DNA of 64,000 bases from a phage. This document shows, piece by piece, positions 1 through 64,000 of the stretch. The stretch lies in sequence record MZ956763.1, one strand, 5' to 3'. The stretch's first letter is position 1. Each line of letters starts with the position of its first letter. The notes beneath the pieces are model-generated. The model made no database searches. It was not told the DNA's origin and worked only from the letters and a program-made list of their open reading frames with translations. The translations under genes and the position numbers were made by a program.

Positions 1-93
1 GGTAACTGTAGTGTACTTTATCACGTTGTAGACCCTGCAAAATGCAAATCTGCAATGGCAGTAACAAACGTAACTTTTGATTGAGAGAAAATT

Positions 94-549
94 ATGATTT
101 TTTGCAGCTTCCAAAAAAGAATTATTGAGATTCTATACAATAAGTTTGGGACAGATAACACATTTGACTCAAATGAAGCTATCGAAGCCCTACAAGAAGG
201 AAGTGATTACATCAAAAAACAGCCAATAGCCAACATCAGATACTACTTGACTCAGATGAGAAAGTGGGGTGTGCTCATCGTGGTAGGACAGATTAAGCAA
301 CAAGGGAGGATGCTCATCAACCAATTAAATAGAGGTTTTATTGAGAAGCACATTCAGCTAGACTATTTACTTAAAGAGCCACGAAATCAACGTGAAGAGC
401 AGCAAAAAGACTTAAGTGATGGTGTAGGTGTGTCTCCAGACATAAAATTCTTTATTGGTGAGTTGATGTTTGATACACTCCAAGATGCTGTTGAACACTG
501 CAAAAAGTATATTATCAAAGTAAAACGTGCAAAAATTATTTGGGAGTAA
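94..549 (+). CDS. hypothetical protein, tandem paralog family (copy A1)
   Basis: ORF 151 aa; paralogous to 971..1435; C-terminus ends ...EHCKKxxIxxKRxKxIWE as in the three following genes. Confidence 0.6.
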   Translation: MIFCSFQKRIIEILYNKFGTDNTFDSNEAIEALQEGSDYIKKQPIANIRYYLTQMRKWGVLIVVGQIKQQGRMLINQLNRGFIEKHIQLDYLLKEPRNQREEQQKDLSDGVGVSPDIKFFIGELMFDTLQDAVEHCKKYIIKVKRAKIIWE

Positions 550-553
550 TAAC

Positions 554-949
554 ATGTTTGAGCTTCTGAAGGTTCTGTATATAAATTTTGGCTATGATAA
601 AACATTTTCTGGCTCACAGCTAACTAAGGTTTTTAATAAATATCTACCACATGCTTCAATCAGGGATAAAGCTAATTGGTCTCACAGATTACGTAAAAGT
701 GGGTATATTAGCGTTGTTGGAGCGACAGGCTTTAATAATGAGTATCTTATGAGAATCAATGAAAGCAAAGCTAAAAAGGTGCTTTTAAATTGTAATAACC
801 ATCAACAAAAGGATGAAGAGGTTAGTGTAGGTGAAGTAGGGTACTTCATAGGTGACATACACTTTACCAGTATGGAGGCAGCAGTTGAGCATTGTAAGAG
901 AACGGTTATCCAAACAAAAAGAAAGCGTATTGTTTGGGAAGAAGTTTAA
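554..949 (+). CDS. hypothetical protein, tandem paralog family (copy B1)
   Basis: ORF; start moved to ATG at 554 (MFELLKVLY..) behind GGGAG RBS; paralogous to 1440..1820. Confidence 0.55.
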   Translation: MFELLKVLYINFGYDKTFSGSQLTKVFNKYLPHASIRDKANWSHRLRKSGYISVVGATGFNNEYLMRINESKAKKVLLNCNNHQQKDEEVSVGEVGYFIGDIHFTSMEAAVEHCKRTVIQTKRKRIVWEEV

Positions 950-970
950 ACATTTGATTAGGAATACACT

Positions 971-1435
971 ATGATTTTTTGCAATTTACAGAAGCACGTA
1001 ATAGAGATTTTATACAAAACCTTCGGGACAGAAAACACTTTTGACTCTAATGAAGCAATTGACGCATTAAGAGAGAATAGCCTCTTTATACGAGGCCAGT
1101 CAATCAGTAATACCCGTGGGTATCTAACAATGTTAAGACAGTCTGGTGTACTACTGACTGTAGGGCAGGTAAAAAGCAAAGGTAGACTAAGTATTAATCA
1201 ATTAAATCGAGCCTTTATGGAGAAGCATATACAACTGTCAAGGATGCTAGATAATACGCGTGAAGAGTTGGGGAGTTCACAAAAAGCAAGTTCATCTGAT
1301 GTTAAAGATGTGGATGTACAACCTGATGTAAGATACTTTATTGCTGATGTTATGTTTAAAACACTCGATGAAGCTATTGAGCACTGCAAAAAGCACCTTA
1401 TTAAAGTTAAACATGCAAAAGTTATTTGGGAGTGA
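971..1435 (+). CDS. hypothetical protein, tandem paralog family (copy A2)
   Basis: ORF 154 aa, N-terminus MIFCNLQKHVIEILYKTFGTENTFDSNEAI nearly identical to copy A1. Confidence 0.6.
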   Translation: MIFCNLQKHVIEILYKTFGTENTFDSNEAIDALRENSLFIRGQSISNTRGYLTMLRQSGVLLTVGQVKSKGRLSINQLNRAFMEKHIQLSRMLDNTREELGSSQKASSSDVKDVDVQPDVRYFIADVMFKTLDEAIEHCKKHLIKVKHAKVIWE

Positions 1436-1439
1436 TGCT

Positions 1440-1820
1440 ATGATTGAACTGTTAAAAGTCCTATATAATGAGTTTGGTTATGATAAAACTTTTACTTGTT
1501 CACAGATACGTAGTATCCATGATAAGGAATTTCCAAATGTATCCAAGACAAACAAGTCAACTCGGTTCAATCGTCTTCGCCAGAGAGGTTACATTAAAAT
1601 AGTTGGATACAAGAATAACTCTTTCGAGTATGTAATGCAGATTAACAGAGAAGTTTCAAGTAAAATACTTGAAGAGCCAACAGCCGAAGAACAAAAGATA
1701 CAAGATGGTGAAGTTCGCTTCTTTGTGGAGAAGGAAAGTTTTGGGTCAATAGATGAAGCTATCGAATATTGTAAAAAGAACATTATCCAGATAAAGCGTA
1801 GAAAGGTTATTTGGGAATAA
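1440..1820 (+). CDS. hypothetical protein, tandem paralog family (copy B2)
   Basis: start at ATG 1440 (MIELLKVLYNEFGYDKTF) right after stop of previous gene; paralog of 554..949. Confidence 0.55.
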   Translation: MIELLKVLYNEFGYDKTFTCSQIRSIHDKEFPNVSKTNKSTRFNRLRQRGYIKIVGYKNNSFEYVMQINREVSSKILEEPTAEEQKIQDGEVRFFVEKESFGSIDEAIEYCKKNIIQIKRRKVIWE

Positions 1821-1837
1821 AGAGAGAGAGAGAAACT

Positions 1838-2719
1838 ATGAAAACATCTATCCGTGTTACAGTTCATTCACCGACTAAAGGGACTCACGAAGAAGAGTTT
1901 AACATTATCCAATTCCCTTCTGGTGAGATTGGTGGACACTTTTCACAAGAGCTTGTTGATTTCACTGCTTATGCAGCATCATCTATCAACAATGTAATCA
2001 TGATTGTGAAAGGTTATGATAAGGACACATTGTTTGCTGTGGCACTCGCTAAAGAAGCAATTGATGATTTAATTCCTCATGATTATGCCTTAAAGACTGT
2101 CATCTTTTACTACTTACCAAATGCACGATATGACCGTCACATGTTTAAAGGTGATGCAGCAGCTTTGAAGGTTTTTGCTAAACAGGTTAATGCAATGGGG
2201 TTTGGTGCAGTCTGTGCAGTTGACCCTCACAGCTATGTACCAGATAACCTGTTTAACTGCTTCCAAAGTATTCCTCAAAATGAAATTGCAGTCCACTATG
2301 CAAATGACCCACTGGTTGATTACTTAGTAGCCCCAGATGCAGGTGCTGCTAAGAAGATTGCAGAGACTGCTAAAGAGGTGGATAAACCATATATCACAAT
2401 GTCTAAGGTGCGCAACCTTAAGACTGGCGAAATTACTGGTATGCGAATCCTTGATGATGTTGATTTGACAGATAAAACCGTCATGATTCTGGACGATATC
2501 TGTGATGGCGGTCGAACATTCATAGAAGCAGCTAAACATCTTCGTGAAGCAGGTGCAAAACGTGTGGAACTCTATGTAACACATGGTATCTTTTCTAAAG
2601 GTGTTGAAAACCTTCTTGACAATGGTATTGACCACATCTACACTACAAACTCTTTAGGGGAAGCTAAAGACCGTGGTTTAACACATTATGGTCAAGTTAC
2701 TGTAGCAAACCTTGATTAA
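1838..2719 (+). CDS. ribose-phosphate pyrophosphokinase (PRPP synthetase)-like protein
   Basis: type-I PRTase/PRPP-binding motif VMILDDICDGGRT; size ~290 aa; hairpin terminator downstream. Confidence 0.7.
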   Translation: MKTSIRVTVHSPTKGTHEEEFNIIQFPSGEIGGHFSQELVDFTAYAASSINNVIMIVKGYDKDTLFAVALAKEAIDDLIPHDYALKTVIFYYLPNARYDRHMFKGDAAALKVFAKQVNAMGFGAVCAVDPHSYVPDNLFNCFQSIPQNEIAVHYANDPLVDYLVAPDAGAAKKIAETAKEVDKPYITMSKVRNLKTGEITGMRILDDVDLTDKTVMILDDICDGGRTFIEAAKHLREAGAKRVELYVTHGIFSKGVENLLDNGIDHIYTTNSLGEAKDRGLTHYGQVTVANLD

Positions 2720-2765
2720 AACTTTATAGGGGGCTTTTAAGCCCCATTTTGAGAGAGATTAAAAG

Positions 2766-4547
2766 ATGACTAAATCACTTTATGCAGTACCAGCAGGTTT
2801 AAACGCAGATGCTTACAAATCTGGTCATGTTTACCAGTACCCTAGTGCAACAGATTACTTGATGTTTAACCTGACACCACGTAGTGATAAATGGTTTAAC
2901 AGCCCTTTAGCAATTGATGGTGTAGTAGCTTTTGGTATTCAACGTTTTGTTAAAGATTACTTGATAGACCACTGGAACGCCACCTTCTTTGAACGTGACA
3001 AAAAAGAAGCAATTGACGAAATCTTAGAAGTCATGAACGGTGTTCTGGGTAAAGATGCTATTGGTCGAGAACATTGGGAAGCACTTCACGACTTAGGTTA
3101 TCTACCAGTTGAGGTATACGCTGTAGAAGAAGGTACAGTTGTCCCTATGCGTGTTCCAATGATTGTATTCCAGAACACTGTTTCAGGTTTCCATTGGGTA
3201 GCGGGATATCTGGAAGATGCTTTCTCTGCTGAGATTTGGAAGGCTTGTACCATTGCAACTATTGCATTGCACTACAAACGTATCTGTAAGAAGTGGTCTG
3301 ACCTTACTTGTGACAATGACTTGCATTTACCTTATCAGTGCCATGACTTCGCTATGCGTGGTATGTCCGGCTTTACCGATGACGCATTTAACGCTGTAGG
3401 TCACTTAACCAGCTTTAAAGGGACTGATAGCTTCCCTGCTGTGTATACAGCTAAACGCATCTATGGGCAGTCCTATCCAATTTCAGATATTGGTGGCTCT
3501 GTACCAGCCACTGAACACTCTGTCATGTGTGCAAACATTGCTTGGGAAGGTGGGGATGAGTTGATTGAAGAAGAAAGACGCTTTAAAGGTGAGTTACAAA
3601 CCTTCCGTCGTTTCTTAACAGAAACTTACCCAACTGGTATTGTAAGTATTGTTTCAGATACTTATAATTTCTGGAGAACTGTATCAGTGATACTACCAGA
3701 ACTCCGTAAAGAGATTATGGAACGTGATGGCAAACTGGTAATTCGTCCTGACTCTGGAGACCCTGTACATATTGTCACAGGTTATAAAGCAATACATTTA
3801 GAGTGTGCTAAAAAGGCTTATTACGAACACCTAAGCAAGCTGGAAGCCAGCGACACAATGTTGAATGCTGTTCTGAACATGAAGCTTGAAAACATTAGCT
3901 ATGGTATTGCTGGGTGGCTACTGTCAGAAGGCTACGAAATGGTTGTTGACAGAGAAGACTTTGAAGTTGCTGATACAGTGATGTTGAAAAACGCTTATAT
4001 GGTTGGTTCTGCAAACGTTGTAACACGTCCTGTAGCAGAGATTGATGGAGCTATCAAGACACTGTATCACATCTTTGGAGGAACTATCAACTCTAAAGGT
4101 TTTAAAGTACTGGATGAGCACATTGGCCTTATTTATGGTGACTCTATCACGTTGGAACGTGCAAACGAAATCCTGAAGCGTTTGTATGAAATGGGTTTTG
4201 CAAGCTCTAACGTAGTGTTTGGTGTAGGTTCTTACACTTACCAGTACATGACTCGTGACACCTTTGCATTTGCTGTCAAAGCAACTCTTGCAAGCATTGG
4301 TGGTAAAGAGATTATGCTTGCAAAAGACCCTAAAACAGATAGTGGTGTTAAGAAATCTGCCTTTGGTGGTGTAGCACCTATGTGGGATGGTGATAAGCTG
4401 AAAGCTGTAGATGGCTATGGATTCCAGAGTTTTGCAGATGTACTTGACCACCCAGCTTGTGCCTTACGTTTAGTCTTTAGTGACTCTGAGCAGTTCGGTT
4501 ACACGACTCTTGGTGATATTCGAAATAATATTGACAAGCAGCTTTAA
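2766..4547 (+). CDS. nicotinamide phosphoribosyltransferase (NAMPT)-like protein
   Basis: 593 aa; N-terminal ADAYKSGHVYQYP resembles NAMPT TDSYKVTHYKQYP; adjacent to PRPP-synthetase-like gene. Confidence 0.75.
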   Translation: MTKSLYAVPAGLNADAYKSGHVYQYPSATDYLMFNLTPRSDKWFNSPLAIDGVVAFGIQRFVKDYLIDHWNATFFERDKKEAIDEILEVMNGVLGKDAIGREHWEALHDLGYLPVEVYAVEEGTVVPMRVPMIVFQNTVSGFHWVAGYLEDAFSAEIWKACTIATIALHYKRICKKWSDLTCDNDLHLPYQCHDFAMRGMSGFTDDAFNAVGHLTSFKGTDSFPAVYTAKRIYGQSYPISDIGGSVPATEHSVMCANIAWEGGDELIEEERRFKGELQTFRRFLTETYPTGIVSIVSDTYNFWRTVSVILPELRKEIMERDGKLVIRPDSGDPVHIVTGYKAIHLECAKKAYYEHLSKLEASDTMLNAVLNMKLENISYGIAGWLLSEGYEMVVDREDFEVADTVMLKNAYMVGSANVVTRPVAEIDGAIKTLYHIFGGTINSKGFKVLDEHIGLIYGDSITLERANEILKRLYEMGFASSNVVFGVGSYTYQYMTRDTFAFAVKATLASIGGKEIMLAKDPKTDSGVKKSAFGGVAPMWDGDKLKAVDGYGFQSFADVLDHPACALRLVFSDSEQFGYTTLGDIRNNIDKQL

Positions 4548-4564
4548 AAGTATATGATAAGAGG

Positions 4565-4586
4565 CTCCTACGGGAGCCTTTTTTAA
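4565..4586 (+). terminator. intrinsic terminator
   Basis: GGCTCC-TACG-GGAGCC hairpin followed by TTTTTT. Confidence 0.7.
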
Positions 4587-4601
4587 TTTCTGGAGAATGC
4601 T

Positions 4602-4946
4602 ATGGACAACCTTTCCATATGGTTTAACAAGAAACCTGTGCAACCGAAATACTTACAAGTTGCCTATACAGACATCCTTGAAGTTCTCGGTAAAGAAAAG
4701 TTTGAAAAGTTTTGTGAAGGTATCTACAATCACCACTGCCAATTTGCTACAAAAGAGGGTATGTTTGTCATAGAACAGTTCTTTGGCAGAGACCAAGATG
4801 ACTATGAAGAGATTAGCTTTGTAATGAAATACATGATAGAGTATATTGAAAATCGTGGATTCGAAGTTAATCCTGAATTTTATGAACATGAGGGTGTACC
4901 TTTAGCAAAAGGTTTCGATGGCATACTCGTTAACTGGACTTGGTGA
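4602..4946 (+). CDS. hypothetical protein
   Basis: ORF 114 aa. Confidence 0.5.
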   Translation: MDNLSIWFNKKPVQPKYLQVAYTDILEVLGKEKFEKFCEGIYNHHCQFATKEGMFVIEQFFGRDQDDYEEISFVMKYMIEYIENRGFEVNPEFYEHEGVPLAKGFDGILVNWTW

Positions 4947-5287
4947 AAATTATGAAAATCAAAGAGATGAACATCAACATTGTCTTAGAAGAACGTTGGG
5001 AGAACATTAAGAGAACTGAGGACGGTCATAAGTTCCTCAACAAAATCTTAGTAGCAGCTAAAGAAGAACTGACTGGGAAGATTGCAGCAGCAATCACAAT
5101 AAAGGTGTGTGTAAAAGGTCTTCCAGACAATCACCAATTTGCACTTGACGAGTTTAAAGAGAGCTTCTACAATCCAAACAAACAGATGCTTGAAAGTAAC
5201 TTTGCAGTGTCTACAAGTATCGTCCATGACAGAAGCTTTATCCTTTACAAGAATATGAGAGGTGAGCCATGCAAGCATATTGGATAG
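4940..5287 (+). CDS. hypothetical protein
   Basis: ORF 115 aa, overlapping stop/start with neighbour. Confidence 0.5.
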   Translation: MVKIMKIKEMNINIVLEERWENIKRTEDGHKFLNKILVAAKEELTGKIAAAITIKVCVKGLPDNHQFALDEFKESFYNPNKQMLESNFAVSTSIVHDRSFILYKNMRGEPCKHIG

Positions 5288-5448
5288 AAATTTTACTGTC
5301 ACTTGGTAGTGTAGCAGTATTTGTATACCTTCTTTGCAAGTACTATGCAGAGCACAAAAAATGTGACTTCTGTGATGGAGAAGGGTACACAAGAGCAGGT
5401 TGTTGCCCTATGTGTGGTGGTTCTGGTAAAATGTTTAATAAGTAATTT
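5269..5448 (+). CDS. small membrane-anchored zinc-finger protein (59 aa, below ORF-track cutoff)
   Basis: hand translation MQAYWIEILLSLGSVAVFVYLLCKYYAEHKKCDFCDGEGYTRAGCCPMCGGSGKMFNK; GAGG RBS; N-terminal hydrophobic helix, two CxxCxGxG-like motifs. Confidence 0.4.
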
Positions 5449-5473
5449 AACAGTAAACTAAGAGGAAAGTATT

Positions 5474-7840
5474 ATGCGCATGGTAAACGACCACGCAGAA
5501 GTGATTAAGAGTTCAACTTCTTTAGAGACGTCTCAAGCACAGATTACAATGACACCTGAAATGTTCAGCCTTTTGAGTTCAGGTGTATACACATTCAAAG
5601 AAAGGGCAGTGATTCGTGAACTGTCATGTAACGCAGTAGATGCTCAAAAAGAAGCTGGAAAAGAGAACATCCCATTCCATGTGCATTTACCTACTCGTTT
5701 TGAGCCTTACTTTGAAGTTCGTGATTTTGGAACTGGTTTAACCCATGACAAAGTAATGAGTTTGTATCTGAACTACGGGGCTTCTACGAAGAATGACTCT
5801 AATGATTACATTGGTGCAATGGGTATCGGCTCAAAATCCCCATTTGCAATTGCTCAGTCATTCACAGTATCTAGCTATGTTGATGGTGTTGCTAATAAGT
5901 ACTCTGTTTACCTTGAGAATGGTATCCCTCAAGTAACTAAGCTTACTACCAACCAAACAAATGAACCCAATGGTTTAGCTGTACGTGTAGCAGTTGCTGA
6001 CCATCGTATTTCAAAGTTCTTTGAAGAGGCTGGTCACGTATACTCATACTTTGCTGTAAAACCAGAAAGTAACATTGTATATGATGATGTATTAGCAGAT
6101 ATGAATGTCATTGCCCGTGAAGAGGGTGTTTATGATGCTATGATTCATAAGCAAAGCTGGCGTTCTAGTGGCAACAGGACAGAGTTTAATGTGGTGATGG
6201 GTAATATTGCCTACCCAGTGAACATGGAAGCATTACTTGGTGATGATTTCTTCAAAGTCTTGCCAGAGTTTTTCCGTAGGAGCGTAGACCTTGTAAACAT
6301 CTACATGCCTATTGGTTCAGTGGCTATTGCAGCTTCTCGTGAAGCATTGCAGATGAATGACACGACAAAAAATGTTATCATTGAGGCTACTAAAAAGATA
6401 ACTGAAGCCATTACAAAGGATGTTATCAAGAAAGTTAATAGCCAACCTACACTCATGGATGCTGCACAGGCTTATGCTGAGTTACGTTTGAACTCACGAG
6501 AGATGTTTAATGCTGTGTGTCCAAAGCTAGAGTGGGGAGGCGTTAAGCTTGATTCTCTGGAAGAAGAATTACTAAATATTCGTCGTGGAATTATCTACGC
6601 AGAAGACGGCTCAGTCATTTATGAACGTGACGGTAAAGGTAATATTAAGGTTGATAGGAACGGGAACAATATCCCTAAAGTAGATTATCTTTATGACCCA
6701 GTTGCTTATGTCAAGTTCAACTCTTTAGAGAGTAAGATTCGTGCAACATCGCTTTCCTACACTCAAGAGGCAAGTATGTTCAATATCTTTGGCGCAATGC
6801 GTAAAAGCCAAATTGAACAGTTTTTGTTTGTTATCAATGACCGTCGCAATAAAAATGGTACTGAGAAGACTGTAGGACGCAATCAAATCTTGCGTGGTGC
6901 ATGTCGAGACTATGCCAGTGAGTCAAATCTGTTTCACAGATACAACGGTATTGTCTTTGTATTCTCTACTGAGAAAGAGTTAGACGACTTAATCAATCTG
7001 CACAAACTTGATAAAAGCTTGTTAAAGATTGTGAAGATGTCTGATAAGGAACACCATTATCAGCGTAAAGAAGCTGTAAGAGGTGTTGTAAAACTCTGGA
7101 AAGCTGTTCCAGCAGAAGGTGTAGCTTCATACACAGAGGTGTCAGAAGACTTAGACACAATTGAAGAGCCTCAACTTTATATCAAGGCAGTAGGTGATAC
7201 TGTTGATGGTGAATGTTTTTGCTCATCTCCAGATGATGTAGCTAAGTCAGTTGCCAATGTCATTGGAAAGACAGTCTATGTTTTCCGAAAAGCAAATTGG
7301 AAAAAGATACCAGAAGACTGGATTGAAGTAGATGAGAAGCTCTTGAACGACAGCTTAACTGATGTTCACTGGATTAACCATAACAGATATATGACACGTA
7401 TCTACATGAATGGTGTCCTTGACCTCACAAGCAGTTGGATTATTGCCAGAAACTTTACGTTCAATAACAAGAAGATTTCTCGTGGCTATTGCTATTCACG
7501 AGACACAAACAAAACTATCTTCTTAGAAGGTAATGAAGATGCTGTTGATGCAATGTTTGGTAAAATCCAATACGTTGCTGCACCGTTTGCATACACTTAC
7601 ACTATTAGCGTGTTGCAAGATTTGAAAAGTTGTCTTGATAATGATACAAAGCTTTACAAGAAAATTAAGAAAGCTGGTGACCGCATGGTCATTAAGGTGA
7701 CAAACTACCTTTCAAAAAGAAAACAAGAAAACTTCTTGCTTTCTCATTTAGATTGGAATAAAGTGTCACCCATCGAAGTGAGTAAGTTCTTAGGCTTTGA
7801 TGTGAAGTGTGTTCCAGAAGGGACTACAATTTACGATTAA
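5474..7840 (+). CDS. rIIA: rIIA-like protein with N-terminal GHKL (HATPase_c) ATPase domain
   Basis: 788 aa; Bergerat-fold motifs ELSCNAVDA (ExxxNxxDA), DFGTG, GAMGIGSKS near N-terminus; size/architecture like T4 rIIA. Confidence 0.5.
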   Translation: MRMVNDHAEVIKSSTSLETSQAQITMTPEMFSLLSSGVYTFKERAVIRELSCNAVDAQKEAGKENIPFHVHLPTRFEPYFEVRDFGTGLTHDKVMSLYLNYGASTKNDSNDYIGAMGIGSKSPFAIAQSFTVSSYVDGVANKYSVYLENGIPQVTKLTTNQTNEPNGLAVRVAVADHRISKFFEEAGHVYSYFAVKPESNIVYDDVLADMNVIAREEGVYDAMIHKQSWRSSGNRTEFNVVMGNIAYPVNMEALLGDDFFKVLPEFFRRSVDLVNIYMPIGSVAIAASREALQMNDTTKNVIIEATKKITEAITKDVIKKVNSQPTLMDAAQAYAELRLNSREMFNAVCPKLEWGGVKLDSLEEELLNIRRGIIYAEDGSVIYERDGKGNIKVDRNGNNIPKVDYLYDPVAYVKFNSLESKIRATSLSYTQEASMFNIFGAMRKSQIEQFLFVINDRRNKNGTEKTVGRNQILRGACRDYASESNLFHRYNGIVFVFSTEKELDDLINLHKLDKSLLKIVKMSDKEHHYQRKEAVRGVVKLWKAVPAEGVASYTEVSEDLDTIEEPQLYIKAVGDTVDGECFCSSPDDVAKSVANVIGKTVYVFRKANWKKIPEDWIEVDEKLLNDSLTDVHWINHNRYMTRIYMNGVLDLTSSWIIARNFTFNNKKISRGYCYSRDTNKTIFLEGNEDAVDAMFGKIQYVAAPFAYTYTISVLQDLKSCLDNDTKLYKKIKKAGDRMVIKVTNYLSKRKQENFLLSHLDWNKVSPIEVSKFLGFDVKCVPEGTTIYD

Positions 7841-7850
7841 AGTGTTTGAC

Positions 7851-7870
7851 AAGGGGCTTCAAAGCCCCTT
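7851..7870 (+). terminator. hairpin (terminator-like, no clear U-tract)
   Basis: AAGGGGCTTCAAAGCCCCTT palindrome right after stop. Confidence 0.4.
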
Positions 7871-7919
7871 AGAATAGCCTTACAAAATGATTTATTAACT
7901 AACAAGAGAGAGTAATAAG

Positions 7920-9029
7920 ATGACTACTAAAACTAAAGCACAGATTGACGCAGAAATTTACGAACTGGTTAAAGAAGGTAAGCTGACTAAAACAGCTATT
8001 GCACAGAAGTTCAATACTTCAACCCGTTCAGTTGGTCGTGCTGTAGAGCGTCACGAAGCAACCTTAAAAGGGAAGAAGAAGGTGACTTCTAAGCCAGCTA
8101 AGAAGACTTTGAAGCAAGTTGCTAAATCAGTTAAAAAGAAAGCTGACAAACCAGTTGAAAAGGCCGTTAAAGACGCTGTACAGAAAGCTCCAGTAAATAA
8201 ACTGCATGAAGCTATGCAGAAAGATGACAAGATTGAGTACATGATTACTGGTGACTCTGTAATTATGACTTACGGTTCAGAATCTGAAATTGTTGAGTCT
8301 ACTCATCCGAACTATCAAGAGATTGTAGTTCATGTTGTGAAAGGTGAGTTCAAGAAAGCATTTGAACTGATGAACATTCGTAAGTCTATCGAAAACTTCA
8401 CTCAGGGTGCTATCACAATCAAAGGTGACAAGCTCTTCTACGGTGCTGTTGAGATGCGTTCTACTCTGGTTGACCGTATTCTTCATATGATGAAAACTGG
8501 TGATAAAGGTTTTGAACGACTTGTAATGTTCTTCGAAAAACTGATGGAAAACCCATCTAAAGATTCTGTAGAACAACTTTGGGGATTTGTATCACACCTT
8601 GATGTTGAAATTGATGAAGAAGGCTACATCATTGGTTGGAAGAAAGTCTCTACTCGTGAAGGCAAGCTGGTTGACTCTCACACCTACAAAGTGCCTAATG
8701 ATTTGGGTAACATTGTAGAGATGCCACGTTGGATGGTTGATAACAACCGTAACGTAACTTGCTCTCAAGGTCTTCATGTTGGTGCTTGGGATTATGTTCG
8801 TTGCTTCTCAGGTGATACCATCCTGAAGGTTCGTGTCCATCCACGAGATGTTGTATCTGTTCCGACTGATTACAACGATATGAAGATGCGCTCCTCTCGT
8901 TATGAAGTTGCAGCAATCGTTGATAATCAACGTAAAGTGCTGAAAGCATGGGATGGTAAGACTGAAGCTTTGCATGTCATCGTTGGCACTGCTGGTGAAC
9001 TCATCTCTCAACGTAAACGTGAAATCTAA
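7920..9029 (+). CDS. hypothetical protein (possible rIIB-like, by position after rIIA-like gene)
   Basis: ORF 369 aa; lysine-rich N-terminal region; position only. Confidence 0.4.
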   Translation: MTTKTKAQIDAEIYELVKEGKLTKTAIAQKFNTSTRSVGRAVERHEATLKGKKKVTSKPAKKTLKQVAKSVKKKADKPVEKAVKDAVQKAPVNKLHEAMQKDDKIEYMITGDSVIMTYGSESEIVESTHPNYQEIVVHVVKGEFKKAFELMNIRKSIENFTQGAITIKGDKLFYGAVEMRSTLVDRILHMMKTGDKGFERLVMFFEKLMENPSKDSVEQLWGFVSHLDVEIDEEGYIIGWKKVSTREGKLVDSHTYKVPNDLGNIVEMPRWMVDNNRNVTCSQGLHVGAWDYVRCFSGDTILKVRVHPRDVVSVPTDYNDMKMRSSRYEVAAIVDNQRKVLKAWDGKTEALHVIVGTAGELISQRKREI

Positions 9030-9045
9030 TAAGTAATTTCTTAAA

Positions 9046-9070
9046 AGGCTGCTTCGGCGGCCTTTTTTAT
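9046..9070 (+). terminator. intrinsic terminator
   Basis: GGCTGCTTCGGCGGCC hairpin + TTTTTTAT. Confidence 0.65.
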
Positions 9071-9098
9071 TTGTATTTTGTGCAGAGTGCTGTATAAT
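9071..9098 (+). promoter_or_regulatory. sigma70-like promoter TTGTAT-16-TATAAT
   Basis: perfect -10 TATAAT at 9093-9098, upstream of 9130 gene. Confidence 0.5.
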
Positions 9099-9129
9099 TG
9101 TTGACACGATAAACTAAACAGGAGAACCA

Positions 9130-9678
9130 ATGAAGAAATTGATTCTAGGATTGTGCTTAATGTTTACAGCACATTTATCTTATGCAGTTGACTGCCCAGA
9201 GCTATCAATTAGCCAAAAAGTTAACATGTTAAAAGCTTACCAGTATGGTGAGAACAACATGGGGAAAGGCTGGGGTATTACTCTAGCAGCTATAGCCTTA
9301 CAAGAGTCAGAGTTAGGTCTGAAGGTAGAGAATAAAAAGACACATGATTATGGTATTTTCCAGAATCACTTGAAGACTGTTGTAAAGCGTAACAAAATTA
9401 GTCCTAATGTGGCTAAAAAGAAACTCTTAAAAGACTTTGACTATGCTGCGAAGGAAACCCACAAAGAGCTTGAGTTTTGGACTAAGGTGCATGGTCACCC
9501 GAAGTCAAAGAAGACTTTACAAAAAGTTTTAGCATCATATAATGCTGGGTATTCGTACAGAATCCCTAAAGCTAAGAAATATTCTCAAGATGTCTATAAC
9601 AACATGAAAGTTATTGCTCAATGTGAATTTGCAACAAACATTTCTAAGGTAAACCATGAAAAAATTAAGAAAGTTTGA
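9130..9678 (+). CDS. secreted soluble lytic transglycosylase (SLT)-domain protein
   Basis: signal peptide MKKLILGLCLMFTAHLSYA; ...QESELGL...YGIFQ and AYNAG-like (SYNAGY) motifs typical of SLT family. Confidence 0.5.
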   Translation: MKKLILGLCLMFTAHLSYAVDCPELSISQKVNMLKAYQYGENNMGKGWGITLAAIALQESELGLKVENKKTHDYGIFQNHLKTVVKRNKISPNVAKKKLLKDFDYAAKETHKELEFWTKVHGHPKSKKTLQKVLASYNAGYSYRIPKAKKYSQDVYNNMKVIAQCEFATNISKVNHEKIKKV

Positions 9679-10351
9679 CGAAGTGCTGTGTCATGCTTAT
9701 GACTTACATCCCCATGAATTAGGTATTGATTCTGACATATGGACTCCAGAGCAGTGTAGAGACTTTGAAGATACTGCAAGAGAGGTTGTATGCTCACTTG
9801 AAGAGTTCCACACACCGGAGCCAATTGTGAATGTTATCGATAAAGAGACTGGGAAAGCCATAGGTGTAAGACGTGATAGTCTAGTCATAGTCAATAAAGA
9901 CCTTGTAGAGAAAGGAAATCTTATCCTAGCAGATATTGATGGTGTTCTAACATATTTTAATCACGAAGCTTACTCAGCAGAGTTGACTGATGGGTCATTT
10001 TCACAGTACACCAACTTACTTGATGCTGTAAGAGCAAAACCAACATATGTTTTCCACATCATTGATGCAATTGCAAATCATGCAGCCGTTGGGTTCTTGA
10101 CAGCAAGAGGTGAGACTCAGAGAATACCTACTGAGATGTTTTTAAGACACAATATAGAACATGATTACTTGCTTTTTATGCGTGGCTTTGGAACAAATTC
10201 TCTAAGTGCAGAAAGTTTAAAGGTTAGGATGATTCAGTCTTGCATTCTTCCTTATTTTAATATAGTATGTTTTATAGAAGATACAGAGAAGAATGTTCAG
10301 AAGGTAAACAGAATCCTTCCACACATCAAAACCATGTTAGTTAAACATTGA
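9656..10351 (+). CDS. hypothetical protein, possible HAD-like hydrolase
   Basis: 231 aa; LILADIDGVLTYF resembles HAD motif I (DxDG[TV]). Confidence 0.4.
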   Translation: MKKLRKFDEVLCHAYDLHPHELGIDSDIWTPEQCRDFEDTAREVVCSLEEFHTPEPIVNVIDKETGKAIGVRRDSLVIVNKDLVEKGNLILADIDGVLTYFNHEAYSAELTDGSFSQYTNLLDAVRAKPTYVFHIIDAIANHAAVGFLTARGETQRIPTEMFLRHNIEHDYLLFMRGFGTNSLSAESLKVRMIQSCILPYFNIVCFIEDTEKNVQKVNRILPHIKTMLVKH

Positions 10352-10361
10352 GAGAAAACTT

Positions 10362-10826
10362 ATGAACAATATCATTACGGTAGCACTGGACGTTACGGCA
10401 AACAAATCTGAAGTGGTTCGTAACATTATCAAGAACAACTTCGAGGGTAAAATCTTTCGTGCTGTCAACGTAAAAGCAGACGGTAACGTTCGAGAGTATC
10501 GTGCTCTTTTGAATGTTAAGAAACACGTAAAAGGTTCTGGCTCAACGACAGCACACAAAGAAAACCTGATGACTATCTATGATATGGGTATGGCTTCAGA
10601 ATTAGGTGCTGAAGGTATTGTTAAAGAAGGTGCTCCGTATCGCTCTTTCAATCTGGAAACTGCTCTCATGCTTTCCTTTACAAGTGGTTCTAAAACAACC
10701 ACTTATCTCTTTACTGATGCTGCAACGGTATCTGCTATTAAGGATAGCACTGTCAAAGCTGGCGTAGTTGCTGCTGCAAAAGCTTCTTCGATGGCTGCGA
10801 ATATCCTTGCTAAAGTCCTCGGTTAA
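10362..10826 (+). CDS. hypothetical protein
   Basis: ORF 154 aa followed by terminator. Confidence 0.5.
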   Translation: MNNIITVALDVTANKSEVVRNIIKNNFEGKIFRAVNVKADGNVREYRALLNVKKHVKGSGSTTAHKENLMTIYDMGMASELGAEGIVKEGAPYRSFNLETALMLSFTSGSKTTTYLFTDAATVSAIKDSTVKAGVVAAAKASSMAANILAKVLG

Positions 10827-10837
10827 GGTTAAGATAC

Positions 10838-10860
10838 AGGCTCCTTCGGGAGCCTTTTTC
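10838..10860 (+). terminator. intrinsic terminator
   Basis: AGGCTCC-TTCG-GGAGCCT + TTTTT. Confidence 0.7.
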
Positions 10861-10878
10861 ATTTCAGGAGATTGTTAA

Positions 10879-11226
10879 ATGACATTTAAAGAGTTCTGTC
10901 AAGCTACTTTCATAATTGTTTTCTTAGTTGGGGCAGGTGTCTGGGGAGGATACTCTTACAGAGACTACCAAGTTGCTGAAACTGAGCTAAACAATCAAAA
11001 GCTCATAAGTGTTGCTAAAGATGCTTATCAGGAAGGATTAGTCACACTGAGCACCAATTACAAAAATGATTTGAAAGATGTGCTTGCTAAGAATAAGCAT
11101 ACAAAAGAGGTACTAACATATGAAAAAACTAAGCCAGAGTTTTATAATGTTTGTGTTACTGATAACTATGTCAGGGTGTTCAACGAACAAAGTGAACAGT
11201 ACATTCAAAAACTCCCAAGTAAGTGA
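10879..11226 (+). CDS. membrane protein, possible i-spanin (Rz-like)
   Basis: N-terminal TM helix FIIVFLVGAGVWGGY then charged helical region; overlaps downstream lipoprotein gene. Confidence 0.35.
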   Translation: MTFKEFCQATFIIVFLVGAGVWGGYSYRDYQVAETELNNQKLISVAKDAYQEGLVTLSTNYKNDLKDVLAKNKHTKEVLTYEKTKPEFYNVCVTDNYVRVFNEQSEQYIQKLPSK

Positions 11227-11389
11227 GAGTGATAAGTACACTCAAGAAGAGACAAGATTCATTGTCAAAGGTAATACTGGCAGTGATGTGGCAGCAGCCC
11301 TTGAGTTTTATCGTGATGGTTTTTACCAGTGCACAATAAAAGCTAATAACCTTATTGATATGATTTTATTAGGAAACAAACAGCAATGA
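11120..11389 (+). CDS. lipoprotein, possible o-spanin (Rz1-like) or surface-exclusion lipoprotein
   Basis: lipobox LITMSGC after signal peptide; overlaps 3' end of 10879..11226 in another frame. Confidence 0.35.
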   Translation: MKKLSQSFIMFVLLITMSGCSTNKVNSTFKNSQVSESDKYTQEETRFIVKGNTGSDVAAALEFYRDGFYQCTIKANNLIDMILLGNKQQ

Positions 11390-11655
11390 CAGATAATGAA
11401 GACACTTTCTATGTAGAAGGGTACTTACTGCTACCACGACCAAAAGAAACTTATATGCGGTTTGATTTCTCACCAACCATTATGGATAATGTGATGTGTC
11501 ATATCTTTATGCAAGGTGTCACAGCACAGCTTAAGCATGTTGGTAAAGAGTGCAAAATAAAGGTTGACACTCATCCAGAAATCAAAGAGAATCACTACAC
11601 GTGGTTCTTACCAGACTCTAAAGAAATCTTAGCAGTTCTTAAAACGAGGAAGTAA
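11386..11655 (+). CDS. hypothetical protein
   Basis: ORF 89 aa. Confidence 0.45.
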   Translation: MTDNEDTFYVEGYLLLPRPKETYMRFDFSPTIMDNVMCHIFMQGVTAQLKHVGKECKIKVDTHPEIKENHYTWFLPDSKEILAVLKTRK

Positions 11656-11657
11656 CT

Positions 11658-11984
11658 ATGCAGATTAATGGAAGAGACTTTGTAGCCGTTTACTACGAGA
11701 AAGATAAAGAAGTTGGCGTAGCACAAGTATCTTATGGCAATGGTAAGTGGCTATATGGAACAATTGCAGTAGTCGGAACAAGGAGCGATACAAAAACTTT
11801 CAAAGATTGTGTTGACCTTCTTGAAGAATCCATACAGAATCATTGGTGTCTGATATGGATGACTGATAACGAAGTGATGGAGCGTTTCAAAAAGATTGAT
11901 ATCAACATTGACAGTATTGAGCATGTTGATTTATATGAGCTAACTGAGAAGGTAAACTATGAAAGTAATACTAGCCAGAGATAA
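11658..11984 (+). CDS. hypothetical protein
   Basis: ORF 108 aa. Confidence 0.45.
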   Translation: MQINGRDFVAVYYEKDKEVGVAQVSYGNGKWLYGTIAVVGTRSDTKTFKDCVDLLEESIQNHWCLIWMTDNEVMERFKKIDINIDSIEHVDLYELTEKVNYESNTSQR

Positions 11985-12186
11985 AAAGACACGAAAGCTT
12001 ATCAGGTCAGCAGTGTTCATTGGACGAAACGAGGTCATCCCATTTACAGCAAATGATGTGATAGCTTACAGGGAGAACTTAGTATTCACTGACTGCTTAC
12101 GTGGCTTCATCTCTGAACCATTGGAAGATTTTAAAAGTCGTTGTGGTAAAGGTATCATCATTCAAGAGGCAATTATTCATGGCTGA
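11959..12186 (+). CDS. hypothetical protein
   Basis: ORF 75 aa. Confidence 0.35.
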   Translation: MKVILARDKKTRKLIRSAVFIGRNEVIPFTANDVIAYRENLVFTDCLRGFISEPLEDFKSRCGKGIIIQEAIIHG

Positions 12187-12379
12187 TTTCTGCAAGAAGT
12201 GTGCAATAGAACATTTTGGTGTTGATACAGGGGACTTGAAAGGTCTCTTCACCAAAGAAGAGTTTGAATCTGGTTCAGCTATGCCAGTTATCTGTGAAGG
12301 TTGTGGTGCAGGTTATGTAGACCATGAGGGTAACCGTGTAAAACCATCCGAAGACATGCAACGTTGGGAGTATTATTAG
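12179..12379 (+). CDS. small Cys-rich (zinc-ribbon-like) protein
   Basis: start at internal ATG (MADFCKKCAIEHFG...CEGCGAGY); CxxC...CxxC. Confidence 0.4.
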   Translation: MADFCKKCAIEHFGVDTGDLKGLFTKEEFESGSAMPVICEGCGAGYVDHEGNRVKPSEDMQRWEYY

Positions 12380-12380
12380 T

Positions 12381-13166
12381 ATGGGTATTGTAAAAATTAT
12401 TAACGGTGATATCTTTTCAGCATTTGATAAAGGTAAGTTTGACATCATCGGTCAGGGTTGCAACTGTATGAATTTAATGGGTGCAGGTATCGCTGACAAG
12501 ATTTCTAAACTTTACCCAAAAGCATATGAGACCGATACAGAAGTTTATCTATATGCAGGTGGCATTCGTCACAAACCCTGTGAAAATTTACTGGGTAATT
12601 TCTCTGTAGCACGTTTAAAACAAGGTCGTATAGCTAACCTTTACACCCAACTTCATACTGGTAAAGATGCCCGATACAGTGCTTTAGAGTCATCTTTGAA
12701 GCAACTTAACAGATACTGTGAAGTCAATCAGTTGAAGAAAGTTGGTCTGCCTATGATTGGTGCAGGTATCGGTGGACTTGACCCTCAAGCTGTCACAGTT
12801 ATCATTAATCAGGTGATGAAGGGTGTAGATGTATATCTGTATGTCTACGAGACAGAGATGTACAACGAGTTACACTCAGGTTGGAAGAACTACTGTGAAC
12901 CAGAATACTTTGCAGGTGTAGCAGTGTTCACAGATAACGCAGTTACCCTCTTCAGACGAAGAAAAGGTAAGATACATCAAAGTAACCCTCCGGTTGAAAA
13001 GATGTCTCTAAGTAACGCTCTAGTTACCCACCTGTCGAAGAGCAATCACAGGATTGCAGTAACATTTGGCAGTGATGCAGATGCTTACATCTATGCAAGA
13101 ACTGATGAGGATATCGAGACGATTTTCTCTTCACCAGAAGTTACCTTCTTAGACGCAAAGAACTAA
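12381..13166 (+). CDS. Macro-domain (ADP-ribose binding/processing) protein
   Basis: N-terminus IINGDIFSAFDKGKFDIIGQGCNCMNLMGAGIADKI matches macrodomain GDIT...DAIVNAAN..GGG pattern; second Gly-rich loop GLPMIGAGIGGLDP. Confidence 0.65.
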   Translation: MGIVKIINGDIFSAFDKGKFDIIGQGCNCMNLMGAGIADKISKLYPKAYETDTEVYLYAGGIRHKPCENLLGNFSVARLKQGRIANLYTQLHTGKDARYSALESSLKQLNRYCEVNQLKKVGLPMIGAGIGGLDPQAVTVIINQVMKGVDVYLYVYETEMYNELHSGWKNYCEPEYFAGVAVFTDNAVTLFRRRKGKIHQSNPPVEKMSLSNALVTHLSKSNHRIAVTFGSDADAYIYARTDEDIETIFSSPEVTFLDAKN

Positions 13167-13240
13167 GAAACTCTGTAAAATATTCACAATAGACTAAGCC
13201 TTTCTTATCTGGTAAATTTTTCAGGTAAGGAGGGCTTTTT

Positions 13241-13419
13241 TATTTCAGAATTGTGCAGGTAGAGTTCTGTAGAGAAATCTGTAGAGAAAATTTTGAACTC
13301 CAAAGGGAAAATTCATTTTCAAGTTGTGCAGGTAATCTCCAAAGAGCTTTTTCATTTTCAAAACGTGCAGAGAAAAATCAGGTCGGGCAAGAAAAATCAT
13401 TTTAGAATTGTGCAGGTAG
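13241..13419. repeat. four direct repeats of ~22 nt (cATTTTCArNTTGTGCAGGTA) in non-coding region
   Basis: copies at ~13241, 13311, 13351, 13393; plus tandem 12-mer TCTGTAGAGAAA x2 at 13266-13290. Confidence 0.7.
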
Positions 13420-13594
13420 GTGGGTGTAGGTGGGGATGTCGCCATTTCTCACAAGGCTACCACATCCGAAAAGAAAAGTCAACAGAAAAATTTGTAGCGG
13501 ATTGAAAAATAATTCTTGATTTGTGTTCTGTTTTGTGGTATTCGCGCGCACCCGTTTCATTACATTTTTGCCAAAAATATTTTTAAAATTTTTC

Positions 13595-13623
13595 TTGACT
13601 ATTCGAACGGGGTTATCTAGTAT
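13595..13623 (+). promoter_or_regulatory. sigma70-like promoter TTGACT-17-TAGTAT with downstream leader hairpin
   Basis: consensus-like hexamers; followed by CAACGGGGCGACAAGCCC hairpin and TAGGAG RBS. Confidence 0.5.
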
Positions 13624-13675
13624 TTGCATCAACGGGGCGACAAGCCCGATAGCCTTAAACTAGGAGAATCTAAAA

Positions 13676-13882
13676 ATGCTATACGGTCGTGAATTGATGG
13701 TTACAACTAACGTTAACACAAATGTAAAACGTTTTTACATGCAAATTTGTGGCGTATGGTCTAGAATATCAGAGGCTGACTATTGCAACTATGTAGAAAC
13801 GGCAATCAACTCTGATTGCTACCTTACAAGGAATACAAGAAAGCACATAAGACAGACAGCAGTTTACTACTACGATATCTAA
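13676..13882 (+). CDS. hypothetical protein (early)
   Basis: ORF 68 aa behind conserved RBS cassette. Confidence 0.4.
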   Translation: MLYGRELMVTTNVNTNVKRFYMQICGVWSRISEADYCNYVETAINSDCYLTRNTRKHIRQTAVYYYDI

Positions 13883-13884
13883 TA

Positions 13885-13970
13885 AAGTACTTTACAAGGG
13901 GCTTAAAAGTTGATATCTTAAGCCCCAGATAAAGAGCTTTATCAACAACCTTAAACTAGGAGATTCAAAA
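13885..13970 (+). repeat. reiterated intergenic module (hairpin GGGGCTTA..TAAGCCCC + CCTTAAACTAGGAGATTCAAAAATG)
   Basis: near-identical copies at 14352, 14700, 15767, 16562. Confidence 0.8.
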
Positions 13971-14351
13971 ATGGCATATCGTGCACCTAAATTCATCAAT
14001 AAAGACAATTTCCGCAATGCACTGGAAAAATCACTTGATGAGAATTTTACAGGTCGGGTTATTGTTGTACACGCATTCAATTTTAAGTATGATATTAACG
14101 GGAATAAAATCAACCATTACACGGCAACCATGTTAGATGGTGCGCTTTCAAGTGAAAAAGCCGTACTGAATGCACTTGCTGGACGTGGTAAAAACCTGAT
14201 AAAATGCAATAAGAGACGTTATCAGGGCGGCGCATATGGTTACGATGATGCTGTTTATCATCTTGAGAATATGGGCTATTCAGTGGAAAAAGCTGGAGCG
14301 CCGCAAATCATTGGTAGCGATGGTTATGTAACAATTTTCAAAATTAAATAA
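13971..14351 (+). CDS. hypothetical protein (early)
   Basis: ORF 126 aa. Confidence 0.5.
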   Translation: MAYRAPKFINKDNFRNALEKSLDENFTGRVIVVHAFNFKYDINGNKINHYTATMLDGALSSEKAVLNALAGRGKNLIKCNKRRYQGGAYGYDDAVYHLENMGYSVEKAGAPQIIGSDGYVTIFKIK

Positions 14352-14441
14352 TAAAGTACTTTACAGGGGGCTTATAGTTCGATAAAGTAAGCCCCAGATA
14401 AAGAGCTTTACCACTAAATCCTAAATTGGAGAATCTGAAAA
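14352..14441 (+). repeat. reiterated intergenic module (hairpin + RBS)
   Basis: GGGGGCTTATAGTTCGATAAAGTAAGCCCC hairpin, then conserved AGATAAAGAGCTTTACCACTAAATCCTAAA..GGAG. Confidence 0.8.
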
Positions 14442-14699
14442 ATGGCTATTATCAAAAACGTTGTAGTTCCTGCAAAAACTCGTGATGACGCTCGCGTTAT
14501 GGCTAAAAAGTTATGTGGGAGAGTGGTTGACAACGGGAAACAATCTGCTGTAAGATGGGGTGTAAAGGTTGATAAACATTTAACCTTAAAACGTAGTTCA
14601 AACAACCTTTTTAAAGGTGTAAAATCACTCGGTAAAGTGAACGTTTTTACCAAAAAAGGTTATAAAATGCACTTATCATTAACTGGCAATTTAATCTGA
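14442..14699 (+). CDS. hypothetical protein (early)
   Basis: ORF 85 aa. Confidence 0.45.
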   Translation: MAIIKNVVVPAKTRDDARVMAKKLCGRVVDNGKQSAVRWGVKVDKHLTLKRSSNNLFKGVKSLGKVNVFTKKGYKMHLSLTGNLI

Positions 14700-14787
14700 T
14701 AAAGTACTTTACAAGGGGCTTAAAAGTTGATATCTTAAGCCCCAGATAAAGAGCTTTACCACTAAATCCTAAACTGGAGATTCAAAA
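14700..14787 (+). repeat. reiterated intergenic module (hairpin + RBS)
   Basis: same module as 13885. Confidence 0.8.
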
Positions 14788-15084
14788 ATGAAATTATCAA
14801 ATAAAGTTAGGGAAAACCTTAGCAAATTACTCAATAAAATTGATTTTATCGAGACATCAAGAAATAGTCATGATGTTATGGAATGGTTACACGGCAAAAT
14901 AAAAGGCCGTCGTGTGGTGATTTGCTTATGGAATAGTTGCAGGGAGTATAAAAAACCTGTATTACAAGTTAATATATACGATAATACTTTTAAAAGCCCT
15001 GTAAAGTCTAAAAGCGATTTATTAGAATCTTATGAGATATCTGTAAATGGTAAAGTATCACGTAAAGAGGTAACACCATGCTAA
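14788..15084 (+). CDS. hypothetical protein (early)
   Basis: ORF 98 aa. Confidence 0.45.
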   Translation: MKLSNKVRENLSKLLNKIDFIETSRNSHDVMEWLHGKIKGRRVVICLWNSCREYKKPVLQVNIYDNTFKSPVKSKSDLLESYEISVNGKVSRKEVTPC

Positions 15085-15410
15085 TGACTGGCATCACCGC
15101 AATCATAGCCATTATAGCACTTTATAAGGCATATAAAGCCTATAATCTGGCAAGTAAGGCAATCACGCAGCAGGTTAGCAATAGCCTTGTAGAGAGCTTT
15201 CTAGGGCGCCTCAGTGATGAGCAAATAAAGCGGCTAGAGATGAGCTTCAGATATAAAGCGAAAACCTATCAGATAAGTGACATCTTCAAAGATGATTTTC
15301 AGCTTGTCGATGATTATAATGCTCTGATAAATGCTTTAAATATCAGTGACTTAAAAGACTACTACGCTGTAATTGTTCAAGAACTGAGCAAACGAAAACA
15401 AAATGCTTGA
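15078..15410 (+). CDS. hypothetical membrane protein (early)
   Basis: ORF 110 aa, N-terminal hydrophobic helix. Confidence 0.45.
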   Translation: MLMTGITAIIAIIALYKAYKAYNLASKAITQQVSNSLVESFLGRLSDEQIKRLEMSFRYKAKTYQISDIFKDDFQLVDDYNALINALNISDLKDYYAVIVQELSKRKQNA

Positions 15411-15434
15411 CACTGGTTTTTAGATAGATTAAAT
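15406..15434 (+). promoter_or_regulatory. sigma70-like promoter TTGACA-17-TAAATT
   Basis: followed by conserved leader CATCAACGGGGGGCGATAACCCC hairpin and RBS. Confidence 0.55.
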
Positions 15435-15494
15435 TACACATCAACGGGGGGCGATAACCCCACTACATAAAGCCCTTAAACTAGGAGATTCAAA

Positions 15495-15767
15495 ATGTAT
15501 ACTACTAACAACGGTCGCACCTTAAACGTAACCCTACGCCACTATGTAAACGGGGTGATGCACTTCGAGGATTTACGGGCTGAACAGCATATTTTGGATT
15601 GGCAACTTGCAGGACTCCAAAAAACTGCTACAGGATACGGGAAAAAGATTTCAACTAGTTGGAAAGTATACTACGAGGGACGTTTGCGCAGAATTTATCA
15701 AGATGTGTACAGTAATAGCGCATCAAGTTACATCATGGTAAAAGGTAAAAAACTGCATTTAGTATAA
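15495..15767 (+). CDS. hypothetical protein (early)
   Basis: ORF 90 aa. Confidence 0.45.
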   Translation: MYTTNNGRTLNVTLRHYVNGVMHFEDLRAEQHILDWQLAGLQKTATGYGKKISTSWKVYYEGRLRRIYQDVYSNSASSYIMVKGKKLHLV

Positions 15768-15852
15768 AGTACTTTACAAGGGGCTTATAGTTCGATAAAG
15801 TAAACCCCAGATAAAGAGCTTTACCACTAAATCCTAAATTGGAGATTCAAAA
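15767..15852 (+). repeat. reiterated intergenic module (hairpin + RBS)
   Basis: same module as 14352. Confidence 0.8.
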
Positions 15853-16257
15853 ATGGCTATTAATAACCGTGAATTATCAATCTTAAAAGCACGTTTGACC
15901 GTCAACCGGATTAATGTTATTACATCATCAGCCCCAGACGAAACACTGCAAAACATTATTGGGAAGATTCAAAGTGTTATCTTAGACGTTGAAAGCGTAA
16001 AAAACTCACTGGCTGACGTTGCAGCAGGTATCACGCTAGACGGTGCACAATATGAAATGACCGACATGTTAGGCAAATCTAAGGTAATTAATAGGGAGTT
16101 AGATTTGAAAATGTTTCGTTTTGCTGTTAAAGTGTGGCTATCTGTCGAGTATGACGCAAATTTTGCAATCGCTGACTTTTTTGCAACATGGTTGCAACGT
16201 AATTTAACAAATCACGATTTTCGTGATATCTGCGATGTAATTTACGCAGAACTATAA
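15853..16257 (+). CDS. hypothetical protein (early)
   Basis: ORF 134 aa. Confidence 0.5.
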   Translation: MAINNRELSILKARLTVNRINVITSSAPDETLQNIIGKIQSVILDVESVKNSLADVAAGITLDGAQYEMTDMLGKSKVINRELDLKMFRFAVKVWLSVEYDANFAIADFFATWLQRNLTNHDFRDICDVIYAEL

Positions 16258-16265
16258 AATTTCTC

Positions 16266-16294
16266 TTGATTTTGTTTTTTAAAGCAAGTAAATT
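16266..16294 (+). promoter_or_regulatory. sigma70-like promoter TTGATT-17-TAAATT
   Basis: followed by conserved leader ACTAATCAACGGGAGG... hairpin. Confidence 0.55.
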
Positions 16295-16357
16295 ACTAAT
16301 CAACGGGAGGTCATCACCTACCCACTACATAAAACCCTTAAACTAGGAGATTCTAAA

Positions 16358-16561
16358 ATGGCTATTATTAACGGTTTAAACATTGAGACTACTCACATCA
16401 AAGATATCAAAGTCGGTGATATAGTCCTTTTTCACGGCGTAGAAAAAACCGTCACGGCGAAAGATATCAAGGAGGATTCATTCATGGGCCGAACCCTCTT
16501 CGGTGATTCCTATTGCTTAGGTTACCTTGCAGTTTTAAAAGTTGTCAAAAATAATCGTTAA
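16358..16561 (+). CDS. hypothetical protein (early)
   Basis: ORF 67 aa. Confidence 0.4.
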   Translation: MAIINGLNIETTHIKDIKVGDIVLFHGVEKTVTAKDIKEDSFMGRTLFGDSYCLGYLAVLKVVKNNR

Positions 16562-16648
16562 AGTACTTTACAAGGGGCTTATAGTTCGATAAAGTAAGCC
16601 CCAGATAAAGAGCTTTACCACTCAATCCTTAAACTAGGAGATTCAAAA
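16562..16648 (+). repeat. reiterated intergenic module (hairpin + RBS)
   Basis: same module as 14352. Confidence 0.8.
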
Positions 16649-17191
16649 ATGAAATGCTTTCACGGTACTACTCAAGAAAACTTCATCAACCTGATTAATA
16701 ACGGTGATAAGCCATCAGGTGCATGGAATTGTTCGGATATGGACGGCAATTTTTACGTGTATCCAGAGAATAAAATCTATGGCGACGATGAGGAAGAGAT
16801 AACATCTGAAGGCATCCAGCAAGCGTTAGGCAATGCCACTATCACGGCAGCTTTCCAGATGAAAACCCAAAATATTGTTATCTTAGAACTTGATATCCCA
16901 GAGGATGACCTGAATGATGATTATTCTTGCGATAATATGTCTGGCGTAGCAAGTTTTACAGAATACTTCGATTTGAATTGGATTAAAAAGGTTTACGTAA
17001 CTGAGTTTAATGCGATGTTTTCGCCTTTTTGTCTTCCTTCATTGGATAACCCAAATTTAAACTATCTTGACGAGTCTCTGGAACTTCTTGCTAAAAGTGT
17101 TCAACAGTCGGACAGTATTCAGGTTTTTTGTGACATCATGGATACACTAACGGGAAACATCGCAGAAGAGGATTTAAAGAGCTTTTTTTAA
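16649..17191 (+). CDS. hypothetical protein with PARP/ART-like HG[ST]..N..I..G N-terminal motif
   Basis: MKCFHGTTQENFINLINNG resembles H-Y-E class ADP-ribosyltransferase motif (cf. PARP LLWHGSRTTNFAGILSQG); tentative. Confidence 0.4.
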   Translation: MKCFHGTTQENFINLINNGDKPSGAWNCSDMDGNFYVYPENKIYGDDEEEITSEGIQQALGNATITAAFQMKTQNIVILELDIPEDDLNDDYSCDNMSGVASFTEYFDLNWIKKVYVTEFNAMFSPFCLPSLDNPNLNYLDESLELLAKSVQQSDSIQVFCDIMDTLTGNIAEEDLKSFF

Positions 17192-17232
17192 AAACCTATG
17201 CAATCACCTTATAAACACTAATCAGCCCCTTA

Positions 17233-17253
17233 CAGGGGCTTTTAAGGGGCTTA
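17233..17253 (+). terminator. intrinsic terminator
   Basis: AGCCCCT-TAC-AGGGGCT + TTTT. Confidence 0.6.
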
Positions 17254-17257
17254 AATC

Positions 17258-17491
17258 ATGCTTATAACCGTTTATCTTATCCTTTCTATTTGTAATGGCC
17301 ATTCATGTGATTTTAAAGGGCTTGAGGAGTTCACAGGAAGTAAAGAAAATGCTGTTCAGGTCTGTCAGATAGCAAGGCAAGACTACCCCGCCAGTGATGA
17401 CATACAATGTTATTTTAAGACAGAAGATGAAGATGGTATCTATTTCGATAGTGTAGACGGTCAATATGAAATAATTATAGAAAAAGACTAG
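17258..17491 (+). CDS. hypothetical small protein with N-terminal hydrophobic segment
   Basis: ORF 77 aa. Confidence 0.4.
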   Translation: MLITVYLILSICNGHSCDFKGLEEFTGSKENAVQVCQIARQDYPASDDIQCYFKTEDEDGIYFDSVDGQYEIIIEKD

Positions 17492-17517
17492 ACAAGCCTG
17501 ATAAAAATCTGTAAATT
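17489..17517 (+). promoter_or_regulatory. promoter TAGACA-17-TAAATT with conserved leader hairpin GGGAGGGATGACCTCCC
   Basis: same cassette as 18050, 18646, 18975. Confidence 0.5.
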
Positions 17518-17579
17518 GTCAATCAACGGGAGGGATGACCTCCCAACTAAACAAAGTCCTTAAACTAGGAGATTCAAAA

Positions 17580-17921
17580 ATGGCTTATGTAACCGTAATT
17601 ACCAATAAAGAAGATTCATCTTGGTCAACTCAAGTAAGTGACAAGATGTCACCTATGCAGTGCCTAAAATACTTTGAGCAATGGAACAAAGGTGAGGAAA
17701 CAAGCCCCTTTCAAGTAATGCAGATTATTCATACAGACAACGAAGGGAATAAAACTGTTTTGAATAGTGAGTACTATGCAACCAGATTAGAAACGAGAAG
17801 TAAAGCAATGAAGCTCTTACGTGAATCCGGTTATTCTCATATTGCCGCGCTAATCTGGGATGACCTCCTAAAAAGTCAGCGTATCAGCTATGTAAAACCT
17901 GAAAAAATATTCATCAGTTAA
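17580..17921 (+). CDS. hypothetical protein (early)
   Basis: start placed at ATG after conserved RBS (MAYVTVITNK...); ORF-track N-terminal extension is translated leader. Confidence 0.45.
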   Translation: MAYVTVITNKEDSSWSTQVSDKMSPMQCLKYFEQWNKGEETSPFQVMQIIHTDNEGNKTVLNSEYYATRLETRSKAMKLLRESGYSHIAALIWDDLLKSQRISYVKPEKIFIS

Positions 17922-18049
17922 TCAATAACTTACAAAAAACTTTTAAAAAAATGTTGACAATCCCTCTTGACATTGGTAACTTTGTTCGAGGGGGCTTATC
18001 TAAAAGGGATTCACTTAAAAGATTCTTTATAGATAAGCTCAAAAATTGC

Positions 18050-18078
18050 TTGCAATCAGCTATCAAAACAAGTAAATT
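18050..18078 (+). promoter_or_regulatory. promoter TTGCAA-17-TAAATT with conserved leader hairpin
   Basis: leader CAACGGGAGGGATAACCTCCCC, then TAAACTAGGAGATTCAAAAATG. Confidence 0.55.
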
Positions 18079-18140
18079 ACTAATCAACGGGAGGGATAAC
18101 CTCCCCACTAAGTAAAGTCCTTAAACTAGGAGATTCAAAA

Positions 18141-18671
18141 ATGAACAAGTTCAAAGCTATCAACTTCATTCGTTCAAATAGTGTTATGTCTAAGCCTGTT
18201 AAAGACACCTATGAATTTCGTTGTAATGGTGTACACTTTGCAACCATCACTAAATCAGAAAACGGGGCTTATTACATTCATCGTCGTAATGTTGCAACCG
18301 TTGTAGTCTCTCACTTTATGCAAGCCGTTGCGGAACTCCTCCCGATGTTTTTAGGGCTTTACTTAGATGAGTGTAAAAACGTTCACAATCACGTTAAAAA
18401 CCTTTTAAACAGTTATAAAATGGCTTATGAACGTTCTATCAAGTCCTTAAACAAGTTCTATAAAGCCCCTGTAAATACTGTTTCAATGGCCTACGCTGCA
18501 AATGGTGAAAGAGTAAGCCTATCCGATGTGGAAGATATCGAGCTTTACGACCATCGTCCTAACGGTTACTCTCAGACCCTCGGTGAAGGTTTATCATTCA
18601 ATATCAAGAACTTAGAAAAAACTTTAAAAGATATTGAAAAAGATATTGACGAGACAATCAAAAATCTGTAA
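18141..18671 (+). CDS. hypothetical protein (early)
   Basis: ORF 176 aa. Confidence 0.5.
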   Translation: MNKFKAINFIRSNSVMSKPVKDTYEFRCNGVHFATITKSENGAYYIHRRNVATVVVSHFMQAVAELLPMFLGLYLDECKNVHNHVKNLLNSYKMAYERSIKSLNKFYKAPVNTVSMAYAANGERVSLSDVEDIELYDHRPNGYSQTLGEGLSFNIKNLEKTLKDIEKDIDETIKNL

Positions 18672-18674
18672 ATT
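18646..18674 (+). promoter_or_regulatory. promoter TTGACG-17-TAAATT with conserved leader hairpin
   Basis: overlaps 3' end of previous gene; leader GGGAGGGATGACCTCCC. Confidence 0.55.
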
Positions 18675-18736
18675 ACTAATCAACGGGAGGGATGACCTCC
18701 CTACTAAATAAAGTCCTTAAACTAGGAGTTATCAAG

Positions 18737-19000
18737 ATGGAAAACGTAGAATTAACCACACTTTTACAAATTGCAACCGACAAAGAAAACGTAGCATTAA
18801 TTCACCGCATCGAAAGTGATTTGTTCAATGGTGAAATCATCAAAGAGTCTTACGAAGTTGTCGGATTCAAAGATGGTAAAACGTTTGGATTCTTTGACCT
18901 CGAAAAAGGCAACGCTATTACAAAATATGATGTTNTATCTTGTGAGATTCTTACAAAATACAACGAAAAAAGGCTTGCAACATACGCNAACATGCAGTAA
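18737..19000 (+). CDS. hypothetical protein (early; contains ambiguous bases)
   Basis: start at ATG after GGAG (MENVELTT..); two N in sequence. Confidence 0.4.
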   Translation: MENVELTTLLQIATDKENVALIHRIESDLFNGEIIKESYEVVGFKDGKTFGFFDLEKGNAITKYDVXSCEILTKYNEKRLATYXNMQ

Positions 19001-19003
19001 ATT
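18975..19003 (+). promoter_or_regulatory. promoter TTGCAA-17-TAAATT with conserved leader hairpin
   Basis: -10 overlaps stop codon of previous gene. Confidence 0.5.
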
Positions 19004-19065
19004 ACTAATCAACGGGAGGGATGACCTCCNTACTAAATAAAACCNTTAAACTAGGAGATTCAAAA

Positions 19066-19314
19066 ATGGCAACTATCCGCGCAACCGTTAACNAATTNNG
19101 CTTCTACTCTCTGGATGTTAAATTTGACCTTGTGGGCACTGATAACGCCTTTGAAATGGTGAAAGGTCTTATCAGTCAGACCATCAAAGACTATAATCCT
19201 TCTGATGAGTTCTGGAAAGAAACAAAACAGGAAGTTCTTAAAGATGGTTATTCTTTTCACTATTGGGGTGAAAAAATTGTCTCTCTGTACTACGATAAAG
19301 AAGGCACTAACTAA
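19066..19314 (+). CDS. hypothetical protein (early; contains ambiguous bases)
   Basis: start at ATG after conserved RBS (MATIRATV..). Confidence 0.4.
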   Translation: MATIRATVNXXXFYSLDVKFDLVGTDNAFEMVKGLISQTIKDYNPSDEFWKETKQEVLKDGYSFHYWGEKIVSLYYDKEGTN

Positions 19315-19352
19315 ACGCCGCAGCGGGGCTAAATAGCCCCAGATACCTTTAC

Positions 19353-19377
19353 AGCCCCTCTGAATAGGGGCTTTTTT
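19353..19377 (+). terminator. intrinsic terminator (second of two tandem hairpins)
   Basis: GGGGCTAAATAGCCCC then AGCCCCTCTGAATAGGGGCT + TTTTTT. Confidence 0.7.
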
Positions 19378-19379
19378 AC

Positions 19380-21010
19380 GTCTTATACAATCCTTATACA
19401 AACCCTTTCCCTTTCCTTCCTAGAATCTTACTAGACCTTAAAAGCAATAACTCTATAGTCTACTCTATAGCCTTTTATCAAATCAACTTAAATATAAGCC
19501 CATAACCCGAAAGGGAAGGGCAACCATTTAAACGCTCTATAAAGCCCTATAACAACCTTATTAACCCAACTTAAGGGATTGCATTATCTCACCCTTAAAA
19601 GCCCTTTATAAAGCTTCCTAGAGCCTTAAAAGAATCTTATAAGGGTGTAAGCTTTATTATCTCGTTAGCTATCTTGTGAATAACTAAAAAGGGCTATGAG
19701 ATAGATTCTATCGAATCCTATTGTTAGTGTCTTAAAAGTATGTTATAGGGGCTATGAAGTAGCTTAAAAGTTGCTTAAAAGTTACGTAAAAGAGGTTATA
19801 AAGTTACGTAAATGCTAGCCCCCTTAACATTTTCTTAACAATTTCTTAACAATCCCTACATAGTTATGCTTTTAAGGCACTTGTTAGCAACTTGTTAGCC
19901 CCTTGTTAAATCTCTGTTAAGACCACGTAAAAGCCTTGTAAGAGTCTTTGACATAGCCTTAAAAGCTCCTGTAAAGCCCTATAAAGAGCTATCCATACAG
20001 TTGAGGGGTAGATACTAGGAAGAGACTTAAAAGGGCTTATAAGGGGCTATAGAGAGCTTTTAAGAGATATGTTTAGAGATTCACTAAGAGGAAAGGGAAT
20101 GATAAGAAAAGAGATAGTGACCATGTTAATAGCTTGTTAAAAAGATTAAACACTTGTTAGGAACTTGTTAATTATCTTTACAAAATAACCCTTAAAAATT
20201 AACTTGTTAGCTCTTGTTAGTCATCTGTTAAGATTCTGTAAAGCCTATTCAGTACTTGTTAGAAAACTGTTACAACCTTGTTAGTTCTGTTAAGAATATG
20301 TTAAGACCTCTGAAGAGATGTTAAAGAGATGTAGCAACTGTTAAGAGATTGTTAATGATATTTTAAAATTTTGCAAAGGGGGTGTTAAGGGGCTGTTAAG
20401 GGCTACCAAGCAGATATACATCCTAATCAGATATTTTTGAGTTCCTTCAAAGACCCTAAAAAATGACTTGATAGTCCTATTTTATAAAAATTTTAAAATT
20501 CTGAATAATTACCTATACAGTCTTCTAAAAATACAGGCATAAACAGGCTTATAAGATACCTTGTTAGTACCGTGTTAGACCTTGTGAGATAAGGTCTGTA
20601 AAGATATTCCTGTTAAGTTTGCTAAAACAGTCTATATAGAGGCTTAGTAATACCTAGTGAACATCTATAGAGGGTATCATAGGTAACCTAGAGATTAAGA
20701 GGTGTATAGGAGCTTCTAAGAGGGTATAGAGAGGTGGTTAAGGTGATTGTATAGGTTGTTAAGAAGGCTTGTTAGGAGAGTGTTTAGAAGGCTTGTTAGA
20801 GGGCTAGTTAGAAGGGTTATACAGAGGGGCTATTAAGACCACTAGATAGTTACTAAGATACTATATAGTACTATATAACTATATAGAGAGTAAGATTAAG
20901 AAGGTTGTTAAGAAGGATAGATATTTTATTCACATATGATGGTGACCCAGAGGTTGGGACAACCGATAAAATTTTATAAAAATTAAAAAGCCCCCAATTA
21001 AGGAGGCTCT
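19380..21010. repeat. 1.6 kb ORF-free region densely packed with short reiterated motifs (YTGTTAR, CTTAAAAG, CTTATAAG, TATAG)
   Basis: no ORF >60 aa; about 30 copies of CTTGTTAG/CTGTTAAG-like words, many CTTAAAAG/TATAAAG words; lies between convergent gene blocks. Confidence 0.8.
20985..21009 (-). terminator. probable intrinsic terminator for leftward block
   Basis: minus-strand hairpin (AGCCTCC/GGGGGCT) followed by T-run. Confidence 0.45.
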
Positions 21011-21019
21011 TAAGATATT

Positions 21020-21613
21020 TTAAATCAGTGTTTCCAGAACTGTTTTTAATGATGACTTGGTTGTCTGATAAAAATGAGTAAATCCATTGTTGTTATCAAA
21101 TACCTGCATCATGATATCATCTCCCTTGATTGGGTACACTCGGATATCATAGTGGAAACCGTTAAAGACACAAGAACCACTACAGAATGCTCTAAAATCA
21201 TCCACTGAGATATACTCTTCATGACCTGTGATTTTTATACAAACACCTTTACTCGGCCTCTTAGGGTTGATATCTTCCATCACAGACATATTCTGCCCAC
21301 CAAGAGATACCATAGTGACCACTTTACGGTTCTTCTGTTTAAAGTACATTTTAACTTTCTGTAAAGTGTCTTCATAGAACGGATAAGACTTCTCTACAAA
21401 GATTCCTTCTAATGGCTCTTTACCGTTTACAATACCTCTGGTATGACGTACTGAGAAGATAAGTTGCTCTAGTATGTCAAGGCTTTCTTCGGAGAGTGCT
21501 TCCCGAATATCATTCCAGTCAAGTACTAGGTAGTTACCTTCAACTTCTTTTAAGTTATCTTTTTCCATATCTATCACGCCATTATCGTAAAACTTGGTAA
21601 GCTGGAACTGCAA
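21020..21613 (-). CDS. hypothetical protein
   Basis: ORF 197 aa. Confidence 0.5.
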   Translation of the reverse strand: MQFQLTKFYDNGVIDMEKDNLKEVEGNYLVLDWNDIREALSEESLDILEQLIFSVRHTRGIVNGKEPLEGIFVEKSYPFYEDTLQKVKMYFKQKNRKVVTMVSLGGQNMSVMEDINPKRPSKGVCIKITGHEEYISVDDFRAFCSGSCVFNGFHYDIRVYPIKGDDIMMQVFDNNNGFTHFYQTTKSSLKTVLETLI

Positions 21614-22046
21614 ACTTGTTGCCGTTGTTCTTAATGAGGTCTTCTTCTGTTACTAAGAATGTAATCCCACACAAGTGTGTGTAGTGGCTATCATACTCAA
21701 ATATTTTAAGTAAGTATTTACCATCGTGATAAACAGACTCTACTACACCTTTTGCAACAATCTTTCCAGTCTTGAAATCTTTAAGAGGGTATGTATTACC
21801 GACTCTAGGGACTGTTTTCATCTCAGGCTCTTTTAGCTTATCACCAGCTTCTACATCACCTAGCAAGTGAGAACTTTCAAACGCTACATATTGCATATAG
21901 GCTTCTGAGCATTCCCAGATAAAGCAATGTACAAGAACCTTAGCAGCATGTCTTGAACAATTCAACTTATCACAAATCTCTTTGTACATTTCATCTTTAA
22001 TTGAGTTGTCAAGCATTGCTTTTTGGACTACTTCTTTAATTTTCAT
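21582..22046 (-). CDS. hypothetical protein
   Basis: ORF 154 aa. Confidence 0.5.
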   Translation of the reverse strand: MKIKEVVQKAMLDNSIKDEMYKEICDKLNCSRHAAKVLVHCFIWECSEAYMQYVAFESSHLLGDVEAGDKLKEPEMKTVPRVGNTYPLKDFKTGKIVAKGVVESVYHDGKYLLKIFEYDSHYTHLCGITFLVTEEDLIKNNGNKFAVPAYQVLR

Positions 22047-22098
22047 TTCGCTACCTTCTAAGTTTCTACAAAGGGGCTATCAAGTAACCCCTAAGCTA

Positions 22099-22323
22099 TT
22101 ACTCAGACTTTTCAGTCTTCTTATCGGATTTCTTACTAGTCTTCTTCTCAGCTTTCTGCTCAGGTTCCTTCTCAGAAGTTGCCTTGATAACCATATCAAG
22201 AAGCTCTGATAAGTCACTCTTCAGCAAAGTAACAGGCTGCTCGTTGTAGAAGTTTTTGTCAAGATAAACTTTAAACTCTTCTATAGAAGGAAATCCAAAA
22301 ATTGGTACAGGTGTCTTAATCAT
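22099..22323 (-). CDS. hypothetical protein (Lys/Glu-rich C-terminus)
   Basis: ORF 74 aa. Confidence 0.4.
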   Translation of the reverse strand: MIKTPVPIFGFPSIEEFKVYLDKNFYNEQPVTLLKSDLSELLDMVIKATSEKEPEQKAEKKTSKKSDKKTEKSE

Positions 22324-22399
22324 TACTTAGTTTCTCCATAGGCATCTTTTAAGATTGCCTTGTTAATCATTTCAGCGATTGCAAAACGAACACATATAG

Positions 22400-22933
22400 C
22401 TATAATTGTAGGTTGCATTCTTTACTTACCTCTTCAAGTTTAACCTCAGAATCCTTAAGTCGTTTCTTATGAACTCTGAACCTTATTAGTGAGATGATGA
22501 TACCAGCTAAAGGAACAGCATACAAGTACCAGATATCATGTACCTTTGCAGTAATCTGTGTAATGGTCAAATCTTGAGCTATGCAGCTTATTGCTGATAC
22601 TGCCAGTAACATTGCTAAGAAGAACGCCAGTACCATAACAATACTTAGGCAACCTCTGGCATGGTGTTCATGCTTAATGCACTTATTCTTTTCGTCAACA
22701 ACTCTGTTGTAGTCATTTGCAAAGTCTCTGTAGAAAGCTTTCAGGTATTCTTGAGTGTAGCCTTCAAAGCAACCTGTACCATACCAATAATCACCACCAA
22801 AATGTGCTATGATACCAGTCTCTCCATTTGGTTTCGTCACTCTTAAAGAAGTATGATGGCAAGTATCCTGAAAATCTATCTTGTATCTTTCTTCGTAAAT
22901 CATTTTCAAACCCCTCTCAATCGTTTGTTCCAC
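22400..22933 (-). CDS. hypothetical membrane protein
   Basis: 177 aa, two predicted TM helices (VMVLAFFLAMLLAVSAI; VPLAGIIISLI). Confidence 0.5.
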   Translation of the reverse strand: MEQTIERGLKMIYEERYKIDFQDTCHHTSLRVTKPNGETGIIAHFGGDYWYGTGCFEGYTQEYLKAFYRDFANDYNRVVDEKNKCIKHEHHARGCLSIVMVLAFFLAMLLAVSAISCIAQDLTITQITAKVHDIWYLYAVPLAGIIISLIRFRVHKKRLKDSEVKLEEVSKECNLQL

Positions 22934-23201
22934 TCAAGGTCAACAAGTCTTTGCAGGACTTTCCCTCTAGGTGTTACGCCTTTTAAATCTGCATCATAGC
23001 AACGGTAAAAGTCACCTTCAGCGTGTTTACCATAGCATTTTCTGATATTCTGGCTTCTACGATACTGTTCTAACAGGGAAAGTTTGTAGTAATCTTCAAC
23101 TGTAGTTAACTTTTTCATTCTTTTACCATGTCTCTTATCTAGAAACTAAAAAGGGAACTACCTCTCGATAGCTCCCATCATAGTCAATATTGTATACTCG
23201 G

Positions 23202-23783
23202 TCAAGAGTATTTTTTAGGCAGTAATGCACTGCGTTTGTTACTCTCTTCACTCAATAGTGCAATGAAGTCATCACTTTTACCTTTCCACGGGCTGAATGA
23301 AGGGATATGTTCACGGATAGCCTCAATCACTGTTTTAAGTGCTGTGTTCTTCATCCACCAATCAGAATCTGCTGATGCTACCACGTAGTATCCACCGTCA
23401 TCAGTTAAAATTGGCTCTGAAATACATGGTGAAATCAAAGTGGTGATAATTGAACCATTGTTCATGTAGTATGTACGCTTCATAACCTTTTCAAGAAGCT
23501 TGTGAAGGTCACCAAACAGTGTTACAAGTTCTTTGTGGTCGATGTCTTTTTCTAGGCTTGCTCGGTACTTCAATAGTGCAGCATCAACCTCTCTGTCATT
23601 AAACTTGAAATATTGAACTTCATCAACAAGGCAAACACTGATGTTGTTAACATTCATAGTCAGCTTGCAAACTTTTGCAGGAGAGTTGATGCTTGGTTGA
23701 AAAAGTGCAACACATCCTTCAATATTTCCAAAGTGTTGTACAAGTGTAACTTGTGGAATGATATCCTGTTGCTCTTCGGACAT
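23202..23783 (-). CDS. hypothetical protein
   Basis: ORF 193 aa. Confidence 0.5.
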   Translation of the reverse strand: MSEEQQDIIPQVTLVQHFGNIEGCVALFQPSINSPAKVCKLTMNVNNISVCLVDEVQYFKFNDREVDAALLKYRASLEKDIDHKELVTLFGDLHKLLEKVMKRTYYMNNGSIITTLISPCISEPILTDDGGYYVVASADSDWWMKNTALKTVIEAIREHIPSFSPWKGKSDDFIALLSEESNKRSALLPKKYS

Positions 23784-24127
23784 TACAGTTTCCTCATTAA
23801 ATACTTTTTAAGTTGTGTGTTAGGTTTCTCAAAAACTTCTATAGAAGATATCTTAACAGACTCACCACGCATACCTGTATGTTTGAATATGTAGTACTCT
23901 AACATCCCTATATACTTTGCTGGTAAGTCATGCTTGACATATACCGTCACAGAATCTTCAAATTCAACAACCTTTGTACCATCTTTGTAGTTAAACTCTT
24001 TAGGATGGTTGTAGTTATCTATGTCATACATTAAAAAGAGTCTTTTACGTTGTAAGTCAAGCTTATTTGTTAAAGACTCTTTGATATCTGAGAAGTTTTT
24101 GTAAACTGTGACATGGAGCTTACTCAT
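23783..24127 (-). CDS. hypothetical protein
   Basis: ORF 114 aa. Confidence 0.5.
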   Translation of the reverse strand: MSKLHVTVYKNFSDIKESLTNKLDLQRKRLFLMYDIDNYNHPKEFNYKDGTKVVEFEDSVTVYVKHDLPAKYIGMLEYYIFKHTGMRGESVKISSIEVFEKPNTQLKKYLMRKL

Positions 24128-24413
24128 CGTTAAACTCTCTGACGAAGAAATAGTTGACTTTGTTATTGCCTACCATAAGGTCAAAGCAGGTATTCTCAAA
24201 AGGTTTGTTGTAGGCATCATATGAAACATATGGGTCAGCTACTTGCTTAGTGCTTAACTTCTTACTTGATGGGTTTAAGAGGCCACCATATAGTTTCTTG
24301 ATAGCCTCTTCTACAACAGACCAGATAATTTCGTCAGTAATTTCTTCGTACAGGTCAAGTTCACGCTCTAGTGAGAAGTCACAAATAGGGAAAACAACCT
24401 GTACTTTACTCAT
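24120..24413 (-). CDS. hypothetical protein
   Basis: ORF 97 aa. Confidence 0.5.
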   Translation of the reverse strand: MSKVQVVFPICDFSLERELDLYEEITDEIIWSVVEEAIKKLYGGLLNPSSKKLSTKQVADPYVSYDAYNKPFENTCFDLMVGNNKVNYFFVREFNDE

Positions 24414-24808
24414 TAACGAATAACCTGTGATACTTGAATTGCTTCAGTTACAGACAAATCACCAACTTTCTCTTCTTTGATAAAAGTGAAGGTGATTTCA
24501 ACAGGCTCTTGCTCTTCTTGCTCAACTGGAATGCCATTAAGCTCATCAAAGATTGACTGAGTTGTCCAGTCTTCTCCACCATCTGGATAGTGGATTGCAT
24601 AAAGAGGAAACTCTAAATTATACCAAGCAAAAACAGGGCAACCATCGGCATCATCTCGGCATCTGTGGAGATATGTGTTTGTACCTTCAAAATGCAAATG
24701 CAGATTGCCATTCTTCTCAAATAGAAGAGCATCTTGCAGGTCTAGCTCCTCATTTTCGCTGTAACGACTAACATCAACTTTAACGTGGATATGACTGTTA
24801 TTATTCAT
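24413..24808 (-). CDS. hypothetical protein
   Basis: ORF 131 aa. Confidence 0.5.
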   Translation of the reverse strand: MNNNSHIHVKVDVSRYSENEELDLQDALLFEKNGNLHLHFEGTNTYLHRCRDDADGCPVFAWYNLEFPLYAIHYPDGGEDWTTQSIFDELNGIPVEQEEQEPVEITFTFIKEEKVGDLSVTEAIQVSQVIR

Positions 24809-25199
24809 AAAAACCTCTCTCTGCTTGTTCGATTTTTGCTCTTAAAGCTTCGCAATGTTGTAAATGGTAGTTAGCTTCTTGTTCATGTGTTGCTAACTGC
24901 CTTTCAAGAACAGTTTTATAATAACCTGCAAGTTGCTCTTTTGTCAATGGGTGCTCTGAAATAATATCAAGTCCACTTTCACCAAGAGGGTTGAATTGTC
25001 CATGTTCGTTGACATTGTAAGTCTCAAACTTGAACAGACCATTGTTCACAGACTCAATAGGTGACAGTTCAACAAGCTCTACAGTAAATCGTGTATACAC
25101 CTTATCACCTCTTGAAACTACATTGTTTCCAACAATGCGTACAAGCGAGCCATTACGAGTGTACTTAAAAGTTCCAAAGTCACTAGCCCAAAGTTTCAT
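24801..25199 (-). CDS. hypothetical protein
   Basis: ORF 132 aa. Confidence 0.5.
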   Translation of the reverse strand: MKLWASDFGTFKYTRNGSLVRIVGNNVVSRGDKVYTRFTVELVELSPIESVNNGLFKFETYNVNEHGQFNPLGESGLDIISEHPLTKEQLAGYYKTVLERQLATHEQEANYHLQHCEALRAKIEQAERGFYE

Positions 25200-25214
25200 A
25201 GTTTTCTCCTTAGA

Positions 25215-25240
25215 AAATAAAAAAGGCTCCCGAAGGAGCC
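25215..25240 (-). terminator. intrinsic terminator (minus strand)
   Basis: GGCTCC-TTCG-GGAGCC hairpin with T-run on minus strand, downstream of endolysin gene. Confidence 0.6.
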
Positions 25241-25250
25241 TATGAAGATA

Positions 25251-25715
25251 TTACTTTGGATATACACTGTCAAGATAAATGTCAGCTTCCATTCTACGTC
25301 TGTTTTTCAGACCGTTTGAAGTGACCTTCTTACCTTTGACTGTAACCTTGTTCCACCATTGCATAGCTTCTGCACAACCTGCCTTATTACCATCGTTGTG
25401 GCGCTTGATAAATGTAGAGTCCTGCATAGCTGTGATGCCAATGTTGTATGTTTCACTTACAAGTGCATCAAACTCGTTCTGAGAAGTTGGAACCTTGACG
25501 GATTTATTCACTGCTGCAACGAACTTTTCAACATCTGCGAGAAGATACTGTTCAGCTTGTTCAGCCGTGATTCTCATACCCATCTTAACAGGTTTACCAG
25601 CAATACGGATTGTCCCATACCCAATTGTAGGGATTCCGGCAGAATCTTCGTAAGCCTCTAGCTTAAGACCTTCAAAGAACTTAATAGCTTCTAAGCCTTT
25701 TCTTGAGAGTTGCAT
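25251..25715 (-). CDS. endolysin, T4-type lysozyme (GH24)
   Basis: FFEGLKLEAYEDSAGIPTIGYG carries the Glu/Asp/Thr catalytic triad spacing of T4 lysozyme family. Confidence 0.85.
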   Translation of the reverse strand: MQLSRKGLEAIKFFEGLKLEAYEDSAGIPTIGYGTIRIAGKPVKMGMRITAEQAEQYLLADVEKFVAAVNKSVKVPTSQNEFDALVSETYNIGITAMQDSTFIKRHNDGNKAGCAEAMQWWNKVTVKGKKVTSNGLKNRRRMEADIYLDSVYPK

Positions 25716-27100
25716 TATGCCTCCCCTGCTGGGTTAACTGTAACTGTTGCCGCATTAGATGTTACAGAGCCACCTGCACCAGTCACTACACAAGTGTAGC
25801 TTCCTGAATCAGCAGTGGTTGCACCTTCTTTGGTGTAAGTTGCAGCAGTTGCATCGAGGATGTCTTCCTCACCTTTCTTCCACTGGTAACCTGTCGCACC
25901 TGTTGCCGCAACATTCAGCGTTAAGGTCTCACCTTCAGTGATTTCTTGATTGGTTGGCTGTTGAGTGATTACTGGAAGTGCATTCACAGTAACCGTTGCT
26001 GCGTTAGATGTGACTGTTGTACCACCAGCACCAGTAACTACACAGGTGTAGGAACCAGCATCGGCAGGAACTGCGTTAGCTTTCGTGTAAGTCGCACCAG
26101 TTGCGCTAGGGATGTTCACATTGTCCTTTTTCCACTGGAAACCTTCCGCACCTGTCGCCTCAACACTCAGTGTCAAAGAGTTGCCCTCATTAACTACCTG
26201 ATTGGTTGGCTGCTTGGTAATAACTGGCAAAGCATTTACCGTGACAGTTGCAGGGCTAGAAGTAACAGAACCACCTGCACCTGTTACAACGCAAGTATAT
26301 GAACCTGCATCTGCTGGAAGCGCACCAGACTTGCTATAGGTAGCGTTTGTAGCTGAAGGAATGTCAGAGCCATCTTTCTTCCATTGGTAACCTGTTGCAC
26401 CTGTTGCAGTCACTTCCAAGTTGATGTTCCCACCCTCATTAACGGTCTGACCAGAAGGCTGCTGTGTAATCACAGGCAGTGCGTTGACAGTAACTGTTGC
26501 CGCATCTGAGGTAACACTTGTTCCAGCCTCTCCAGATACAACACAAGTGTATGAACCTGCATCAGAAGGTAATACAGACTGTTTTGTGTAGGTTGCAGAG
26601 GTGGCACTAGTGATATCCTCACCACCCTTTTTCCATTGATATCCAGTGGCATTCGTTGCAACAACACTTAGGGTAAGCGTACCACCTTCATTTACTGTTT
26701 GATTGGTTGGCTGCTGAGTGATTGCTGGTGGCTTGATAGCATCCTTCAACTTAGCATTCAACATTGAGAATGGTTTAACTCTTGCCAGCCATTCACAATA
26801 AACTGTATCAACATCTTTACCATTGATAATTGCATATTGTAAGTCCATGAAGAAGTCAGAAGTTCTCATTTGAGCACCAATGCTGTAAAGCAACTCATCA
26901 CTAAATGGAACTTTGTAGTCTGGTTTGTAGTCAAACTCCTCAACTTCTGCAATATCAGCTTCAGGCCAATACGAACTATAGGTAAGCGGTAAAATAGCCT
27001 CTTGATATGTTCTAAAATCATATCTCTTACCAGCTTTTACGTTTGCAATGAAGCCCTTCACAAACTCTTTGAAGTCTGGGTAAGTCTTTGCTTTAATCAT
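25715..27100 (-). CDS. protein with N-terminal domain plus tandem Ig-like (I-set-like) repeats
   Basis: repeated ~95-aa units NALPVITQQPTNQ..GATGYQWKK..ATYTK..ADAGSYTCVVTGAGG..TS.AATVTV; N-terminal ~120 aa paralogous to 27097..27468. Confidence 0.7.
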   Translation of the reverse strand: MIKAKTYPDFKEFVKGFIANVKAGKRYDFRTYQEAILPLTYSSYWPEADIAEVEEFDYKPDYKVPFSDELLYSIGAQMRTSDFFMDLQYAIINGKDVDTVYCEWLARVKPFSMLNAKLKDAIKPPAITQQPTNQTVNEGGTLTLSVVATNATGYQWKKGGEDITSATSATYTKQSVLPSDAGSYTCVVSGEAGTSVTSDAATVTVNALPVITQQPSGQTVNEGGNINLEVTATGATGYQWKKDGSDIPSATNATYSKSGALPADAGSYTCVVTGAGGSVTSSPATVTVNALPVITKQPTNQVVNEGNSLTLSVEATGAEGFQWKKDNVNIPSATGATYTKANAVPADAGSYTCVVTGAGGTTVTSNAATVTVNALPVITQQPTNQEITEGETLTLNVAATGATGYQWKKGEEDILDATAATYTKEGATTADSGSYTCVVTGAGGSVTSNAATVTVNPAGEA

Positions 27101-27468
27101 TTCTTTTTAGCCTCTAAATGTGCGTTTAGTCTAAAATAACCTTTGTGATGCGGAGATACGTCACCAACAACAATACCTTTCACCTTATAACCTTTACCAA
27201 TTACATACTGGATATCCATAAGAAATCTTCCAAGACCAACAATATGGAACATTGGATATAATAGATTCTCAGAGTCTGGAATATTGATTTCAGGTTTGTA
27301 GGTGCGTTGTTCGCTTGTTGGTGTAATATCTTCTTCAGGCCATTTGCTGAGTCTCCATGTCAAAGGTGTTGGTATAACATCATTAAGGCTGTACCTTTCA
27401 CCATTTTGCACGGAATTGATATAGGATTGTAGGAAGCAATAAAAGTCTTTTGCACTCTTAGCTTTCAT
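27097..27468 (-). CDS. hypothetical protein, paralog of N-terminal domain of Ig-repeat protein
   Basis: 123 aa, shared motifs with N-terminus of 25715..27100. Confidence 0.5.
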   Translation of the reverse strand: MKAKSAKDFYCFLQSYINSVQNGERYSLNDVIPTPLTWRLSKWPEEDITPTSEQRTYKPEINIPDSENLLYPMFHIVGLGRFLMDIQYVIGKGYKVKGIVVGDVSPHHKGYFRLNAHLEAKKK

Positions 27469-27515
27469 TAAATATCCTTATAAATAGTTAAAGGGGCATC
27501 AGCCCCTATTCACAC

Positions 27516-28106
27516 TTAAGCTTTGGTCTTAAGTAGGTTCTTAAGTTTTTTAAGATTCATACTCTCATCAAACTTAAAACCAAATCCATTGACATAATCA
27601 ATGAACTCGGATTTCTTACTGAGTGACAATGCGTAACTCATATCAAAGTTCTTACTCGTTTCTGCGTCTGGACTAGAGTTCACATCAAATGAAATTTCTG
27701 TAGGCTCTTGCTTACTTTTCCTCATATTATCAACCAACAAACATGTATAGTTTGCTGGATAGAAGTTTACACTGCCATCAACGTAGCTGTACTTATTATT
27801 ATGGATAAGGTTGGAAAATACCTTAAGGAATGTTTCTGAGTCGTGGCAAACAAGTTTGAATTGGCTGCTCTCTCCAAGCGCAACTAATGAGTACGGACTT
27901 TCACTATCAAAGTTATAATTTGGATTTGATGCCGTCACTGTTACACGCATCAAGTTATTAGCAATAGTCTTCTGTTTAAAAGAATTTTGAACATAGTGAA
28001 GACCTCTATCACATTGATTGACTAGCTCTTTAAGTAGGTCATTTGCATATGGTGAATTAATTGATACAGAGCCATCACTATTGTAATTAAAACTTACTGT
28101 TAACAT
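27516..28106 (-). CDS. hypothetical protein
   Basis: ORF 196 aa. Confidence 0.5.
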   Translation of the reverse strand: MLTVSFNYNSDGSVSINSPYANDLLKELVNQCDRGLHYVQNSFKQKTIANNLMRVTVTASNPNYNFDSESPYSLVALGESSQFKLVCHDSETFLKVFSNLIHNNKYSYVDGSVNFYPANYTCLLVDNMRKSKQEPTEISFDVNSSPDAETSKNFDMSYALSLSKKSEFIDYVNGFGFKFDESMNLKKLKNLLKTKA

Positions 28107-28333
28107 TTTTCAGTTCTCCTGCGATTTATAATTTTGCTGCAATAGAGAAACGAAGTAAACTCACTGGAAGAAACCATTAAGTGTTGTTCACTAGATTGAG
28201 CCATTGCCCTGAAATACATTCCAGTCAAAGCATCATAGTGACTATTCTTTCCAATTGAGGTTATATAGCCATGACTCTTTGCAGTTTGATATAAATCTAT
28301 AATATCTGCGATTTCTAATTGGGAACTACACAT
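28100..28333 (-). CDS. hypothetical protein
   Basis: ORF 77 aa. Confidence 0.4.
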   Translation of the reverse strand: MCSSQLEIADIIDLYQTAKSHGYITSIGKNSHYDALTGMYFRAMAQSSEQHLMVSSSEFTSFLYCSKIINRRRTEKC

Positions 28334-28725
28334 AGATAATCCTCTTGTCTTCTGTAATTTTGAAAGAACAGGTACAGACCAATTTCAGAGGATGAATAGT
28401 AGATTAACTCTACCCTTTTTGATTCCTTACAGTGATTGGTATTCTTACCTTTCTTCGGTTTATTTGATTTTCTCATTAAGTCTCCTTTGTAGAACAAGGC
28501 AGACCTACAGCTTTAAGTAAGATGGTACAGTAATCCATACAACAAGTCAAGAACTATTGCAAGTTAAAAAAGTTGTTGACAAAGTACTTGACAAGGTGTA
28601 GGCTTATAAATACTTAGAAGATAACTTAAAAGGTTCCTCTAAAAAGGCTATTTAAACAGATATCTTTCTGGATATCTATCTTTTATCTTAAAAGCCTTTT
28701 AAGAGGTCTTATAAGAGGCACACCA

Positions 28726-29097
28726 ATGAAAAACAGAACAAACAAAGGCCAGTTTAAAAAAGGCCAGTCTGGAAACCCATCTGGAAGACCCAAAGGCTCT
28801 CGTAACAAAAGTTCACTCGTAAAAGCTCAACTGACCATTGATAATTCTGCTGAGTTTGCTGCAAAGTTGTTTGAGGCGATTGTTACAAGGGACGCTGCTA
28901 AGCTTGCAGAGTTCGGGTTAAACACAGATGACGTAACCATCAAGAGTATGATTGAGGTCGGTAAAACTATCTTTACTCACTCAGCAGGTGAGATGAAAGC
29001 ACTTGCAGCAGACACTAAGAAGACTCCTGATAATGGTGGTCAACAACAGACAGATAACAAACCAACGTTCTCTGCTGTAGCGACTCTCAAAAAATAA
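28726..29097 (+). CDS. hypothetical protein with N-terminal GNPSGRPKG basic motif
   Basis: ORF 123 aa. Confidence 0.5.
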   Translation: MKNRTNKGQFKKGQSGNPSGRPKGSRNKSSLVKAQLTIDNSAEFAAKLFEAIVTRDAAKLAEFGLNTDDVTIKSMIEVGKTIFTHSAGEMKALAADTKKTPDNGGQQQTDNKPTFSAVATLKK

Positions 29098-29178
29098 TTT
29101 TAAAAGGTGTTGACAGACTCTACAAAGTTACTCTAAAGTCTGTCACATCAAACAACAAATGAGAGAAGAGAGTAAAAT

Positions 29179-30594
29179 ATGAGCGAGTTATTTAAACATG
29201 CGCACCTTCATGCAGGTCGAACTGAAAATGGTGCTGTAAACCATACTTCATCAATGTCTGCTCTGGTAGACTTCTACAAAGCTGCTGGTTCAAGCCGTAG
29301 CAATGTAGAAATCTTACCAGACCTGTTCTACAAAGCTTTGCATGAGGATGTTGATGTTGCAGTTCGTATTTTACTGCATATGCGAGATGTACGAGAAGGT
29401 ATGGGTGAGCGTAAAGCCTTCAGGACTGTTTTGCTTCAAGCAATTGAAGATAAAGTTTTAGAGTCTACACAGGTTCTTCGCATTATGGATAAGATTGCAG
29501 AACTTGGTCGTTTTGATGACTTCAAAATCTTCGTAGGTACTCGCTTCGAGACAGATGCCTTCAAACATTTAGAAGCAGCATTACTAGACCCTGCAACAGC
29601 AGGTTTGGCAGCTAAGTGGTTGCCACGAGTCAAACCACGTCACAAACAGTTTGTAAAACGTTTCTGCAAGTTTGCCAACTTGAGTGAGAAAGAGTACCGC
29701 ACACTGTTGTCTGCACTATCTGATACAGTTGAGCAAAAAATCTCTGCTAATGAGTTTGGCAAGATTGACTACAGCAAGATTCCTTCACTTGCTGCTGCAC
29801 GTTACCAAAAACTGTTTAACCGTAAAGATGGAGAACGCTACAAAGCTTACATTGAGTCTTTATCAAAAGGTGAGACTAAGATTAACGCTGGTGCTGTTTA
29901 CCCATACGATGTGATTAAATCTGTCAAGCATGGTAATGCAGATGTTGCTAATGAGCAGTGGAAAGCACTACCAAACTGGATGGCAGAAGGTGAAAACATC
30001 TTGTGTATGACTGATGTTTCAAGCTCAATGTCTTGGGTGAATTTTGGCTCCATTACTGCTCTGGATATTGGTGTATCACTTGCATTGTATGTGGCAGAAC
30101 GCAATACAGGTTGCTTTAAGAATGAGTTGATGGTTTATTCAACAAACCCTCACTTCATCGAACTTAGTGGTGATTTACGAAACCGCCATCGTCAGGTGAT
30201 GCGACATGTTGAATATGGTTCAACTAACTTACAAGCAGCTTTTGACCGTATTCTTGAGACAGGTAAAAGAAACAACTTGACTCAGAAAGATATGCCAAGT
30301 AAGCTTATCATCTTCTCCGATATGGAGTTCAATCAGGTTGATGGAGCTAACGGTCGTACAAACTTTGAAGCAATTCAGAGTAAGTACAAGAAAGCTGGAT
30401 ACGAAATGCCACAACTGGTATTCTGGTACTTAGCAAACCGTAATGGTACTTGCGAAGTGTCTGTTAAGGATAACGGTGTAGCAATGGTATCTGGTTTCTC
30501 TCCAGCCACTTTAAAAGCTCTGCTTGGTGGTGAGAAGTTTGACCCAATCAGCGTAATGCTCAAAGCAGTAATGATTGACCGCTATATCTGGTAA
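29179..30594 (+). CDS. vWA-domain protein, candidate Ro60/TROVE-like (Rsr-like) RNA-binding protein
   Basis: 471 aa; MIDAS-like DxSxS (MTDVSSSMS) with downstream T and D (IIFSDMEF); ~270-aa helical N-terminal region; placed immediately upstream of tRNA/structured-RNA cluster. Confidence 0.5.
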   Translation: MSELFKHAHLHAGRTENGAVNHTSSMSALVDFYKAAGSSRSNVEILPDLFYKALHEDVDVAVRILLHMRDVREGMGERKAFRTVLLQAIEDKVLESTQVLRIMDKIAELGRFDDFKIFVGTRFETDAFKHLEAALLDPATAGLAAKWLPRVKPRHKQFVKRFCKFANLSEKEYRTLLSALSDTVEQKISANEFGKIDYSKIPSLAAARYQKLFNRKDGERYKAYIESLSKGETKINAGAVYPYDVIKSVKHGNADVANEQWKALPNWMAEGENILCMTDVSSSMSWVNFGSITALDIGVSLALYVAERNTGCFKNELMVYSTNPHFIELSGDLRNRHRQVMRHVEYGSTNLQAAFDRILETGKRNNLTQKDMPSKLIIFSDMEFNQVDGANGRTNFEAIQSKYKKAGYEMPQLVFWYLANRNGTCEVSVKDNGVAMVSGFSPATLKALLGGEKFDPISVMLKAVMIDRYIW

Positions 30595-30613
30595 AAAGTT
30601 TTAAAAAGGGTAT

Positions 30614-30642
30614 TGACAATGTGTTTGATACCCTTTAATATG
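30614..30642 (+). promoter_or_regulatory. sigma70-like promoter TTGACA-17-TAATAT upstream of tRNA cluster
   Basis: near-consensus hexamers with 17-nt spacer. Confidence 0.6.
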
Positions 30643-30759
30643 TTCTACATAGAAACGAAACGAGAGCTTTTCTAAGATACTGAAAAATATTTTAAAAAAG
30701 TTCTTGACAATCACTAAAAAATAATGTTAAAGTGGTTACATAGAGTTTGAAAAGTTTAT

Positions 30760-30836
30760 CTCTGTTTAGCTCAGCTTGGTAGAGCGTTCCGTTTGGGGCG
30801 GTAAGGCCGGAGGTTCAAGTCCTCCAACAGAGACCA
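30760..30836 (+). tRNA. tRNA-Pro (anticodon TGG)
   Basis: acceptor CTCTGTT/AACAGAG, T-arm GGAGG-TTCAAGT-CCTCC, anticodon loop TTTGGGG, CCA encoded. Confidence 0.8.
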
Positions 30837-30843
30837 AATTAAT

Positions 30844-30921
30844 GTTCCAGTAGACAAAATGGTAAAGTCACCACTCTTTCAAAGTGGATATCTGAGGGTT
30901 CAAATCCCTTCTGGAACGCCA
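30844..30921 (+). tRNA. tRNA-Glu (anticodon TTC)
   Basis: acceptor GTTCCAG/CTGGAAC, anticodon arm CCACT-CTTTCAA-AGTGG, T-loop TTCAAAT. Confidence 0.8.
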
Positions 30922-30926
30922 GTTTT

Positions 30927-31003
30927 GACAGAAGACCAATTACAGCAAACTTAATCTTATTCATCTGAAGGTAAATCGGACAAAGAAGAGATTTGGTCTG
31001 GTC
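30927..31003 (+). ncRNA. structured element A (conserved ACAGAAGACC...GGTCTGG terminal stem)
   Basis: 5' GACAGAAGACCAATTACAGCAA, 3' ATTTGGTCTGGTC; family members at 31095, 31576, 31663. Confidence 0.45.
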
Positions 31004-31013
31004 ATTAAGAATT

Positions 31014-31089
31014 GCGGGTATAGAGAAAGGGCGTCTCACATGTCTCATTAGCATGGTATCGGCAGGTTCGACTCCTGCACCCGCCTCCA
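31014..31089 (+). tRNA. tRNA-Met (anticodon CAT)
   Basis: D-stem GAGA/TCTC, anticodon arm CATGT-CTCATTA-GCATG, T-arm GCAGG-TTCGACT-CCTGC; acceptor pairing imperfect by eye. Confidence 0.65.
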
Positions 31090-31094
31090 AATTT

Positions 31095-31160
31095 ACAGAA
31101 GACCGTTTACAGCAATATTTATTAAATTTTTAGCGGAAAAATTGAAAGATACGGTCTGGT
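31095..31160 (+). ncRNA. structured element B (ACAGAAGACCG...CGGTCTGG stem)
   Basis: same terminal stem motif and TTACAGCAA box as element A. Confidence 0.45.
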
Positions 31161-31172
31161 AATACTAAACAT

Positions 31173-31249
31173 GGTTAGGAAGCACATAAGGTATGTGCGG
31201 TCGCCTGTTAAGCGAATGGCACAGGGTTCGAATCCCTGACTAACCGCCA
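31173..31249 (+). tRNA. tRNA-Asn (anticodon GTT)
   Basis: acceptor GGTTAGG/ACTAACC, D-stem GCAC/GTGC, loop CTGTTAA, T-arm CAGGG-TTCGAAT-CCCTG. Confidence 0.8.
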
Positions 31250-31318
31250 AATTTAGGAGAGAAGCGATTGCTCACCGATTTGTAAGGTGCAAGTCCTTAG
31301 CCTGAATAGAAATTAAAT

Positions 31319-31405
31319 GTGTCGTTATCCCGTAGATGGTAGCGGTGGGGACTGTAAATCCCTTGTCATTGAGACTCGGTAGGTTCGACTCCTACACGGC
31401 ACACC
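31319..31405 (+). tRNA. tRNA-Tyr (anticodon GTA), class II
   Basis: acceptor GTGTCGT/ACGGCAC, anticodon arm GGGGA-CTGTAAA-TCCCT, long variable arm, T-loop TTCGACT. Confidence 0.75.
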
Positions 31406-31411
31406 AATAAA

Positions 31412-31489
31412 GGCTATGTAGTTTAATAGGGTTAAAATACTCCCCTGTCACGGGAGATGATGTGAGTTCAAGTCTCATCGTAGCCGCCA
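31412..31489 (+). tRNA. tRNA-Asp (anticodon GTC)
   Basis: acceptor GGCTATG/CGTAGCC, anticodon arm CTCCC-CTGTCAC-GGGAG, T-loop TTCAAGT. Confidence 0.8.
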
Positions 31490-31575
31490 AATTATAATAA
31501 GTATTTCAAAATGATGTTTTGAGAGGGCTATTTAGCCCCTCCCTTAAAGAGTTCTTACGAGTATTCTTTAAAGGA

Positions 31576-31651
31576 GCAGAAGACCAAATACAGCAAGTTA
31601 CTTAAAATTTCAAGCCAATTTAATTTTGAAAAATTTAAAACTTGGTCTGGC
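31576..31651 (+). ncRNA. structured element C (GCAGAAGACCAAATACAGCAA...TTGGTCTGG)
   Basis: same terminal stem motif family. Confidence 0.45.
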
Positions 31652-31662
31652 TCAACAAATTT

Positions 31663-31794
31663 ACAGAAGACCGTTTACAGCAAAACTTAAACAATCTATT
31701 TCTCGGTAAAGAAAAGGAGAAGGTTCGATTCCTTCACTCGGCAGATGTCGAGTTGGTGTAATGGTAGCACTTAAGATGGTAAACAACGGTCTGG
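31663..31794 (+). ncRNA. structured element D with internal permuted tRNA-like domain (candidate YrlA-like Y RNA)
   Basis: terminal stem ACAGAAGACCGTTT/AAACAACGGTCTGG; internal order T-arm (GAAGG-TTCGATT-CCTTC), acceptor 3' strand ACTCGGC, loop AGAT, acceptor 5' strand GTCGAGT, D-arm GTGTAATGGTAGCAC. Confidence 0.5.
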
Positions 31795-31938
31795 TAATTA
31801 TCTTTGTAGATAAGTTATTAAGCTTACCTGTGAGTATGCGACCACAAAGGGTGAAAGGGTAAATTCTAGATTTAAACCCAAAAAGGCACATCGCTACAGA
31901 CCTTAAGCAAGTCTGGGTAGCTTATCTACAAAGATAAT
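31795..31938 (+). repeat. 19-bp perfect inverted repeat flanking a 106-nt segment
   Basis: AATTATCTTTGTAGATAAG at 31795-31813 and exact reverse complement CTTATCTACAAAGATAATT at 31920-31938. Confidence 0.85.
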
Positions 31939-31943
31939 TTAAT

Positions 31944-32019
31944 GGAAGTGTAGCAGAATGGTGATGCGGCAGACTTTTAATCTGACAGGCGATGGGTTCG
32001 AATCCCTCCACTTCTACCA
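31944..32019 (+). tRNA. tRNA-Lys (anticodon TTT)
   Basis: acceptor GGAAGTG/CACTTCT, anticodon arm GCAGA-CTTTTAA-TCTGA, T-loop TTCGAAT; T-stem weak by eye. Confidence 0.65.
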
Positions 32020-32023
32020 AAAT

Positions 32024-32100
32024 GGTTCAGTCGCAGATAAGGTAATGCAAGGGTTTCATAAGCCCTATGAATGTGGGTTCGATTCCCATCTGAACCTCCA
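32024..32100 (+). tRNA. tRNA with CAT anticodon (Met, fMet or Ile-lysidine)
   Basis: acceptor GGTTCAG/CTGAACC, anticodon arm AGGGT-TTCATAA-GCCCT, T-arm GTGGG-TTCGATT-CCCAT. Confidence 0.7.
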
Positions 32101-32102
32101 AT

Positions 32103-32177
32103 TGTGGGTTAGCATAAATGGTAATGCAAACGGCTGATAACCGTTAGAAGAGGGTTCGATACCCTCACCTACAACCA
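32103..32177 (+). tRNA. tRNA-Ile (anticodon GAT)
   Basis: acceptor TGTGGGT/ACCTACA, D-stem GCAT/ATGC, anticodon arm AACGG-CTGATAA-CCGTT, T-loop TTCGATA. Confidence 0.8.
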
Positions 32178-32192
32178 ATTTCAATAGAGTTG

Positions 32193-32221
32193 TTGACATT
32201 GAGATGTGACTACTTTATAGT
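32193..32221 (+). promoter_or_regulatory. sigma70-like promoter TTGACA-17-TATAGT inside tRNA cluster
   Basis: consensus -35, good -10; followed by ~290 nt without tRNA. Confidence 0.55.
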
Positions 32222-32514
32222 AACTAAAATACTTCACAATATGTATAATTCAAACACCAATACATGAGCGTTAGACGTAACACAATGTGGGGAAATTTGT
32301 TGTACATATTCTGAATAGTTTTCGTTGCGTAGCGTCTATTTTGCAAATTTAAAATAAATGCAAACGACAATGTTTTTCTGGCAGTAGCTTGATAGGCTAA
32401 ACACCAGTGAGGTCTTCCAATCCCTCATCAAAGAATTTGGCGTACTCGCCCACGGTATGATTAATAAGGTGGGCATCTTTAAGGGCTTTCTAAGAGAGTC
32501 TTTAAAGATAATTA

Positions 32515-32596
32515 CGGGGCGTATCTCAGCGGTCTTCTAAACCGCCGTTAACCGAGTAAGTGGAGTATGCGGGTTCGAGTCCTGCCGCCTCGACCA
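32515..32596 (+). tRNA. atypical tRNA-like gene, possible tRNA-Arg (anticodon TCT)
   Basis: acceptor CGGGGCG/CGCCTCG + A + CCA, T-arm GCGGG-TTCGAGT-CCTGC, arm GCGGT-CTTCTAA-ACCGC; no canonical D-arm found by eye, 23-nt segment before T-arm. Confidence 0.45.
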
Positions 32597-32738
32597 ATTT
32601 AGTTAGCAGATTACTTAGACGACCTAAGCGGGTCTTCCTGTAGGGAGGTGGTCTGTATCTCATGTTTTCCAGAACATGTAAATAATCTGAGAAGGGGCTT
32701 TACAGTGTTGAGATAATACGGTAAGCTTCGAATTATAG

Positions 32739-32822
32739 TGTGGGACGATGTTAAGACTCTAAGGCATGAGCAACGGCCTCCAAAACCGTTTCAAAGGGGT
32801 TCAACTCCTCCGTCCCATGCCA
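32739..32822 (+). tRNA. atypical tRNA, possible tRNA-Trp (anticodon CCA)
   Basis: acceptor GTGGGAC/GTCCCAT + G + CCA, anticodon arm ACGGC-CTCCAAA-ACCGT, T-loop TTCAACT; D-region ~8 nt longer than canonical. Confidence 0.5.
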
Positions 32823-32835
32823 AAGTCTTATTAGG

Positions 32836-32923
32836 GGTAGGTAGCGGCTAATGGCAGCCAAACAGTCTTGAAAACTGTTGCCACTGTAGAGATACGGTGA
32901 GGGTTCGACTCCTTTACTTACCG
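32836..32923 (+). tRNA. tRNA-Ser (anticodon TGA), class II
   Basis: acceptor GGTAGGT/ACTTACC, anticodon arm ACAGT-CTTGAAA-ACTGT, 20-nt variable arm, T-arm GAGGG-TTCGACT-CCTTT. Confidence 0.7.
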
Positions 32924-33180
32924 CCTAATAAGATTTAAAGCCAAGCTTCATTCGGATGTCGCTTTGGTATCCCGCGTGTATTGTCGTACACACTGATAAA
33001 ACACCTAGTAGGTGTCACGGAGAAGAGATAATATCAAGCTCTCCAAAGGTTCTAGTCACCGGATTAAACAAGACTATGCAAAGACCTTTTTAGGTCTTTT
33101 TAGAGGGCTTCTAAGGTTATTACAGCTTGTTGTGGAACCTTGTTGCTTAGGTTCTTAGAAGTTCTCTAAAAAGATTTAAT

Positions 33181-33258
33181 GGGAGATTGACGGTAATTGG
33201 TAAACCTACCATCCTTAGAAGTTGGTGTTTGAGGGTTCGAATCCCTTGTCTCCTACCA
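33181..33258 (+). tRNA. tRNA with TAG anticodon (Leu by anticodon) but short variable arm
   Basis: acceptor GGGAGAT/GTCTCCT + A + CCA, anticodon arm CCATC-CTTAGAA-GTTGG, T-arm GAGGG-TTCGAAT-CCCTT, variable ~5 nt. Confidence 0.55.
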
Positions 33259-33265
33259 AATTAAT

Positions 33266-33341
33266 GCAGGTGTAGCAAAATGGTTATGCGGCTGACTCTT
33301 AATCAGTAAGACGATGGGTTCAATTCCCTCCACCTGTACCA
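33266..33341 (+). tRNA. tRNA-Lys (anticodon CTT)
   Basis: paralog of 31944 tRNA; acceptor GCAGGTG/CACCTGT, anticodon arm GCTGA-CTCTTAA-TCAGT. Confidence 0.65.
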
Positions 33342-33347
33342 GACATT

Positions 33348-33423
33348 GGGGTCATAGTTTATATGGTTAAAATTCGAGTTTTGCAAACTTGGGAACTGAG
33401 TTCAATTCTCAGTGACTCCACCA
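33348..33423 (+). tRNA. tRNA-Ala (anticodon TGC)
   Basis: acceptor GGGGTCA/TGACTCC, anticodon arm CGAGT-TTTGCAA-ACTTG, T-arm CTGAG-TTCAATT-CTCAG. Confidence 0.8.
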
Positions 33424-33429
33424 ATTAGT

Positions 33430-33504
33430 GCATCCATAGTTTAAACGGGAAAATTACAGTCTTCCAAACTGAGGTTGAGGGTTCGATTCCCTCTGGATGC
33501 TCCA
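33430..33504 (+). tRNA. tRNA-Gly (anticodon TCC)
   Basis: acceptor GCATCCA/TGGATGC, anticodon loop CTTCCAA, T-arm GAGGG-TTCGATT-CCCTC. Confidence 0.8.
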
Positions 33505-33511
33505 AATTAAT

Positions 33512-33587
33512 GCTCCTATCGTATAATAGGCTATTACGGTTGCCTTGTAAGCAACTTATCAGGGTTCGAATCCTTGTGGGAGCACCA
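33512..33587 (+). tRNA. tRNA-Thr (anticodon TGT)
   Basis: acceptor GCTCCTA/TGGGAGC, anticodon arm GTTGC-CTTGTAA-GCAAC, T-loop TTCGAAT. Confidence 0.8.
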
Positions 33588-33590
33588 ATT

Positions 33591-33677
33591 CAGAGGTCAA
33601 GTGAAAGACCGCTGGTGTCAACTGAAGACCGTAACAAATTCCACGGAGTTGAGTTAGCGGCACAACTTCAGACCTCT
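33591..33677 (+). ncRNA. structured element E (CAGAGGTC...GACCTCT stem, internal AAGACCG boxes)
   Basis: inverted repeat AGAGGTC/GACCTCT enclosing ~70 nt containing two copies of the GAAGACCG box. Confidence 0.35.
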
Positions 33678-33681
33678 TTCA

Positions 33682-33757
33682 CACTCGCTTAGTTTATATG
33701 GTAAAACACCACCCTTACAAGATGAAGAAAAAGGTTCAAGTCCTTTAGTGAGTACCA
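33682..33757 (+). tRNA. tRNA-like gene, possibly tRNA-Val (TAC) or pseudogene
   Basis: acceptor ACTCGCT/AGTGAGT + A + CCA, D-stem GTTT/AAAC, T-arm AAAGG-TTCAAGT-CCTTT; anticodon-region CCACC-CTTACAA-GATGA does not pair. Confidence 0.4.
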
Positions 33758-33758
33758 T

Positions 33759-33836
33759 GTTCCAGTATCCCAATTGGCAGAGGATGCAAGCTCAAACCTT
33801 GTATTAGTGACGGTTCGAATCCGTCTTGGAACACCA
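33759..33836 (+). tRNA. tRNA with CAA anticodon (Leu by anticodon) but short variable arm
   Basis: acceptor GTTCCAG/TTGGAAC + A + CCA, anticodon arm GCAAG-CTCAAAC-CTTGT, T-arm GACGG-TTCGAAT-CCGTC, variable 6 nt. Confidence 0.6.
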
Positions 33837-33855
33837 ATTTTAAGAGGCTATTTAG

Positions 33856-34413
33856 ATGAGATATTTGAAGTATGCTTCATGGATTTTCCTAGCTTTACTA
33901 GAGCCATTTGCAGCAACCCTATCAGTCATCTTAGCACCTTTCGTAGTTCCATTCTACAGTGAGAAGAAAGGACACCTACCTTTTGGATTCAGATGGATGG
34001 AGACCTATGACAACCCAATTGATGGTGATGAAGGTCACGTTAAAAGATGGGCTAAGATTAGAAAGATTGGTAAGCTGGGTGTCTACATGCAGAGAGTTGG
34101 ATGGCTCTGGAGAAACAAAGCTTATAACTTCTCTTACCATGTATTAGGAAGAGATGTAAAAGATGTTACTAAGTGGAAAGGTAATATCAACGTAAGTTCT
34201 GACCCTGAAGATAATCAGACAGGTTATCTCCTAATGTGGAACAACAATGCTTGGGGATTATTCGCTTTTATTCCGTCAATTAAAATCTTTGGTAAACAGT
34301 TTTACTGGAGAATTTATGTTGGATGGAAACTAAAAAGTGTTGTCCCAGAAGAAAGAGCATTCTCAAGGGAAAGAGTTATGTTGGCATTCTTTATTCATCC
34401 ACTGAGAAAGTAA
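33856..34413 (+). CDS. hypothetical membrane-associated protein encoded inside tRNA cluster
   Basis: ORF 185 aa, hydrophobic N-terminus (WIFLALLEPFAATLSVILAPFVVPF), Trp/Lys-rich. Confidence 0.45.
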   Translation: MRYLKYASWIFLALLEPFAATLSVILAPFVVPFYSEKKGHLPFGFRWMETYDNPIDGDEGHVKRWAKIRKIGKLGVYMQRVGWLWRNKAYNFSYHVLGRDVKDVTKWKGNINVSSDPEDNQTGYLLMWNNNAWGLFAFIPSIKIFGKQFYWRIYVGWKLKSVVPEERAFSRERVMLAFFIHPLRK

Positions 34414-34421
34414 AGATTTAA

Positions 34422-34497
34422 AGGGGATTAGTTTACAAGGTTAAAACCTCGGTCTTTGAAATCGAAGAAGTTGGTTCAATTCCAACATCCCCAGCCA
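34422..34497 (+). tRNA. tRNA-Gln (anticodon TTG)
   Basis: D-stem GTTT/AAAC, anticodon arm TCGGT-CTTTGAA-ATCGA, T-arm GTTGG-TTCAATT-CCAAC, 3' ATCCCCA-G-CCA. Confidence 0.7.
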
Positions 34498-34499
34498 AT

Positions 34500-34579
34500 G
34501 CTCCATTACTCCAATTGGCAGAGAGGCCAGACTTAAAATCTGTGTTATGTATCGGTTCGAATCCGATATGGAGTACCAA
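34500..34579 (+). tRNA. tRNA with TAA anticodon (Leu by anticodon) but short variable arm
   Basis: acceptor GCTCCAT/ATGGAGT + A + CCA, anticodon arm CCAGA-CTTAAAA-TCTGT, T-arm ATCGG-TTCGAAT-CCGAT. Confidence 0.6.
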
Positions 34580-34584
34580 TTTTA

Positions 34585-34660
34585 GCGGTATAGCATAATT
34601 GGCAATGCAACAGTCTCTGAAGCTGTCCTATTAAGGTTCAAATCCTTATACCGCTGCCAC
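34585..34660 (+). tRNA. tRNA-Gln (anticodon CTG)
   Basis: acceptor AGCGGTA/TACCGCT, D-stem GCAT/ATGC, anticodon arm ACAGT-CTCTGAA-GCTGT, T-arm TAAGG-TTCAAAT-CCTTA. Confidence 0.7.
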
Positions 34661-34691
34661 TTCTAAGGGTTCTTACGAGAGTCCTTAAATG

Positions 34692-34767
34692 TGGCCTTAT
34701 CATAAATGGTAATGACCCATGCTGTGAACATGGTCTATACGGGTTCAAATCCCGTAGGTCACCCCAA
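34692..34767 (+). tRNA. tRNA-His (anticodon GTG)
   Basis: acceptor GTGGCCT/AGGTCAC, D-stem TCAT/ATGA, anticodon arm CCATG-CTGTGAA-CATGG, T-arm ACGGG-TTCAAAT-CCCGT. Confidence 0.8.
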
Positions 34768-34772
34768 TTTAT

Positions 34773-34849
34773 AGTCCAAGTAGCTTATATGGTTAAAGCG
34801 CGTGTCTGAAAAACATGAGAAGAGGGTTCAAATCCCACTGGACTACCAA
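34773..34849 (+). tRNA. tRNA-Phe (anticodon GAA)
   Basis: acceptor TAGTCCA/TGGACTA, anticodon arm CGTGT-CTGAAAA-ACATG, T-loop TTCAAAT; 3' CCA not fully encoded. Confidence 0.7.
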
Positions 34850-34864
34850 TTTCAAAGGTGCTTA

Positions 34865-35599
34865 ATGAAAGAGATGACAGAACAAGGTAAGGAGATTTTT
34901 AATCTCTTAAAAACCGGTAAAGGGTTTTCTAACCCACTTATTACTGGTGCAGCAGTTCTCGGTGGAACCGTAGCTGCCTCTACATCACTTGTAAGCTCTA
35001 TTAGCTCTGTAACAGACCCTACAATGAATGAGAAACTTGTTGCTGCTGGACTTACAACAGTCCTTCTAAACAGCTTTACAACAAGCCTGACAAGCACTAC
35101 AGCAACTACTAAGACCCTAACAGACTATGGTCAAAAGTCTATTGATGAGTTTTCATCACGTATGCAGGTAGCAAAGGGATACTCCAATGTTATGGGTGCA
35201 GCAGGAGAACAAGTTGGTTGTACACCGTTCAGTGGTATTATGGGTGTTGCTACAGAATATGGTCAAAAAGCTATTGATACGATTAACAGTACACTAGAGA
35301 GTGTTAACGATGTATTAAGTGACTTACAAGACGCTATTGACAAGGGTCTTGATACTGTTTCTGATTTAGCTAACCAAGCTGTCAGTAAGATTAATGAAGG
35401 TATCTCAAAGATTACAGCTTATGCAGATGAAGTTGTGCAGATGATTGAAGAAGAAGCTGCCCTTATTGCAGAGTACCTTAAAACGAATATCAATGGGTTC
35501 TTAGCAGGTATCTTACCAGACTGGTTTGATGATGCTTGTAAAACTGGTGTGATTGACACTATTGCAACACCAGAAATGAAGAACGCATTACAGAAATAA
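34865..35599 (+). CDS. hypothetical Ser/Thr/Ala-rich protein (between tRNA-Phe and tRNA-Ser)
   Basis: start moved to ATG 34865 (MKEMTEQG..) because ORF-track start lies inside tRNA-Phe; 244 aa. Confidence 0.5.
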   Translation: MKEMTEQGKEIFNLLKTGKGFSNPLITGAAVLGGTVAASTSLVSSISSVTDPTMNEKLVAAGLTTVLLNSFTTSLTSTTATTKTLTDYGQKSIDEFSSRMQVAKGYSNVMGAAGEQVGCTPFSGIMGVATEYGQKAIDTINSTLESVNDVLSDLQDAIDKGLDTVSDLANQAVSKINEGISKITAYADEVVQMIEEEAALIAEYLKTNINGFLAGILPDWFDDACKTGVIDTIATPEMKNALQK

Positions 35600-35600
35600 T

Positions 35601-35693
35601 GGAAGATTAACCCTAAAAGGTAAGGGAGCAGTTTGCTAAACTGCCAGTAGCTGAGAAATCGGTGTACCAGTTCAAGTCTGGTATCTTCCTCCA
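35601..35693 (+). tRNA. tRNA-Ser (anticodon GCT), class II
   Basis: acceptor GGAAGAT/ATCTTCC + T + CCA, anticodon arm GCAGT-TTGCTAA-ACTGC, 21-nt variable arm, T-arm ACCAG-TTCAAGT-CTGGT. Confidence 0.8.
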
Positions 35694-35697
35694 ATTT

Positions 35698-35773
35698 GAA
35701 TCCGTGACAGAAATGGCTATGTGCCTGTCTGCAAAACAGGTTTATAAGGGTTCGAGTCCCTTCGGATTCTCCA
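35698..35773 (+). tRNA. tRNA-Cys (anticodon GCA)
   Basis: acceptor GAATCCG/CGGATTC + T + CCA, anticodon arm CCTGT-CTGCAAA-ACAGG, T-arm AAGGG-TTCGAGT-CCCTT. Confidence 0.8.
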
Positions 35774-35810
35774 AGTTATTTTACTCTCTCTCAATTAAAA
35801 TAATAATAAT

Positions 35811-35870
35811 GCCCTGCTATAAGTATTCTTCCTTTCGCTACCGAAGAGTATTTTTAGACAGGGCTTTTTT
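35811..35870 (+). terminator. intrinsic terminator closing the tRNA cluster
   Basis: long hairpin GCCCTG...CAGGGC followed by TTTTTT. Confidence 0.65.
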
Positions 35871-35995
35871 ACAGAGTTATACTTTATAAGAAGACTTATA
35901 CAGTATGTCTCTGACGTACATTGTGGTTTCTCCTTGACGGTCTCTGTGCCGTCTTTTTTAAGGAGAAACAAAATTAATTATTTGGAGAAAACATA

Positions 35996-36196
35996 ATGAG
36001 CGAGACCGTTTATAAAGAACTTTATGAAGCTAATAAAAAGCTAGAATTTATGCAGAATACTATCATGGCAATTGCAGACAGATTGTCTGTAGCAACAGGT
36101 ATTGATATTAAAGAAGCATCTATGGATGCACTTCTTGATGCTGTTGATGCAAAGTTCGAAGTTAAGAAAGAAGAGACTGCGACAGACTCTGAATAA
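35996..36196 (+). CDS. hypothetical small protein
   Basis: ORF 66 aa upstream of terminase. Confidence 0.4.
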   Translation: MSETVYKELYEANKKLEFMQNTIMAIADRLSVATGIDIKEASMDALLDAVDAKFEVKKEETATDSE

Positions 36197-36217
36197 TTCT
36201 ATTTGCGGAGGCGCTTA

Positions 36218-37819
36218 ATGGACTTAAATGCTGTTAAGCAGAAGCGAGTGGAAGATGTTAGGAAAGTCCTAGCTGGAGAGTTGGGGCTTTCTGATGAAGT
36301 AAAAGAAATTATCAAATCATTCGGTAAAGACCCCTCTAAATTCCTTCCAACTCAAATTCTGACTTTATTAAGATACACACCAGACCAAGTTCGCCTTATC
36401 TTTAAATTGATGACTGATAAGAACTATGTAGCCCCTCAGCCGGGTTCTCAAGAGGTCTTTTTAAACACTAATGCTGACTTGGTTCTCTATGGTGGTGCTG
36501 CTGGTGCTGGTAAGACTGCTGCATTGTTAATGGACTCTTTAAGATTTATTGAAGACCCTAACTATAATGCTGTGTATTTCCGTCGAAATACAACACAGCT
36601 ACAAGGTGGTTTATGGCCTGCTGCAAAGAAACTATTTGGTAAGTTTGGTGGGGTCCCTCACGAGCAGAAAATGACTATCACATTCCCTTCTGGGGCAACT
36701 ATCAAGTTTACCTACCTAGAACTTGAAAAGCACGCTGAAGGTCATCAGGGTATTGAATACTCAGCTATTTACTTTGACGAAGGTACACACTTCTCCGCTT
36801 CACAGATTTCATACCTACAAACACGTCTACGTTCTGGTGCTGAAGGTGATTCATACATGAAAATTTCCATGAACCCAGACAGAGACCACTTTATTTACGA
36901 TTGGGTAGAACCATTCTTAGATGAAGAAGGTTACCCAGACCCTGAAAAGTGTGGTCGTATTCGTTGGTATGTAATGAATGATGGTGTGATGGTTTCTGAT
37001 TGGGAGAGAGACAAGATTCTTGAAATGTTCCCTCTTGAGATTCCTCAAACATATACATTCATCTCTGGTACGATTGATGATAACCCAATTCTTGACTTCT
37101 TAGAACCAAAGTATCGCGGTAAGTTGGAAAACAACACTCCTGTAAACGTTGCAAGACTTCGTTTCGGTAACTGGAAGGCTCGTGCAGAAGGTTCAAACTA
37201 TTGGCAAAGACAATGGTGTGAAATTGTTGATTCACTCCCAGAAGATGTATTCGATGTCAGAGCATGGGACTTAGCAGCAACTTTACCATCTGAGGTTAAC
37301 CCTAATCCAGACTGGACAGCGGGTGTTAAGATGGGTAAATCTAAAAAAGACGGTTGCTATTATATCATTGATGTAGTAAGATTTAGAGATAGACCCTCTG
37401 GAGTCGAAACACAAATTAATTTGACTGCTGAAAGTGACGGTAAGCGAACTGGTATTTTTATCCCTCAAGACCCAGGCGCTGCTGGTAAATCCTACGCAAC
37501 ATCCCTCATCAGGAAACTTGCCGAGAAAGGCTATCGTGCAAGAGCTAAACCAACAAATAAAGATAAAGTTACCCGATTTGCGGGGTTTTCTGCTGCTTCT
37601 GAAGCTGGACTTGTAAAAGTTTTGAGAGGTAGTTGGAACGAAGCTTATTTCCAAGAGCTTGAAGGCTTTTGTGGTGATGGCAAAACTAAAGATGACCAAG
37701 TGGATGCTACCAGTGATGCTTTCAACAGTCTTAACGAAGTTAAATTATTCAAGCCACCATCAATGGGTGCTCACACAGACTTAGTGAGAGGAAACCCATA
37801 TGAGGGGCTTAGACGTTGA
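36218..37819 (+). CDS. terminase large subunit
   Basis: Walker A LYGGAAGAGKTAAL; size ~530 aa; followed by portal-sized gene. Confidence 0.8.
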   Translation: MDLNAVKQKRVEDVRKVLAGELGLSDEVKEIIKSFGKDPSKFLPTQILTLLRYTPDQVRLIFKLMTDKNYVAPQPGSQEVFLNTNADLVLYGGAAGAGKTAALLMDSLRFIEDPNYNAVYFRRNTTQLQGGLWPAAKKLFGKFGGVPHEQKMTITFPSGATIKFTYLELEKHAEGHQGIEYSAIYFDEGTHFSASQISYLQTRLRSGAEGDSYMKISMNPDRDHFIYDWVEPFLDEEGYPDPEKCGRIRWYVMNDGVMVSDWERDKILEMFPLEIPQTYTFISGTIDDNPILDFLEPKYRGKLENNTPVNVARLRFGNWKARAEGSNYWQRQWCEIVDSLPEDVFDVRAWDLAATLPSEVNPNPDWTAGVKMGKSKKDGCYYIIDVVRFRDRPSGVETQINLTAESDGKRTGIFIPQDPGAAGKSYATSLIRKLAEKGYRARAKPTNKDKVTRFAGFSAASEAGLVKVLRGSWNEAYFQELEGFCGDGKTKDDQVDATSDAFNSLNEVKLFKPPSMGAHTDLVRGNPYEGLRR

Positions 37820-37835
37820 TAGCTAGGTGAGAAGA

Positions 37836-39302
37836 ATGGCAGATATTACAGAAACACAAGAAAGCTTACCACCATTTAGAATGGGTGAAGTAGGTTCTTT
37901 GGGTCTGAAGGTTAAGAATGGAAGAATCTATGAAGAACCTCGTCAGGCACTAAGGTTCCCTGAAAGTATTAAAACTTTCCAATTAATGATGCGTGACCCT
38001 GCTGTAGCAGCATCTGTAAATATTATTAAGATGTTTGTCAGAAAAGTCAACTGGAGATTCGTACCTCCAAAGGGAAAAGAGCAAGACCCTAAAATGCTTG
38101 AAAGAGCAGACTTCTTTAATTCTTTAATGGATGACATGGAGCATGATTGGGCAGATTTTATTAACTCTGTAATGTCATTCTGCACTTATGGGTTCTGTGT
38201 TAACGAGAAAGTTTATAAGAAGCGTCAGGGTAAAAAAGGAAAGTACCAGTCAAAATTTGATGATGGTCTAATTGGATGGGCTAAATTACCAATCAGAAAC
38301 CAATCAACACTTGATAAGTGGTATTTTGACGAAGACTTTAGAAAAGTTACTGGTGTTAGACAGAATCTGAGAAATGTTTCACATATTGCTGGAGCAATTA
38401 ATCTTGGAGAAAGACCACTAACAAGAAAACTTCCACGAGCTAAATTCATGCTGTTTAAGTATGATGATGAGTATGGAAACCCAGAAGGTCGTTCACCATT
38501 ACTTAATGCCTATGTACCGTGGAAGTATAAAGTTCAGATTGAAGAGTACGAAGCTGTTGGTGTTTCAAGAGACTTGGTAGGCATGCCAAAAATTGGTTTA
38601 CCACCAGATTATCTGGATGAAAATGCAGAACCTGAAAAGAAAGCTTTCGTACAATACTGCAAAACTGTTGTTAACGATATGATTGCTAATGATAGAGCAG
38701 GTTTAATCTGGCCTAGATATATCGACCCAGATACTAAAGAGGATATTTTCGAGTTCTCATTAGTTTCTAGACAGGGTGCTAAAGCATATGATACAGGTTC
38801 TATCATTGACAGATATTCCAAGCAAATTATGATGGCATTTATGTCAGATGTTCTTGCTATGGGTCAGTCAAAATATGGTTCGTTCTCTCTTGCAGATTCT
38901 AAGACAAGCCTATTAGCAATGTCAGTAGATATTCTGCTGAAGCAAATTAAGAACGTAATTAACCGTGATTTAGTTGCACAGACTTACGCTCTTAATATGT
39001 GGGATGATGAAGAACATGTACAAATCACATATGATGATATCGAAACTCCAGACCTTGAAGCAATTGGTTCTTATATTCAGAAGACTGTTGCAGTAGGTGC
39101 TTTGGAAGTTGACAAAGAGCTATCTAACAAACTTAGAGAGCATATTGGTCTTCCTCCTGCTGATGAGTCTCAGCCAGTATCTGAAAAGCTTTCTCCAAAT
39201 AGCCAAAGCCGTTCAGGAGATGGTTATAAGACCGCTGGGGAAGGTACTGCAAAGACACCTTCAGCGAAAGACCCAAGCACAGCAAATAAGGCAAATAAAT
39301 AA
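37836..39302 (+). CDS. portal protein (by position and size)
   Basis: ~490 aa immediately downstream of terminase; acidic/Pro-rich C-terminus. Confidence 0.55.
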   Translation: MADITETQESLPPFRMGEVGSLGLKVKNGRIYEEPRQALRFPESIKTFQLMMRDPAVAASVNIIKMFVRKVNWRFVPPKGKEQDPKMLERADFFNSLMDDMEHDWADFINSVMSFCTYGFCVNEKVYKKRQGKKGKYQSKFDDGLIGWAKLPIRNQSTLDKWYFDEDFRKVTGVRQNLRNVSHIAGAINLGERPLTRKLPRAKFMLFKYDDEYGNPEGRSPLLNAYVPWKYKVQIEEYEAVGVSRDLVGMPKIGLPPDYLDENAEPEKKAFVQYCKTVVNDMIANDRAGLIWPRYIDPDTKEDIFEFSLVSRQGAKAYDTGSIIDRYSKQIMMAFMSDVLAMGQSKYGSFSLADSKTSLLAMSVDILLKQIKNVINRDLVAQTYALNMWDDEEHVQITYDDIETPDLEAIGSYIQKTVAVGALEVDKELSNKLREHIGLPPADESQPVSEKLSPNSQSRSGDGYKTAGEGTAKTPSAKDPSTANKANK

Positions 39303-39802
39303 TGGCTGAAGTTATCTCTATTTCAAATGCTACACGAGTGCATTCGTATAGGGGTGTCCTTATCATTACTGACAAGTTATCTGTAGAGGCTGGCTCAAGG
39401 GTCAGCCTTTCAGGTTATGTTAGTGATGGTGGAATCTCTGACGTTTTCACTATTTGCAGGTTACTTGATGCACCAATGAGTGGAAAACCGTTTATTTCAG
39501 GAAATTGTAGTGAAATTGTTAAAATTCCATTTGACAGTTCATGCCTTTTGGGTGTAAAGTTATATAACTGCGAGAATAAACGTATCAATGTTAATAGCAT
39601 TGAAGCCGCTTTCATTACCCTCGATACTGCATTTCAATCTCCAATGACAGTTAATAAAGAAACAAACAGACTTGAATACATTTTTTCACAAAATGATTAC
39701 AAAGTACTTGTCAAAGGCAAAGTATATGATATGATTGTAAATGTGGTAGATGAATCTGGTAACCATTCAACAGTCCTTAAACAAAAAGTAAGGTTTAATT
39801 AA
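39302..39802 (+). CDS. hypothetical protein
   Basis: ORF 166 aa. Confidence 0.45.
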   Translation: MAEVISISNATRVHSYRGVLIITDKLSVEAGSRVSLSGYVSDGGISDVFTICRLLDAPMSGKPFISGNCSEIVKIPFDSSCLLGVKLYNCENKRINVNSIEAAFITLDTAFQSPMTVNKETNRLEYIFSQNDYKVLVKGKVYDMIVNVVDESGNHSTVLKQKVRFN

Positions 39803-40134
39803 TGGGAACATTAACTATTGATGGTAAGAATAAAATCCTCGCCACGCTAACCCCAACGACTATTATTTTACACAATGTAGACCCAACGGCAGACCCTACA
39901 GCAAATAAGGTTACTCAGCCAGTGGCTATTTATTTTTCTGAACCGGATAATGGCTTAATTGCCTCAGAAGACACAGTTAATATTACTGTTCCAGCTTCTG
40001 CAACGGTCTCACACTATAGCTTGTGGGATGCTAACGATAAATGCGTGGCAACTGGTGCTCTTAGCAAACCTCAATTCTTTGCTGAAGAAGGTATCTATGT
40101 TATCTCTTCAGTCTCTGTAGATTTAAACAAATAG
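39802..40134 (+). CDS. hypothetical protein
   Basis: ORF 110 aa. Confidence 0.45.
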   Translation: MGTLTIDGKNKILATLTPTTIILHNVDPTADPTANKVTQPVAIYFSEPDNGLIASEDTVNITVPASATVSHYSLWDANDKCVATGALSKPQFFAEEGIYVISSVSVDLNK

Positions 40135-40145
40135 GGTGAGTAAAA

Positions 40146-41492
40146 ATGAGTTCGAATATCTTCAGACTTGCTGATAGATTATTCAACCAACCTTTACTAG
40201 CCACTGAATCATTAGCTCACTCAGCAGCAACTTATGTGAATAACAGATTGCTGGGTGATGTCCAAGCAGCAGTAAACTTTGATAAACCCAAAGGTGAAGC
40301 AAGAAGTCTTTTAAAAGTAAAAGATGACATTGCTATTATCCCTATCATGGGTGGTTTAACCCATCGTATGACATTCATTGATGCAATGTGTACAGGTGGA
40401 TTAAGCTCTTATGAAGGTTTGCGTAGAGGCTTTGACGAAGCTTTAGCAGATGAGTCAATCAAGACTATTGTTCTGCACATTGATTCTGGTGGTGGTGAAG
40501 CTTCAGGTTGCTTTGAATTAGCACGTCACATTATGGCTTCAAGAGGCCAAAAGAAAATTATTGCTTATGTAGATGAGTTCGCTTGTTCCGCTGCATACGC
40601 TCTTGCATCTTCTGCTGAAGAAATTATTGCATCACCAGATGCAGATGTTGGTTCTATTGGTGTAATTATGGTTCATCAGGAATTAACTAAAGCATTTGAA
40701 AAGAATGGCGTAACAATTAACGTCATCAAAGCTGGTGAGTTTAAAGGTATGGGTTCACCATTCCAAGCACTTTCAGAAGAAAGCAAAGAAAGACTTCAAA
40801 AGAGAATTAATGATACCTACGCAACCTTTACAGGTTTTGTAGCCGAATCTCGTAATCTCTCTGAAGAAGCTGTAAAGAATACTGAGGCGAATGTTTATTC
40901 TGCTCAGGAAGCTCTTGAACTTGGTTTAATTAACTCAATCATGTCTCAAGATGATTTCTTAAATTACTTACAAGGTTCTGAAGAGGCTCCTGTAAGTTTA
41001 AACGTTAACAATTCAGGTGAAGAAATGACTGAACAAGAAAAGCAAGAACTAGAAGCTTTGCGTCTTCAGGTTGCTCAAATGAAAGCTAAAGAACAGGAAG
41101 CTGCTTTGTCAGATTTGACTAATAAGATTTCTGCTTCTGCTGAAGCTTTTGGGTTTGATGCAAAAGAAGCTGCAACGGCTATTTTAGGTGCTGGTCTTGA
41201 TAACCCTCTGAGTGTTCTGTTTATGAATGCTATGGAAGGTGCTAACCAGAAACTTAATGAAACTATCGCGTCCCATGCTTCTGCAATGGAAGAAAAAGAA
41301 TCAGAAATTACCAAGCTGAAAGAAACTGCTGGTGCTGTTCTTGAACATTCCAACGCTATGGAAGAAGTGGGTAATGACGGCGAAGCTGATTTGGTTGAAG
41401 AAGAAAAAGAACCAGCTAAGAATGCTTCCGAAGACACCGCTGAACAACGCAAACTGGCTCTCCAGAATGCTCTAAAATCTCTTATCAAATAA
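40146..41492 (+). CDS. prohead protease (S49/ClpP-like) fused to coiled-coil scaffold-like C-terminus
   Basis: IAIIPIMGGL...IVLHIDSGGGEASG...AYVDEFACSAAYALAS pattern of S49 peptidases; C-terminal E/K/A-rich helical region. Confidence 0.7.
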   Translation: MSSNIFRLADRLFNQPLLATESLAHSAATYVNNRLLGDVQAAVNFDKPKGEARSLLKVKDDIAIIPIMGGLTHRMTFIDAMCTGGLSSYEGLRRGFDEALADESIKTIVLHIDSGGGEASGCFELARHIMASRGQKKIIAYVDEFACSAAYALASSAEEIIASPDADVGSIGVIMVHQELTKAFEKNGVTINVIKAGEFKGMGSPFQALSEESKERLQKRINDTYATFTGFVAESRNLSEEAVKNTEANVYSAQEALELGLINSIMSQDDFLNYLQGSEEAPVSLNVNNSGEEMTEQEKQELEALRLQVAQMKAKEQEAALSDLTNKISASAEAFGFDAKEAATAILGAGLDNPLSVLFMNAMEGANQKLNETIASHASAMEEKESEITKLKETAGAVLEHSNAMEEVGNDGEADLVEEEKEPAKNASEDTAEQRKLALQNALKSLIK

Positions 41493-41503
41493 GGAACACA
41501 ATA

Positions 41504-41881
41504 ATGGCATATCAAGGTTTTACTAAGTTAGGTAAAAGAGAACCTCTGAATGATATCATTCTTTGGGAACAGGTTACCCCAACAGGCCACTCTCGTAAAG
41601 AGTATACTCCACAGGCATCTACAGAATATCGTGTAGGTGAAGTTCTGAAAGCTGATGGTACTAAGGTTACAGCAGGGCAAGAAGCTCAGGCTGATTCAGT
41701 ATGTATCGTTAACTTTTATGCAGACCTGCAACTGTCTTACCACGGTCAGTTGAAAGTTGTTGGTATTTACCGTGACGCAGAACTAAAAGACCTGCTTACT
41801 CTTGAATCAGGTGTTGATGCTGCCGCAGTCAAGACAGCTCTGGCTGCTAAAGGTATTGATTTCGTACCAACTGGCCTGTAA
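41504..41881 (+). CDS. hypothetical head protein (possible decoration protein)
   Basis: 125 aa between protease and capsid genes; position only. Confidence 0.35.
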   Translation: MAYQGFTKLGKREPLNDIILWEQVTPTGHSRKEYTPQASTEYRVGEVLKADGTKVTAGQEAQADSVCIVNFYADLQLSYHGQLKVVGIYRDAELKDLLTLESGVDAAAVKTALAAKGIDFVPTGL

Positions 41882-41914
41882 TAACAATAATAAGACATTC
41901 TGGAGAATTTTATA

Positions 41915-43021
41915 ATGTTGACTAATTCTGAAAAAAGCAGATTTTTCCTTGCTGACCTGACTGGTGAAGTCCAGTCTATCCCAAATACTTATGGGTATAT
42001 TTCCAACTTAGGTCTGTTCCGTTCAGCACCAATCACCCAAACTACTTTCCTTATGGACTTGACTGATTGGGACGTTAGCTTGCTTGATGCGGTAGACCGT
42101 GATAGCCGTAAAGCAGAGACTAGCGCACCTGAGCGTGTTCGTCAAATCAGCTTCCCAATGATGTATTTCAAAGAAGTTGAAAGCATCACTCCTGATGAAA
42201 TTCAGGGTGTACGTCAGCCAGGCACTGCAAACGAACTGACTACTGAAGCCGTAGTACGTGCTAAGAAGCTGATGAAGATTCGTACCAAGTTCGATATTAC
42301 TCGTGAGTTCCTGTTCATGCAAGCTCTGAAGGGTAAAGTTGTTGATGCTCGTGGTACTCTGTATGCTGACCTGTACAAGCAGTTCGACGTTGAGAAGAAG
42401 ACTATTTACTTCGACCTTGACAACCCTAATGCTGACATCGACGCTTCTATTGAAGAACTGCGTATGCACATGGAAGACGAAGCTAAGACTGGCACTGTAA
42501 TCAACGGTGAAGAAATTCACGTAGTTGTTGACCGTGTATTCTTCAGCAAACTGACTAAGCATCCTAAGATTCGTGACGCTTATCTTGCACAGCAGACTCC
42601 ACTGGCTTGGCAGCAGATTACTGGTTCTCTGAGAACTGGTGGTACTGACGGCGTTCAGGCTCATATGAACACTTTCTACTACGGTGGTGTTAAGTTTGTC
42701 CAGTACAACGGTAAGTTCAAAGACAAGCGTGGTAAGGTTCACACTCTGGTGAGCATTGATAGTGTAGCAGACACTGTTGGTGTTGGTCATGCTTTCCCTA
42801 ACGTATCTATGCTTGGTGAAGCTAACAACATCTTCGAAGTTGCATATGGTCCATGTCCTAAGATGGGTTACGCAAATACACTTGGTCAGGAACTGTACGT
42901 ATTCGAATACGAAAAAGACCGTGACGAAGGTATTGACTTCGAAGCTCACTCTTACATGCTGCCATACTGCACCCGTCCTCAGTTGCTGGTAGATGTTCGC
43001 GCTGACGCTCAAGGTGGCTAA
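41915..43021 (+). CDS. major capsid protein (by position)
   Basis: 368 aa after protease/scaffold; strong RBS; opposite-strand 329-aa ORF is a shadow. Confidence 0.6.
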   Translation: MLTNSEKSRFFLADLTGEVQSIPNTYGYISNLGLFRSAPITQTTFLMDLTDWDVSLLDAVDRDSRKAETSAPERVRQISFPMMYFKEVESITPDEIQGVRQPGTANELTTEAVVRAKKLMKIRTKFDITREFLFMQALKGKVVDARGTLYADLYKQFDVEKKTIYFDLDNPNADIDASIEELRMHMEDEAKTGTVINGEEIHVVVDRVFFSKLTKHPKIRDAYLAQQTPLAWQQITGSLRTGGTDGVQAHMNTFYYGGVKFVQYNGKFKDKRGKVHTLVSIDSVADTVGVGHAFPNVSMLGEANNIFEVAYGPCPKMGYANTLGQELYVFEYEKDRDEGIDFEAHSYMLPYCTRPQLLVDVRADAQGG

Positions 43022-43041
43022 TAAACTTAGGAGGGTTATGA

Positions 43042-43491
43042 ATGTGTTATACAGGCGACCCAGCCAATAACCCTCTTGATAGAGTAAGAATCCTCTGCAC
43101 AGACACTAATAATGATGAAATTCTTATTGAGCAGTCTGTGCTAGAGTGGTTCTATCTAGAATCTGGAAAGGATGAAAAGAAAGCAGCCATCAAAGCTCTT
43201 AAATATTTACTCTTTCAAGTAGCCAAGATGGGAGATGAGAAGGTTGGTGGTGTTTATTTACGTAACTCTTCCAGATTCAAATCTCTGAAAGCTGTTTATG
43301 ACGACCTTGTTAAAAGCTCTGTTTCAGGACTACCCTATGCAGGTGGTATTAATCAGTGCGATATTGACATGCGTCGTCAAAATCCTTGCTCTGTCAAGAA
43401 ATACACAGAATATGGTGATGCTGCCAGATACGAAGGTAGAGATTACTGCAACCGTGTTAATGGCGTATTTATTATCGAGCGAGATGAATAA
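43042..43491 (+). CDS. hypothetical head/neck protein
   Basis: ORF 149 aa. Confidence 0.45.
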   Translation: MCYTGDPANNPLDRVRILCTDTNNDEILIEQSVLEWFYLESGKDEKKAAIKALKYLLFQVAKMGDEKVGGVYLRNSSRFKSLKAVYDDLVKSSVSGLPYAGGINQCDIDMRRQNPCSVKKYTEYGDAARYEGRDYCNRVNGVFIIERDE

Positions 43492-43973
43492 TGGTTAAAA
43501 GGGTTATTCACCCCGCTAGAGCAAAATTAGTCGGGGCTATGAAGAACTTGCAAACGGCTAATGCTCAAGTTGGGTATTTTCAAGAACAAGGTCAACATAG
43601 CTCTGGTTTTTCTTATCCTGCTTTAATGTATTTACAAGAAGTTATTGGGGTTCCTTCAGCTTCTGGTAAAGTATATCGTAGGTTGTTTGAAATCACGATG
43701 ATGCTAAACAAACAGGCCTTGTTAGAGCAGACTAAGAAGAATCTATATAAGCAACTTAGCAGTCTCAACACAGACCCTTCAGATACCTTAGAAGCATTTG
43801 CAAAGAATGCTCAAAAGGCAATTAAAAGAGGTTTTGGTAATTCTGCTATCCTCCCTCCTAACGCACCTTCCACAGTCAAGAAAAAAGGCTTTAACGCACC
43901 TCTTGTTGAGACAGGTGACTTAAGAGATAACCTTGCTTATAAAATTTCTACTAAGAAGGGTATTAAGAAATGA
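43491..43973 (+). CDS. hypothetical head/neck protein
   Basis: ORF 160 aa. Confidence 0.45.
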   Translation: MVKRVIHPARAKLVGAMKNLQTANAQVGYFQEQGQHSSGFSYPALMYLQEVIGVPSASGKVYRRLFEITMMLNKQALLEQTKKNLYKQLSSLNTDPSDTLEAFAKNAQKAIKRGFGNSAILPPNAPSTVKKKGFNAPLVETGDLRDNLAYKISTKKGIKK

Positions 43974-44371
43974 GACTCTTAAACAGACACAGCTTTGTAG
44001 TAAAGCGTAAAGTCTCTGAAGACGGTTATTATAATGATGATGGTGATTGGGTAGCTTCACAAGATATTGTAGAGGTTAACTGCAAAGGTAATATCCAGCC
44101 ATATATCAAAGGTTCTGTAAAGAATGGTACACAGATTGCTTTACCGGAAGGTATCAGGCTTACCGATACAAGAATCCTGTATACCACATATAAACTTAGA
44201 ACTTCAGATGATGTAGAGTGGAATGAGTCTGATATTGTTATGATTGATGGTCATGAGTATGAAGTATTTATGACTATGGATTGGTCACAGCAATTAGCCC
44301 ATACATCCCATTATGAATATATCATTATTAGAAGGGATAAAATGAATGCAGTTAGAAACAGCAGAACTTGA
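43970..44371 (+). CDS. hypothetical head/neck protein
   Basis: ORF 133 aa, overlapping stop/start. Confidence 0.45.
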   Translation: MRLLNRHSFVVKRKVSEDGYYNDDGDWVASQDIVEVNCKGNIQPYIKGSVKNGTQIALPEGIRLTDTRILYTTYKLRTSDDVEWNESDIVMIDGHEYEVFMTMDWSQQLAHTSHYEYIIIRRDKMNAVRNSRT

Positions 44372-44945
44372 AAAAGGTCTAGTTAGAACCTTAGTGGATG
44401 TTATTGGTCACAGATTAGCTCGTGATAAAAATAATAGACCAAACGTAATTAGAGCTTACCCTTCTGATAACTCAAATGACAAAGGTTTAAAACCTGACCA
44501 GCCATTTATCACCGTATATTGTCAAGATGCTGCAACACCTTATGGTTGGGTTCTTGATAAGTTTGTTGAGGATGATGTAGTTTGCTACAGAATTGCTTTT
44601 CAGATTCCTGTATTGATTACGGTAAATGGTAAAGGTGCTCACAGTATTATGCTTGAGCTTAAACAACGATTAGAGATGAGTTCAGTCAGAGATTTAATCC
44701 TTGAAGAAACAGGAGCTACAGTACTAGACACTGGAGCTATCCCGAATGACTATACTTATCTCAATACAGATTTCGAAAATTCTGCACCTCTTGTTGTAAC
44801 TCTTGTAAAAAACTCAGTCCTGAAGGATGAACGTGGAAGTATTATTGAGCGTGTCATTGTTGATGGTGAGTTGGTTTATGAAGAAGGACAAGAGCCACCA
44901 GAATATACTATCCATCTAGATGTAGACTCCAAAGGGGTAAAATAA
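44346..44945 (+). CDS. hypothetical neck/tail protein
   Basis: ORF 199 aa. Confidence 0.45.
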   Translation: MQLETAELEKGLVRTLVDVIGHRLARDKNNRPNVIRAYPSDNSNDKGLKPDQPFITVYCQDAATPYGWVLDKFVEDDVVCYRIAFQIPVLITVNGKGAHSIMLELKQRLEMSSVRDLILEETGATVLDTGAIPNDYTYLNTDFENSAPLVVTLVKNSVLKDERGSIIERVIVDGELVYEEGQEPPEYTIHLDVDSKGVK

Positions 44946-46298
44946 ATGTGGAATCCAATTGTTAATGTAGATATTACATTGAACACCGCAGGAACTACAA
45001 GAGAAGGTTTTGGTTTGCCACTATTCTTAGCTTCAACAGATAATTTTGAAGAAAGAGTGCGTGGTTACACTTCCTTAACTGAAGTTGCTGAAGATTTCGA
45101 TGAGAATACTGCTGCATATAAGGCTGCTAAACAACTTTGGAGTCAGACTCCTAAAGTAACTCAGCTTTATATTGGTAGACGTGCTATGCAGTACACTGTA
45201 TCAATTCCTAATGCCGTTGCTGAAAGTACAGACTACTCAATTACTGTAGCTGTTGGTGGTGGAATCTCTCAACCATTCCAGTATACAGCACAAGATTCAG
45301 ACACTGCTGAGGTAGTGTTGCAACAGTTTAAAACACAGATTGAAGCTGACCCAACAATCAAAGATAAGGTTTCTGTGAACGTAACTGGTAGTGCTGGTTC
45401 TGCCACAATGATTATTACCAAAGCTGGTGATAATGACTTTGTGAAAGTAACAACCACAGCGCAGACCGTATATATTGCAAGTACAACTGCCGATACAGCA
45501 GCAACTGCTCTGGCAGCTATCGAAGCTTATTCTACCGACTGGTATTTCATTGCAGCAGAAGACAGAACTCAACAGTTTGTCTTAGCAATGGCTTCTGAGA
45601 TTCAGGCTCGCAAGAAAATCTTCTTTACAGCTAACTCCGATGTAACAGCCCTGCAAGGTACAGAATTAGCTAGTGCAAATGATGTTCCAGCACAGCTTGC
45701 TAAGAATATGTACACTCGTACAGTTTGCTTGTGGCATCACGCAGCAGCAGAAGATTACCCAGAGATGGCATACATTGCTTATGGTGCCCCATATGATGCA
45801 GGTTCAATTGCTTGGGGTAATGCTCAGCTAACTGGTGTAGCAGCTTCTCTACAACCATCTAATCAGAGACCTCTGACAAGTATTCAGAAGTCTGCTTTAG
45901 ATGTACGTCACTGTAACTTTATCGACCTTGATGGTGGTGTTCCAGTGGTTCGTAGAGGGATTACTTCTGGTGGGGAATGGATTGATATCGTCCGTGGTGT
46001 TGACTGGTTAGAATCAGACCTGAAAACTTCTCTAAGAGACTTGCTAATTAACCAGAAGGGTGGTAAGATTACTTATGATGATACTGGTATTACCCGTATT
46101 CGTCAAGTCATTGAAACCTCTCTGCAAAGAGCAGTCAACAGAAACTTCCTGTCATCTTACACAGTTAATGTTCCTAAAGCCTCTCAAGTTGCTTTGGCAG
46201 ACAAGAAAGCACGTATCCTGAAAGACGTTACCTTCGCAGGTATCTTAGCAGGGGCTATCTTGGATGTTGACTTGAAAGGTACAGTGGCTTACGAATAA
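44946..46298 (+). CDS. tail sheath protein (by position and size)
   Basis: 450 aa immediately before small tube-sized gene and strong terminator. Confidence 0.5.
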   Translation: MWNPIVNVDITLNTAGTTREGFGLPLFLASTDNFEERVRGYTSLTEVAEDFDENTAAYKAAKQLWSQTPKVTQLYIGRRAMQYTVSIPNAVAESTDYSITVAVGGGISQPFQYTAQDSDTAEVVLQQFKTQIEADPTIKDKVSVNVTGSAGSATMIITKAGDNDFVKVTTTAQTVYIASTTADTAATALAAIEAYSTDWYFIAAEDRTQQFVLAMASEIQARKKIFFTANSDVTALQGTELASANDVPAQLAKNMYTRTVCLWHHAAAEDYPEMAYIAYGAPYDAGSIAWGNAQLTGVAASLQPSNQRPLTSIQKSALDVRHCNFIDLDGGVPVVRRGITSGGEWIDIVRGVDWLESDLKTSLRDLLINQKGGKITYDDTGITRIRQVIETSLQRAVNRNFLSSYTVNVPKASQVALADKKARILKDVTFAGILAGAILDVDLKGTVAYE

Positions 46299-46313
46299 TA
46301 GAGGTAAATTGGA

Positions 46314-46760
46314 ATGGCTATGTATCAGCAATATTCCCCTAAAGACGTTGTATGTAGCTGGAACGGCATTGCTATTGAAGGCTTTGCTCCAGACTCATTC
46401 TTGCGTCTACAGAGAACATCACCACTTGTGACACCAGTTGTTGGTGCAGGTGGTCAGGTTGCTCTGACAAGAAATGCAGATAAGACAGGTACTATTGAGA
46501 TTGAGCTAATGCAGACTTCTCTCTCTAACCAGATGCTTTCTGCAATTCAAGCTAAACAAGACAATATGGAACTTGAAGAAGATATCTCTTCTAACTTCGT
46601 AATCTACGACCCATCAGGCTCTGTTCTGGCAACTGGTATTAATGCTTGGTTGCAGGAATTGCCACAGATTGAACTTGGTCGTGACCAGAACTCTAAAACT
46701 TGGATTTTTGGTTGTGAGAAGCTAGACTACACTTCTACAATTCCAGCGTCAAGTGTTTAA
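46314..46760 (+). CDS. tail tube protein (by position)
   Basis: 148 aa after sheath candidate; followed by terminator. Confidence 0.45.
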   Translation: MAMYQQYSPKDVVCSWNGIAIEGFAPDSFLRLQRTSPLVTPVVGAGGQVALTRNADKTGTIEIELMQTSLSNQMLSAIQAKQDNMELEEDISSNFVIYDPSGSVLATGINAWLQELPQIELGRDQNSKTWIFGCEKLDYTSTIPASSV

Positions 46761-46772
46761 TAAATCCTATAA

Positions 46773-46805
46773 GGGGGAGACTTTAAAAGGTCTTCCCCTT
46801 TTTTG
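46773..46805 (+). terminator. intrinsic terminator
   Basis: GGGGGAGAC-TTTAAAA-GGTCTTCCCC + TTTTTT. Confidence 0.65.
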
Positions 46806-46833
46806 TTTCTTTTAAAAGTATTAAGGAATCACA

Positions 46834-47232
46834 ATGAAAACAGAATCTAGAGTAATTAATGGTAAGAAAGTAAATATCATTCTGCTTGGGGCAAGAGACG
46901 GTATTAAGATGTCTATGAAGTTGGGTAAAATTGTTGTTCCAACATTTGCACAGATGCTATCAAGTCTTACGGATAAAGATAAGAAAGAAGCTCCAAGGGT
47001 TCCATTTAAAGAACTTGTTGAAGCTTGTTTTGACAGAATTGAAGAAATTAACCTAGAAGAAATGGCTACCCTGCTATTTCAAGGGGCAACTGTTGATGAC
47101 TTCCCACTCAATATTGATACATACTTCCAAGCAAACTACGGGGAATTTATTGATTACTTAGCATTTGCGCTGGAGGCAAACTTCGGAAGTTTTTTCGAAG
47201 CAAGCATTTTCAAAAGCCTAACTTCTCAGTAA
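46834..47232 (+). CDS. tail assembly chaperone candidate
   Basis: 132 aa directly upstream of tape measure. Confidence 0.4.
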   Translation: MKTESRVINGKKVNIILLGARDGIKMSMKLGKIVVPTFAQMLSSLTDKDKKEAPRVPFKELVEACFDRIEEINLEEMATLLFQGATVDDFPLNIDTYFQANYGEFIDYLAFALEANFGSFFEASIFKSLTSQ

Positions 47233-47234
47233 AC

Positions 47235-47473
47235 ATGGGTAACACTCTACAGACACCACTGACTGATGCTGCTGTAGAGGCAACCTATGAAGAAGCAGAC
47301 GAGATGAAATTTGTGCTTGCTATTTATGGTATGGAAGGGTGTAAAGAAACACTTGACCAACTCTTTGCTATGACATTCTCTGATTTATTATCATTGAGAC
47401 AATTTCTTGAAATTCAGAGGTCGTATAAAGAGGAAATTGCTTACAACGAACTTAGAAGAGCAGGAAAAATGTA

Positions 47474-47474
<1 letters not shown>
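47235..47474 (+). CDS. tail assembly chaperone candidate
   Basis: 79 aa directly upstream of tape measure. Confidence 0.35.
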
Positions 47475-55472
<7,998 letters not shown>

Positions 55473-55474
55473 TA

Positions 55475-56623
55475 ATGGCAGTAGGTGAAATTCAAATTAG
55501 TGCCTTGCCTCAAGCAGCCTTACCAATTGACCTTAGTGATATCTTCCATCTTAAGCAGGGTATTGAGGATAAGAGATGTACTCTTGAGCAATTACTTGCT
55601 CCACACTCAAGCCTAAGAAATAACCCTCATGGTGTTACTAAAACACAAATTGGTTTAGATAATGTTATTAATGCTCTTCAGTTAGTTGCTGCAAATAACT
55701 TATCAGATATTGTTAATGTAGCTGAGGCAAGAGCAAATCTACAGATTATGTCTTCAGAAGAGGTCAATAGCCTTATTCAACAGCATATTAATGACAAGAG
55801 CAACCCACACAATACAACTAAGGCACAGGTTGGTTTAAGTAATGTTCAGAACTGGACAACATCTAATCTGTATAACGAAGATGCAGATAAGTATGCTACA
55901 GCAAGAGCAGTAAATAACTTGTACAAGGCTGTTCAGGCTTCTTATCCAGTAGGTACTATCCATCTTTCTATGAATCCTGAAAACCCTTCTACATATTTAA
56001 TTTGTGGAGGTACTTGGGAGTTAGTTTCAAAAGGTAGAGCACTTGTAGGTTATGATAGTGCTTCTAGACCAGTTGGTTCAACGTTTGGTTCACAAACTAC
56101 TGCACTGACAGTTAACAACATTCCTGCACATACCCACTCAGTGTACGTCACTGGTGGTGGTCATACTCATGGTGCAACGGCCTCTATCAGTGCTTTTGAC
56201 TATGGCACTAAAGGGACTACAACGTTTGACTATGGAACCAAGACTGTATCTACTTATGACTATGGCAACAGAACAACAAGTGCTGCTGGCTTAACACAAA
56301 CAACATTCATTAACCGTGGCTATGCTGATGGTGGCTGGAGAGGTTTATCGGTTGAGGGGGCAAGCTATGACCCAAGAGCTACGCTGACAACAGCTAACAA
56401 CCACACTCACTCTGTAGCAATTGGTGCGCATAATCATACGGTTGGTATTGGTGCTCACAGCCATACTGTTGCAATTGGTTCTCACAACCACTCAGCAACA
56501 GTAACAGTAACCGGAGCAGGTGAGCATTCTCACTCTGGCACAACTGGTACAACTGGTTCTGGTCAAGCATTTAGTGTTGAACAACCATCTTTCGTATTGT
56601 ATGTATGGCAGAGAACAGCTTAA
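55475..56623 (+). CDS. tail fibre protein with C-terminal His-x-His repeats
   Basis: [41 protein letters not shown] repeats; Gly/Thr-rich. Confidence 0.55.
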
Positions 56624-56632
56624 TTTCTTTAC

Positions 56633-56653
56633 AGGGGCTATAAAGCCCCTTTT
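56633..56653 (+). terminator. intrinsic terminator
   Basis: AGGGGCT-ATAA-AGCCCCT + TTTT. Confidence 0.55.
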
Positions 56654-56669
56654 AAGAGGAAAATTTATA

Positions 56670-59033
56670 ATGGCAGATTACAAGTTGAGTGAATTAAACT
56701 CAATCGACACAATCCGTTCAGACGACCTTCTTCATGTCAGGGTTAAAAAGAGACCTGAAATGTTAGGTGATGAAGACCGTCGAATGACCTATCAAGACTT
56801 CTTAGCGTCTTTTAAACTTGAGAGATTTGTTCAGATTGCTGGCAGCACTATGACTGGTGACTTAGGTATTGTTAAGTTACTTCACGGTGGTAAGACAGTC
56901 TTTGACCCAACAGGTTCTTCTGAGATTAATATTGGGGATGTTTTAAAGGCTTTTAAAATCAACGCAAATGGTCTTAAACTGACTATTGCAGATGCTTCAA
57001 GGTCTGCAACCGTTTACCATACTCTGAATAAGCCAAGTCCTAATGAACTTGGGATGAGAACTGATGAAGAGAATGATGCAAGATATGCAAGATTAGCTGT
57101 AAATAACACCTTTAGGGTCACTCAGACTATTGTTGCTGACAATGTAGGGTTAACTCTTAAGAATTTGACACAAAATCAACCTTTGTATATCCGTGGCATG
57201 GACACTGCGAATGTACCTAGGTGGTGGTTAGGTGTAGGTGGCGTAGGCTCTACTGATGTAGCCTTAAACAACAGCTTCTCTGGGACACAAATTATCCTTT
57301 CGAGGTCAGTGATTACGGCTAACAAGAATCTCCAAATCACTGGTCAAGTTCAACCTTCAGATTTCTCTAACTTAGATGCTAGGTACTTCACTCAGACAGC
57401 AGCTAATCAGAGATTTGCACAGTTAACTGGTGATAACACATTCAGTGGTGTGAACACATTTAACCAAACTTTATCAATTCTGGCGAATAGTGGAGCCTTA
57501 AGGTTAAAAAATACTGTAGCAGATTCTGCGCTATACATTAAAGCTGAAGCTAATAATGGCTCTGGTAAGTGGTATGTAGGTAATGGTGATAGCACGCCAT
57601 CTGTATTAATCCACAACTATGTGTATGGCTCTAGTCTTAGACTTGATAATGGTTATATTGAAGTTAACAAGCAACTTAAAGTTGTTGGTCAAGTTCAACC
57701 TTCAGATTGGACTAACATCGACTCTAGATACATTCCAGCAGCTACTTTGAGCAATCTTGCTAAGCTAAGTGATGTAAACACTTTCAGGTCTGCGCAAGTT
57801 ATCAACCAGAATGGCTCACTGTTACGGCTAAAGAACACCACACAAGATAATGAGCTATACATTGCTGGTCATAATGCTGATAATGCGAGAAGATGGTACA
57901 TTGGTAGCGGGGAAAGAGACAACCCAACAAGACTTATTATCCACAACGACAGAACTTTAACTACGATTTATATGCAAGATGATTTCTTGCTGAATAAAAC
58001 TGTTAAAATTACTGGTCAAGTTCAACCATCTGATTGGTCTAACTTAGATGCTAGATACTTCACTCAGGCAGCAGCTAATCAGAGATTTATGTATGCAGGT
58101 TCTACAGGAGAAGCTACAGAGCAGAATGCAGATGGTGTGGCATGGAACGCTAAAACAGGCTTATATAATGTAACCTCAACAAATGCTGATTACACAGCAC
58201 TTGTGTTTCAAATGTATCAGGGACAGGGAGTGTCCTCTTCTACTGCCTGTGCGCAATTAAAGTTCCAGTATAAGAACGGTGGGATGTGGTACAGAACATC
58301 TGTAGATAGTAAAGGCTTTGAAGCTAAGTGGTCTAAGATTTACACAGAAGCACAGAAGCCAACACCTTCAGAGCTTGGTGCATACACTAAAACAGAAACT
58401 GACCAGAAGATTGCACAGGCAGTAAGTGACTCTACAGACCTTAATAAAATCTATCCAGTGGGTATTGTGACATGGTTTAACAGTAATGTTGACCCTAATA
58501 CAGCACTGCCTGGTCTAACTTGGACGTACCTCAATAATGGTGTTGGTAGAACTATCAGAATTGCAGCAGCAAACGGTTCAGATGTTGCTACAACTGGTGG
58601 TTCAGACTCTGTGACGTTAGCTGTTGGGAACTTACCTTCACACACTCACAGTTTTTCTGCTACCACTTCATCTTTTGATTACGGTACAAAAAACACTAAC
58701 ACGACTGGTGCTCACACTCACTCTGTAAGTGGCTCTACTTCATCTGCTGGTAACCACAACCACTCTATTTCGTGGATTGGTCAGAACTCACAGCACTATT
58801 CTGGTGGTGGTGGTGCATACGTTGGTTCAGGGCCGGGTTACACTGATGCTAACGGTGCTCACACCCACTCTGTAAGTGGTACTGCTGCTTCTGCTGGTAA
58901 CCACGCTCACTCAGTTGGTATTGGTGCTCACAGCCACACAGTAAGTGGTAACACTGGTGGTACAGGTTCTGGTTCAGCATTTAGTGTTACTAACCAGTTC
59001 TACAAGCTAATGGCTTGGGTGAGAACTGCTTAA
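56670..59033 (+). CDS. long tail fibre protein with internal repeats and C-terminal His-x-His repeats
   Basis: start at ATG 56670 (MADYKLSEL); triple repeat ITGQVQPSD(F/W)(S/T)N(L/I)D(A/S)RY; C-terminal [34 protein letters not shown]. Confidence 0.6.
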
Positions 59034-59112
59034 TCCCTTGTTGACTGATTGTTAAGATGGTGTTAATATTCTTTATGGGTATTCTCACCATCTTGGCTGA
59101 TGAGGTGATTAA

Positions 59113-59310
59113 ATGCCTACAATCCTAGCAATTCTTCTAAAAAATCTAGGTAGCTTCTTCTGGAAACTCGTTTTATCCCTTCTAAGTGAATACATGATTG
59201 AGAAAGTGTTCTTTAGGCTTGCAAGATATCTTGCGAGTAAGACAGACACACCTATTGATGATGAGTTCGTAGATAACTTAGAAAAAGCTTTTAAGGGGGA
59301 GAATAAATGA
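59113..59310 (+). CDS. small membrane protein (holin-like candidate)
   Basis: 65 aa, hydrophobic N-terminal half. Confidence 0.35.
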   Translation: MPTILAILLKNLGSFFWKLVLSLLSEYMIEKVFFRLARYLASKTDTPIDDEFVDNLEKAFKGENK

Positions 59311-59678
59311 AGTGGCTAGAGGAAGCTTTTAAAAATAATATTGGTGCAATTGTAGTTGGTATTTTTAGTGTTATTGGGATGTATACCACCATGCAAGTTT
59401 CGGATGGTAAGCAAGAAGTGTCTATCACAACAAAGTTACAGCAGTTAGATAATTATTCCAAAAGTAATTATTCAGCTATTCGTGATTTACAGTCTGATAT
59501 GAGGCTGCTTCAGCTAGGGATGGAGAACCAGAAAGTCCAGTTAGAGAATGTTAAGGGAGAGAACGCAAAACTTACTAAGACTCTTGATAAATTCTCTGAT
59601 AGTGTGAACAATCTGGCTCAATCAGTATCAGCCCTCCAAGCTATTACTGAAAAGAACACAAAGAATACTGAAAAGTAA
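59307..59678 (+). CDS. membrane-anchored coiled-coil protein
   Basis: 123 aa, N-terminal TM helix (IGAIVVGIFSVIGMY) then helical Q/L/N-rich region. Confidence 0.4.
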   Translation: MKWLEEAFKNNIGAIVVGIFSVIGMYTTMQVSDGKQEVSITTKLQQLDNYSKSNYSAIRDLQSDMRLLQLGMENQKVQLENVKGENAKLTKTLDKFSDSVNNLAQSVSALQAITEKNTKNTEK

Positions 59679-59683
59679 AGTTT

Positions 59684-59710
59684 AAGGCTCCTTTTTACGG
59701 GAGCCTTTTT
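59684..59710. terminator. bidirectional intrinsic terminator between convergent genes
   Basis: GGCTCC-TTTTTAC-GGGAGCC hairpin flanked by A-run upstream and T-run downstream. Confidence 0.65.
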
Positions 59711-59714
59711 TGTT

Positions 59715-60614
59715 TTATTTACCTACTGATAAAGGTGCTTCAATCTTTCCTGCATGTTGGTAGTTACTAATTCCACCAATAAAGTCACTTGCAGTAAGAT
59801 GTTTCAGGTCACTTAAAGTATTAAGTTGTAGACCAATCTCAAAAGTTGGTGCATGGAACTCTTCATTGTTCATCATTTCATAAACCTGCTTCATATGATT
59901 CTGATAAATCTGAGTATCCCCAAAGACACCTATCAAGTATCGTGGAGTGTATCCAGTCATCTTGCAAAGAACTTCTAAGATGAAGCCGTAAGACGCAATG
60001 TTAAATGGAAGTCCTAAAAAGGTGTCTACAGAACGCTGATACCATTGCAAATCTACTTCACCTTCATTAGTGATATAAATCTGAAACAGAACATGGCAAG
60101 GTGCTAAAGCCATCGAGTTTGCTGCAATATCTGCTGCATTCCAAGCATTAACAAGCATGTAGCGGTCTGTGATATCACCCTTCATCTTTGCTACTAAGGT
60201 CTCTAACTGGTCTACAACACAACCATTATGACCTTCAAAGTCTCTCCACTGAACTCCGTAGATTCTTCCACCTGCATCCTCTAACCAATCCTGTTCAGAA
60301 GAATAATTAGAGCTTAACCAGCGTTTAAAATCATCTGACCAGATAGTCCAACGTTCTCCATCATTTTCACCCCAAGTGCGGTAACGGAGTTCACCCAGCT
60401 TATTCTCACCATTCAGGAACCATAAAGCTTCCCCAATAACTTGCCGTGTAAACACCTGTTTAGATGTTAAGAGCGGGAAACCAGTTCGCATATCAAAACG
60501 AAACTGAGGTGGAGCAAATGCAGAGATAACATCTCCAGTTCGTGTAGTACGCAGTTCACCAACTGACAAAACATGGTTTAGGATATTTTTGTAACTCGAA
60601 TCTGCTTGTGACAT
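59715..60614 (-). CDS. thyA: thymidylate synthase
   Basis: RTGTG-like RTTRTGD, active-site ALAPCH, YQRS, FLGLPFNIASY motifs match ThyA family. Confidence 0.92.
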   Translation of the reverse strand: MSQADSSYKNILNHVLSVGELRTTRTGDVISAFAPPQFRFDMRTGFPLLTSKQVFTRQVIGEALWFLNGENKLGELRYRTWGENDGERWTIWSDDFKRWLSSNYSSEQDWLEDAGGRIYGVQWRDFEGHNGCVVDQLETLVAKMKGDITDRYMLVNAWNAADIAANSMALAPCHVLFQIYITNEGEVDLQWYQRSVDTFLGLPFNIASYGFILEVLCKMTGYTPRYLIGVFGDTQIYQNHMKQVYEMMNNEEFHAPTFEIGLQLNTLSDLKHLTASDFIGGISNYQHAGKIEAPLSVGK

Positions 60615-60615
60615 A

Positions 60616-61161
60616 TCAAAATTGTCCTTTTACTTGTGGAACATAAATTTCAAAAGTTGCTTTACCATCCTCTGATGGTTTTGACTGTACCTTTGTAAAT
60701 ACACGGTTATCATACAACTTCTCAAAGAAGTTTTCAAAAGGTAAATGCACAGTGGCCTCTTCAGTAACTTTATGGAAAACTGTATGGAACACTACATCAG
60801 CATACGGTAAAGCGTCGACAAGGACACCTGCACCACCAATTACAAAGACATCTTCATCAATAGAGCTATCAAGATACTTCAAAAATGCTCCAAATGACTC
60901 TTTACTGGCTTTAGCATACATTACATCATCTTTGCCAAAGTCTATGCCTAAGTATGGTACAGAATTTGTTAAGATGAGGTTTGCACGTTCTGGTAAAGGT
61001 TTACTACCCAGAGTCTTGAAAGTCTCATTCCCCATGACTACTAAGTTATTTTTAGTGAGTCTCTTAAACTCTTGCATGTCCTGTTTATGTCGAGGCCACG
61101 GCATACCAGTTGGAGTACCAAACTCACCATTTTCACCACTTGCAAAAATTAGTTTAATCAT
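60616..61161 (-). CDS. folA: dihydrofolate reductase
   Basis: GMPWP, VVMGNETFKTLG, PLPER(A)NLILT, VIGGAGV motifs of DHFR; adjacent to thyA. Confidence 0.85.
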   Translation of the reverse strand: MIKLIFASGENGEFGTPTGMPWPRHKQDMQEFKRLTKNNLVVMGNETFKTLGSKPLPERANLILTNSVPYLGIDFGKDDVMYAKASKESFGAFLKYLDSSIDEDVFVIGGAGVLVDALPYADVVFHTVFHKVTEEATVHLPFENFFEKLYDNRVFTKVQSKPSEDGKATFEIYVPQVKGQF

Positions 61162-61418
61162 TTTATAAACCCTCTCTTAATGAACCAGTTGATAATATTC
61201 TTCACAGCTTTATTGCTATGGTAGATTAAGTGTGGTGTAGGTTGGTATGAACCATAAGCCCAGAATGATAGATGCTCACCACAACCAACACATGTAGTAC
61301 TTTCTTCAGCTATATGACCATTAACAATCACATGAACTTCACCTTGCAAGTCTGTACACCCACAATGTGGACAACGTATAGGTGTTCCATCAGACTCATA
61401 GCAGTGTTCAATTTTCAT
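61158..61418 (-). CDS. hypothetical Cys-rich (zinc-ribbon-like) protein
   Basis: 86 aa; CPHCGC...CVGCGEH. Confidence 0.45.
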   Translation of the reverse strand: MKIEHCYESDGTPIRCPHCGCTDLQGEVHVIVNGHIAEESTTCVGCGEHLSFWAYGSYQPTPHLIYHSNKAVKNIINWFIKRGFIK

Positions 61419-61934
61419 CTATTTAACCTCAAAAACTGGTTCAAGAACCAATATAAAGTCTACACAGTCATCTTCTTCATCCAGAATACCATCAAAGTTC
61501 TTAGGAACGAAGTCGAAGAGGCTCATAACAAAACAGTCAGAAGTAACCCTTATAGTGCCTCCCATATTCTCTACAGTTAATACTGTACGACTCTCTTTTA
61601 CCTCCCTCAGAAGATTACTCACAAAGTCATCTAAGAAGTACTTCATCAGTGACTTAAAACCTTTAGGGTAATCTGTACCAGAGTATGTTTCAATCTGAGG
61701 AACAAGCTTAACATTTATACTAGTCTTTGTTAAGAATGTATTAGAGAACATACTATCAGGTAACTTGCAAACAGTCTTTCCAGTACCTTCATGTTCAATC
61801 TCAACAAAACCAGCTTCGTCGCCACATGTAACTATTTTAAAAGATGCTTCATTCTCATACTGTGAAGCCATAAACTTTTTAAGCATCACTTTAAGGAAGT
61901 CTGCATGAGCATCTTGTAAGAAGATATCAATCAT
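61419..61934 (-). CDS. hypothetical protein
   Basis: ORF 171 aa. Confidence 0.45.
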   Translation of the reverse strand: MIDIFLQDAHADFLKVMLKKFMASQYENEASFKIVTCGDEAGFVEIEHEGTGKTVCKLPDSMFSNTFLTKTSINVKLVPQIETYSGTDYPKGFKSLMKYFLDDFVSNLLREVKESRTVLTVENMGGTIRVTSDCFVMSLFDFVPKNFDGILDEEDDCVDFILVLEPVFEVK

Positions 61935-61947
61935 AGTTAATCACCTA

Positions 61948-62307
61948 TTATGGGAACAGACACTTAATGTCATCGTTTTTGAAAACGAAACTTGTGTAGT
62001 TGTGACCATCAACATCCAACCAAACAGCCTGAACATCTACACCATCAAGATTGTGGTAAAGCTCTTGGATAAAATGGTCTTTTACAATTTTATTACTTGT
62101 TGTCTCCAGTTTAATGTTTGAGATTGCTGAACCTACAGCCATATAACCCATGACACGTTTCTTCTCAGTATGCTTAATCTTACCATCTTTGTAAGCCATA
62201 ATGAGGTTGGAAAGAATCTTAGCACCATAATGTTCTTCAAGGTGAGTAGGTACACCATAAAAGCCTAATGCGAAGTTTTCAGAGTGTATAATGTTTTCAC
62301 GTTTCAT
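61948..62307 (-). CDS. hypothetical protein
   Basis: ORF 119 aa. Confidence 0.45.
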   Translation of the reverse strand: MKRENIIHSENFALGFYGVPTHLEEHYGAKILSNLIMAYKDGKIKHTEKKRVMGYMAVGSAISNIKLETTSNKIVKDHFIQELYHNLDGVDVQAVWLDVDGHNYTSFVFKNDDIKCLFP

Positions 62308-62308
62308 A

Positions 62309-62638
62309 TTAATCTGCCAACCTTAAATTAAAATTAACACCAAATTTTTCGCATACTTCCAACATATACTCAAGGGAAACATTACCAGTGAGGTGGATTA
62401 TGTTGGATACACGAGCTTGAGAGATACCACAAATTTTAGCGACTTGCTCTTGAGAAAGACCTCTGGATTTAATCTCTCTCTTAAAACGATGTGCAACGAA
62501 GTCTCTCATTTCGTCTACATCCATTGGACAAACATAACTCTCCATTTCAGCCTCTCTATCAGCCTCCCAATCATCTTGTGGTGCATAAGGGTCAAAAACC
62601 TCATTCATCTTTCTTCTTCCGTTTGCGTGAAGTGTCAA
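62309..62638 (-). CDS. putative HTH DNA-binding protein
   Basis: LSQEQVAKICGISQARVSNI resembles XRE-type helix-turn-helix. Confidence 0.45.
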   Translation of the reverse strand: MTLHANGRRKMNEVFDPYAPQDDWEADREAEMESYVCPMDVDEMRDFVAHRFKREIKSRGLSQEQVAKICGISQARVSNIIHLTGNVSLEYMLEVCEKFGVNFNLRLAD

Positions 62639-62813
62639 TCAATGAATCTATGTTTGTAGCCCTAACCTTTTCACGTTCATCGTTAAGATAATCATCAAGA
62701 GCCTTTTCAATCTGTGAATCATCTTGACAGATAACTGTAAAGACTGTAAAGCCATCTGTATCATCAATTATCTTACCATAACCGCTTCTGGGATGTAACT
62801 TTTTAAGAGCCAT
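62601..62813 (-). CDS. hypothetical protein
   Basis: ORF 70 aa. Confidence 0.35.
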   Translation of the reverse strand: MALKKLHPRSGYGKIIDDTDGFTVFTVICQDDSQIEKALDDYLNDEREKVRATNIDSLIDTSRKRKKKDE

Positions 62814-62814
62814 A

Positions 62815-63198
62815 TCAAATACCTGTGCAGCTTCTGTTTTCTAAGAAATACTCAACACCATACATAGCTTTTTGCATCAAATCTTCTTTAAACTGGATAC
62901 GATGATTGAGCATAGCCTGTACATCAATATCATCAGGGTGCTTTTCTTTAATATTTGCAGATTGCAGGAAATACTCTGCAAGAACACGATACTGATAGTC
63001 AGTCACCTTATCAGTCATCTCTGTTAAAGACTCTTCAGAGATTGGTTTAAGTAACTCACCATTAGCTAGAGCAACACCTTTAACAATCTGACAAGTGTCT
63101 TCTGGAACACCTGATAAGTCCACATTTGGGAGTTCTGTTGCATTGACTGGTAAATTCATTGCCATAACCATTGCAGCAGCTAATAAAATCTTTTTCAT
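62815..63198 (-). CDS. hypothetical secreted protein
   Basis: signal peptide MKKILLAAAMVMAMNLPVNA. Confidence 0.45.
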   Translation of the reverse strand: MKKILLAAAMVMAMNLPVNATELPNVDLSGVPEDTCQIVKGVALANGELLKPISEESLTEMTDKVTDYQYRVLAEYFLQSANIKEKHPDDIDVQAMLNHRIQFKEDLMQKAMYGVEYFLENRSCTGI

Positions 63199-63470
63199 AA
63201 TGACCTCAAAGTTATATTAAATTTTGTATTACGTTGAGTATAAAAATAAGCTATAACACCTGACTTGTCAACAGATTTTATAGCTTATTTGGCAGATTTT
63301 TTATAAGGCTACTGCCATCCTTCCATACCTTACACTACAAGACCCAACAGCACCGAGCTACACACTACCTCACTTAAAAACCCTCTTAGAAGACTCTTAA
63401 GTGATGCTGGTGAGTACCCGTTGGTCTATGCTGCTCAGTATACTCACCAGATTTTCTATGTCAACAACTT

Positions 63471-63911
63471 TTATTCATAATCTCGTATAACTAGCCCAAC
63501 AGGGAACTGTAAAGACCCCTTACGAGTCATCTTCTGGAACTGAACCGTTAAAGGTTTCCCGATAAACTCTTCAGGATGCTCAGCAAGATACTGTTTCTTC
63601 TCATGAGTAGTCTTCCATGAGACATCTACAAAGACGTTAGGAAGAGTCTCTACAACGAACTTACCATGACCACGTTTATCGGTCTTGACACCAGTCACTT
63701 TAAACTCTTCAGTGTGCATCTTCTTGTGCTTAATCAAGAAGTATGAACGGTGACAACACTCATAGAAGGAGTCTTCAGAGATTGAACGGTACATTGCACC
63801 TTCAAACTTAGCTTCAACCCACTTATCATGAGCTTCATCAAACTCTTCCCAAGAATTTACACGACGAGACTTAACAGGGACAACTTTACAGCCATCTCTA
63901 AAGTCATTCAA
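63471..63911 (-). CDS. hypothetical protein
   Basis: ORF 146 aa. Confidence 0.45.
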   Translation of the reverse strand: MNDFRDGCKVVPVKSRRVNSWEEFDEAHDKWVEAKFEGAMYRSISEDSFYECCHRSYFLIKHKKMHTEEFKVTGVKTDKRGHGKFVVETLPNVFVDVSWKTTHEKKQYLAEHPEEFIGKPLTVQFQKMTRKGSLQFPVGLVIRDYE

Positions 63912-64000
63912 TGGTGAAGTCTCAATGATATCTCTACGCTCAGGCCACGTCTTAGTACTGTCACAGATATCATACCAGTAAAACTTGAGTAGGTGTCTGT

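What the first reader, a model, noticed from the sequence alone, without database searches (positions are those of the whole stretch)
33181..34579. Three tRNAs with leucine anticodons (TAG, CAA, TAA) but class-I-sized variable arms
Hand folding of the genes at 33181-33258, 33759-33836 and 34500-34579 gives good acceptor, anticodon and T arms with anticodons that read Leu codons, yet variable regions of only 5-7 nt and total lengths of 78-80 nt. The tRNA-Tyr and tRNA-Ser genes in the same array have long variable arms. Bacterial tRNA-Leu is normally class II. If the folds are right, these tRNAs either rely on an unusual recognition mode or could be charged by another synthetase, which would alter decoding during infection.
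Basis: partly seen in the sequence, partly recalled or inferred. Interest (0 to 1): 0.55.

Follow-up and report, generated by a model that had tools for sequence, protein, structure and literature searches.

The report
Short-arm leucine tRNAs of phages
Three leucine tRNA genes in this Felix O1-type phage really do lack the long extra arm that bacterial leucine tRNAs normally carry, but they keep every other feature the host's leucine-charging enzyme reads, so they are most likely ordinary leucine tRNAs of a trimmed design that turns out to be common in phages.

Summary
ARAGORN and Rfam find tRNA-Leu(UAG), (CAA) and (UAA) at 33181-33258, 33759-33836 and 34500-34578. Their variable loops are 5, 6 and 7 nt, while Tyr and both Ser tRNAs in the same array keep long arms. 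The window is a Felixounavirus, and these genes are annotated tRNA-Leu in hundreds of records.

Apart from the arm, the three tRNAs match E. coli and T4 tRNALeu at each E. coli LeuRS identity position: U8-A14, A15-U48, G18G19, A20a, U54-A58 and A73. Published work reports the arm as dispensable for that enzyme. The phage's TTA, TTG and CTA codons sit at conserved Leu positions.

The design is widespread. It occurs in T5/BF23, rV5-like, Erwinia, Aeromonas, Xanthomonas and Lactobacillus phages, with strong covariation support. In samples found with one pattern, 45 of 180 viral tRNA-Leu genes were short-armed against 6 of 127 cellular ones.

Most likely these are host-charged leucine tRNAs supplying codons the phage uses heavily. 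Why the arm was lost (tolerated deletion or escape from arm-targeting defences) is open. No charging data exist for them. I found no prior description of the phage pattern in the held literature. Moderate interest.

The parts
33181..33258 (+). tRNA-Leu(UAG), 78 nt including CCA. Anticodon at 33216-33218, 5-nt variable loop TGTTT at 33226-33230, A73 at 33255. Irregular D region: one extra nucleotide (GTAATTGGTAAA) and a C11.C24 mismatch, or a shifted GGT/ACC stem. U30.U40 mismatch in the anticodon stem.
   Evidence: ARAGORN; Rfam tRNA 40.0 bits; segment alignment; about 84% identical to the T5-like tRNA-Leu(UAG)
33759..33836 (+). tRNA-Leu(CAA), 78 nt including CCA. Anticodon at 33793-33795, 6-nt variable loop ATTAGT at 33803-33808, A73 at 33833. 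3-bp D stem TCC/GGA with the Leu-type D loop CAATTGGCAGA.
   Evidence: ARAGORN; Rfam tRNA 44.0 bits; the minimum-energy fold recovers acceptor, anticodon and T arms
34500..34578 (+). tRNA-Leu(UAA), 79 nt including CCA. Anticodon at 34534-34536, 7-nt variable loop GTTATGT at 34544-34550, A73 at 34575. G1.U72 as in E. coli leuZ. D loop CAATTGGCAGA.
   Evidence: ARAGORN; Rfam tRNA 47.5 bits
30760..35773 (+). The tRNA array that holds the three Leu genes: 24 tRNAs by ARAGORN, all on the + strand and nearly all with encoded CCA.
   Evidence: syntenic with Felix O1, Mushroom and Bas63
31319..31406 (+). tRNA-Tyr(GUA), 88 nt with a long variable arm. Internal class-II comparator.
32836..32925 (+). tRNA-Ser(UGA), 90 nt with a long variable arm. 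Internal class-II comparator.
35601..35693 (+). tRNA-Ser(GCU), 93 nt with a long variable arm. Internal class-II comparator.

Best explanation
These are genuine leucine tRNAs built on the enterobacterial tRNALeu body with the long variable arm reduced to a 5-7 nt loop.

Shown: they fold as cloverleaves under strong comparative support. Outside the arm they keep the class-II tRNALeu architecture (U8, a 3-bp D stem, an 11-nt D loop N-A14-A15-U-Y-G18-G19-Y-A20a-K-A, U48, T loop UUCRANU, A73). The design recurs in many unrelated phage groups, while Ser and Tyr tRNAs keep their arms. The phage uses the cognate codons at Leu-conserved positions.

Inferred: the host LeuRS charges them with leucine. 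In E. coli that enzyme reads A73 and the D/T-loop hinge and elbow, not the arm or the anticodon. The tRNAs then decode UUA/UUG (UAA), UUG (CAA) and CUA/CUG (UAG). TTA, TTG and CTA together make up 53% of this AT-rich phage's Leu codons, and they are minor codons in the host.

Inferred: the arm could be lost only from Leu because SerRS needs it (per the identity review) and, from general knowledge rather than anything I checked here, TyrRS contacts it, whereas LeuRS does not need it. So deletion in a compact phage genome is tolerated for Leu alone.
For: - ARAGORN and Rfam call all three genes tRNAs.
- A segment alignment with E. coli leuZ/leuW/leuX, T4 tRNALeu and other phage Leu tRNAs shows position-by-position identity of design except for the arm.
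- The Leu-type D-loop motif is present in 18 of 20 Leu tRNAs but only 3 of 169 non-Leu tRNAs from the same phages. All have U48, and all have A73 after correcting two ARAGORN registers.
- Covariation across 17 short-arm Leu genes: 97.4% paired, 18 of 20 pairs with double changes, 0 of 500 shuffles as good.
- The published E. coli identity set is A73, A14, A15-U48, G18G19, A20a and U54-A58. Arm sequence and fold are uncorrelated with leucylation, and variants lacking both the arm and the anticodon arm are still charged (review PMC9976931; PMC6614811 introduction).
- tRNAscan isotype models rank Leu first for all three orthologues in phage Sf14: 67.4, 49.1 and 60.2 (PMC12482277).
- Codon-meaning test: TTA, TTG and CTA columns are Leu in distant homologues at 0.52, 0.41 and 0.51, against 0.43-0.68 for the other Leu codons and 0.05 background.
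- Codon usage: TTA 28.5%, TTG 13.4% and CTA 11.1% of Leu codons, at 38.9% GC.
- Only Leu is short. In the IMG/VR sample Ser was 59 of 59 long and Tyr 21 of 23 long, and the same holds in every named phage examined.
- A review table lists tRNALeu among T5-coded tRNAs (PMC4810235). The 30-kb T5-like stretch holding the T5 tRNA region has only two Leu genes, both 77 nt.
Against: - There are no charging or expression data for these tRNAs.
- E. coli LeuRS failed to charge the natural type-I tRNALeu(CAA) of Streptomyces coelicolor in vitro and is described there as charging only type-II tRNALeu. The same authors state that the EcLeuRS leucine-specific domain favours tRNAs with a large variable loop (PMC6614811). 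That Streptomyces tRNA has C48 rather than U48, which may explain the failure, but this is my inference.
- Leu(UAG) has an irregular D region and a U30.U40 mismatch.
- Minimum-energy folds of the UAG and UAA tRNAs are not cloverleaves.
- The classic T5 aminoacylation papers could not be read, so that support is second-hand.
Confidence: 0.75

Rival explanations
1. Arm loss is an anti-defence adaptation. The tRNAs are still leucine tRNAs, but phages shed the long arm so that host defence enzymes which recognise or cut class-II tRNAs through that arm cannot disable the phage's own leucine decoding.
For: [quoted passage not shown]
- The authors of the AbiEii preprint infer, from the size of the modified tRNAs, that this abortive-infection nucleotidyltransferase prefers class-II tRNAs with long arms, like MenT3 (bioRxiv 10.64898/2026.01.19.700257).
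- Short-arm Leu is strongly enriched in viral over cellular DNA: 45 of 180 against 6 of 127, Fisher p = 8e-7. It is diverse (32 clusters at about 85% identity), which fits recurrent selection.
Against: - I found no report of a bacterial defence that targets the tRNALeu arm.
- Many phages, including T4, Seunavirus and Xanthomonas X1, keep long-arm Leu tRNAs, sometimes beside short ones.
- Enrichment is equally expected from neutral streamlining, because only the Leu arm is dispensable for charging.
Confidence: 0.2
2. One reading: the short-arm tRNAs are charged by a synthetase other than LeuRS, or ambiguously, so that UUR and CUA codons are decoded differently during infection.
For: - Class-I shape removes one feature that separates tRNALeu from class-I tRNAs.
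- A35 and A36 of the UAA and CAA anticodons are shared with tRNAPhe(GAA), which also has A73.
- EcLeuRS did not charge one natural type-I tRNALeu.
Against: - The full E. coli Leu identity set is conserved in all 17 aligned short-arm genes and in 43-44 of 45 sampled viral ones.
- There is no G3.U70 and no G-1, and position 34 is U or C, not the G34 required by PheRS (with the identity rules in PMC9976931).
- Leu is the top isotype model for the Sf14 orthologues.
- TTA, TTG and CTA codons sit at Leu-conserved columns as often as the other Leu codons.
- Host leuZ, leuX and leuW read the same codons, so any other charging would give harmful ambiguity at 53% of the phage's Leu codons.
Confidence: 0.03
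3. They are decaying pseudo-tRNAs, or tRNA-shaped RNAs with a non-translational role such as decoys or sponges for host tRNA-binding defence proteins, rather than working adaptors.
For: - tRNAscan-based annotation in some relatives labels homologues Pseudo or Undet: phiR2-01 'tRNA-Pseudo-TAG', Akh-2 'Pseudo-CAA', phiEa104 'Undet'.
- Their Rfam scores are the lowest among the class-I-sized tRNAs of the array.
- Leu(UAG) has stem mismatches.
Against: - Pervasive compensatory changes and invariant functional positions across 8 phage groups show selection on a complete tRNA fold, including the anticodon stem-loop, A73 and an encoded CCA.
- The two Leu(UAG) alleles within Felixounavirus differ by a complete compensatory swap of the anticodon stem.
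- The anticodons match codons the phage uses heavily.
- A decoy role cannot be excluded as an additional function.
Confidence: 0.05

Closest known systems
E. coli class-II tRNALeu isoacceptors leuZ (UAA), leuX (CAA) and leuW (UAG)
   Same: Same anticodons. Same U8, 3-bp D stem, 11-nt D loop (N-A-A-U-Y-G-G-U-A-G-A), U48, T loop and A73. leuZ also shares G1.U72 with the phage UAA tRNA.
   Different: The host genes are 85-87 nt with a 13-15 nt stem-loop variable arm, whereas the phage genes have 5-7 unpaired nucleotides. The stems differ in sequence, and no E. coli genome holds a blastn-detectable relative.
Phage T5 / BF23 tRNALeu (Tequintavirus), and the homologous genes of Seunavirus, Kolesnikvirus, Aeromonas Akh-2, Xanthomonas X1 and Lactobacillus LpeD
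   Same: The same short-arm design: a 5-nt variable loop ending in U48, the Leu D loop and A73. The T5-like tRNALeu(UAG) is about 84% identical to the window's, including the U30.U40 mismatch.
   Different: Most relatives have exactly 5 nt, whereas the window's CAA and UAA genes have 6 and 7. The window's UAG gene carries an extra D-region nucleotide.
Phage T4 tRNALeu(UAA)
   Same: A phage-encoded tRNA of the same host with the same anticodon as the window's third gene, the same D-loop type (AAATTGGTAAA), U48 and A73.
   Different: T4's is a classical class-II tRNA, 87 nt with a 15-nt arm.
Type-I tRNALeu(CAA) of Streptomyces coelicolor (Fan et al. 2019, PMC6614811)
   Same: A natural tRNALeu in a bacterial setting with a 5-nt variable loop, coexisting with type-II tRNALeu and a single LeuRS.
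   Different: Its variable loop is ACAGC (C48, not U48). Its LeuRS does not use A73 and needs a special leucine-specific domain. E. coli LeuRS does not charge it. The phage tRNAs keep the E. coli identity set.
Human mitochondrial tRNALeu(UUR)
   Same: Short variable loop, with A73 and A14 as identity elements.
   Different: An organellar tRNA charged by a dedicated mitochondrial LeuRS. It has a weak, partly unfolded structure and is not charged by bacterial-type enzymes in cross tests.
Engineered minimal E. coli tRNALeu lacking the variable arm (Larkin et al. 2002; Asahara 1993/1998; Tocchini-Valentini 2000)
   Same: These show that EcLeuRS charges tRNALeu without its long arm provided A73 and the D/T-loop tertiary contacts are intact. 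That is the configuration seen here (as summarised in PMC9976931).
   Different: Laboratory constructs, whereas the phage genes are natural and evolutionarily maintained. The primary papers were not readable here.

Membership tests
tRNA (general cloverleaf) | Acceptor, D, anticodon and T arms, with a 7-nt anticodon loop (U33, purine 37) and T loop UUCRANY | tested here: met
   ARAGORN. Rfam RF00005 at 40-47.5 bits against a threshold of 29. Covariation: 97.4% paired, 18 of 20 pairs with double changes.
Leucine tRNA as recognised by E. coli-type LeuRS | Discriminator A73 | tested here: met
   A at 33255, 33833 and 34575. A73 in 17 of 17 aligned short-arm genes and 43 of 45 sampled viral ones.
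Leucine tRNA as recognised by E. coli-type LeuRS | U8-A14 and the A15-U48 Levitt pair | tested here: met
   U8, A14, A15 and U48 are present in all three genes and invariant in alignment A1. That they pair in three dimensions is inferred.
Leucine tRNA as recognised by E. coli-type LeuRS | G18G19 at the Leu-specific place in an 11-nt D loop on a 3-bp D stem, with A20a | tested here: met
   CAATTGGCAGA in the CAA and UAA genes is identical in layout to E. coli and T4. The motif is in 18 of 20 Leu against 3 of 169 non-Leu tRNAs. The UAG gene has one extra nucleotide and a C11.C24 mismatch, so for that gene the feature is only approximately met.
Leucine tRNA as recognised by E. coli-type LeuRS | T-loop partners for the elbow (U54-A58, U55, C56) | tested here: met
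   TTCGAAT in all three genes.
Leucine tRNA as recognised by E. coli-type LeuRS | Actual aminoacylation with leucine | not testable with these tools
   Indirect evidence only: the identity set, the Leu-top isotype scores for the Sf14 orthologues, the codon-meaning test, and a review table listing tRNALeu among T5-coded tRNAs.
Class II (type II) tRNA | Long variable arm (more than 10 nt, usually a stem-loop) | tested here: not met
   Variable regions are 5, 6 and 7 nt with no stem. Tyr and Ser in the same array have long variable regions: 15-21 nt by ARAGORN's count, which starts one or more positions later than the canonical count used for the Leu genes.
Class II (type II) tRNA | Class-II style D arm (3-bp stem, unpaired 13:22, enlarged loop) | tested here: met
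   The phage tRNAs are therefore hybrids: a class-II core with a class-I variable loop.
Type-I tRNALeu (mitochondrial / Streptomyces kind) | Leu anticodon with a short (about 5 nt) variable loop | tested here: met
   5 nt in the UAG gene, 6 and 7 nt in the CAA and UAA genes, and 5 nt in most phage relatives.
Type-I tRNALeu (mitochondrial / Streptomyces kind) | Charged by a LeuRS specially adapted to type-I substrates (mitochondrial LeuRS; the Streptomyces leucine-specific domain) | not tested
   ARAGORN and a Pfam scan of ten of the window's ORFs found no synthetase. The window was not scanned exhaustively. The host enzyme is the ordinary enterobacterial LeuRS.

The most novel reading that the evidence does not exclude
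Phages have repeatedly stripped the long variable arm from their own leucine tRNAs as a counter-defence. Host immune nucleases or nucleotidyltransferases that pick out class-II tRNAs by that arm can then shut down host tRNALeu but not the phage's replacement set. Leu would be the one class-II family where this escape is possible, because LeuRS alone does not need the arm.
Probability: 0.2. Interest if true: 0.7.

Novelty: new member of a known kind. Interest (0 to 1): 0.4.

Why it matters
The genes themselves are ordinary and already annotated. What seems under-appreciated is the pattern.

- A trimmed tRNALeu with an intact E. coli LeuRS identity set is a recurrent phage design. It made up about a quarter of sampled viral tRNALeu genes and a third of those in tRNA-rich arrays, but was rare in cellular genomes. 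The one biochemical paper on natural bacterial type-I tRNALeu calls the phenomenon rare and states that E. coli LeuRS charges only type II.
- If these tRNAs are confirmed as charged, they are natural evidence that the long arm is dispensable in vivo for enterobacterial leucylation.
- They sharpen the question of why cells keep the arm.
- They offer compact natural scaffolds for tRNA engineering.
- They suggest a testable link to defences that target tRNA variable arms.
- Practically, annotation pipelines sometimes label such genes Pseudo or Undet, and that should be corrected.

Tried and rejected
- **Recoding or mischarging:** rejected. See the identity-set analysis and the codon-meaning test.
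- **Pseudogenes:** rejected on covariation and conservation.
- **Single-sequence thermodynamic folding:** uninformative for two of the three genes and not used as evidence.
- **Classic T5 tRNA papers (PMIDs 6987232 and 1245488) and Larkin 2002 (PMC115294):** not held, so those points rest on reviews.
- **Supplementary data of the T5-infection RNA study, looking for expression of T5 tRNALeu:** none held.
- **Azam 2024 and van den Berg 2023, read for Leu or variable-arm content:** nothing relevant.
- **Literature searches for a prior description of phage short-arm tRNALeu:** none found. Older subscription literature is not covered.
- **Search of 5,426 E. coli genomes for a similar gene:** no match.
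- **The two collection scans:** both stopped at their 120-locus limit and used one Leu-D-loop-specific pattern, so the 25% and 5% figures are sample estimates, not a census.
- **AN17P8 Leu(UAG) variant:** it did not fit my segment parser and was left out of the alignment.
Full report
**What is there.** ARAGORN finds 24 tRNA genes on the + strand between 30760 and 35773. Three carry leucine anticodons: tag at 33181-33258, caa at 33759-33836 and taa at 34500-34578. They are 78, 78 and 79 nt long, including an encoded CCA. In canonical numbering their variable regions are TGTTT (5 nt), ATTAGT (6 nt) and GTTATGT (7 nt). The tRNA-Tyr (88 nt) and both tRNA-Ser genes (90 and 93 nt) in the same array have long arms. 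Rfam's general tRNA model scores the three Leu genes at 40.0, 44.0 and 47.5 bits against a threshold of 29, the lowest of the class-I-sized genes in the array but clearly positive.

**Where the window comes from.** The tRNA region is 97.6% identical to Salmonella phage Mushroom and 96.7% identical to Felix O1. In all, 371 phage records match, and they annotate three tRNA-Leu genes (feature tables). The genes themselves are therefore known and routinely annotated. None of the papers I could search comments on their missing arm. That includes a 2025 computational study of the orthologous tRNA set of phage Sf14, which never uses the word 'variable'.

**Are they really leucine tRNAs?** I aligned them segment by segment with other Leu tRNAs: E. 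coli leuZ, leuW and leuX (85-87 nt), T4 tRNALeu (87 nt), and the Leu tRNAs of seven other phage groups. Outside the variable region the design is the same throughout:
- U8 and a 3-bp D stem;
- an 11-nt D loop reading N-A14-A15-U-Y-G18-G19-Y-A20a-K-A;
- U48 as the last variable nucleotide;
- a UUCRANU T loop, and A73.

The D-loop motif occurs in 18 of 20 Leu tRNAs but only 3 of 169 non-Leu tRNAs from the same phages. According to the 2023 identity review and the introduction of Fan et al. 2019, the positions E. coli LeuRS uses are A73, A14, the A15-U48 pair, G18G19, A20a and the D/T-loop contacts. [quoted passage not shown] For the Sf14 orthologues, which are at least 98.7% identical by my estimate from closely related phages, tRNAscan isotype models rank Leu first for all three. 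I see no determinant of another synthetase: no G3.U70, no G-1, and U or C rather than G at position 34. That last judgement is inference from the published identity rules.

**Is the fold real?** Seventeen short-arm Leu genes from eight phage groups align in 79 columns. On the cloverleaf with a short variable loop, 97.4% of cells pair against 37-48% when partners are slid. Eighteen of 20 pairs show changes on both sides, and none of 500 shuffles reaches the observed values. Within Felixounavirus the Leu(UAG) gene exists as two alleles whose anticodon stems are completely and compensatorily different: CCATC/GTTGG here and TCTCG/CGAGA in Felix O1. Single-sequence energy minimisation is weak evidence. 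Only the CAA gene recovers three arms, and z-scores are -0.8 to -2.2. I rely on the comparative result.

**Does decoding change?** I took two phage proteins with many distant homologues, NadV and the large terminase. I then asked what residue homologues of at most about 50% identity carry at each phage Leu codon.

| Codon group | Mean Leu fraction in homologues |
|---|---|
| TTA, TTG, CTA | 0.52, 0.41, 0.51 |
| CTG, CTT, CTC | 0.68, 0.44, 0.43 |
| Non-Leu codons (background) | 0.05 |

The phage therefore expects leucine at the codons these tRNAs read. TTA, TTG and CTA make up 53% of Leu codons in the window's long ORFs, at 38.9% GC. From my own knowledge they are minor codons in E. coli. This fits the usual supply role of phage tRNAs.

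**How general is the design?** Sensitive DNA searches with each gene reached beyond the Felix O1 group. ARAGORN on the fetched regions gave:
- T5-like phages: two Leu genes, both 77 nt;
- Seunavirus (rV5-like): one short and one long;
- Kolesnikvirus phiEa104: three short;
- Aeromonas phage Akh-2: three short;
- Xanthomonas phage X1: one short and two long;
- Lactobacillus phage LpeD: three short;
- Ser and Tyr long in every case.

I then ran one pattern over two collections. It specifies the Leu-type D loop, an NAR anticodon and the T loop, and allows variable regions of 4-24 nt. Both scans stopped at 120 loci, so these are samples.
- **Viral contigs:** 180 tRNA-Leu genes fell into two modes, with 45 at 5-7 nt and 135 at 9-25 nt. 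The 45 are 44 distinct sequences in 32 clusters at about 85% identity. U48 is present in 44, A73 in 43 and an encoded CCA in 42. They occur in 25 of 64 loci holding at least five tRNAs, but in only 4 of 56 poorer loci.
- **Cellular genomes:** 6 of 127 were short (Fisher p = 8e-7). One lacks the Leu D loop. Two are single genes in Actinobacteria (Gordonia, Herbiconiux). The other three form a cluster on a Planctomycetota MAG contig that may be viral.
- **E. coli:** none of 5,426 complete genomes has a similar gene.

**Mechanism.** The best-supported reading is that host LeuRS charges these tRNAs with leucine through A73 and the hinge and elbow, and that they serve ordinary translation of phage mRNAs. 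The loss of the arm from Leu alone follows from what each synthetase needs. According to the identity review, SerRS uses the size of the arm as its main identity element, and LeuRS ignores it. From general knowledge, bacterial TyrRS contacts the arm. I consider tolerated deletion in compact phage genomes the default explanation.

An adaptive alternative has real precedent. Septu and retron-Eco7 PtuAB cut the variable loop of host tRNATyr, and T5's tRNATyr escapes through a different variable loop. The authors of the AbiEii preprint infer, from the size of the modified tRNAs, that this abortive-infection toxin prefers long-arm tRNAs. No defence aimed at the tRNALeu arm has been reported, so I give this about 0.2.

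**Evidence against, and caveats.**
- There are no charging data for these tRNAs.
- Fan et al. found that E. coli LeuRS does not charge the Streptomyces type-I tRNALeu(CAA). They also state that its leucine-specific domain favours large variable loops. That tRNA ends its variable loop in C48, so it lacks the A15-U48 element the phage tRNAs keep. This may reconcile the results, but it is my inference.
- The UAG gene has an extra nucleotide in the D region, a C11.C24 mismatch (ARAGORN prefers a shifted GGT/ACC stem) and a U30.U40 mismatch that it shares with its T5-like and Seunavirus homologues.
- A review table lists tRNALeu among T5-coded tRNAs and cites the 1976 and 1980 JBC papers. I could not read those papers. 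That they identified the tRNAs by aminoacylation is my recollection.

**Comparison with what is known, and novelty.** Short-arm (type-I) tRNALeu is a known kind, found in animal mitochondria and in one Streptomyces isoacceptor studied biochemically in 2019. The phage genes differ from both because they retain the enterobacterial identity set on a class-II style D arm, making them hybrids. Six literature searches found no description of the phage pattern, but older subscription literature is outside the library. I file the finding as a new member of a known kind. The radical reading (altered decoding) is not supported. The general pattern is of moderate interest.

**Side observation.** In the 660-nt gap between tRNA-Ile and tRNA-Ser, where Bas63 has a canonical tRNA-Arg(UCU), the window carries an 82-nt tRNA-like gene at 32515-32596. 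ARAGORN misses it, and Rfam sees it only as a sub-threshold tmRNA-like hit.
- It has a 7-bp acceptor stem with G3.U70, a discriminator, CCA, a normal T arm, an anticodon-type stem-loop CUUCUAA and a small extra hairpin, but no D arm.
- It is present in 263 phage records from at least five unrelated groups, including jumbo phages, and is almost never annotated.
- Six divergent copies pair at 100% of cells, with six double-compensated pairs and invariant single-stranded segments.

I did not pursue its function.

Noticed in passing
window 32515-32596 (+); also L254 from offset 1791, L256-L260 around positions 400-482: An unannotated 82-nt tRNA-like gene that ARAGORN misses. It has an acceptor stem with G3.U70 plus a discriminator and CCA, a normal T arm, an anticodon-type hairpin with loop CUUCUAA (UCU, Arg), a small extra hairpin and no D arm. 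It sits where Bas63 has a canonical tRNA-Arg(UCU). It is conserved at 80-100% identity in 263 phage records from Felixounavirus, Klebsiella T5-like phages, Justusliebigvirus, Mydovirus and jumbo Asteriusvirus-type phages. Six divergent copies pair at 100% with six double-compensated pairs. It could be a D-arm-less tRNAArg, an Ala-accepting tRNA-like RNA or a decoy. Function unknown, and the literature was not searched.
   Followed up: partly
window 33181-33258 vs L011 3637-3714 (Felix O1), L001 14997-15073 (T5-like), L002 8001-8077 (Seunavirus): Felixounaviruses carry two alleles of tRNA-Leu(UAG): about 71 records at 99% identity or more to the window and about 261 at 80-90%. Their anticodon stems are wholly different but compensatory. 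The window allele shares its stem type and a U30.U40 mismatch with the T5-like and Seunavirus genes, which suggests exchange of tRNA genes between phage families.
   Followed up: partly
alignment A1 columns 1 and 78; window 34500 and 34574: G1.U72 closes the acceptor stem in 12 of 17 short-arm phage Leu tRNAs. Among the three E. coli isoacceptors examined here (leuZ, leuW, leuX), only leuZ (UAA) has it. In the IMG/VR sample it is present in 16 of 45 short and 34 of 135 long Leu genes. Significance unknown.
   Followed up: no
L163 491-566 (Gordonia), L204 2732-2806 (Herbiconiux), L221 3550-3794 (Planctomycetota MAG contig): Short-arm tRNALeu genes of the same CAATTGGCAGA / 5-nt-loop design occur in cellular assemblies. 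There are single UAA genes in two Actinobacteria, and a tight cluster of three (CAG, UAA, GAG) plus one more tRNA on a MAG contig that may be a prophage or a mis-binned phage.
   Followed up: no
L004 6778-6854 (phiEa104), L005 3046-3122 (Akh-2), H58 (Yersinia phage phiR2-01), L254 (Mushroom): tRNAscan-based annotation labels several of these short-arm Leu genes 'Undet' or 'Pseudo'. It also marks the array's Tyr and His genes as pseudo in Mushroom and Felix O1. The T5-like tRNA-Leu(UAA) at L001 10338-10414 is not annotated at all.
   Followed up: no
window 33837-33856 vs L011 4830-4905; window 32178-32835 vs L011 1692-3549: Compared with Felix O1, the window lacks the tRNA-Arg that follows tRNA-Leu(CAA) and lacks the HNH homing-endonuclease ORFs interspersed in the Felix O1 array. 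The array is a hotspot of gene gain and loss.
   Followed up: no
IMG/VR loci L014-L133: Two of 23 tRNA-Tyr genes in the viral sample were scored as short-armed by my parser, against 0 of 59 tRNA-Ser. I did not inspect them, and they could be ARAGORN mis-folds.
   Followed up: no
window 29179-30594 (+), 33856-34413 (+), 25715-27100 (-): The ORF immediately upstream of the array carries DUF2828 and DUF7788 and is called 'RNA-binding protein' in the Felix O1 record. The ORF inside the array, between Leu(CAA) and Gln, is DUF7338 and is annotated 'holin' in Mushroom. A 461-aa ORF on the opposite strand consists of four immunoglobulin-like domains.
   Followed up: no
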